Shown here: piece by piece, positions 1 through 64,000 of the stretch
Position numbering within the stretch: position 1 is the first letter of the stretch
Layout of the letters: every line of letters begins with the position of its first letter
From: Heptranchias perlo
Taxonomy: Eukaryota
DNA: 64,000 bases
Assembly (NCBI RefSeq): GCF_035084215.1
Contig: NC_090339.1
Coordinates: forward strand, 34,286,001 to 34,350,000
Reading direction: 5' to 3'
Program-made: the position numbers and the translations under genes
The notes under the pieces: model-generated
What the model was told of the DNA's origin: nothing
The model's input: only the letters and a program-made list of their open reading frames with translations
Database searches by the model: none

Positions 1-898
1 AGAAGAGTAAAATAATCAAATTTATTTATGTTTGACATGCACCTCCATTAAATTGTATCCTCACTCACCACAAATATGTTTTGTTTTCTGATTCTCACCC
101 CACAGTTCAAATCCAGCAACAGCCGCAATCAAACACTTTAAGGATGAGATGGTGTGGGTGGTCCAACATCATCTCCAATGGCATTCACATGGCCTCCCTG
201 ACCTGAATCCTAATATTCCTAATGATTTAATATGCTCTGGCCTTTCTTAATTGGGGAGATTCTCAGCTACATGCAGCAGGCTTCCTTATTCCTGATTAGT
301 GAGATTCACAAGACTGTCTGCCCAGGGCCCTTCTCCACTAACTTTCAACTGACTCCTAAAATCAGTTCTAACTACCCTCTCAACATTTATAAATATTTTT
401 TTGTGGCACAGCTAATGAGCTCAGAAATATATTCTTTGCACTCAGCTTGCAAACATTAATTATTTGAACTACTTTTCAATAATCAACTGATAAAATGTCA
501 TTATCAAAATTCTGAATGATCATCATTACACTTCCTGAATTAGTGAGTAATTTGCAGGAATAAATTGCTAAACACTACAGATGATGTCACCCTCCTGACT
601 GAACTGCTATCCCTGACAGCCTTTATCTTTGTATAGAAACTAAAAAGCATCTCAGCAGCAATGAGGATTTGTGAATTCTCAGCATAACATCATTTATTCC
701 ACTAGTTGTGTTAGGGAACTTTTTAAACTACCTATTTCTTGATGTTTGACTTTTGAAGTGTAATTATCTCATGGTGTAAGCTTGTGGAAACTTAGAAAAT
801 TCTGTAACAACATTTACTCTATATCACTGTTTTTATACTGGGATAAAGAATCTTTAACATTGAGAATAGTTCCACAGTCACAGATGAATTTAGTCTCT

Positions 899-1666
899 GG
901 GAGTGATTTTCAACACTTGTCTTGGGCGGGCAATGGGTGTAGCGAATCTCATTAATCAGGAACAAGGAAGCTCGCTGAGAATCTCCCCAATCAAGAAAGG
1001 CCAGGCTATATTAAATCTTTAAGAATATTAGAATTCAGGTCAGGGAGGCCATGTTAAAGCTTTTGGAGATGATGTTTACCACCCACAGTAGTGTGAGGCC
1101 TGAACCATTATTGGGATTGGACCTCATTTGCATTGGGTTGACAAGCTGCTGAGTGCTCAATAAATGCTGACGGGCAGCTCACTGATTTGAGGATTGCAGG
1201 AAATCCAGTGGCTCCATTGTGGAGCCAAGCTGGAAGAAAACTGTAAAAGGGGAAAGGGAGAGGCACACCATTGTGGCCCACTGAACGGTCAGTAGCGGAT
1301 CACAGTATTTTTGTGTGGCCAGAAGGAGAATTCCTGGCCCCACAAAAACACATGGAAAATTTTTTAGTGGCCATTTTGTGAGCAGCCTCCTTTAAGGACC
1401 GCTGGTAGATCACTCAACACCTAGTACCAATGGGCGGAATGTGCGTGGCAATTGGTACTGAAAATTGCCAAAATAGTCATACAATCGACATAGGTCCCCG
1501 ATTTGCATATTCAAGGAGGCTTTCTCCTGTTTCAGGAGGGAGTGCTGGCAACCCATTTCCAGGCTTGCCTGAAAATCACATCACATCAATTTTTATAAGA
1601 TTATCAACTACTAACCACCTTATTTTCCAGCGTTAACAGGGTGGATTGTTGCTGAAAATTACCCTC
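899..1666. mobile_element. Non-autonomous Harbinger-type DNA element (imperfect TIRs)
   Basis: Left end GGGAGTGATTTTCAAC versus reverse complement of right end GAGGGTAATTTTCAGC (12/16 match); internal ATTTGCAT motifs; no coding capacity. Confidence 0.4.
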
Positions 1667-1681
1667 TGTTTCTGAATAGAT

Positions 1682-2775
1682 CTTTTTTTAAAAATTTGTT
1701 CATGGGATGTGGGCGTCGCTGGTGAGGCCAGCATTTATTGCCCATCCCTAATTGCCCTTGAGAAGGTGGTGGTGAGCCGCCTTCTTGAAATGCTGCAGTT
1801 CATGTGGTAAAGGTTCTCCGACAGTGCTGTTAGGAAGGGAGTTCCAGGATTTTGACCCAGCGACGATGAAGGAACGGCGATATATTTCCAATTCGGGATG
1901 GTGTGTGACTTGGAGGGGAAAGTGCAGGTGGTGTTGTTCCCATGTGCCTGCTGCTCTTGTCCTTCTAGGTGGTAGAGGTCGCGGGTTTGGGAGGTGCTGT
2001 CGAAGAAGCCTTGGCGAGTTGCTGCAGTGCATCCTGTGGATGGTACACACTGCAGCCACGGTGCGCCAGTGGTGAAGGGAGTGAATGTTTAGGGTGGTGG
2101 ATGGGGTGTCAATCAAGCGGGCTGCTTTGTCCTGGATGGTGTCGAGCTTCTTGAGTGTTGTTGGAGCTGCACTCATCCAGGCAAGTGGAGAGTATTCCAT
2201 CACACTCCTGACTTGTGCCTTGTAGATGGTGGAAAGGCTTTGGGGAGTCAGGAGGTGAGTCACTCGCCACAGAATACCCAGCCTCTGACCTGCTCTTGTA
2301 GCCACAGTATTTATATGGCTGGTCCAGTTAAGTTTCTGGTCAATGGTGGCCCCCAGGATGTTGATGGTGGGGGATTCGGCGATGGTAAGGCTGTTGAATG
2401 TCAAGGGGAGGTGGTTAGACTCTCTCTTGTTAGAGATGGTCATTGCCTGGCACTTGTCTGGCGCAAATGTTACTTGCCACTTATGAGCCCAAGCCTGGAT
2501 GTTGTCCAGGTCTTGCTGCATGCGAGCTTGGACTCCTTCATTATCTGAGGGGTTGCAAATGGAACTGAACACTGTGCAATCATTAGCGAACATCCCCATT
2601 TCTGACCTTATGATGGAGGGAAAGTCATTGATGAAGCAGCTGAAGATGGTTGGGCCTAGGACACTGCCCTGAGGAACTCCTGCAGCAATGTCCTGGGGCT
2701 GAGATGATTGGCCTCCAACAACCACTACCATCTTCCTTTGTGCTAGGTATGACTCCAGCCACTGGAGAGTTTTCC
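1682..2775 (-). mobile_element. 5'-truncated non-LTR retrotransposon, family B (CR1/L2-group, Crack/Daphne-like), RT C-terminal half plus 3' UTR
   Basis: ORF 1748-2950 contains [10 protein letters not shown] and FANDC (FADD-like) RT motifs and ends AAHHHLLKGN; 3' UTR GCAATAAATGCTGG...CCCACATCCCATGAAC plus A-rich tail is shared with copies at 43-45 kb, 55 kb and 63 kb. Confidence 0.9.
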
Positions 2776-3039
2776 TTGGTGTCCATCCACCCAATTCACA
2801 ACAATCTCTCTCACCTATTTTTTTTTTGCTTTCTCTCTCTATTACTGTCCCTTGCTCTTTCTTTTTAGGCTCCCTATCTCTACTTCTGTCATTTGCTCTC
2901 GTTTTGCTCCCTGTTTCTATCTCTATATTTTCCCGGATGTTTCTCAGCAAAACTGCACATTTTTGGGTGGTTGAGAGGCATAAAGGCAGAGTAAAATCCA
3001 GTAGTTTGAGGTACTAGCACAAACCTACCTCAAAAAATA

Positions 3040-4605
3040 GCTGCCAAGATTTTCTTCCCAGAAAAATATCAGTTCCAATTATCACCTGCCCAGTCACATG
3101 TAAATGGAGGTGGGTGGAAGTGGCCAAGCTCTTCGTGCCATTTCTCCCACTTAGTGCCCCACTCAGAAGCCAATTCAATGCCACTGTAAAACTGGCATTA
3201 TCAGCAGTACAACAATATCCCAGAGGCAGATTCTGCATAGAGAAGATCATTTTTGGTTAACTTTGTGAATCTTTCTAGAACTTTTCCAGAAGAGTGATTT
3301 TTGGTTGTTTGGGCTGTACAACTTCAGCAGAATACTCCTGCCATTTTAATGTGTGTTCTGTTCGAACAAATTTAAATTTTGGAGTGGGTAGATGGACTTC
3401 CCTATGGAAATTCTTCTCTTTGTGTGCCATGAAGAGGAGGAGGATCCAAAAGAAGCTAGAATAAAGAATCTTAGAGTGAAACATCACAGAAGACATTTGT
3501 TTTCAACCCATAGGCACCCACGTCACAGGACTTACAGACCTTGAAGGGTTTACTTAGATTTTTTGGCCCATTGGTGTCGCGGAAGACTGCACTTCTGTCT
3601 GGAGGCTACTGGGGAGTTATGCCAGCTGCTGGCCGACAACATGCATCCCACATCCACAAGGAGCACAGAATTATTTGTAATGGTGAAAGTTACCACTGCA
3701 TTGATTTTCTTTTTGCCATTGGATCTTTCCAGGCAGCTTTGGGTGATCTTTGTCACATTAGTCACCACTGTATAAAGTAGGTCATTGATGCTCTGTTCAG
3801 ACTGGCTTCCCAATTTTTTATTTTCCCATAGAACATGCAAAACAAAGAGACATGGTAGTGTAATTCTACAGACTAGCAGGGTTCTCACAGGTTCAGGGAT
3901 TAATTGACTACGCACATGTGGCATTGAAAATCCCCTATAACAAACCCCACAACTTGATTAATAGGAAGGGATTTCATTCAATTAACTTCCTGATAGTCTT
4001 TGATGCCAATCACCTTATCTTATCTTATAATGACAGGAATTTGTCATTACGACTTCAAGGAGACCTACATTCCCAGAAGCTGCTGACCATTATCTCAATT
4101 TAGAAAACTCACAATCTCACAGTTGAACAACTCAGTTCATTAAGTAGAAAGAATCTAGAAAAATTAACTCTGAACTCTATGTGGCAAAACCATTCTTACT
4201 TTAGAAATCTTTTCATAATGAAAAAAAGTCAAACATTCTAACTATACCTTCTGCTTACAACCATATCTCCCCCGTGCGCCTGCTAATTTACTTACTCAAG
4301 CTCCTAATCTTCTAATTCTACAAGGTGCTCCCTGAGTGATAAGAAGTTGAGAGGTGAGTGGCTGGGATGGTTACCTGGAACCTTTGAAGACTGAGTTGAC
4401 ATTTGTCTCAGTGAAGCTGCTGTCCCTGAGGGACCTACTTCAAGTAGTCCTTCTTTTGGAATATCATGGGGTGTCAGGCCCTGGTCTGAAGCTCCCTTAT
4501 GTGCTGGCATTGGAGGAAGTCAATGAAAATTAAAAATCGGGCAGTTTCTATAATGGGTGCCCGATCCACAGCACCAGTTTTACGGCAAGTTAAAAATCTA
4601 CCCCC
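3040..4605 (+). mobile_element. Decayed Harbinger transposon (nuclease fragment at ~3500-4030)
   Basis: Frameshifted pieces RLHFCLEATGELCQLL, VKVTTAL, GSFQAALGDLCHIS, INRKGFHSIN..VFDA typical of HARBI1-type DDE nucleases; TIR-like right end TTAAAAATCTACCCCC. Boundaries approximate. Confidence 0.7.
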
Positions 4606-5599
4606 TCCTGTATTTCTGCAAGTAAAAAAAGAGGTCTGAGTGATTAGGTAGTTAAGATGTTAATGAACTAGCTTTGATGTTGTTTCCTCCTAGACTGCGA
4701 ATAATAAGCAATTTGTTGCTTGTTTCTGTTAATGATAAACAATTCACTGCCATTGTGTGGGAGCTTTTTGATCTCTTTCTGAATGAGAACAATCAGGAAT
4801 AAGGTACAGTTATAGATACCTATGAGGCAGTCTAGCTTTTGCAACAGAGAGATTGCTGAGGCAGAAAGGCCTCAGAAATGGTAGGTTCAGAAAACTCAGA
4901 ATGCAGACAAGTTAGTCTATTAAGTTAAGCAAGACAACCCAATGAAGTGGGGTAGTATAAAGTGTTCATTATTTTTCTGTGATCACGCTATGACAATTTG
5001 TATTGGTGGAAATAAGCAAATTTGAACAGATCAATTGCTCTATCAGTTTACCTTACTGTGAATAAAGCAGCTTACTGATTCAAAGCAAGCATCGCCTCCC
5101 CTAATATCAATTCATTCCACCTTCAGAGAAATTGAAGAAATGCACTTGTGAAAGATACGAGGTTCTGGTCCAGAACACAAAGGGGCGCTATTGTAACATT
5201 CTGGTTTATTTTACTGTACAAGTAGATAAGAGCAGGGTGAACCAATTTCCATAAAAGTAAGATGCTCAGACCACTTAAGAGAGCTACTGTTGCCACTGAA
5301 ACTGAGAAAGTACCTACAGCAGACTTGAATTTGTAACACCTATATCGAGTGGGCCTTGCACTCTGGGCCATTTGACACTGCTGGACATCAACATTTAAAG
5401 GAAGACCCATGATTAGTGAGTAATGGAATTTGAAAGTACAATTTGAAAGGAGATTTGTAGTACAGGTTATTTTTACTGCTCTTTTAATGCCAGGTTATTT
5501 TTCTAGGCTTTGGAACAAGAGATTTGACTGAAATACTTTTAGTTACATCGTATAATTTACAACATTGGTATTCCAATGGAATTTCCATTATATTTGTGT

Positions 5600-8500
5600 T
5601 ATTTGGAGAAAGAGAAAGAGGAGGAAAAGGGGATAACAAATAAGTGAGATTACATCTGAGATGGACTGCCTGTGCCTGCCATTATCCACGAATCTATATG
5701 TACAGGCAGAGCCCTACCTAACTTGGCATATCTGAGGAAAACTATCTTTACAGGCAGTGCTTCATTAGAGAGTTGTGTTGTCTACTAAAATTGACCTGCA
5801 GCCGACCTCTACCATGGGGGCAGCACAATCAGTAGATTTCAAGCTCACGAAACTGTGAACTTTTATGCATTTGCTTCATTCCAAGCTGCCATAAGGGACA
5901 TCAGCAATATCTTTCAATCTGCCATTCACAGACATATCAAGCAGGTGTCTGACGCATTGTTTGCCAAAACAAATAGTTTTGGTATTCCTCACAAGGACAG
6001 CAGACAGCAGAATGAGAAGGCAAAACATATTTTGGGAAGGGAGGATTCCCCAAAGTCTCAGATATCATTGGTGGCAGCCATGAGGCCCTACAAAACCCTG
6101 CACATAATCTCTTTGCCTTCATGAACAACAAGGGCTTCCACTTTATCAATGTTCAGGTATTCTGTGACCATAAAAATAGGATCATGCAACTCCCAGCAGT
6201 CATGATACCCTCATTTTACACCAGTCCACCATTATTTGCTGATACAGAGTAAGTCATGGGTTGTATCTTGGGCAACCACTGCTGCCTTGGGTTATAACCT
6301 CTCTGTGGCATCCCTGCACAAATACAATGAAGTTCATACCATTATCAAGCAAACCAAAGTCATGCAAAAGCAATGCTGCTAGTGCATTTACAGATCTAAC
6401 AGTATAACCCAGAATTTTCCAGCATCATAGTCTGCTGCATTATCCATACCATCATAGTTGAAAGAGGCATCTACATGAAGCTTGCAAAAAGAGGCCTCAG
6501 AAGAACAGCTGGGGTACAGGCTGAGAAGCCCGAGGAACCAGATGAAGCAACAGCACAAGAACCTTTGGCAACTGCAAGAGCTACTCATCAGATCTTAATG
6601 TAGAAACTTTCTCATAAAGGCTCCAAAAACCCTTACAAGTTCTCCCAGCATCTTCCCAATCCTCTTCAATAAATCAAAATCTCCAACATTAGGATGATCA
6701 CTCTACTTACCTGTTTGCACATTTGTTTCCCCAGCCCCACAAATAAAACTGTGCAAACACTGCCAATACCATGCGACCATCATTTATTAAAAAACGTGGT
6801 GTCCCTAAAATTAGTTCCTACTACCACGGTGCTTCCCCTTCCTATCGGTAGTATGTGGACTACTCAACTATATAATCTGGATCTTCCTCTTCGTGCAATC
6901 TCCGTGGCAGCTGTGTATCTGTGAGTGGCTCCTGGGCTCCAGGTGGCTTTTGAGCTCTATGAGCATGGCTCCAAGATGAGTCAGTTTCAGGCTGCTACTG
7001 TTCTTCAGGGATGAAGACAGCTTAATACTGCCCACTTTCTGGAACGTGTTAAGGAGTGGCAGATCATCCATTGCCAGGTCTTGTCTGTCCCTGTATTGCA
7101 GATATTGCTGGAGCAGCCCCTCCAATGTTGCCTGCATGCTTTTGATCCTGTGCATTAGAACATCACACATGTGAGTTGTGGAATCCTCCAAACTTGCCAC
7201 CATATGTTGAAAGCTTCTAGACGAGGTCCAAATGATTCTCTCTTGCTTCAAAAGCCTGCCTTCCAAGGCTATGGATGGAGGTGACCTCACCCTCCAGCCA
7301 GGTGCTTTCTGCTCCTCCTGGGTTACTACCAGTTGTTCCTGCACACTTTGTTCTGTGGATCACACAGTGGGTTGCCTCACATTGACTGTCTAAATCCCCT
7401 GGGTGGATGGCTGCGTGCTGGTTCTGGGCAGAGTAAAATTGAGTCACATGGTGTCAGGTGAGGTTCTGGAAGAGTCCAAGGCCTAAGCCAGCTACTTCTG
7501 CCATACCTGCAAGGATAGAAAGAAAAGGCGTGTTAAGAACATGTCCTGGTAGCAGTTTATCAACTAGCTGTCTTTTTCTATCAGCAGGCTCGGAGCTGCT
7601 TATATATACTTACGTATGCAAGCTTATTTGTCATTGATTCTATGACTGAATAGGATGGAATTTAAAGTGTTATACGAACTCTGATCTGGGGCCATGCCCC
7701 CTGCTTCTCCATTTCTTGCCTCCTCCTCCTCCTCCTCCAAATCATATTGGATGGCCTATTCCTCAAATGGAGCCAGAAGATGCAAAGTTGCTGTTCCCCT
7801 TCAAGTTGCAGATATCTACCTCCTATAATGATCTGCTTTCTCCTAATAGAAGCACACATTGATTGTGAAATTGACAGCATGGAATCTTCAAATCCCCCCG
7901 CCTAACTCCCCCATGTGCTCTCCACAGGTTGTGAAGACAGAAATATATAGCTTGCAGGCACTGATCATGGAAAGAGTTGCCAGAGGATTGTTATGGGCTA
8001 AAGGAAATGTTCTGCTAAACGAAATGGACCTGGACAAAGTGAAAAGTGTTGTGTCATGAGCACAGTTTAGGAAGATGGAGAGAAAGTGAAGGAATGCATG
8101 GTAAGATGGAAGAGATTATGATATTAATAGTTGATATAGTGCATAAATATGAGTTGACATTGCAGGATTCTATCTTGCCCCTCCTGGTAAGGCCATTGAT
8201 TTTTTTCTGGCACTGCAGCCACATCTTCTGGACCGTGCTGGTGTTAATAATGCTGTTTACCGCCTCTTCACCCTACCACTTAGAAACCCTTTGGCCATTT
8301 TGGGGAAATATGATACCTTATGAAATGCACGTCCTGCAGCAAAATTCCTATACTGTTATCCTCAAAACAGGGAGCCCTGCTTCTTCCTACCCTGCTGCCA
8401 GGTATCTCAGCCAACACCCAAACAACAATGCATCTTTAAATTTCTGCAAGCAGCACAAGAACGTCCTCTCCTTATTGGTCATATACCCAATCTCAGGTGC

Positions 8501-8603
8501 TACTCACCCAGTGCATGTCCATTGTTTGTTAATGGCCTGAACCCAGAAATATGGGCAGGTCGAGGTCTATTGAAGTCGGGCACATTTGGTCAGTGCAGAA
8601 TTT
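5600..8603. mobile_element. Old two-gene Harbinger: nuclease on + (~5660-6600), Myb/SANT gene on - (~6800-8360)
   Basis: + strand VNFYAFASFQAAIRDISNIFQSAIHRHIKQVSDALF and NKGFHFINVQVFCD; - strand MWLQCQKKINGLTRRGK at ~8176-8224 (Myb/SANT-like); convergent layout as in the 37.5-41.4 kb element. Confidence 0.7.
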
Positions 8604-8619
8604 GAGTTGCACGAGTGGA

Positions 8620-9548
8620 GGAATTTCAAAATTTGAGGATGACACAAAACTTGGAAGTGTAGTGAACAGTGAGGAGGATAGTGATAGACTTCAAGAGGAC
8701 ATAGACAGGCTGGTGGAATGGGCGGACACATGGCAGATGAAATTTAACGCAGAAAAGTGTGAAGTTATACATTTTGGTAGGAAGAATGAGGAGAGGAATT
8801 AGAAACTAAAGGGTACAATTCTAAAAGGGGGTACAGGAACAGGGGGACCTGGGGGTATATGTGCACAAATCGTTGAAGGTGGTAGGGCAGGTTGAGAAAG
8901 CGGTTAAAAAGGCATACGGGATCCTAGGCTTTATAAATAGAGGCATAGAGTATAAAAGCAAGGAAGTTAAAATGAACCTTTATAAAACACTGGTTCAGCC
9001 ACAGCTGGAATATTGTGTCCAATTCTGGGCAGCACACTTTAGGAAGGATGAGAAGGTGTTAGAGAGGGTGCAAAAAAGATTTACTAGAATGGTTCCAGGG
9101 ATGAAGGACTTCAGTTACTTGGATAGAGTGGAGAAGCTGGGGTTGTTCTCCTTAGAGCAGAGTAGGTTGAGAGGAGATTTGATAGAAGTATTCAAAATCA
9201 TGACGAGTCTAGGCAGAGTAGATCGAGAGAAACTGTTCCCATTGGCGGAAGGGTCAAGAACCAGAGGACATAGATTTAAAGTGATTGGCAAAAGAACCAA
9301 GGGCAACATGAGGAAAAACTTCTTTACACAGCGAGTGGTTGTGATGTGCAATACACTGCCTGAGGAGGTGGTGGAGGCAGATTCAATCATGGCTTTCAAA
9401 AGGGAATTAGACAACTACTTGAAGGGAAAAAATTTGCAGGGCTATGGGGAAAGGGTGGGGGATTGGGACTAGCTGGATTGCTCTTGCAGAGAGCCGGCAC
9501 AGGCTCGACAGGCCGAATGGCCTCCTTCTGAGCTGTAACCATTCTATG
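8620..9548 (+). mobile_element. 5'-truncated CR1 LINE (RT C-terminus plus 3' UTR)
   Basis: KFEDDTKLG, YKTLVQPQLEYCVQFW, TRGHRFKV motifs; CR1-type tail GGCCGAATGGCCTCCTTCTG...CATTCTATG. Confidence 0.92.
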
Positions 9549-12500
9549 AGGGGCAGGATAATCAGGCCCTTACAGTTCCCCATTATCATAGCCCTATTAC
9601 GTTTACAATGTAGCCCTACTACAGCCTGGAGCTAGGTCATTTTTCCATTTGAATGGTGTGTGGTTGTGAATTACCTGGTAAGATAATCAAATGAGTAAAT
9701 GTACATTATGGGGCTGATACCTAAGGTCGTGATGCATACTGCTAAGACTGCAGTTTCTCAGGCACTGTGTGCACCTGTGCCCCACACAGCTGACCTCGCA
9801 CCACAATGCAAGTTTAGCTGATTTAAATATTTTTTGTGATGCACTTAGTGTATGATGTGCTGGAAGCACCACATGAGTCAAGGACTGAATTATCAGGGAC
9901 CAGTAGCTATTAAAGAGCTACCGACTACCCTTAAAACGATGGTTAGTTTTGGGGGGAGGCAAAAAATGGGGTTGGAGCATAACATTCTCCTTGAAGGATC
10001 AGTCTTTGGGGGCCATGCAGTCGGAGGGCCAGGAACAACAGGAGGCCTCATGGAAAAAGGTGTAATTATAGGCCCTCCTTGAGGTTGTTGAGTAACTCAA
10101 AAGATTTCCGGACAATCCAGCTGGATTGTTCTAACTTGAATAAATTCTGGGGCCTTCAAAAGTCTTATGCATAGTCGGTGTGCAGACTATTTGCACTCAA
10201 AGTGCTTGTGGCCTGCATTGTTCTGTGCTGTAGGCCTCAGGCCTCAGCACCCCATCATATGGGTGTCTCTTATCAGCCTCTATATGTTAGATATTTGAAA
10301 TACATGTTAAATATGTTACAATTATTCAAAACAAATATAAATTCACAAATGTGTGGCTGTGCTCTTCACTGCTAAAGGTAAATAATTTGTTATATTTGAC
10401 ATGTTGATGGCTGGACTTTCTGTTATCTTCCACCTGAACATAGGCACTTCCTGCTACTTGTACTAGCTGTAAGGCAGTTTAGGAAGGATTATGTTAATGA
10501 TACGTGTCTTTCTGAACGGCCACAGGCCGTGAATAAAACCCAGTGGGAAACCAAGCTTGCTTGCAAAAAAGCATTCATACTCAGCCAACCTCTCAGGGAC
10601 CCATTCTCCTCCTCTTTTCACTTGTTTTCTGGCTGTGACACAATGTAAAACCATTTGAGAAAACCACGTCTTGCACGTCACTCTGCACTACAAAACTACA
10701 AGCTTTAATGTTACTCCTAATGAGCTGGGGTCAGGGTTGAGCAAAATTGCCACTTAATCTGAACACAATCAGTTTCCTCATTCTGTAAGGAAGCAGTAAG
10801 TTGTTTGGCAGACACAGAGGCAGTGTCTCGCGTCATGTGCATGCGCAGATCAGCTGTTTACTCATTTTTGATTCAAGCACCATTCATTTACCATCTCAAA
10901 TATGGAGATGTTGGCAGATGCTTTCAAGCAGAGAAATCATTAAATAGTATTTAGTAACAAAAATTCAGTATATCAGAGCTGCAAACAAGATTGTCTAGAA
11001 AAATTAGAATGCTCATTATTATGTTAAAAACTAGTGAGGAAGGACACCCATATTGGGTATGTTAAAAGAACATAGAGGGCGATCTTCATGTATTGAATTA
11101 GGAAAAAATAATTAGATGGGATGATAATAAACAAAGGAAGTTGAATGAAAACATAACTTAAAAAATAACTTCTTCATGCTTAGAATCATTGATTTACAGA
11201 ATCAACCGCCCACTCAATACAATGAGCGCTGACTTCGTTTAAGCATTCAAAAAGGAATTAGATGAATTACTGATTTAGCTGGGAGTAGAGGAAAATGGAT
11301 TTGAGGTAATAAGAAAATAAAATATGGTCCAGTTGGTTCCTCAAAGATGTGAATGGCAGAGTAAGTTGGATGGCCTGCATGGCTTTTTCTTCTTCCTACA
11401 TTTTTGCTCTTATGTTTGAAGAGCCAATAGATATAGAGGCCAATTCTATTGTCACAGTGTTGAAGGACTGCCATTGGTGCAATGACCTCACCCTGCCCAA
11501 GTTCGCTAAGCCAGGTCATTTAGATGACTAGAATGCCTTCCCTGCGCACACTGGCCCAGGCGCAGGAAGCATTCTGATAGAAAGGGTGGGCTATGCAAAT
11601 AAAGAGGTGGCTATTTAAAGGAAAGTGGTAACATAGGGTGTTACAAGTTTGGGTCTTGCCTTAGACTTTCTCCCAAAGACAGCTGTGTCAGTAACTCCCC
11701 TAAGTCTGAATATCTTATGTTTATGGGGTATGCCTGTGCTGCCCAATACCTAACAATACAATGGCATAACCCAATGGCATAACCCAAGTATCCCCTTGTG
11801 ATCCAAACTGGATATTTGTGTCTTTCGCACATGTCACCACATGCCCCGCTCCAATCTATTCATAAGCAGATTGAGAAAACACTTGGTAAGACAAGGCCAG
11901 ATATGAATCATTAAGCTGCTTTAATTCGCAGCAAGTGATCATACAGAACAATAGTTATGATCGGACTCACTTAGTTCAATCAATTCAACTTGTCTTTGCA
12001 TAATAATTCCAAAATAGTGAACATGCAATACTTTCCCACATCAGTGGGTTATCTTGCTTGACTTAAATAAAATAACTTCTAACTGCCTTCCTGCATTCTA
12101 ATCTTCTGAGTCTGACAAAAAAGCTCGCCCTTGCAGCTTTCTGTTTAAAAATCTGACTGTCTATGTTTCTTCCTCTGTTTGGGGATGTGGTGAGCTGCTC
12201 ATTGGACATGACTGCCTCGTCGAGGTGGCAGATCTTCAGGTACAGGCAGCCCGTGGTAGAACCCAGGAGCTGCACCCAGCTAACGTCCGAGACGAAGCTG
12301 AGGGTGCACCCTGGCCTGCCAGATGGTGCATGTAGCCTCCCATGTGCCCCCCATGAGCAGGCAAGACACATAAGTCTATTTCACCCTGCATGACGTGTGG
12401 TGCAGACCTGCCTTCCAAACACCCTGTTTTCTCTGTGTGACTGAACACACTATCCCAGAATGAGTACCAGGACTCAGAAAAACAACATCTGGGAACTACA

Positions 12501-14670
12501 ATTCACCTTTGTGGCAGCAAAAGAAAATGACAAAGAAGACCTTACCAGTTAGATATACTTAAATTGGAGGCTGTAAAAGTGCAGCACAAACACAAGAAGG
12601 CTTCTTCCAAGCACAAGCAAGCTCAATGACAAAATGACGAGAAAGAAAAGGAATGTCAATGATAATGTGAGGTGCAGGACTGATGTGCTTGAACTGGCTG
12701 AGAGAGACTTATTGATTGGTAGACTGGTAAATAGGATCCAGTTAATCAGCCCATAACTCTTCTAATAAATCTAATTTTACACTAAATTTAAAGAAGCAGA
12801 CAACATTGATGGATTTTTACGGTGGGATAAAGAGGTTTTTGCAGAGAGAATAGTACTATTACTTAGTGGTAAAGTATTTTCCATGTGGATCAATGGACTA
12901 TATGGACTATGATATTATAAAATAATCGGTTATCACTACTTATCAGTTGATGTCAGAAACGTATAAAAAGAAATTGAATAGGTTATGGAAAGCTGAGGCT
13001 TGTACTCAGAACTAGCAATAAAAATGAAAGAGCTTTAGAAATTGTGGTTAGAGAGGAAGGATGTACCAGGTTATAAGTGAATGAGGCAATTAATGTTAAG
13101 AGATCATTTTTGGAAGCAGTTTAAGGGTATAATTGCTTGGACTGGAGTATACAACCTTGAGTCAGCTGGCACAGTGAGTCGATCATTTGTGCTCACAAGC
13201 GCAGGGAGGCCAAAGAGTTGGTGGGAAGGCAAGTGTCTCACACTGAACAATTGGCAGGAAACTCAGATCTAGATGATCAGCCTGCACCTTGTGAGCCTGT
13301 GCCAGTACAGTCTGGCAGCTCATGGGGCACTGCCACAGAAGTTAACTGTTACACAGTAATGGGGAGTAATTTTGGAAACATGGTCAAATGTGATCTGATT
13401 CTGTCAATGCTAACATATCAAATTACCACATATTAATGCACACTTTTAATGTGCGTTAGCTCTAATGCAAAGAGGAATTTCCAACCCCAGAGATTGAGAA
13501 AAGAGAGAGAAAAAGACAGCCAGACATTGGCAGAGACTGAGAGAGAAACAAAGCGACAAGACAGACAGGCAGGGATAAAGACAGAAAAATAAAGAAAAAG
13601 AGACACAGGAGGGACGGAGAAAGAAACAAATAGGCACTGACATGGAAAGAAAGACAACGACATGCTCCATGTAAATTATTGAAACTATTTACAATATCAG
13701 TTTCTAATTGACATGAGATAAAGCACAATATATCAGAATAGATTTTTGTAGAGTTTCCCGATTGTACAGAGTCTACATTTGAAAGGAGTAAGATGCAATA
13801 AGTGAAAATAAAGAGGTTTTTGTTTTGCTGTGAAACGAAGGCTGAGATGAGCAAGATGTGTGTCACAAAACTGGCAGTCAGTCAAACAAAGCTGAAAGAG
13901 ATTGTTTTTTCTTGAGAATCCACAAGAATCAGGGCTGTTTACACAGCCTCGTGTGGACAGGATATTGATTCACTCTCACCAACTGCAGTCTGGAACATAC
14001 TGACTTCATCCATCTATAAACCAATCAGAAATCAAGACACAGTCGCCAGCCACTGATCCCAACCCAGCAGCTCTGATGATATCATGGGACTATAGGCAGA
14101 GTCAAACAGTGAACTCTGTTACAGAAACATTTTCAGGAAACATCTCCAAGTCACCAGTAGTGCCTCAGATTGGGGCATATGTGACATTATCAGTTGACTA
14201 ATGCTGTGTTTGTGCCTTGACCATAAAAAACAGAAATTTTAGTGCAGGAGGAGACAATTTGGCTGTCTTGCTTGTCTCTTGGGGATGGATTTAACACAAT
14301 CCAATTTTCCTGCTTTCTTGCCATACCCTTTTATAATTAAAAATCCCATTCGTCTCTTTAATTACTTTTTAAAACCTGTTCACATACCTTATATTGATTT
14401 ATGTATCTTGCTCTTCCATTACAAAATTTACCATTTAAAGTATCTTTTCATTCTTTTAAAGTATTATCTCACATTTTTCTTTATAATTGAATGCTATAAT
14501 TGATTTAGCATCGATCAGATTTTGTGCCTAAACATTCCATATTCTACTAAGTCAGAGTGAAAAAGTTTTTTCTAACTCGCCCCTAGTGCTTAAACTGAGG
14601 CCAGAGAACGAAACAGCAACACAATTATAGCAGACACAGGTGCGAGAGAGACTACATTCTCTGACATACT

Positions 14671-26650: not shown

Positions 26651-27476
26651 GGGAGGAATTTTAACCCCCCCCACCCCCCCCCGACGATGGGTGGGACAGT
26701 GGCGTGGGGATGGGATAAAATTTCAAAAATCTGAAACCCGACCCCAACCTGCCTCAAACTTCCAGTTTTATCAGAGGAGGGTTAGGGAGCGGGCAAGTAA
26801 CCTGCGCTGGAGATGCGGGTCTGTAATTTAAATGTGTTAATGAGGCTGTGGGTCTCAGATTTTAGCAGACTTTTACATTTAACGGCTGCGGGCCGTGTTT
26901 CCCAGAGCTCAGGTGACCCGGCAACTGAAGGGAGGCGAGAGCAGCTGGATCCAGCAGGTTAGTGCTTTTCCAGCACTGCTTGTGGGCCATGAGGAGCAGG
27001 AGTGCTCACCTGGCCCCCCAAGATGATCTGACTCCCCCCGAGAGGCCCTGCGCAATCTCCACTTCAGCCTCCCGAGATCTCCACTTCAGCTACCCACTGC
27101 GATTGGCACTTCAGTCCCCACCCCCCAGCAATCTTCACTTCAGCCCCTCCACAATCTCCACTTCAGCCTCCCCAAGATCTCCAATTCAGCCTCACCGCAA
27201 CCTCCCCCCTACCCCCTGCGATCTTCCTCTTCCTCCCTCCCTCCCTCCCTCCCCCCCCCCCTCCCCCCTCTCCACTCCCCGATTGCGGCCTTCTAGCAGG
27301 CCTTCCCACCCGACAGCCAGCCAGTCTCTCAATCTGGCTGGCTGCCGGTCCGGAAACTGAGAAAAAAAATTGATATGAGGTCCTGCCATTAAATTCGGCA
27401 GGACCTCCACCTTCTTAGTATTTCCGGGCTTCCCGGCTGCTATAAGTCCCCCGCTCTCCCCATAAATATCGGGGCC
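26651..27476. mobile_element. Non-autonomous Harbinger-type element with internal tandem repeats
   Basis: GGGAGGAATTTTAAC and TAAATATCGGGGCC ends like other elements here; repeated ATCTCCACTTCAGC units at ~27052-27195. Confidence 0.5.
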
Positions 27477-29217
27477 TATATATCTGACACTGCACGTGAC
27501 TGATCACATGCTTACTGTATCAGTGTGGTCCTGTTATTACCTGGATCTGAATCTGGGACGAAAACCAGGGCTGCACAGAGAGGCACCACGAGCATGCACA
27601 GTAGTAATAAGAAGCGTGCAGCAAATTTATATGTGCACAGTAAAACTACTTTGTGATATGAAATCCATTGTTCTGCAGTAAGTTAATTCTTTTTTTTTGT
27701 ACATAAAGGCTGTTTGGAGGTCAGTTTACAATATGAGATATCTGCCTCCTTAATGAACTGTTGCCTCCTAAAGCAGACCTGAAACATCTTTGAGAGCGAA
27801 GCATGGTCTGTAAACTCTGGTGGAAGGGTACCTTTGAGTGGAAGGCTTTGGTGTAGTCTTGTCCTGTGTACCTCTCTTGTTATCTCTTCCTCATGATCTG
27901 TTCTACCTCCATTATGAGGACGTATATGGGAATTCCCTAGTGAACCTGATGGTAAGAACTCCATGACAGAAGAGTGGGAAGCAAAAGATTTCCCTGCCTG
28001 AAACTGCTGAAAAGCAGCTTGCAGAATCCCTTTTTAGTTGCACGGATAAGAAAAGATTTTTCTAATTGCTTCAGTGAAAGCTAATGTTTCAGACAACATT
28101 TGTAGACATTCAAAGCCTGTGAACTCAATCACTTCCTGGGTTTGACAAGTTATGAAGATAACTTACCCCTCTTTTCTACATGCATAATTTAAGTCAGCTG
28201 CAATTCTGGTGTAAATGGTGGAATTTCTGGGACAGCAGCTTTGGCCCTCATTAGCCTGTCATTTGCAGACATACACCATTTTGGGGCAGGCGCATCTTGT
28301 GCCAGCAGCCAATGCTATCTGACTAGTGTTCCAAATTCCAGGCCCCTATGCACGACTTTTGCACCAAAAAAAAGTCAGTATTTCGGGCCCATCATATCTT
28401 AGAAACTGGAACAGGCCACTAGATCGAATAAGCCAACCCCATGTGGAATAAATCCTGCTCCCCATTCATTCGCTGGTAACACTGCACTGCTAATGTCATG
28501 AAGTAGGTTGATAACCATTTCTATGTGTCACACACTGCAACACTAAAACTCTATGACTAAATAATAAAAATTATCATTTCCATAACATAGGATGGCCAAA
28601 AATCTTCAGCCCTGCTTTACCGATGGAAACACAGTGAAGTGGGTGCTGGCGATCTCCACTCCTCATCCCACTGGCTATCCAGGTTCAGGGTGAGATCACT
28701 TCATTATAATGGACAGAGGAAGGAGGGTGGTAAAAGCAGTGCTGCAAAAGCTCCTAGTGCTGCAGCACGGGTGCAAAAAGAAATAAGGATGCCAACATTT
28801 TTATGGGGATCCAGATCAGGACGCAGGCTTGGCCCCCCAGGCAGAATTCACTTCTGTTGCCCAAAGGATCTCAATGCCGGGTTTATCCTGGTGTCCATGC
28901 CACTGGGCAATACGGAGACCGGGGCCGAGGAAATTCATGGTATGGAAATTACATTTCCTGGCCCCACCCCACTGACATCAAAGGCCTTGTTTGGGGTGGC
29001 CACAAGCTCCATTGAAAACTCGCTGCCTGTGCTGGGACCTACTGTTTCCAGCTCCTACCTAATTTCCCTAAGGCTATGTCACACTCCTAGTTGACTTACA
29101 CCAGGATTCCACCGCTGGCCCCATGCAAATTCAGGGCCAAACACGACAAATGATATGAGAAATGGATATCTGGAAGCAACACAGATTGGAATCCAATAAA
29201 AAAGTTTGGATAGCTTA

Positions 29218-29410
29218 TGCAGAATAATTAATACCTCAGACTAAATTACGGGCTGGAATATAATGAGGGATTCAGAGGGTTTACTTATAGAATAATGGAA
29301 ATTCAGGAGTTAACTTTGGGTTGGAATCTAGTCAAGCGGTTCAGTGCTTTATATATAATGAAGGAGAGAATACCCAGTAGTAAATTACAGGCTGGAAGCT
29401 ATACAAGGAG
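29218..29410. repeat. Degenerate ~70-bp tandem repeat, about 3 units
   Basis: Recurring TAAATTAC.GGCTGGAA / TAACTTTGGGTTGGAA with AGAATA and TTCAG motifs at ~70-bp spacing. Confidence 0.5.
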
Positions 29411-29580
29411 TTTTTATCGAGCAGATCTTTCATGGCATTGCTCAAGGTAAGTCAGATGATGCGTTGTTTCATGAGGACAGGATCATTATGCCGAATAATG
29501 TACAATATATTGTTCTGCTACTAAAGTGAAGTTGTGTCCCTTTAAAGACACAAAGTTTAACAGCTGTTAAATAAACATTT

Positions 29581-29678
29581 GGGGTAATTTTAACTTTGGA
29601 GTCAATGGAAAGGAAAGTCAGGCTGGGTCTGCTCCGATATCGCCTGTTTTACACCATCGCCCAAGTTAAAATTACCCC
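29581..29678. mobile_element. 98-bp Harbinger-type MITE
   Basis: Perfect 16-bp TIR GGGGTAATTTTAACTT / AAGTTAAAATTACCCC. Confidence 0.75.
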
Positions 29679-30041
29679 CATTGAGTGAGTTCTTTGAGAG
29701 GTTTTTTTGAGTGTGATTGGTAAAGTCAATTAAGAGGTTGCAGTCATTCTGACTGGTATTTTCTGTTTTGGACAGTTTCGCTATAATCCAAATAACTGCC
29801 TTTGTTTTAGTGTGACACTTGGGGAGTCGATTTTAATGACAGCTCGGGAGAGTAGGAATGGGAATTTTAACATTTAAGAAGGACGTAGGGAAGGAGTGAG
29901 GCCGCAGCAGGAGTGGAATTGGGCATGGAGAGTAGGAAATGTGGCTAATGAGAGTAGCATTTTAAGATTTGAGTGGGATGTAAAGAATTGATTACAGAAC
30001 AGGGAAGAAATGGAGTCTGGAGTGGAAAGGGAAAGACCAGT

Positions 30042-30420
30042 ATCCTCACAATGATCCAAAACACTTTACAACCAATGGGTTAATTTTGAAATGCAGTCAC
30101 TGTAGGCAAACACGGCAGCTGATCTGTGTACAGCAAGGTCCCACCAATAGCAAATGAATGACCAGATAATCTGTTCTTGGTGGTGTTGGTTGAGGGGAGA
30201 ATATTGGCAAGGACACTGGGAGGAATCCCTACTTTTCTTTGAATTGTGCCATGGGAACTTTTACATCTACTTGAACAGGTAAGTGGGGCCTTGTCCAAAA
30301 GACAGCACTTCCTCAGTATTGCCTTGATGTTTCAGCCTAGATTATGTGCTCAAGTCCATATTGAACCCATAAACTGCTGACTCAGAGAAAAGTGTGCTAC
30401 CAACTGAGCCAAGCTGGCAC
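30042..30420 (-). mobile_element. tRNA-derived Deu-type SINE (SacSINE1-like)
   Basis: Reverse complement begins with A box TGGCTCAGTTGG and matches the body of the copy at 61567-62016. Confidence 0.75.
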
Positions 30421-30767
30421 TAGGCATGGGGGAAATGCTTTTGCTGCTGTAACTGGGGCCAGGACTGTGGCCCAGGATTATACTTTTTAAAGCCTAAATT
30501 AGGTGTGGGGAGAGTGGTGGGGCAGGGAGTAGCTGGTAGATTGAAGGTCAGGTAGGGAAAAAGTAATAATCATTACATAAAAGTATAAAGCTATGATAAG
30601 AATTGTAAAATAGCTAGACATATGAACCTATGACTCCTGATTAAGTTGTTATGTTTTGCTGGGTGAATTGAAAATGAGAAAATTAGAATATGAGCTAATC
30701 TGGTGCAAGAAATTTTGTTTGGTTAGAATAAATTTACCAATAGTGTGATACAGAAAGTTTTTCAAAA

Positions 30768-32197
30768 TAAGAACATTAGAACATAAGAACATAAGAAATA
30801 GGAGCAGGAGTAGGCCAATCGGCCCCTCGAGCCTGCTCCGCCATTCAATAAGATCATGGCTGATCTGATCCTAACCTCAAATCTAAATTCATGTCCAATT
30901 TCCTGCCCACCCCCCCATAACCCCTAATTCCCTTTACTTCTAGGAAACTGTCTATTTCTGTTTTAAATTTATTTAATGATGTAGCATCCACAGCTTCCTG
31001 GGGCAGCAAATTCCACAGACCCACCACCCTCTGAGTGAAGAAGTTTCTCCTCATCTCACTTTTGAAAGAGCAGCCCCTTATTCTAAGATCATGCCCCCTC
31101 GTTCTAGTTTCACCCATCCTTGGGAACATCCTTACTGCATCCACCCGATCAAGCCCCTTCACAATCTTATATGTTTCAATAAGATCCCCTCTCATTCTTC
31201 TGAACTCCAATGAGTAGAGTCCCAATCTACTCAACCTCTCCTCATATGTCCACCCCCTCATCCCCGGGATTAACCGAATGAACCTTCTTTGTACTGCCTC
31301 GAGAGCAAGTATGTCTTCTCTTAAGTATGGACACCAAAACTGTATGCAGTATTCCAGGTGCGGTCTCACCAATACCTTATATAACTGCAGCAATACCTCC
31401 CTGTTTTTATATTCTATCCTCCTAGCGATAAACGCCAACATTCCGTTGGCCTTCTTGATCACCTGCTGCACCTGCATACTAACTTTTTGATTTTCTTGCA
31501 CTAGGACTCCCAGATCCCTTTGTACTGCAGTACTTTCCAGTTTCTCGCCATTAAGATAATAACTTGCTCTCTGATTTTTTCCTGCCAAAGTGCATAACCT
31601 CACATTTTCCAATATTGTATTGCATCTGCCAAATCTCCGCCCACTCACCCAGCCTGTCTATATCCCCTTGTCCCCTTGTAGGTTTTTTATGTCCTCCTCA
31701 CTTCTACTTTCCCTCCCATCTTTGTATCATCTGCAAACTTTGATATGTTACACTCGGTCCCCTCCTCCAAATCGTTAATATAGATTGTAAAGAGTTGGGG
31801 ACCCAGCACCGACCCCTGCGGAACACCACTGGCTACTGGTTGCCAGTCCGAGAATGAACCATTTATCCCAACTCTCTGCTTCCTGTTAGGTAACCAATCC
31901 TCCACCCATGCTAGAATATTACCCCCAATCCAGTGATTCTTTATCTTGAGCAATAATCTTTTATGTGGCACCTTGTCGAATGCCTTCTGGAAGTCTAAAT
32001 GCACTACGTCCACTGGTTCCCCTTTATCCACCCTGTACGTTATGTCCTCAAAGAACTCAAGCAAATTTGTCAGACATGACTTCCCCTTCATAAAGCCATG
32101 CTGACTTTGTCCTGTTAAATTATGTTTGTCCAAATGTTCCGCTACTGTCTCCTTAATAATAGACTCCAAAATTTTACGCACCACAGATGTTAGGCTA
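30768..32197 (-). mobile_element. Young 5'-truncated CR1 LINE (RT plus 3' UTR)
   Basis: ORFs 31687-32184 and 30854-31648 with [31 protein letters not shown]; (TTCTTATG)n tail; near-identical in protein to 35913-37320. Confidence 0.95.
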
Positions 32198-32939
32198 AAA
32201 TGAGAGCCCGAGGTACCATTTTTGTTAAATTATTATAGCAGATCTCGTAGAATTGCTCACAATGGATATGCTGGTTTATTTTTTATTCCTTCTTGGGCGT
32301 CGCTGGTATTTTCAGCCACCAGGGCTGGCCTGCTGTGTTCCCTGGTCAATGGATCCTGGTCTGTTGTTGGTTTTAAAGTGTACTTCACAGTAACTCTGTA
32401 TTTGCTGACCATATGATGTGAAAGATCTCTTTTTTTCTCTTTATCACTCTCACAATAGTGTCATTAATTGGAATGCTTACATTTTCGACTAACAAAACAC
32501 AGCCGATAGTAAACAATACCCATGTATTTACCTGAGAATCTTGCAAAATTCAATTAATTTGTTGTTTGGGATGGAGGTGGGTAATCTTCATGATGGAGAG
32601 GATGGTTTGGAAGCTGAGCTCAGGATTGAACTTGATGCTAAGATTGTGAAAAGTTTGGTTCAGTATGAGACAGTGGCCAGGAAGGGAGATGGAGTTGATG
32701 GCAAGAGTAGACAGTTTGCGGCGGCAGGGCAAACACAATGACTTCTTCCGGGAAGAGCCTCCACCACCACCCCCTCCCCGCCCCCAACATTGCAGAATCT
32801 AATTTTATCTCATATAATTTCAGTGTTTTTGCCTGACCATACGACTTACCTAAATTTTCGTTTTGCTAGGTTGAGCCTGTGTCTCCTTGTCCTAATCTTA
32901 CAATTTAGTTTGACAAGTTAAATTACAGATTTACTTTTT

Positions 32940-33560
32940 CCATATTGTTTACTATCACATTTATCTGTACAAGATCACCTTCCAGTCTCCTTTCAAGACT
33001 AGGAAGTGCACGCTTCTCCAGTTTATCCTCATAATTCAGACCTCTGACTCTAGGGATCAGTTTTGTGGCTCTTCTCTGAACTGTCTCCTGTGCTTGAATG
33101 TCTTCTTTGTGTCTCGGTGAACAGACCTGGGCATAGTACTTAAGTTGTCCTCAGTTATTTTGGCACCATTCATGGAATACGTATGTCACTTATTTTTATA
33201 CAAATTAACAACAATACTGGTCCCAATACTGTTCCTGGAACACTCCACTCAGCATCTCCACCCCACGCCACCCCCATAACTTAACTCCTCTAACAAGTCC
33301 TTGGTGTTTTCTACCCTTCAGCCAATTTCTTATCCATTCCCAAGATTTATCTTGAATCCCCACAGCTTTGGGCTTAACCAGTGGGCTTTTCTGCAGAGCT
33401 TTGATGAATGCTTTTTGGAAGTCCAGGTACAACACAATCTACTTGGAATGTTACATCCTTAAAAAAAAAGTCAAGGAGCTGGCTCAAGGAGGATTTTGCA
33501 CTTCTGAATGCATGTTCACTGCTGTTTACTAGGTCATTATTGTACGAGTAATCTTCATTT
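32940..33560 (-). mobile_element. Old decayed CR1 RT fragment
   Basis: VLYLDFQKAF..WIRNWL..SGVFQE in ORF 33205-33435. Confidence 0.6.
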
Positions 33561-33975
33561 TACTCCTGACAGTTGATTTCATTATTTTAAATTATATTAA
33601 AGTAAAACTAATGGGTCCACAGTTGCTCGCATCTGTTTTATCACTTTTTTTTGAAAATGGGTATCATATAAAAGAAAGAAAGAAGAACCCGCAATTATAT
33701 CCTCAGAAGGTTCCAAAGAATTTCACAGCCAATGAATTACTTTTGAAGTGTAGTCACTATTATATAGACAAACACAGCAACTATTTTGCACACAGCAATG
33801 TCCAACTTAACAGCAATGAGATTTCATTTTTTCCTCTTTCAGTTTCTGTAATTTGGGTCTTTCTTTTGCCCTGTTTCCTTTTTGTTGTTTCTTGCTGTTT
33901 CTCACTTTCTCTTATTTTCCCCCTCCCCTGCCAGTATTTCTCACTGTGATCACTGGATTTCTGTTTTCTTTGTAG

Positions 33976-34037
33976 ATTTCTCTCCTGGATTCCAGACGAA
34001 GCATGAATGTGGGGATATTTCTCAAACAGTTTAAAAG
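33976..34037 (+). CDS. FHDC1: FHDC1-like formin coding exon 2 (62 nt)
   Basis: ttttctttgtag|ISLLDSRRSMNVGIFLKQFK(R)|gtacga; contains the conserved FH2 actin-binding Ile; phase 0 to 2. Missed by the ORF track. Confidence 0.92.
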
Positions 34038-34170
34038 GTACGAAGAAGTCAGGTTTTAATTCTGGTAGCTGATGGACACTAATCCAGCAGTTTACACCTT
34101 GAGCATTTTGTCTGGGATTTTTATAGAAATCGCTGTCAGTGTGGTGATCAACTATCTGCTTTCTTCATCT

Positions 34171-34402
34171 TAGAATCATAGAAAATTTATGCCACAGAAG
34201 GAGGCCATTCGGCCCATCGTGTCCGCGCTGGCTGAGAAACGAGCCACCCAGCCTAATCCCACTTTCCCGCATTTGGTCCGTAGCCCTGCAGGTCACGGCT
34301 CTTCAGGTGCACATCCAGGTATTTTTTAAATGAGTTGAGGGTTTCTGCCTCTACCACCCTCTCGGGCAGTGAGTTCCAGACCCCCGCCACCCTATGGGTG
34401 AA
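34171..34402 (-). mobile_element. CR1 3' end fragment, continued at 37321-37473 (split by the younger CR1)
   Basis: TAGAATCATAG tail and GAAGGAGGCCATTCGGCCC; homology resumes with CTCATTTCCACTCTAATCC after 37320. Confidence 0.75.
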
Positions 34403-37320
34403 CTAAGTGTCACAAAACATATTTGAAAGTTCTTTATCTGAATGCACGTAGCATTCGTAACAAAATGGACGAGTTAACGGCACAAATAACTACGTATGGG
34501 TATGATCTTGTGGCCATTACAGAAACATGGCTGCAGGGTGACGACGACTGGGAATTAAATATGCCAGGGTATTTAACAATCAGGAAGGACAGGCAGGAGG
34601 GAAGGGAAGGGGAGGTGGGGTGGCTATGTTAATAAAGGAAGGAATCACTGTAATACAGAGAAATGATATTGGGACAAAGGATCAGGATAATGAAACAGTT
34701 TGGGTAGAGATAAGGAATAATAAGGGGAAAAAAACACTAGTGGGCGTAGTATATAGGCCTCCTAATAGTTGCAACTCTGCTGGAAGAAGTATTAATCAGG
34801 AAATAGTCGGGGCATGTAATAAGGGAACAGCTATAATTATGGGGGATATTAACTATCATATTAACTGGACAAATCAAATTGGGCAGGGCAGCCTTGAGGA
34901 AGAGTTTATGATCAGTATGTAACTGATCCTACAAGGGGGCAAGCAACCTTGGACCTGGTCCTGTGTAATGAGCCAGGATTAATTAATAATGTCCTAGTTA
35001 AGGATCCCCTTGGAATGAGTGACCATAACATGGTTACATTCCATATCCAATTAGAGGGTGAAAAGGTTGGTTCTCAAACAAGCGTACTGAGCTTGAATAA
35101 AGGAGACTATGATGGTATGAGGGCGGAATTGATTAAAGTGGACTGGGAAAATAGATTAAGGGGTAAGACGGTACAAGAGCAGTGGTGTTCATTTAAGGAG
35201 TTATTTTACAACTTTCAAAACAAATATATTCCACTGAGGAAAAAAGGGTGTAAAAGAAATGACAGCCATCCGTGGCTAAGTAAAGAAATTAAGGATAGTA
35301 TCCGACTAAAAACAAGGACATATATGGTAGCCAAACTTAGTGGGAGGATAGAAGATTGGGAAGTCTTCAAAAGACAGCAAAAAGTAACTAAAGGATTGAT
35401 TAAGAAAGGAAAGATAGATTATGAAAATAAATTAGCAAAAAATATAAAAACAGATAGCAAGAGTTTCTATAGTTATATAAAAAGAAAAAGGGTGGCTAAG
35501 GCAAACGTAGGTCCCTTAGAGGATGAGACCGGGAAATTAATGGTGGGAAACATGGAGATGGCTAAAATGCTGAACAAATATTTTGTTTCAGTCTTTACGG
35601 TAGAGGACACTAAGAATATCCCAACACTGGACAAACAGGGGGCTCTAGGGGGGGAGGAGCTAAATACGATTAAAATCACTAAGGAATTGGTACTTAGTAA
35701 ATTAATGGAAGTCAAGGCAGATAAATCCCCTGGACCTGATGGCTTACATCCTAGGGTCTTGAGGGAAGTGGCAGTGGGGATTGTGGATGCTTTGGTAATA
35801 ATTTTCCAAAATTTTCTGGACTCGGCAAATGTCCCGGCAGATTGGAAAACTGCTAATGTAACACCCTTATTTAAAAAGGGTAGTAGACAGAAGGCTGGAA
35901 ATTAGAGACCAGTTAGCCTAACATCTGTGGTGGGTAAAATTTTGGAGTATTATTAAGGAGACAGTAGCAGAACATTTGGACAAACATAATTTAATAGGAC
36001 AAAGTCGGCATGGCTTTACGAAGGGGAAGTCATGTCTGACAAATTTGCTTGAGTTCTTTGAGGATATAATGTACAGGGTGGATAAAGGGGAACCAGTGGA
36101 CGTAGTGTATTTAGACTTCCAGAAGGCATTCGACAAGGTGCCACATAAAAGATTATTGCTCAAGATAAAGAATCACTGGATTGGGGGTAATATTCTGGCA
36201 TGGGTGGAGGATTGGTTATCTAACAGGAAGCAGAGAGTTGGGATAAATGGTTCATTCTCAGACTGGCAACCAGTAGCCAGTGGTGTTCCGCAGGGGTCGG
36301 TGCTGGGTCCCCAACTCTTTACAATCTATATTAACGATTTGGAGGAGGGGACCGAGTGCAACATATCGAAGTTTGCAGATGATACAAAGATGGGAGGGAA
36401 AGTAGAGAGTGAGGAGGACATAAAAAACCTGCAGGGGGATATAGACAGGCTGGGTGAGTGGGCGGAGATTTGGCAGATGCAATACAATATTGGAAAATGT
36501 GAGGTTATGCACTTTGGCAGGAAAAACCAGAGAGCAAGTTATTTTCTTGATGGCAGGAGACTGGAAAGTACTGCAGTTCAAAGGGATCTGGGGGTCCTAG
36601 TGCAAGAAAATCAAAAAGTTGGTATGCAGGTGCAGCAGGTGATCAAGAAGGCCAACGGAATGTTGGCGTTTATTGCTAGGGGGATAGAATATAAAAACAG
36701 GGAGGTATTGCTGCAGTTATATAAGGTATTGGTGAGACCGCACCTGGAATACTGCATACAGTTTTGGTGTCCATACTTAAGAAAAGACATACTTGCTCTC
36801 GAGGCAGTACAAAGAAGGTTCACTCGTTTAATCCCGGGGATGAGGGGGTGGACATATGAGGAGAGGTTGAGTAGATTGGGACTCTACTCATTGGAGTTCA
36901 GAAGAATGAGAGGCGATCTTATTGAAACATATAAGATTGTGAAGTGGCTTGATCGGGTGGATGCGGTGAGGATGTTCCCAAGGTTGGGTGAAACTAGAAC
37001 GAGGGGGCATAATCTTAGAATAAGGGGCTGCTCTTTCAAAACTGAGATGAGGGGAAACCTCTTCACTCAGAGGGTGGTGGGTCTGTGGAATTTGCTGCCC
37101 CAGGAAGCTGTGGAAGCTACATCATTGAATAAATTCAAAGCAGAAATAGACAGTTTCCTAGAAGTGAAGGGAATTAGGGGTTACGGGGAGCGGGCAGGAA
37201 ATTGGACATGAATTTAGATTTGAGGTTAGGATCAGATCAGCCATGATCTTATTAAATGGCGGAGCAGGCTCGAAGGGCTGATTGGCCTACTCCTGCTCCT
37301 ATTTCTTATGTTCTTATGTT
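34403..37320 (+). mobile_element. Young CR1 LINE with almost complete ORF2 (APE endonuclease plus RT), a few frameshifts/stops
   Basis: LYLNARSI, VAITETWL, GVVYRPP, MGDIN, LDLV, SDHN (endonuclease); [25 protein letters not shown] (RT); (TTCTTATG)n tail. Confidence 0.96.
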
Positions 37321-37661
37321 CTCATTTCCACTCTAATCCTTCTACCAGTCACTTTAAATCTATGCCCCCTGGTTACTGACCCCTCCGCTAAGGGAAATAG
37401 GTCCTTCCTATCTACTGTATCTAGGCCCCTCATAGTTTTGTACACCTCAATCAAATCACCCCATAGCCTCCTCGATCGATTGAACGATTGCAACTGAATT
37501 GAAGGCCCTCAATTTTACTTCCGGGTTTTGCGTCTCCAAGCTGCGCAGCGGGCGTACTGCCCACCCGAATGACGTTCTGTGAGTTGGAGTACTTAAAGGG
37601 ACAGTGCAACAATGGATTTTGAAGGAGAAAGGAGGATCATAACAGAATACAGCATCATTGA

Positions 37662-39456
37662 TTGAAGGCAGCACCCCGTATCAGCGACTCCTCCCTTGAG
37701 TTGCAACTGGCTGGTGTCAAAAGCAGGAGAGAAGTCCTATACCCAGCGGATAGGAGGAAGCGCCCTGCTTCTGCCACCACAAAGGCATGGCTGGAGGTGA
37801 CAGAGGAAATCAGCAGCAGGAGTACGGTGCACAAGTCATGGGTACAATGCAGGAAGTGATTTAATGACCTCGCCAGGTCAGGAAAAGTAAGTACATTTGC
37901 TGATTCACCCCATCCTGTGAAAAGAAATTCCCCCTCACTCTGTCTTGCCAAGCCTACACCATCACATCACTTCTCACACCCACAAGTCTCATCATCAACT
38001 TATCTTCATTTTCTGTGCACTTTCTCACCCCCCCATTTGTGAACCCACCTCTCCCACTCACCCCAATCCTGATGCAATGTGATGAATCTGTCTGGTAGTC
38101 ATCCTTTGATGCATCTGCTTCATTGTCAGCCTCACCCAAAGCAATGCATCCATCAAGTGAACACGTCACCTTCAATCACTCACCCATCTGTTCTTTCTCC
38201 TCTTGTAGAAGAGAGTGCAAAATGTAAGGGAGAGGGCGAGGACTGGAGGAGGGACACCACAAATAGTACACTTGACAGAAACGGAGGAGGAGGTGATGGA
38301 AATAAGTTGCACGGTTGCATGCCTGGCCGTTGAAAATGGGGAGAATGACAACCCGCAGACGGCTGGTGACAGAACTTTAGCATCCTTCACACACATGATG
38401 AATTGATGATATCAATGATTGACCTGTTCCACACCTTAGTATGCACATTGGAAAGACTGTAACTTCTCCGATGATTATCTAATACTGGTTTATGTTGTCT
38501 TCCAGGGCCTTCACGGATTGATGAGGAGGCAGAAGCCGTGGAAGCAGGTGATTCCTCAGAGGGCTCCATTCCAATGAGGGCGCACCGTCAAGTGACATTC
38601 ATCCACACAACAGTGCAGATACTGGCATTCAGTGGGTCGTGTTAGGAAGATAGTCGGGTTGTCACTAGGTGATTCAACACTCACAAGTGTGCACGAGCAG
38701 ACACTGGTGGCAGGGGCAGCTGTGGAGAGTCCGTGTCGGAGGGAGCACTCCTCTCCAAGCTCTGCTCAGCTGGTCACAGATGCTGAACCCCGGGGACTTT
38801 GTTGAGATTGAAAATGTTCAAGCACAGCTTCACCTTTGCGAGGTAATAGAAAAGGTGTCACACACACTCTCCACAATAGCGAATCGGGTGGAGGAGTCCA
38901 ACTCCATCGCTAGTGGATTGGTGGCGTAGGTAAGTATGGGAATGTCTTCAATGAGCTTCAAGCACGGATCTCAAATGAGTCCAAGCAGGCTGCGAAAACG
39001 GCCGTGCAGACTCTGGATGCCAACATGTCTGCCACCTTAAACAGGTAGGCAGAAACTTCATCCGTGGCCTTAGAAAGCGGTACATCGGCACACCAGCCTG
39101 CTGTCCAGCAGAGTGGTGGGAGTGATGTTGCGCCAGCCCAGGAGAGGGACAATGGCGAAAGGGGTCATGGAAGTGGGGACTCTACTCAAAGTGCTCCCGC
39201 CTCTCACCCATTGCCTCCCACTCAACTAGTACCCGCTATTCTGACTCCTCTCCCGACATTTGAGTCTGCCCCAGCACAGGTGCAGGTGGAGCAGTCTTTG
39301 GTGGGCCCCTCACAAGCTCCAAAACCCAGAGGTCGAAGGCCAAAAGCATCTAAACAGTCAGGGCATGAATCTGAGCAACCTGCCACTACCTCTGCTGAAG
39401 TCACAGGAGATGTACCACATAGAAGCGCTAGGAAGAGGAAGGCTAAGGTTTTTTAA
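37662..39456 (+). pseudogene. Harbinger Myb/SANT-like protein gene (exons ~37662-37886, 38209-38365, 38506-39456)
   Basis: KAAPRISDSSL..KAWLEV..WVQCRK*FNDLARSGK|gtaagt; ag|KRVQNVRERARTGGG..LTETEEEV; basic C-terminus HRSARKRKAKVF*; internal stops. Confidence 0.8.
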
Positions 39457-39707
39457 TCACCAAGGGAATGCACAAGGGTATCCGACGCAATGTCATGCTT
39501 TTCATTTATATATGTGTTTTGCTAATTCCACATTAAATGGTATGATTCTCACCACCACTCTTGAGTCCCTTTTGTGAAATCGCCCTTTCATGTGCTTCAT
39601 CATGAACAACAGGACATGATGCCACCCATTGGGCACGTGTGCAATGATTGTATGTGTGGTTGAAGGACTGTTTTGTGCAATTCACATTATTTAATTTGCA
39701 GATGTCA

Positions 39708-40912
39708 TTATGAGAATCTGATGGATATGAGTGAATCCCTGGCATCACGGGCAGCCATGTGTGCCGCTGCTCTGGCGATGAATTCCCCATCTTCATCCTC
39801 CTCCTCCTCATCCTCATCCACTTCTTCAATGTTGGCAGCAGATGAGGATGCTTCATGAGCGCTTTCGAGATCCCCCACCTGTGGCCCTCTCTGCTGAGCG
39901 ATGTTGTGCTGGAAGCAACACACGACTATTATTCTGCACAACCTAGCTGGCGAGTACTGAAGGGCTCCCCCAGATCGATCCAGGCACCTGAAGCACATCT
40001 TCAGCATTCCTATCGCTTGTTCAATGACAGCCCTGGTGGTTATGTGACTGTCGTTGTACCACTGCTGTGCCTCGTTGGTGGGATTTCTCATGGGTGTCAT
40101 GAGCCATGTCTGCAGGGGTTATCCCTTGTCTTCAAGAAGCCAACCCTTAAGTCTGTCTTTGTGTGGAAGAGGTCCTTGATGTTGGACTCCCGCAAAATGA
40201 AGAAATCAAGGCAGCTGCCAGGGAATCTGGCACACACCTGCAGAAACCTCCTCTGGTAGTCGCAGGCCAGCTGTGCATTGATGGAGTGATATCCCTTTTG
40301 GTTTATGAACAGTCCTGGCTCATGTAGAGGTTCTCGTATTGCTACATGTGTGCAATCAATTGCACCCTCCGCCAGCGGAGAGTCATTCAGAGAGTTGAAA
40401 ACCACTGCCCTCTCAATCTGGCTGATATCATCGCGGGGGAAGTTGATGTAGTCAGAAGCCCTGGCAAACAAGCCATCCGTCATCTGTCATATGAACTTAC
40501 CGTGCAGATGACTGAGAGACCCTGGAAATGTCACCAGTGGCACCCTGGAAGGATCCAGAGGCGAAGAAATTGAGGGCAATGATGACTTTAACTGCGACGG
40601 GCAATGCGTGGCCACCAGGCCCAGCTGGAAGCAGCTCTGCATGAAGGAGCCTGCAGATGTCTGCGACCACCTGCTGACTCAATCCAAGCCTGAGTAGCTA
40701 CTGGTTCTCAGAAAGGTCCAGGAAGCTGAGTCTCTGCCTGTAGACCCTCTCACGTGGGTAGTGCCTCCTGCGACCTCGGCCCCTCCTTTGGACCCCTCTC
40801 TGCTCTTCTCCAGGTCCTTGTTGTGCACCTCTGTGTTGTACACCCGTAAATCCCAGAACTGAACAGCATGGTGATGTTCCTCCTCCTCCGATGTACTGTG
40901 GAATAGATCCAT
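39708..40912 (-). pseudogene. Harbinger DDE nuclease (HARBI1-like transposase), frameshifted
   Basis: LPVAVKVIIALNFFASGSFQ, GAIDCTHV, NQKGYHSINAQLACD, ARFPGS, TRAVIEQAIGMLKMCFRCL, VVCCFQHN across four ORF pieces. Confidence 0.92.
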
Positions 40913-41779
40913 TGCGCCCTCCACCCTGATCTTGTCAGTTTGAGGGGGTCCAAAATGTAGGTAAATGTTTCCGAACACAAGAATTCTCAGCCTCAACAGA
41001 GAAATCTCAGTGTTAACACAAAGAACTCCCAGCCCAAGGTCTGTCTGAGAGAACTGAGTGCCCAGCTGCAAAACCTGACCTTTTATTCACATGTGTCAAT
41101 CACTGGTTTAAAGTTCCAAATGAGGTTCGGCTGCTACTTGCCCCCGCCTGTATGGCATGTTTCAGAAGCCACGGGAGTATGTTCAGTTTGAGTAAAATCC
41201 GATTTTGCTCTCCAATCCACAAAAAGTGAATCACCTTAATTGCTTTAAGTGCCTAAATTGGCCCTTTTAATATTGGCTTGGGGATTTCCGGGTGTCTGTT
41301 GCGCACGTGCCTTCAAACGTGCCTTGGTCAAACCCGGAAGTGGGTGCGTTGGAGCCAGGATGCGGTCCCGCTCCCAAAAGTTAATATTTTCACTGCCCAC
41401 CTGCCCCCAACCCACCCGTGCTTGAGGGTTAAAATTACTTTCATGGTATCTGAGCTGTTCCCTTCATAAAAGTATTAATGATCCCATTGGTGATATTATC
41501 TTATTATTTTCATGTTTTGTCAGTCCCACTCCACTGTTTTCATCCAGCTCTTCAGATCAGCACTTAAACCTCCATAAAAAAGTGAAGATGGTTCCTTGCC
41601 CATTCTCAAAAGATCTGAGTCCACACAGCTATATTTTGGAGGACTTTTAGCTAACTGGCAATAATTCAGTAATCTCATGAATGTCACTTGCTCTAAGAAT
41701 AACTTAAGAACTGGTGTGAGGATAAGTCTTGAATGAGAGAAGACCTTTTAGTTCATCAGGCCTGTTCCCTCATACAGAC

Positions 41780-43060
41780 AATCAGGTGGGTGGACATCAA
41801 ATCAACTGCATTCAACTGAGATTTCCAAACTGATTAAGATACAAGTAAGCTGGGACTTGGAAAAATCAGTTCAGGCACCTTAAGCAGATGGTAGATCTGA
41901 AACTCAGTCAACGTTGAGGTGCCAGGAGGGTGTATACAGTTTGTCCTGTCATGGAACTTAATATGACACATTCAATCTCAAGAGAGAAGTTGCCAACCAC
42001 AAGTATAAGTTCTATGAAATTTCTCCCTGACCCCTAATTGTAATCAATCCAATTTTTCAAACTACATTATTCAGTTCTGATCAGTTGTATTCCAAATAAT
42101 ACATCCATCATCCCAGCACGACAGGACCATGATATTCTTTTGTGTATTTAAGTACAGCATTGAGGGAGTACTGCTGCCTTTCAGATGAGATATTAAAACC
42201 GAGGCCCACTCTGCCTGCTCAAGTGGGCTTATAAAATCCCATGACTCTATTTGAAGAAGAGCAGGGTTGTTCTGCTGGTATCCTGTCCAATGTTTGCTCC
42301 TCAACCAATGCCACCAGAAGGAGATTAACTGGTCATTTATCTCATTGTGGTTTGTGGGACCTTGCTGTATGCAGTTTGGCTGCCGCATTTGCCAACAAAA
42401 CAACATGTCAAATGTAATTTATTGGCTGTGAAACATTTTGTGATATCCTGAGGACATGAAAGGCATTATATCCTGAGGACATGAAAGGCAAGTTCTTTTC
42501 TTTCTTTTATAATCCCAACATGACCATATACTTTGTACCAGGATAATGGGAGAAGGTTGCTACTCTACATATTGGAATCATGCAGTTTGTGAAGGTGTTG
42601 AGAATACTGGTGCGGAATACAATGTTGATGAGAAGGACAATAGTCCCATTGATTCTGGGACAAATTATTCCAACTCAACCACTACAGATTTATCATCTCG
42701 GTCAGCAGGAATTGGGCCCGCGGCAAAAGGTGAAACTAGAATCAGTTTCTGAAATCCCACAAGGTGGGTTTGCCACTGTTCATAGTGACACATAAAGTAT
42801 GATTGAACATGCTCATAATCTGACAGTGTTTGTACGATAATTGTGGAATATTCATCCAACAGGGCACAGGTAGGTCCTCCTGACACATCAAAGCTGGCCA
42901 AGTTCTGCCATCTGCTTAGGTTCCTGAACAGTATTTTCCCCAATCCTAGCTTGCTGGTATTTTAATCAGTTTTGCATTAGTTATCTCTGCTTTGTGGAAC
43001 TCCTAGTTGGATGAGCCTGGTTTGAAGTCCACCCATTTTGTGCCTGCGAATCAATGTAGT
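41780..43060. mobile_element. Two ancient RTE-like LINE relics in inverted orientation (~41780-42120 +, ~42560-43060 -), separated by a SINE
   Basis: 41827-41897 is a diverged reverse complement of 42902-42972; broken translations (ARIGENTVQEPKQM..VRRTYLCPV; RAQFLLTEMINL*WLSW) loosely follow the RTE ORF C-terminus. Confidence 0.4.
42152..42505 (+). mobile_element. 5'-truncated Deu-type SINE
   Basis: Body CTTTCAGATGAGA..TATTTGAAGAAGAGCAGGG..AAAGGCAAGTTCTTTTCTTT matches 61567-62016; 23-bp tandem duplication near the tail. Confidence 0.75.
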
Positions 43061-43136
43061 AAATGAACTCTCAGACATCAAGCGTTGATACTGTGGAGAC
43101 ATCAAGCGTTGATACTGTGCCTGCACTAGTAGTGGA

Positions 43137-44683
43137 ATAACTCCACATGATATCAAGAAAAGGCTGAATGCACTGGATACAACAAAGGCTATGGGCCCCG
43201 ACAACATCCCGGCTGTAGTGCTGAAGATTGTGCTCCAGAACTAGCCGTGTCTCTAGCCAAGCTGTTCCAGTACAGCTACAACACTGGCATCTACCTGACA
43301 ATGTGGAAAATTGCCCAGGTATGTCCTGTCCACAAAAAGCAGGACAAATCCAATCCGGCCAATTACTGCCCCATCAGTCTACAGCAAAGTGATGGAAGGT
43401 GTCGTCGACAGTGCTATCAAGCGGCACTTACTCACCAATAACCTGCTCACCAATGCTCAGTTTGGGTTCGGCCAGAACCACTTGGCTCCAGACCTCATTA
43501 CAGCCTTGGTCCAAACATGGACAAAAGAGCTGAATTCCAGAGGTGAGGTGAGAGTGACTGCCCTTGACATCAAGGCAGCATTTGACCGAGTGTGGCACCA
43601 AGGAGCCCTCGTAAAATTGAAGTCAATGGGAATCAGAGGGAAAACTCTCCAGTGGCTGAAGTCATACCTAGCACAAAGGACGATGGTAGTGGTTGTTGGA
43701 GGCCAATCATCTCAGCCCCAGGACATTGCTGCAAGAGTTCCTCAGGGCAGTATCCTAGGCCCAACCACCTTCAGCTGCTTCATCAATGACCTTCCCTCCA
43801 TCAGAAATGGGGATGCTCGCTGATGATTGCACAGTGTTCAGTTCCATTCGCAACCCCTCAGATAATGAAGCAGTGCGTGCCCTCATGCAGCAAGACCTGG
43901 ACAACATCCAGGCTTGGGCTTATAAGTGGCAAGTAACATTCGCGCCAGACAAGTGCCAGGCAATGACCATCTCCAATAAGAGAGAGTCTAACCACCTCCC
44001 CTTGACATTCAACGGCATTACCATCGCTGAACCCCCCCCACCATCAACATCCTGGGGGTCACCATTGACCAGAAACTTAACTGGACCAACCATATAAATA
44101 CTGTGGCTACGAGAGCAGGTCAGATGCTGGGTATTCTGCAGCGAGTGACTCACCTCCTGACTCCCCGAAGCCTTTCCACCATCTACAAGGCACAAGTCAG
44201 GAGTGTGATGGAATACTGTCCACTTGCCTGGATGAGTGCAGCTCCAACAACACTCAAGAAGCTCAATACCATCCAGGACAAAGCAGCCCGCTTGATTGGC
44301 ACCCCATCCACCACCCTTCACTCATTCACTCCCTTCACCACCGGCGCACTGTGGCTGCAGTGTGTGCAGCAACTCACCAAGGCTTCTTCGACAGCACCTC
44401 CCAACCCGCGACCTGTACCACCTAGAAGGACAACGGCAGCAGGCACATGGGAACATCAGCACCTGCACGTTCCCCTTCAAGTCACACACCATTCCGACTT
44501 GGAAATATATCGCCGTTCCTTCATCGTCGCTGGGTCAAAATCTGGAACTCCCTTCCTAACAGCACTGTGGGAGAACCTTCACCACACGGACTGCAGTGGT
44601 TCAAGAAGGCGGCTCACCACCGCCTTCTCAAGGGCAATTAGGGATGGTCAATAAATGCTGGCCTTGCCAGCAATGCCCACATC
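43137..44683 (+). mobile_element. LINE family B, RT region plus 3' UTR, frameshifted
   Basis: KAMGPDNIP, QFGF, LDIKAAFDRVWH, VPQGSILGP, ADDC motifs; 3' UTR ends at CCCACATC without A tail. Confidence 0.92.
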
Positions 44684-44684
44684 A

Positions 44685-45830
44685 CTGACTTGTGCCGTGT
44701 AGATGGTGGAAAGGCTTTGGGGAGTCAGGAGGTGAGTAACTCACTGCAGAATACCCAGCTTCTGACCTGCTCTTGTAGCCACAGTATTTATATGGTTGGT
44801 CCAGTTAAGTTTCTGGACAATGGTGACCCCCAGGATGTTGATGGTGGGGGATTCAGCGATGGTAATGCCGTTGAATGTCAAGAGAGGTGGTTAGACTCTC
44901 TCTTGTTGGAGATGGTCATTGCCGGCAATTGTCTGGCGCAAACGTTACTTGCCACTTATCAGCCCAAGCCTAGATGTTGTCCAGGTCTTGCTGCATGTGG
45001 CCATAGACTGCTTCATTATCTGAGGGGTTGCGAATAGAACTGAACACTGCAATCATCAGCGAACATCCCCATTTCTGACCTTATGATGGAGGGAAGGTCA
45101 TTGATGAAGCAGCTGAAGATGGTTGGGCCAAGGACACTGCCCTGAGGAACTCTTGCAGCAATGTCCTGGGGCTGAGATGATTGGCCTCCAACAACCACTA
45201 CCATCTTCCTTTGTGCTAGGTATGACTCCAGCCACTAGAGAGTTTTCCCCTTGATTCACATTGACTTCAATTTTACTAGGGCTCCTTGGTGCTACACTCG
45301 GTCAAATGCTGCCTTGATGTCAAGGGCAGTCACTCTCGCCTCACCTCTGGAATTCAGCTCTTTTGTTCATGTTTGGACCAAGGCTGTAATGAGGTCTGGA
45401 GCCGAGTGGTCCTGGCGGTACCCAAACTGAGCATCAGTGAGCAGGTTATTGGTGAGTAAGTGCCGCTTGATAGCACTGTCGACGACAGCTTCCATCACGT
45501 TGCTGATGATTGAGAGTAGGCTGATGGGGCGGTAATTGGCCGGATTGGATTTGTCCTGCTTTTTGTGGACAGGACATACCTGGGCAATTTTCCACATTGT
45601 CAGGTAGATGCCAGTGTTGTCGCTGTACTGGAACAGCTTGGCTAGAGGCGCAGCTAGTTCTGGAGCACAAGTCTTCAGCACTACAGCTGGGATGTTGTCA
45701 AGGCCCATAGCCTTTGCTATATCCATGGCACTCAACTGTTTCTTGATATCACGTGGAGAGAATCGAATTGGCTGAAGACTGGCTTCTGTGATGGTGGGGA
45801 TATCGGTAGGAGGCCGAGATGGATCATCCA
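44685..45830 (-). mobile_element. LINE family B, internal RT fragment, inverted against the previous copy
   Basis: [37 protein letters not shown]; lacks its 3' ~0.5 kb. Confidence 0.92.
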
Positions 45831-46455
45831 TGGAACTGTCTCTCGGGGAGATAACAGCTGCTTTATTATGTGGAGAAAAAGGTTGAATGCTTATAATAGG
45901 AAAACAGGTTAATATTTTAGATGTGACCATTCCTCAGTACAAAGGGATACCCTTGAAATGTTAATGTTTTTTCTCTTTGCACATGCCGACAGGGGTACTG
46001 TGTATTTCCAGCATGATCCATTTTTGTTTTAAATTTCCAGCATATGCTGGATTTTTTTCTTTTATTTGATTATAATAATGTGATTTAGGGTACTAGCTTT
46101 GACTAACTAGTTCAACTGGCTACCAATAAGAGGAAATTTAAAAAATTTTGACGATGTACATAAATCCAAATGTCTTACTATTCATTAGAAAAGGCATCAT
46201 TTGCTGGCGGTTTCAAGAGTGGAGGTTTGAATAATTAGGAACGAACTAAAATTTAGAATAACAAAGTGACGATTTTCTAGATCTTTTCCTCCAGTCTGAG
46301 TAGTGTCTGCTACCAGTTCTGCTGCTAAAACAGGTCTGGAGACTTAGGCCAAACATCCTTTTCATAATCCTATTTTTTAAATCTACTGTGGGCACCATTG
46401 TGTAAATAACATGGTACTGAGTTCGAATGAGTTTCATTAATTTTTCCCTCCCAAG

Positions 46456-46558
46456 ATCGGTGCATGAGATTGTGGAAGATATTGAACAAGGAACTCCTGA
46501 AGGATATGGGTCTGAAGAATTGATTAAGCTGCTGAAACTACTGCCAGAAGCTGAAGAG
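46456..46558 (+). CDS. FHDC1: FHDC1-like formin coding exon 3 (103 nt)
   Basis: tttttccctcccaag|(R)SVHEIVEDIEQGTPEGYGSEELIKLLKLLPEAEE|gtaaat; phase 2 to 0. Confidence 0.92.
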
Positions 46559-48301
46559 GTAAATTCTTCAGTTATGAGCACTATCTTAAGATGGAAATCT
46601 CATGAATTCGCCCTACAGCTTGCATAAAATTAAAGTAACATCTATTTCCTCCAGCCAGCATGTTTCAGCTGCAATGATTTCTCTCAACACCTTGCAACAA
46701 TTGTGATTCCTCACCCACTGTGCTTTCGGCCAACCAAAATCTAACAACTGCATTTGGCCTTTATTCCATTTTACTGCAGAATTATTAAAGGAACACAAAG
46801 TAGATTTTACCTTGTACATTGGATCTTTTATTCTACACAGTTGGATTTCACTTAGTAGTTGGATAATATTCTGGAAATGCTGAATGGTTCAGTTTCATTT
46901 TTAAGCCTCTTGTTCTTCATGGTAGTTGATTGTTTAAAGTCTTGTCATCTGATTGTGATTGGCATAGATGGGGAATTCAATAAGAAACTCTTCCTGTGGT
47001 GTTGAACTTCTATTTTTAGGATAACCCAGTGATAACATTGTGATCGATGTTTGCCAAGAATGTTGCAATGGATGAGATTTCACTCTTTTGCTGATGATTC
47101 TACACTACATTCATTAGCTTCCTTCAGATTGGACATCTTCATTTGTCTTACCAGTACAATCGTTAAGAAACTAAAGCCTAGAAATTATTTTTGTTGATAG
47201 TAACACACAAGCTCTTAAGGATAGGAATTCGTCTTGGCCAGTAGCACAAAATGGGCGTTACCGGATTGGCCGCCCATTAATTCAATTTCATTAATTGCAA
47301 TGGAGCTGAATATCAGGCGGGGCATATAACGGGCGGCCGATCTGATAACACCCATTTGGCATATCCCTCCATTTCCTTATTGGAGGTGTTATCCGATTCA
47401 AAACAAATACTAATAATGCCAACAGTAATTTCTGGACTTAAAGCACAATTTCTTCCATGGCATGGTGCCGTGCAAGATGGTGCAATGTAAATATTGTTTC
47501 TTTCAATTCTCTGAAGACGCTTTATTCATGTCTTTCACAATTCCAACCAACTGTTATCACTTCTGACTTTTAATGTCTCCAACTTTACTTCTTCTTCAAC
47601 TACTGACATTCTTGGCTTTATTATCTCCTTTGATCCCAAATGGAACTCCCATATTTCCTCTATTATTAAAGCTACTTTGAAGAGCTTGGTTTCATTGTTG
47701 TTGACAAACATTGTTTTCCATTGAACAGCTCTATAAAGCCCAAGTATGACTGAAACTTCAATACTACTCTTACATTTGGGAAAGATATTACAGCACCCCT
47801 CTTTCACTCATGAACAGGGTACAAGAAAAAACTTATGGTCTGATAGGCAATGCTTCTCTCACCTCTAACTTTCTTTCTTTTTCTCTCTCTGTTGAAACCT
47901 TTTTTGTCTCTTTTTTTATCAATACCATCTTGGTCACTGCTTCCTGTACTTCCCTTGTTCCTATTAAACCCCCTAATCTACTGTCCTACATGCTCCTCCT
48001 CCCTTTTTCCTCAGTGTTAAAATCAAGATTCATCACACTGTCTCCACTTTAACATTCTTTCCCATGATCTCAAAACTGTGGAACTCTAACTGTCCTAGTC
48101 TTCCCCACCTCCTACAATCTACTGGCTTTTAAAACTTAGGCTTAGTATTACCGAATTACTACTTCTTGATTTACCACGACTTCTCGTATCAACATTGCTG
48201 CATCCTACAGAATGATGTGGAGATGCCGGTGATGGACTGGGGTTGACAAATGTAAGGAATCTTACAACACCAGGTTATAGTCCAACTGTTTGATTTGAAA
48301 A

Positions 48302-48338
48302 TCACAAGCTTTCGGAGGCTTTCTCCTTCGTCAGATGA
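48302..48338 (-). ncRNA. Minimal type I hammerhead ribozyme motif (left arm)
   Basis: Reverse strand reads UCAU CUGACGA A GGAG-AAAGC-CUCC GAAA GC UU GUGA; stem I kept through a U-G wobble. Confidence 0.55.
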
Positions 48339-48947
48339 GCAAGTGTGGGATTCCATGGAAGGTTACCGCATTTATAGTCAGAGAACAATACCTGGTGATT
48401 ACAGATAATCTTTCCAACTGCCCGTTGTCAAGGCAATCAAAGTGTTCAGACAGAGTGATGTTACCTACAGGACCACCGAATACACAAACGGCCAGAACAC
48501 AAAACAGAGAAAGAGAGGGAGAGAAACATCCGAAAGGAAGAGAAAGACAGAGAATGACCCGTTGTGTTAAAAACAGATAACTTTTTTTCGCTGGTGGGGT
48601 TACATGTAGCGTGACATGAACCCAAGATCCCGGTTGACGGCCTCAACCGGAATCTTGGGTACATGTCACGCTACACGTAACCCCACCAGCGAAAAAAAGT
48701 TATCTGTTTTTAACACAACGGGTCATTCTCTGTCTTTCTCTTCCTTTTGGATGTTTCTCTCTCTCTCTCTCTCTCTCTCTGTCTTTTGTTCTGGCCGTTT
48801 GTGTATTCGGTGGTCCTGGAGGTAACATCACTCTGTCTGAACACTTTGATTGCCTTGACAACGGGCAGTTGGAAAGATTATCTGTAATCACCAGGTATTG
48901 TTCTCTGACTATAAATGCGGTAACCTTCCATGGAATCCCACACTTGC

Positions 48948-48984
48948 TCACCTGACGAAGGAGAAAGCCTCCGAAAGCTTGTGA
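48948..48984 (+). ncRNA. Minimal type I hammerhead ribozyme motif (right arm)
   Basis: UCAC CUGACGA A GGAG-AAAGC-CUCC GAAA GC UU GUGA: core CUGANGA and GAAA, stem I UCAC/GUGA, stem II GGAG/CUCC, palindromic AGCU in place of stem III; TATAAA at 48910 and AATAAA at 48991. Confidence 0.6.
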
Positions 48985-49790
48985 TTTTCAAATAAAACAG
49001 TTGGACTATAACCTGGTGTTGTAAGATTCCTTACATCCTACAGAATGGGCATTTACTCATCGCCTCGATTTGTCAATAAAAATAATGCAAATAGCACTCA
49101 TCTCAAGACATATGTAATGTTGACTCACTATGATCCACGAAATGAACACAATGTCATCTCTCACTTGTGACCCTCAGGTGATATTTTACTTCAGAAGAAA
49201 AAAAAGAATGTCATATTTGCCACACAACTCTCAGCTAACACTACAGCCAGGTCACTTCAAAATTCTTGGCAAAGGTCGCAATTCATTTGCAGGGACAGGA
49301 TTGGAAAAGAAAATAGCCAACAAATAAAACAAACTAATGATATTCTGCAAAAATGATTAACTTTGATTTGTCCCAGGGAACATAGGCTGCATGCATACAA
49401 TAAAACTTGTGGACACAAGGATATTAAGTTTTAGAATCAATATAATTAAAAGTCTTGTGATGAGTGTGCATTCATCATTTCAAAGATGTCATATATGAAA
49501 ATGCGGCCTCAAAGGCAACATATCTCCAAAACATCATACAGCTATAGAGCAAAGGAATTGTGATTGGCTCAGGTGGTCACTTATCTATTAAATTACCAAT
49601 CAAATATATGATTGACTACTGTGAATGACTCAAAAGTACCGATGAGGAACAAGTAAACAGCAGAAAACCTAGCAATCCATTTACGAAGCAGCAAATACCA
49701 GAAAAAGCCACCAGTTAAATAAATTCCTTACGTTGTTTTCAATTGCCCTTTTCTTACTTTGCTTGGGTAGTGCATACAGCTAGAAATAAT

Positions 49791-50391
49791 GGCCTATAAA
49801 TTCAGCCACAAAGCGCCTGTTTTTTGGGTGCTAAATGGACTCCTTAGCCTCTCGCATGGCAGTCAGGAAACGCATGCTCATTATAAGTTGGAAGTGCGCC
49901 GCCCACCATATTGGTAAAGGCCAAAAACTCGGCGTGCAGTACCCACACCTGAAACAGGCATTATGTAAATAAGGGGCCTAATGCCTGTTTTAGGCCCCCA
50001 CTGCAAGCACCGGCGCCGACTGCACTCAGGAAAACGTTGTTCAGGAGCAGGAGTGCTCCTCCTGACCCCACATTCAAAGAACACACTGCCAGCTGCTGCT
50101 TCCTCCCAACCCTCCCCCCTGCCCCCGATTTCCATTTATACCTCTCCCCCAACCCGACGATCGCCACTGCTGTCTCCCTCCCGGCCACTGCTATCTTCCC
50201 TGCCCCCCGCCATCGCTATTTCCTAATCGCCCCCCCTTCCCAGTCACCCCCGTTCCCGTTCCCCTTTAATCACTTACCTGAGGGTTACTGCTGGCGTCGC
50301 AGCAGCCCAATCTTCCATCCGCTTCGCTGGCTTGATCACTGCGCCACCCCTCCACCATGTGCCCAAAAATGGCGTGCTCAAATTTCTTGGC
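49791..50391. mobile_element. Non-autonomous Harbinger-type element
   Basis: GGCCTATAAATT / AAATTTCTTGGCC ends; GC-rich interior with features shared with 26651-27476 (CAGGAGCAGGAGTGCTC, C-rich repeats). Confidence 0.5.
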
Positions 50392-51435
50392 CGTTATAAC
50401 TTAAACACACAAAAATTATACAGTTCTAAAAAAAATGTTAAACCTATCCATAAAATTAGTTATTTAATGCTAGAAATATCTGCAAGAAGTTTTTCCCTAA
50501 ATAGACAAGATCTTGAGGCTTGAGTTGGAAATTTCATCTGGGTGTGTATCGCCCAGATATCCAGCTACTGTAGGTAAATTCTGTGCATTTGAGAGAAATA
50601 CATGATGAGAGTTATAGTTTTCTCAATATCCCTGTGGAACTACAAAACCATGAGTGTATTGCAGCAACCACATTTACAAATAACAACTGTGGGGTGCCAA
50701 TAGCAACAGAAAATTAGAAATAAAAAAGTTTGCCTTTTTACAGCATTTCATATAGCTTCAGCTATGAAATAAAAATTCTGAGTTAATGGCGATGTTTGGG
50801 ATTTTTTTTGTGTTGCTCCCAGACCATGGTGACTAACTACCTGTTCAGATACTGATCATTGGCGACTGAACAGTGGGAAAATCACTGCACAGTGCTACAC
50901 TAGTGAGAGCTTCAATAAGAACAACAAATCCTAAGTGAGAAATGAGGACAGGCAAAAAGTATCTTTCATAATTAAGTATATAATTGAGAAAAAGAAGGAG
51001 GGAGGAGAGAAGGATAAACAAATAAATGAAGTACTTGCATTTTAAGCAAATACTCCAAATCCAATGTGACAGAGAGAAAATAAAATATTTTAAAATGCAA
51101 ATAATTGTGAATAAGAGGCTTTGAGAAGGGAAGAAAAAAGTTACTTGCATCTTAAGCAAGTTTTGTAAAGTGGCAGGTGAATAATATTACAAATATATCT
51201 GTGATGTCTATATTTTTCAGTATCAGTAAGTTATGCTATAATTTTATCTCAAGTTAGTTCAGTGATACATTGTTTCATTAAATTTTTTAATGCAGCGATG
51301 GGTGAAGCACTGTCTCATTTAGACCGTAACAGGAGCATAGCAAACATCAGAAACTACATTCAAGGTGCCAGACTATCTGCAAGCAATACTACAATAGATT
51401 CACTCGCCTTATTTGAATTTGTTGTACTGTTTCAG

Positions 51436-51521
51436 GTGAAGCGCCTAAAAATGTTCCAAGGAGACCAGAGTAAACTATCTGAGGCAGATCTCTTTATGCT
51501 ACTCCTGGTGAGAGTGCCACG
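51436..51521 (+). CDS. FHDC1: FHDC1-like formin coding exon 4 (86 nt)
   Basis: tactgtttcag|VKRLKMFQGDQSKLSEADLFMLLLVRVP(R)|gtagga; phase 0 to 2. Confidence 0.92.
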
Positions 51522-53275
51522 GTAGGACAATAACATTTTAGCAAATAAACTACTTCACTAATGTTCATAGAAAATCAACTAGCATAAGGACTGTTTCTGG
51601 TCAAATGGCATTAGTGGAATTTATTGGCGCTTTTGAGCAGATTGCACTTGGAAACTGCGCACAAAGAATAGTTTTACACTGAGAGAAAGAGGGCATACTA
51701 TAGTCACACAGCTATTGTGTAACCACCAGGTCCCAGACAGTATATCACCCTTGCCTCTCTTAACTTGTGACCTCAGATCTGAGGGCTGCAGGCTCAGGCA
51801 CACATGACTGATTGCCCACTGTCAGATGTGGCTTGACCACCACAAGCAGTATCACCTCCATTTCTTTGTGGCCAAAACATACAAATACTCCAGGACAATA
51901 CTGAAAGGCAAGGACAATTCTTAACTCCTTATTTACACCACAAACCACCTCTCCTGATGTCTCTGCCTGCTCTGGCACCACTTTCTTTTCCACCGCCCCG
52001 CTCCCCGCCCCATCCCAACCTCCACTATGCAACACTCCGTCGTTTCTCCCCCTTAGTCCTTGTTACAGGTTAGGCCTTTTCCCAATATCTTTTCTCAAGC
52101 TTACGATTTGACAACAGTTTCCATGACCAGACTGAGTTCCTTATAAATTCTGCTTTATGTGGATTAGCATATCCCAGGTCTAATGATTAAGCCGAATTGC
52201 AGTAAATCACTTACTAGCAAGTAATTAAGATGCTCACCATGTTTTCCTATCACCTCAGAAGGCAGAAAATATTACACTACTGGACCAATATGTATAGGCC
52301 AAAAGTATTGTCCAGATTTTATTTACAAATAATAGTAAAAGAAGCAGAAAGGTTGGCAAGATGCTAGTGAGCACAATAGAACAACGCTTACATTGTAGGG
52401 TTGAATTATTAATATTTACTTTCAGAATGGGAAAAGAAATCTGGGATTAGGCTGACTCTTGTTTATTTGGACTGACATGCCTCACCCCTGACTGACGCAT
52501 CCTTGTAGCACCGTAACACAGTTCACGCTGAAAAAATCTTTGTTACGTTCCAAGATCCATGTCTTCATGTGGTATTGGGAGCACAGATGATCCTGCCAAT
52601 ATTAGGATTAATATTTCCATTTGTATCTAATGAAGTAAGCTAGTAGAAGACAACTAGCTCCATATTAGTGTGATGAAAAGAAGCTGTCACTGAATTTTTT
52701 TAGGATACAGCTTTGGCTCCTTTACTCAGTGCACTTAATGAAACATAGACACTGAACACATGTTCAGTAACACAATAACACCACTTTAATTAATTTTCTT
52801 GGACAGCACCAGTACGAACGCTTTGAGGTGCAAAGTGTTGTGTTCATTTGTATTAACTTGATCCACACGAATACTGCTGATAACAAAAAGTTCAGAGGTG
52901 TTGTTATATCGTCAATGCAATGTAGTGGGTGTTCAGCGTTGTAGCAGATCCATGACACATATCCATGCTTTAACACTAGCACTGAGAGGACCCATGGATC
53001 AGGTGTCCCTACTCTAGCACTGGCTCAATGGTTGCTATGAAATAAAGACACAGATTTAACCACAAAGACTAGCATGTTCAGTTTACTGTTGTGTTACTCA
53101 TTCGATTGTTTTTTCCTGTGTGTGTTTAGAGGGGAGTCAGGATAACTTGGTGTTGTAAAATTGTTTACAATTGTTTAGAGGGGAAAATTATAAATGTGTT
53201 GCTGACCCTGGTGTTTGGAGGAACATTTATTTTGCAGATTCTGATGTTTGGGAATGAATATGGTTTATTTTGCAG

Positions 53276-53376
53276 TTACTGCTTACATTTGGAAGCCATG
53301 ATCCTTAAGGATGAATTTAAGCCACAAATAAAATCGCTTCTGACATCTGTTTGTACATTGATAGAGGCTGCACATG
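53276..53376 (+). CDS. FHDC1: FHDC1-like formin coding exon 5 (101 nt)
   Basis: tttattttgcag|YCLHLEAMILKDEFKPQIKSLLTSVCTLIEAAH(E)|gtaaga; phase 2 to 1. Confidence 0.9.
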
Positions 53377-55163
53377 GTAAGATCCTGAAACGGAGTTAGG
53401 GTGTGCATTTCTATGAATGTGAATGTGAACACACATGCAGCTACATTAACATCCCTGTACATTATTGCTAAAATTGTTTGCTAAGTTCAATACTATTTAA
53501 ACCCTTCATTAACTCTTTGTGGATTGTATTATCTTGCATGCACAGAGTTGAAGTTAAACATTGAACTAAGTGACTCTACAGATGTCTAACTGGGGGAGAC
53601 AACTGCCTACCCTTCAGAGAGGGAGTAAACACAAACTAAAAGTAAAGCAAGCAAAATTCACAAATATCTACCAAATTTTATATCTCAGATTCCACTTTCT
53701 AGATTTGTTATTTTTCTTGACATGCTATTTCCATGGTCCCAGGAATTCAGGAGCTATCATGTTCCATATGGCATTCAATCATATCTACCTGTACATAACA
53801 TTAAATTCTTTGACTATCCAGCATTAACTAATTCTCTGGGAATCTATTCCACATAATCACAACTCTACAGGGAAAAAAATTCTTCCAACCTGAAGTTTTG
53901 CTTGAGGCTTGTTAATTTTACACACATACTCTGTAGTTCTGCTATACTTCACTTCAAATAATATGTTTGCATTTTTACAATCCATTTCTTTCATTTAAAA
54001 AATCTGGATCAGACTATAATCTGGATCCTGCGAGTCACTCTTCACAACTTCATGCACTAGATCCCAAAATCTCAAATTGCTCATCTGTGCTGTGGAACCT
54101 CTGATTTTTTTTCCAATGAACTATTGATTCCCAGAGCTTTATAATTTCTCCTATTCTGTTCCTTTCCTCATTTCACTTGTTATGGGACTCCATTCCTTTT
54201 CTGATGATTCCATTTTACAGATTGTGTGCCTTCAGTGCCTAGAACCACTAATCCTCTTATAATACAATGGCTGAATCATCTGGATCTCCCCATGCCTTTT
54301 GATGGGGCAATGAAAATCTCATTTCTTTCCATTCTTCAAAGACAGTTTCTTCATGTCTCTCAAGTCAAACCAATAGCTACTACCTGTTACCTTTGCAGGC
54401 TCAAGTTCAGTCTTTCACCTATTGACATTCTTGGTCTCACTCTTTCCTTTGATCTCAAATGGGACTCCCATATTTCCTCTATGCTTAAAGTTGCCTCCTA
54501 CCAATTTTTTCATTGTGGCAAAAAATTTGAATGCCAAGAGTCGTATGTTTAAAAATTAGACAGTTAGGAACAAGAAGAGAAAGTAGATAAAAACATTTCA
54601 CCTGAAGGATAATATTCTTGTGAAACAAGTTACCAGGGAATACCATTGAAGCAGACAGTATAAATGGGTTCAAGAGACAATTGCATTTGTTTCTGAAGAA
54701 GAAATAGTGATATTGATGAAGAAGAGATAGAGATATTGAGAAAGTATGCAGGTAGGATAAAGATCTATTAAAAAGGGGTAGAATTATTGGGCTCAGTGGC
54801 CTTGTCCTGTTTTTGAAAATTCTTATGATCCAATAATTCTTTAAAACTGCTTCTAGGTTTGCTTGGTTCCTAATCAAATTGAATCTCTTTCATCTGTCAC
54901 ATATTAGCTCATAAAAGTAAACATTTTGATTTTCGTAGAATCTCCTTGAGTACGTAAGCTGGAGTCAGAACCATTATGAAGAGCAAGGAATCTGTCCAGG
55001 CAAAAATTAATTTATTTAAGTCAGCAGAGCTAGCAAATGAATAAGCTGCTCAAAAACTGCATTCTTCATGGATGTGATGCAAGTCCAAGCTAAGATACTA
55101 ACTCATTTTGTAGGTGCTGAGAAACCTACCTGGTACAGTGAGAAGGGATACACTTTGAGAGAC

Positions 55164-55790
55164 ATAAATACTGTGGCTACAAGAGCAGGTCAGAGGCTGG
55201 GTATTCTGCAGCGAGTGACTCACCTTCTCACTCCCCAATGCCTTTCCACTATCTACAAGGCACAAGTCAGGAGTGTGAATGGAATACTCTCCACTTGCCT
55301 GGATGAGTGCAGCTCCAACAACACTCAAGAAGCTCGACACCATCCAGGACAAAGCAGCCCGCTTGATTGGCACCCCATCCACCACACTAAACATTCACTC
55401 CCTTCACCACCGGCGCACTGTGGCTGCAGTGTGTACCATCCACAGGATGCACTGCAGCAACTCGCCAACGCTTCTTCAACAGCACCTCCCAAACCCGCAA
55501 CCTCTACCACCTAGAAGGACAAGGGCAGCAGGCACATGGGAACAACACCACCTGCACGTTCCCCTCCAAGTCACACACCATCCCGACTTGGAAATATATC
55601 GCCGTTCCTTCATTGTCGCTGGGTCAAAATCCTGGAACTCCCTAACAGCACTGTGGGAGAACCTTCACCACACGGACTGCAGCGGTTCAAGGAGGTGGCT
55701 CACCACCACCTTCTCAAGGGCAATTAGGGATGGGCAATAAATGCTGGCCTCGCCAGCAACGCCCACATCCCATGAACGAATAAAAAAAAA
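55164..55790 (+). mobile_element. LINE family B 3' fragment with A tail
   Basis: YKAQVRSV, MEYSPLAWMSAAPTTLKKLDTIQ; same 3' UTR as 1682-2775, ending GAATAAAAAAAAA. Confidence 0.92.
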
Positions 55791-56148
55791 GTCAGTGTAG
55801 CGAGGAACTAGAGATCTTCTAGGCCCGACTGAGATTAGACAAAATAACTAGCTTTCCAGCCCCATCCTTCCAGTCTTCCTGTGAACTTGGAACAAATGTG
55901 GCCAGAAATTTGCTTTGGGACGTTCTCCACTGCATCCTCACCATGCCCCACAGGACATGCCCCTCAATCAGAAGTCTATGCCAATGTATCTAAAGCGTAA
56001 ACAGGATATCTGGAATAATATCTAATATCTTAACTTTTTGTTTACATACAACAGTGTATATTTGTGCTGTCTGTGCATGTAGCTATTGCAGTCTATACGT
56101 GTGAGAGAGACAATTATGAATGTGCATAATGCTTTTGCCGCCTTGCAG

Positions 56149-56219
56149 AACTACGGAACTGTGATGAGTTGCATACTATCTTGAGGTTGGTGTTGAAAGC
56201 TGGAAACCACATGAATGCA
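56149..56219 (+). CDS. FHDC1: FHDC1-like formin coding exon 6 (71 nt)
   Basis: ccgccttgcag|(E)LRNCDELHTILRLVLKAGNHMNA|gtaagt; FH2 GNxMN motif; phase 1 to 0. Missed by the ORF track. Confidence 0.93.
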
Positions 56220-57029
56220 GTAAGTATTTTGGACTGAGTAAATCTACTAGCACAGAATTCATGATCATTTTTTGCTTTAATTTGCTCACTGCCATAAATG
56301 CCATATTATGTCATTCCTACACCAGTCCCATGATGATATCAGGTGGTGCAGTACAGTTTTGAAGGACTACAATGATTTTTTTTATAGCAGGTCTGTTCTG
56401 TTAACAGGCCAGTGCCATTGTATAAGATAATTTCAAGGCAGATTCAGTTGCTGGAACAGACAAGAACAACCTGTACTAAATCTCCATTGCTGTGTGCTTC
56501 ACTGAAAAGTGTGACTGAAACAGACACTCCATCTACTTGTTTTTAATTCAAAAATTAACTCGAAGTGCCAATACCCTTGGTGCAGGACACCACAAAGATT
56601 GAAACAATCATAGTGTGGGAAATCAAGCAGACATTATAGCTGAAAATTACTGTGGAGTAAATTGTACGTTATTAAATAATTTGGGGTGTAATAAGGCCAC
56701 CTGTTTACTCACAATTTTGCTGTTTTCAGTCTGTGTAAAATTGTGACTGTGTCTGCCACACTAGACAGCCAATGAAAAGTGCTCTTAATCTGCTGTGAAT
56801 TGCAATTAGGAAGCAGGTAAGCACCTTAAATGGCACTGGGAAAGGCAGGTGATTACTCAGCAAAATTGCTGTCGATTGGGTATTACAGAATGAAGAAAAC
56901 CAAGTTTACAGACAGGAGCTGCAAGTCTACAGTAAGGAGTCAGAAAGAGGAGGTACACAATTTATTGAACTGATGCTCACCTCTCCCCCACCCAAAAATG
57001 TTTGGCACCAAATATGGGAGGAGATGAGT

Positions 57030-59140
57030 GAAAGAAGGTTATATATATGACGAATGTAAGGTTCATAATATAGTAGGGAACCAGGCTGAATATAGAAAGT
57101 ACAGAGGAGATCTAAAAAAGGGAATACGAGGGGCGAAGAGAGTACGAGAGTAGATTAGCGGCTAACGTAAGAGGGAACCCAAAATTCTTTTATAAACAAA
57201 TAAGTAGTAAAAGGGTAGTCAAAGGAAGCGTGGGACCAAATAGGGACAAAAAAAGAGATCTTCTTGTGGAGGCAGAAGGCATAGCTGAAGCACTAAATGA
57301 ATACTTCACATCAGTCTTCACTAGAGAAGAGGATGCTGCCATTGTAGCAGTAAATGAGGAGATAGTAGCGATATTGGATAGGATAAAAATAGATAAAGAG
57401 GAGGTACTTAAAATATTGGCAGTACTCAAAGTCAAGTCACCCAGTCCAGATGGGATGCATCCTAGGTTACTGAAGGAAGTAAGGGTGGAAATTGCAGAGG
57501 CTCTGGCCACAATCTTCCAGTCCTCCTTAGATATAGGCATGGTGCCAGAGGACTGGAGGATTGCAAATGTTACACTCCTGTTCAAAAAAGGGGAGAGGGA
57601 TAAACCCAGCAATTACAGGCCAGTCAGCCTAACATCGGTGGTGGGGAAACTTTTAGAGACAATAATCTACAACAAAATTAATTGGCACTTGGAAAAGTAT
57701 GGGCTAATAAATGAAAGTCAGCATGGCTAATTGTGTTTGAATAACATGAATGGGTTCTTTGATGAAGTAACGGAGAGGGCTGATGAGGTTAGTGCGGTTG
57801 ATGTGTATGTGGTCTTTCAAAAGGCATTTGATCACTACCACATAATAGACTTGTTAGCAAAATTAAAGCCTGTGAGATTAAAGGGACAGTGGCAGCGTGG
57901 ATACAAAATTGGCAAGGGGACAGAAACGGTTGTTCTTCAGACTGGAGGGAAGTATCAGTCCCCAGGGGTCAGTGTTATGATCACTACTCTTTTTGATATA
58001 TATTAATGACCTGTACTTGGGTGTAGAGGGTATAATTTCAAAGTTTGCGGATGACATGAAACTCAGCAATGTGGAGGATAGTAACAGACTTCAGGAGGAC
58101 ATAGACAGACTGGTGAAATGGGCAGACACATGGCAGATGAAATTTAACGCTGAGAAGTGAGAAGTAATGCATTTTGGTAGGAAGAATGAGGAGAGGCAAT
58201 ATAAACTAAATGGTATAATTTTAAAGGGGGTGCAGGAATAGAGGGACCGGGGCTGCACATACACAAATCTTTGAAGGTGGCAGGACAAGTTGAGAAGACT
58301 GTTAAAAAAGCATATGGGATCCTGGGCTTTATTAATAGAGGCATACGTTATAAACTGGGTAGCCCAGTGGTGAAGGATAGAATACTAGAGCCTGGTCTTC
58401 AGTTGCTTCCAAGCCTTTATTCACAGAGCTCCACATTACATGCACGACACCCTAGATAAGCTCTCTTATATATAGATACGAGAGCCCCAATTGATATACA
58501 CCACCTGAATACAATTAACACTAATTGATATAAATCACATGGATACAATTAACACCATAGAGTACAAAAGCAAGGAAGTTATGCTAAACCTCAGCTGGAA
58601 TATTGTGTTCAATTCTGGACACGACACATTAGGAAAGATGTCAAGGCCATAGAGAGGGTGCAGAAGAGATTTACTAGAATGTTGCCGGGGATGAGGGACT
58701 TCAGTTATGCGGAGAGACTGGAGAAGCTGGGGTTGTTCTCCTTACCAAAGACAAGGTTAAGGGGAGATTTGATAGAGGTGTTTAAAATCATGAACGGTTT
58801 TGACAAAGTAAATAAGGAGAAACTGTTTCCAGTGGCAGAAGGGTCGGTAACCAGAGGACACAGATTTAAGGTGATCATCAAAAGAGCCAGAGGTGACATG
58901 AGGAAACATTTTTTTACACAGCGAGTTGTAATGGTCTGGAATGTGCTGCCTGAAAGGGTGGTAGAAGCAGATTCAATAGTAACTTTCAAAAGGGAATTGG
59001 ATAAATATTTGAAGGGAAAAAATTTACAGAGCTATGGCGAAAGAGCAGGGGAATGGGACTAAATGGATAGGTCTTTCAAAGATCTGGCACAGCACAATGG
59101 ACTGAATGGCCTCCTCCTATGCTGTACCTACTAAGATATT
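57030..59140 (+). mobile_element. CR1 LINE, RT region plus 3' UTR, decayed, containing a solo LTR
   Basis: KSPSPDGMHPRLL, NYRPVSLTSVVGK, FQKAFD, KFADD, TRGHRFKV; tail GACTGAATGGCCTCCT. Confidence 0.92.
58346..58554 (-). mobile_element. 209-bp solo LTR inserted in the CR1
   Basis: Interrupts CR1 GAGGCATAGAGTACAAAAGC; ends CGTTA..TAACA (TG..CA with one change); flanks GCATA/CCATA; TATA-like stretch near 58467 then AATAAA (58416-21) on the - strand. Confidence 0.75.
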
Positions 59141-59149
59141 ATGATACTA

Positions 59150-60568
59150 GTCCTAGATATGGCTGATCACATGCAAGTTTAGTCTTCAAGGTCAACATAG
59201 TCTGCTGCATGTTCCACAACTTTGCCATCAAAAGGGGATAAGCATATATCAGATGGAGGAGGTTCCCACCTGCAGTCATGGACAGAACAAAACAAAGATG
59301 AGAAGCCAAAAGAGATTCTGCATCTTTTCAGGCAGCAAGAGCCATATGACAGTGCCTCATTACTAAGCCCTTCACTTCAGTGCCCACCCAATGCATGAAC
59401 AGTCCTCTCCATGTGTACACAATGCAGTGGCCAAATGCACACTCTGCACTGACTCTGCTACCATGCATTCCATTTCTTTGATCTGCTATTACCTTATTCT
59501 ATACCATCCCAAGAAAACTCTCTTGACACAACTGAAATAAAATGCAACCAAAATTAATATCCTATAAATGATTTTGTATGTGCTTGGTTTGCTGCCACAG
59601 TGCTTCCCGTTGGTGACCGTGTATGTTTTGGGTGATCCTTCTAGATGTTCCTCCACTGGCAGGGGAAGTGTGGTGGCTGGCTGCTGTTTGCCACCAGGAA
59701 CCTCTCGGGATTGAGGTGACATGCCGCCTCTTTGTGTTGGGTCATGAAATGACCTGCAACTAGTTCTGCCACATCCGTGACAGACTGTTTCCGCTAGCTT
59801 TCTAGCATATTTACTGTCATTTGAGGGGAAATTGCTGGATGAGCACTGGATGTGCCACCACTGCGTGAAGCACCAGCCTCATTCTTAACTACTTCAGCTA
59901 TGTCCTTGCTGCTAAGCACTGCCGTGGTATATCAATTGACATTTGTGGGAGGAGATTACTAAGCAAGAATGAGGGCAATGAAGCCTGCATAATGGCTTTC
60001 TCCATCTGTTCACCCAATATGTGGAAACCAGACAAGAGAGCCTTTTGGATATTGGAACACAAGGCCTCTATAGTATTTGAGCTTTCATGAGCTACTCTCA
60101 TGAGCTTAACACCACCGTCACTGGGGCCCCACTGCAAATGATCCTGGAGTTGCCATGCACTGTTCAGTAGTTCTGTTAAACAGTTATGCACGAGTGCACA
60201 AACGCGGGCAGTGCATTTTTTCACGGTAACCATCAGACTATAGAAAACATTGGTGCTCAGATAGCATCCTTCTTTTAGATGCAACTTCCATGAGGTCTAG
60301 GATCCTTGAGTGGGGGGAGAAAGAATAACAAGAAAAAGATGGAAATAGCCCTGAACTTCAGCTTCAGCTTCACCATGACACATTCCTTCTATGTTCTCAA
60401 ACATTACCATGTCCAGCTTATATTGATTGTCCAGGCACACGAGGAAAAATGGGATGCTCACTTGGATGGGCTGCCTGTGGAGGCACAACAGGCGCGGCAG
60501 CTCGCTTAAATTGTTGAAAATTAAGCCCCAGTTAGGACGAAAGTGGGCCCAGACGAATTTCTACCCCT
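59150..60568. mobile_element. Decayed Harbinger relic (nuclease C-terminus on +, TIR-like right end)
   Basis: IVCCMFHNFAIKRG near 59197-59240; right end GACGAATTTCTACCCC; a Myb-like start at ~56890-57030 lies on the other side of the CR1. Confidence 0.5.
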
Positions 60569-60820
60569 GTCTTCGAACAACTGAAAGAAACAAGACTTAA
60601 TGATTCAACCATTGCACTGCAAGAGCAATGAAAGTTGTATGCATTGAAAGTGTCAAGAAGAAAATTAATGAATATAGAGCAAAATCATCAACGAAGGAGT
60701 ACATATGGCTGGTTGATGAATGGAGATCATTGATATGAGGATGGAACAGAGTGGGAAAGTTGCACCAAATTTTAACACAAGATGTTTTTTGTATTTTTAT
60801 TTTGTACCTCCAGATACAGT

Positions 60821-61001
60821 GGGGTTGATCTTGACTTTGAGCATGGGTGATAAATTAATGGTTGTGGATCGGCCGCATGTAATACGCCCCGTCCGATTTT
60901 TAGTTGCATTGAAGTCAATGGAAAGTAAAATCAGGAGGGTCGTATAACAGAGGCCAATCCGCAACCAACGGTTTACTGCCCGTACTGAAAGTGAAAATTA
61001 C
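60821..61001. mobile_element. Fold-back MITE with central CATTGAAGTCAATG palindrome
   Basis: Imperfect mirror arms about 60907-60920; related pieces at ~4510-4605, 29581-29678 and 47220-47360. Confidence 0.6.
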
Positions 61002-61224
61002 GTAGAGTCAGTAATGCACTGAGGTTTTGCTGCTCATCATTTTTTTGGACCCTACTTTGTTAATAAATATCATTCCAAGATATGTTACCATAATAATATC
61101 CTCTTTTGAAGTAAAGATAGCAAAGTTATGTGTGAAAGATCTAATTGCAACTATTACAATTACACAAGCATGTAACACATCTTTGGACAACCAAATTTAT
61201 CTTGTGCTCTTATTTCATTTGCAG

Positions 61225-61332
61225 GGAGGACATTCAGGAAATGCTGCAGGATTTCGCATTGCATCACTTTTAAAGCTCGCTGACACAAAAGCAAACAAAC
61301 CTGGCATGAACCTGATGCATTTTGTGGTCATG
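61225..61332 (+). CDS. FHDC1: FHDC1-like formin coding exon 7 (108 nt)
   Basis: tatttcatttgcag|[36 protein letters not shown]|gtgagt; includes the conserved FH2 Lys; phase 0 to 0. Confidence 0.95.
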
Positions 61333-61566
61333 GTGAGTATTTTGAACACAAACCAAAGCACTGCCATGAGATCTGTCTCTGGGCCCTATTTTTGGAATGT
61401 TGGTCATTTTGCTGTTGACTTATATGCAGAAACACTTTAGGCGATAACATATGTTCTGGTTTTAACATCAGGAAAGAAAATAACACTTTGGGCAGTAAAA
61501 TTCATTGTGAAAGGTTTACTGCATTTTGTAGTATGGATTTAACACAGTGGCAAATGCTTTATGACT

Positions 61567-62016
61567 GTATCAGCTGTGGCTCAGTGGTAGCACTCTTGTC
61601 TCTGTCAGAAGGTTGTGGGTTCAAGACTCACTCTTGAGTTCATAATCTAGGCTGACACTTTAGTTCAGTACTGAGGGTGCTGCACAGTCAGAGGTGCTGT
61701 CTTTCAGATGAGATGTTATACTGAGGCCCTGTCTGCTCTCTCAGGGAGATGTAAAAAATCTCAAGGCACTATTTGAAGAAGAGCAGGGGAGTTCTCATGG
61801 TGTCCTGTCCAACATTTATCCCTCAACCAACATCTAAAACAGATGATGTAGTCATTTATTTCATTGCTGTTTGTGGGAGCCATCTGTGCGCAAATTGCCT
61901 GCCACGTTTCCTACATTACAACAATGACTACACCAAAAATACTTCATTGGTTGTAAAGCACTCTGGGGCATCGTGCAGTTGTGAAAGGCGCTTTATAAAT
62001 GCAAGTCTTTCTTTCT
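61567..62016 (+). mobile_element. Full-length tRNA-derived Deu-type SINE (SacSINE1-like)
   Basis: A box TGGCTCAGTGG (61577-87), B box GGTTCAAGAC (61618-27), conserved central body, tail ATAAATGCAAGTCTTTCTTTCT. Confidence 0.82.
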
Positions 62017-63023
62017 AATAGAGTACAAACGTCAATTATTAGGGAGTATATCATATTAAGTCTGCCATTTTCTAGCTAGATGAGACTTATAAGTATAAGT
62101 CATGAGTTGGTTAATATGTTTACATTACGCTGGTGGATCTCCTGTGGCATTGCAGATGGTAAGTTGATGTCTCTCTTATCTGTCTCTCATCTTCATGTTG
62201 GTATTTCCATCTGTCTCCTTTCCTCTTCCGCAATTGTATCTTTCTGTTCTGTTTCTCTGTCTATATCTTTTTTTTGCTTGTTCCTCTCTCCTCTTCTGCT
62301 CTGTGTCTGTCTCTTTCTTTTGATTGGGAGATCTTGTATAGTGGGAAGGGTGTCTCTGATGGCTGGAAGTTACATTTTGAAGTGGTGGGTTTGGGGAAAA
62401 TGCAGCCTGCATTGCTCAACGGCTCTCTTCCCATCACCACACCCTGTGTCATTTGCTTTCCCTCCAGCTCCTAACTCCTATTGGATCCCCTACTCCTTTG
62501 GCTTCCCTCCCCTCCTGTACATACTGCTCTACTCCTTATTTTCCCTTGCCCCCTTCCCACCAAATATCCGCTCATATCTATCCAATTCCTTTTGCTCCAA
62601 GTTCATTAACCCTGGTTGCCTCACCTCCTATCTCCCGTTGTGCAGAATGATTCCCCTCACCCTCACTTCTGTGACTCCCCCATCCAGAACTGTAAGAAAG
62701 CACGTGAACATGAAAACTCACCGTGCTACAAGTTTCTAATCTGTGTGAAATTATGTAAATACATTAGTTAATTGATGAGGTTATATTGGGACATCCCTAT
62801 TATATTTATTTATGATTAAAACTGACAGAAAAGATATCAGTGACCAAAATCAGCAGTTGATGCTGCTAAGGTGCTATCTTCCTTACGCTGAAGAAACGTG
62901 CCCCAAGGTTTCACCTCTGATATTGCAGAATGTTTTCGATCACAAACAATTTTCACATTTCAGGTCAATGGACCATTTTCTGCCAACCTTTATAGTTCTG
63001 GGCACTTTGTAATTTTTTCATGA

Positions 63024-63234
63024 TTTTTTTGTTATTCGTTCATGGGATGTGGACGTCGCTGACGAGGCCGGCATTTATTGCCCATCCCTAATTGCCCTTG
63101 AGAAGGTGATGGTGAGCCGCCTTCTTGAACCGCTGCAGTCCGTGTGGTGAAGGTTCTCCCACGGTGCTGTTAGGTAGGGAGTTCCAGGATTTTGACCCAG
63201 CGACGATGAAGGAACCGCAATATATTTCCAAGTC
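63024..63234 (-). mobile_element. LINE family B 3' terminal fragment
   Basis: Matches 1682-1890 (WKYIAVPSSSLGQN..FSRAIRDGQ plus 3' UTR and T-rich tail). Confidence 0.9.
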
Positions 63235-64000
63235 TTTTGGCAGCCCTTAGCTATAGGTGAAGTTGTTGTTCCTAAAATAATATCCTTCAATTTTATGCAT
63301 TCTTTTGTCAGTAGAAAAATTTTGACCTCTGGGAAGCATTGTTTTCTAAGTGGCTACTTTCCTCCCTTTGCTGTTACTAGTCATTTTGTTTGCTTTGTTT
63401 AAATTCTGCATGTTGGAGCATACATTTGATTAACTCTAACTAACATCTGATTTGATGGTTTTACTTATCTCAGTGATAAGTTAAGACATGAACCTGAAAA
63501 TGGAACGTTAACAGCTCCGTAGTAATTGTATGTGATTATCATGGTTACCTCCTATCAAAAGTATTTTGATAGGTGGTAACCTATACATTCCACAGATGAG
63601 ACCTTTTCAGTGTCTTCGAGAGCAGGTATTTAAGGGAGGAGACAACAAATTATAATACAAATTTGGCTTTTTTTCTGCCCTTCATACTCTCCTGGACAGT
63701 GTTACCAGGCTTCACTTTCATTGCATCTCATCTTTAGTGGTCACTGCAACTTTCTTCCTCACTTCAGTTGTCACTGCAGTCTTTCCTCTTCACTTCCCCA
63801 TACTATCATCCAAATTTTGGCTGTGACGGAGTCAGCTCTGGGCCACGAAAAAACTCCTATGCATTTGTACATAGAATCTTTCCTTTGTGTTGAGATGCAC
63901 AACTTATCAGTCATTTTACAGGACAATAATCCAAGTGATACACAGTTAACAGCTACTAGACTCTGCAGGACACTGAATTTAAAAAGAAAATTTGAAACTT

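What the first reader, a model, noticed from the sequence alone, without database searches (positions are those of the whole stretch)
48201..49047. ~790-bp palindromic Penelope derivative with a hammerhead ribozyme motif on each strand, inside a formin intron
Seen: two ~390-bp arms with only a 5-nt spacer, a 14-bp target duplication, and in each arm the order ORF-end (GLNR.LG.MSRY), TATAAA, hammerhead core, AATAAA. The arm difference in stem I (C versus U) still pairs with G. Established: Penelope-like elements carry minimal type I hammerheads with palindromic stem III that are thought to work as dimers, and often insert with an inverted pLTR. Inference: this is a coding-free self-complementary unit with outward-facing mini-promoters. 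Transcription of either strand gives a long hairpin with one ribozyme. In the formin pre-mRNA the + strand ribozyme would be silenced by its own antisense arm, which could let such inserts be tolerated in introns, and the hairpin could be an ADAR or Dicer substrate. It may belong to a non-autonomous retrozyme-like family.
Basis: partly seen in the sequence, partly recalled or inferred. Interest (0 to 1): 0.7.

Follow-up and report, generated by a model that had tools for sequence, protein, structure and literature searches.

The report
Twin-primed Penelope palindrome, one-off insertion
This 820-base mirror-image insertion in a formin intron is a real but routine stub of an abundant, protein-coding Penelope-like jumping gene, not a self-spreading ribozyme element; its two halves were likely copied separately from the two cut ends of the target DNA and joined at a short sequence match.

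Summary
The palindrome, 14-bp duplication, hammerhead motifs and formin intron are real. Each arm is the 3' end of an RT + GIY-YIG Penelope/Poseidon-type family (6,486 exact hammerhead cores). Head-to-head pairs are the family norm: 43 of 56 sampled sites. 70 of 73 pairs carry the tail on exactly one arm, none on both. The exact fold point recurs at two other loci, but these are only 77-80% identical, with their own target duplications. Fold points occur all along the element and sit on microhomologies (37 of 42, 15% expected). So the junction recurs independently and no unit is spreading. Junctions peak just upstream of the hammerhead (853 versus 7), likely the transcript start, not at the ribozyme cut. 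Best model: both nicked target strands prime cDNA at the two RT start sites, and the cDNAs join head-to-head. The shape is published; I found no genomic demonstration of twin priming in print. The scan noted this pattern many times before, in this genome and others.

The parts
48201..48214 (.). Left copy of 14-bp target-site duplication; its last 3 nt (ATG) also match the element tail end
   Evidence: D7; 3-nt overlap with element at both ends; family TSD mode 12 bp
48215..48249 (-). 35-nt PLE tail: sequence between the two RT start sites, ending just before the parent's ATG
   Evidence: ATG and ORF start follow it in L023
48250..48637 (-). Left (inverted, tailed) arm: last ORF codons, 3' UTR/pLTR, TATA box, hammerhead motif
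48302..48338 (-). Minimal type I hammerhead motif of the left arm (U-G in stem I pair 1)
48636..48642 (.). Head-to-head junction: 2-nt microhomology GA (48636-48637) and 5-nt spacer CGGCC, both continuous with the right arm's ORF sequence
   Evidence: same junction at L031/L114 and L033/L122
48643..49036 (+). Right (tail-less) arm: end of the GIY-YIG ORF (..GLNRNLGYMSRYT*), 3' UTR with (CT)n, pLTR
48910..48915 (+). TATA-like box of the pLTR; family arm ends pile up about 26-43 nt downstream of its start (inferred transcript start)
48948..48984 (+). Minimal type I hammerhead motif: stem I UCAC/GUGA, core CUGACGA, extra A, stem II GGAG/CUCC, palindromic AAGCUU; predicted cut after 48980
   Evidence: features as in PMC4209133
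48991..48996 (+). AATAAA (right arm only)
49034..49047 (.). Right copy of the 14-bp TSD; its first 3 nt (CAT) also match the element end
46559..51435 (+). Host intron of an FH2-domain (formin) gene

Best explanation
The element is a single 5'-truncated insertion of an abundant protein-coding Penelope/Poseidon-type retrotransposon, likely made by two-ended target-primed reverse transcription. Inferred steps: the GIY-YIG endonuclease nicks both strands about 12-14 nt apart. One 3' end primes at the tail-less RT start (after ..TTACA) and the other at the tailed start about 37 nt further on, just before the ATG. Both cDNAs run towards the RNA 5' end; here they reached about 400 nt, on a read-through RNA that includes an upstream copy's ORF end. 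The two cDNA ends, or one end folding back, anneal at a 2-nt microhomology, and fill-in gives TSD-tail-arm/arm-TSD. The hammerheads are passengers of the pLTR, and the copy is most likely a dead end. Shown: anatomy, family membership, one-tail rule, fixed start sites, microhomology at junctions, independent origin of same-junction copies. Inferred: two priming events, the transcript start, one template for both arms, and that uncut RNA is the template.
For: Parent ORF with RT (PF00078). 815 homologues at E<=1e-20, the best named ones from sharks; 27 of the 120 listed carry GIY-YIG PF01541 by my count of the listing. 43 of 56 unbiased chromosome-1 sites hold a head-to-head pair; 70 of 73 pairs have the tail on exactly one arm, 3 on neither, 0 on both. 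Outer ends cluster at -1 (19 of 50) and +37 (19 of 50); TSDs are 12-14 bp in 34 of 50. The tail sits on the longer arm in 12 and the shorter in 14 of 26 palindromes. A pure fold-back of one cDNA cannot put the tail on the shorter (copied) arm, as in the window copy. Junction microhomology of 2 nt or more in 37 of 42 clean junctions, 15% expected. The two arms share rare alleles in 15 of 34 pairs versus 59 of 5,016 cross-locus arm pairs. Near-equal arm lengths in 5 of 25 long pairs, 1.55 expected, p=0.012. In vitro, a Poseidon protein nicks and extends both strands, starts RT at two sites bracketing the tail, is predicted to be a dimer, and uses uncut RNA (PMC11167929).
Against: No intermediate was observed; genomic junctions cannot separate end-to-end annealing of two cDNAs from fold-back of one cDNA rescued by a short second cDNA. 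L117-L119 show only 16-45 nt of inverted sequence followed by other DNA, so transient fold-back does occur. 13 of 56 sites showed no partner within the fetched stretch, and 2 tail-to-tail adjacencies were flagged at stretch edges and not examined. The window copy has no rare allele shared by its arms, and shared rare alleles show no A-to-G excess (5 of 32), so 'one RNA molecule' is not shown; some shared alleles are small-subfamily variants. Pfam gave no GIY-YIG hit on the parent protein itself. PMC11167929 reports RT initiation without target homology, whereas many TSD ends here overlap the element by 1-3 nt (the measure is biased upward).
Confidence: 0.75

Rival explanations
1. Self-priming: one cDNA (or an antisense template, as proposed for Adineta Penelope) folds back at a local inverted repeat and copies itself. 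The tail is added or trimmed when the second end is resolved, with at most a very short second cDNA.
For: Junctions sit on local inverted repeats and recur there: 10 of 46 at one imperfect 9-nt stem class, 6 at the GAGG/CCTC stem, 3 at the window's GA/TC. Arms can be identical (387/387, 368/368). Short inverted pieces at L117-L119. Proposed in PMC3846280 Discussion.
Against: The tail is on the shorter (copied) arm in 14 of 26 palindromes, including this one, and on exactly one arm in 70 of 73 pairs. 20 of 25 long pairs have arms more than 30 nt apart in length, often hundreds.
Confidence: 0.17
2. The palindrome is a non-autonomous, retrozyme-like unit that is itself transcribed and re-inserted by the PLE protein.
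For: Two other loci share the exact junction and tail side, each with its own TSD. Both arms keep the pLTR, TATA box and RT start sites.
Against: Those loci are 77-80% identical. Same-junction copies are never near-identical (max 0.875), and the tail side is mixed within the two largest junction classes. A neighbouring control window has about as many fold points (38 versus 45). The arrangement is not tandem.
Confidence: 0.05
3. The palindrome is an assembly or library fold-back artefact.
For: Palindromes are a known artefact class (own knowledge); no listed contig spans the whole element.
Against: TSD; one-sided tail; 6 substitutions in 344 sites between the arms; a short-read contig at single-copy depth matches the junction with 0 differences (borderline overlap); the same anatomy at dozens of loci.
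Confidence: 0.02

Closest known systems
EN+ Penelope-like elements with inverted pLTR and one-sided tail (Adineta Pen2a and Fig. 2c derivative, PMC3846280; general scheme in PMC8557442 Fig. 2 legend; D. virilis Penelope, PMC2377424)
   Same: Head-to-head inverted 5'-truncated copy, 30-40-bp tail at one end only, TSD around the whole unit, TATA in the pLTR, palindromic junction.
   Different: Here both arms are truncated to about 400 bp with no intact ORF. The passages I read ascribe junction palindromes to self-priming on an antisense template and the tail to EN resolution; the counts here favour two priming events.
Poseidon of Anolis carolinensis (PAc; PMC11167929)
   Same: RT plus C-terminal GIY-YIG; two RT start sites bracket the tail; both strands nicked and extended; hammerhead in the pLTR; uncut RNA used as template.
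   Different: In PAc the ORF starts at hammerhead stem II and RT starts 111-118 nt into the ORF; here the ATG follows the tail, about 120 nt below the core. The main text read does not derive inverted insertions from the two start sites.
Minimal type I hammerheads of metazoan PLEs (PMC4209133)
   Same: No helix III, palindromic 15.2-16.2, extra nucleotide between A9 and G10.1, short stem I. That paper already notes dual motifs 100-700 bp apart on opposite strands; here the cores are about 620 bp apart.
   Different: Stem II is 4 bp plus an A-C mismatch in this subfamily. Other subfamilies pair that position as G-C (36), A-U (22) or C-G (3) of 219 motifs.
Non-LTR retrozymes (bioRxiv 10.64898/2026.07.22.740005)
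   Same: ORF-less, pLTR-related, type I hammerhead.
   Different: Retrozymes are tandem head-to-tail arrays with a hammerhead per unit; this is one inverted pair, and copies do not descend from each other.
Twin priming of L1 (recalled, no call)
   Same: Both target ends prime cDNA; the cDNAs join at microhomology and give an inversion.
   Different: In L1 the two pieces are non-overlapping parts of one RNA; here both cDNAs cover the same 3' region from start sites about 37 nt apart, so the product is a palindrome.

Membership tests
EN+ Penelope-like element (Penelope/Poseidon clade) | Parent ORF encodes an RT | tested here: met
   PF00078 E=4.5e-9 on L034 ORF; arm is contiguous with that ORF
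EN+ Penelope-like element (Penelope/Poseidon clade) | [quoted passage not shown] | tested here: met
   VVYLIRCRKGC..WYIGET at the C-terminus fits the description in PMC8557442; homologues carry PF01541; no direct Pfam hit on this protein
EN+ Penelope-like element (Penelope/Poseidon clade) | DKG motif N-terminal to RT | tested here: met
   PADKGGAIV in L034 and L035; motif named in PMC8557442
EN+ Penelope-like element (Penelope/Poseidon clade) | pLTR with 30-40-nt tail, inverted 5' copy, TSD | tested here: met
EN+ Penelope-like element (Penelope/Poseidon clade) | Placement in Penelope/Poseidon rather than Neptune or Nematis by RT phylogeny | not tested
   No tree built; a CxxxxCxxC stretch precedes the EN, so the clade label is tentative
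Minimal type I hammerhead | Conserved core, stems I and II, palindromic replacement of stem III | tested here: met
   Core intact in both arms; stem II pairs 1-4 and stem I pairs 1-4 canonical or G-U in at least 96% of 219 motifs; pair 5 of stem II varies A-C/G-C/A-U/C-G. Motifs were selected on the core, so this is not an independent test of the core
Minimal type I hammerhead | Self-cleavage (as dimer or protein-assisted) | not testable with these tools
   No assay. No pile-up of arm ends at the cut: 0 of 94 ends at -60..-50 (sample selected on an intact core in one arm)
Non-LTR retrozyme | Tandem head-to-tail units, at least two with hammerheads | tested here: not met
   Arrangement is head-to-head; definition
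Non-autonomous mobile unit | Copies with the same boundaries and junction descend from one another | tested here: not met
   Same-junction copies 77-80% identical; class-wide max 0.875; mixed tail side

The most novel reading that the evidence does not exclude
The insertions of this shark family are a genome-scale record of how Penelope-like elements integrate. A protein dimer primes both nicked strands at the two RT start sites, most cDNA pairs run off the RNA 5' end just upstream of the uncut hammerhead, and the pair is stitched head-to-head at 2-5-nt microhomologies. That would explain the inverted pLTR, the one-sided tail and recurrent fold points with one mechanism, without an antisense template.
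Probability: 0.6. Interest if true: 0.6.

Novelty: new member of a known kind. Interest (0 to 1): 0.36.

Why it matters
The locus is ordinary: one of thousands of dead stubs. The value lies in the family statistics. How PLEs make tandem and inverted structures is called undefined in PMC8557442. The one-tail rule, fixed start sites, microhomology junctions and the sharp junction peak above the hammerhead make twin priming testable with the existing Poseidon in vitro system. A practical lesson: in these genomes a recurring fold point is not evidence of a non-autonomous family; here it recurs across subfamilies because the underlying coding sequence is conserved.

Tried and rejected
Rfam search: no hammerhead family hit, 4 chance miRNA-hairpin hits. 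Unconstrained cofold of two hammerhead copies did not give the textbook AAGCUU dimer: uninformative. PDB sequence search of the parent ORF: 0 hits. Pfam on the C-terminal parts: no GIY-YIG hit. The protein atlas could not be searched with this protein. Expression: no RNA holder listed; runs guessed to be RNA were contigs that cover only the repeat and not the unique flanks, so nothing is said about transcription, editing or small RNAs. A DNA fold was aimed at coordinates that missed the junction hairpin, and a bacterial promoter scan does not apply; neither was used. In one search the mirrored hammerhead coordinates were wrong and that fold was discarded. Microhomology values allowed a mismatch and were replaced. 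The comparison of the parent ORF with the window's LINE-type ORF showed no real similarity. Rejected: a single junction hot spot (the control window is as rich); ribozyme cleavage as the source of template ends in this subfamily (about 3 of the first 50 of 82 listed junctions end at the cut, counted by eye); an A-to-G signature of one RNA molecule (5 of 32). Literature searches for twin priming or two-cDNA models of PLE inversion listed no such paper; subscription journals are not covered, and no supplementary files were read, so novelty is not proven.

Full report
Observation. The window holds inverted arms at 48250-48637 and 48643-49036 with a 5-nt spacer, inside a perfect 14-bp direct repeat at 48201-48214 and 49034-49047. 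The arms match at 378 of 388 aligned bases. Between the left repeat and the left arm lie 35 extra bases (48215-48249) with no counterpart on the right. Each arm has a TATAAA and a hammerhead core; AATAAA is intact only on the right. Rfam does not detect the motif. It has the features of the minimal PLE hammerhead in PMC4209133 (parts 1-2 of 4 read), which also mentions pairs of such motifs 100-700 bp apart on opposite strands. The host is an FH2-domain gene on the + strand. The stem-I U of the left arm is a rare allele (2 loci versus 67 with C), so it is most likely decay and not compensation. An artefact is unlikely: there is a TSD, the arms have diverged, and a contig at single-copy depth matches the junction exactly, though with borderline overlap and possibly from the same individual.

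The family. The right arm has 1,771 candidate matches in the genome; the full-length ones among the 40 scored are 91-98% identical. The 32-nt hammerhead core alone occurs exactly 6,486 times. [quoted passage not shown] Its homologues include shark proteins at 81-93% and many RT + PF01541 proteins. In a tandem copy (L023) the 35-nt extension leads directly into ATG and an open frame, so it is the PLE tail. An inverted 5'-truncated copy, a 30-40-bp tail at one end and a TSD around the unit are the published norm (passages of PMC3846280; PMC8557442; PMC2377424).

How usual is the shape? I fetched every exact-core site in the first 28.8 Mb of contig C1 (56 sites): 43 hold a head-to-head pair and 13 show none within the fetched stretch. 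Among 73 pairs from all loci analysed (window included, one locus counted twice), 70 carry the tail on exactly one arm, 3 on neither and none on both. Of 54 pairs that passed the anchors, 50 gave a TSD (mode 12 bp; 12-14 bp in 34). The outer ends cluster at -1 and at +37, counted from 49036, in 19 of 50 each.

Is the palindrome a spreading unit? The exact junction occurs at 3 places: the window, L031 and L033. The other two have their own TSDs and the tail on the same side, but are only 77-79% identical by blastn (78% and 80%). A looser pattern finds 10 loci folded at this site, 45 in the surrounding 30-nt window and 38 in an adjacent control window. I fetched all 45 and compared the 34 palindromes (window included) that had long arms. 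Same-junction pairs average 0.73 identity (max 0.875, n=46), different-junction pairs 0.72 (max 0.98, n=515); the window copy's nearest relative (94%) has another junction, and the tail side is mixed within the two largest classes. Junctions recur because they sit on short matches: 37 of 42 clean junctions have 2 nt or more of microhomology against 15% expected, and 4 of 46 were complex. The window's is a 2-nt GA. The non-autonomous reading is therefore not supported.

Where do arms end? Exact-pattern counts of near-palindromic junctions in 30-nt windows are 82 above -41 (includes the ribozyme cut at -56), 853 above -85, 7 above -131, 45 above -391 and 38 above -432. The anchors differ in reach (both arms exact in 1, 6 and 2 of 31 mixed-subfamily palindromes for the first three). 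That accounts for about 3-fold of the 120-fold drop from -85 to -131, but it leaves the -41 comparison uncertain. In the unbiased sample 44 of 94 arm ends fall at -100..-77 and none at -60..-50 (one arm per site was selected to hold the core). The peak lies about 26-43 nt below the TATA start at -126, so I infer it is the RNA 5' end, and that uncut RNA is the usual template, as in vitro (PMC11167929, parts 1-2 of 4 read). The window copy's 400-bp arms need a read-through RNA that includes an upstream copy's ORF end (inference).

Mechanism. PMC11167929 shows a Poseidon protein nicking and extending both strands, from two RT start sites that bracket the tail. If each nicked end uses one site, the product is TSD-tail-arm/arm-TSD, which is what is seen. 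Pure self-priming (PMC3846280 Discussion) cannot give a tail on the copied, shorter arm, yet that is the case here and in 14 of 26 palindromes (12 have it on the longer arm). The arms come from one source: 15 of 34 pairs share a rare allele against 59 of 5,016 cross-locus pairs, and arm lengths are coupled (5 of 25 within 30 nt, 1.55 expected, p=0.012). Against: the window copy has no such shared allele, there is no A-to-G excess, some shared alleles are subfamily variants, and L117-L119 show short fold-backs, so a hybrid of fold-back and a second cDNA is not excluded.

The intron claims. A transcript across the element is predicted to form one hairpin (-725 kcal/mol; 778 of 822 bases paired; 37 of 38 hammerhead positions paired to the left arm). 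That is a by-product of the geometry; nothing here shows selection for it, editing or dicing, and minimal hammerheads are inactive alone. A retrozyme is a tandem array (bioRxiv 10.64898/2026.07.22.740005, part 1 of 5 and passages; supplements not seen), and this is not one.

Verdict. A real, ordinary member of a known kind. The family statistics support twin priming, for which six literature searches listed no paper. Earlier notes of this scan reach the same reading in this genome and others; they were read after my main tests and are not counted as support. L1 twin priming is recalled, not looked up.

Noticed in passing
window 53123-53184: A 36-bp stub of a related PLE subfamily (pLTR end only) between two copies of a 13-bp direct repeat, in the next formin intron; read by eye, blast hit.
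   Followed up: partly
window 43141-45758: Two inverted pieces of a LINE-type RT element with arms 86-96% complementary, 1.3-2.4 kb apart; could be an inversion or two nearby insertions.
   Followed up: no
window 30775-32161 and 35948-37325: Two copies of a LINE-type RT element in opposite orientation, 96-99% alike, about 4-6 kb apart; the second holds a 429-aa open frame.
   Followed up: no
window 39533-40486, - strand: Broken frames that look like a Harbinger/HARBI1-type transposase (motif recalled, no family search).
   Followed up: no
L117, L118, L119 (about 1500): Fold-back junctions whose inverted arm is only 16-45 nt before other DNA begins; in L119 it continues into an internal part of the same element.
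   Followed up: partly
L011 and L012: The same palindromic insertion and flanks on two small contigs (1,500 of 1,500 upstream bases identical): a duplicated or redundantly assembled region; counted once.
   Followed up: no
junction lists: Many junctions carry short fillers copied from nearby element sequence, as in repair by microhomology-mediated joining.
   Followed up: no
family-wide, hammerhead stem II: The most abundant subfamily in my sample has an A-C mismatch at stem II pair 5 (149 of 219 motifs) where others have G-C, A-U or C-G; sampling favoured this subfamily.
   Followed up: partly
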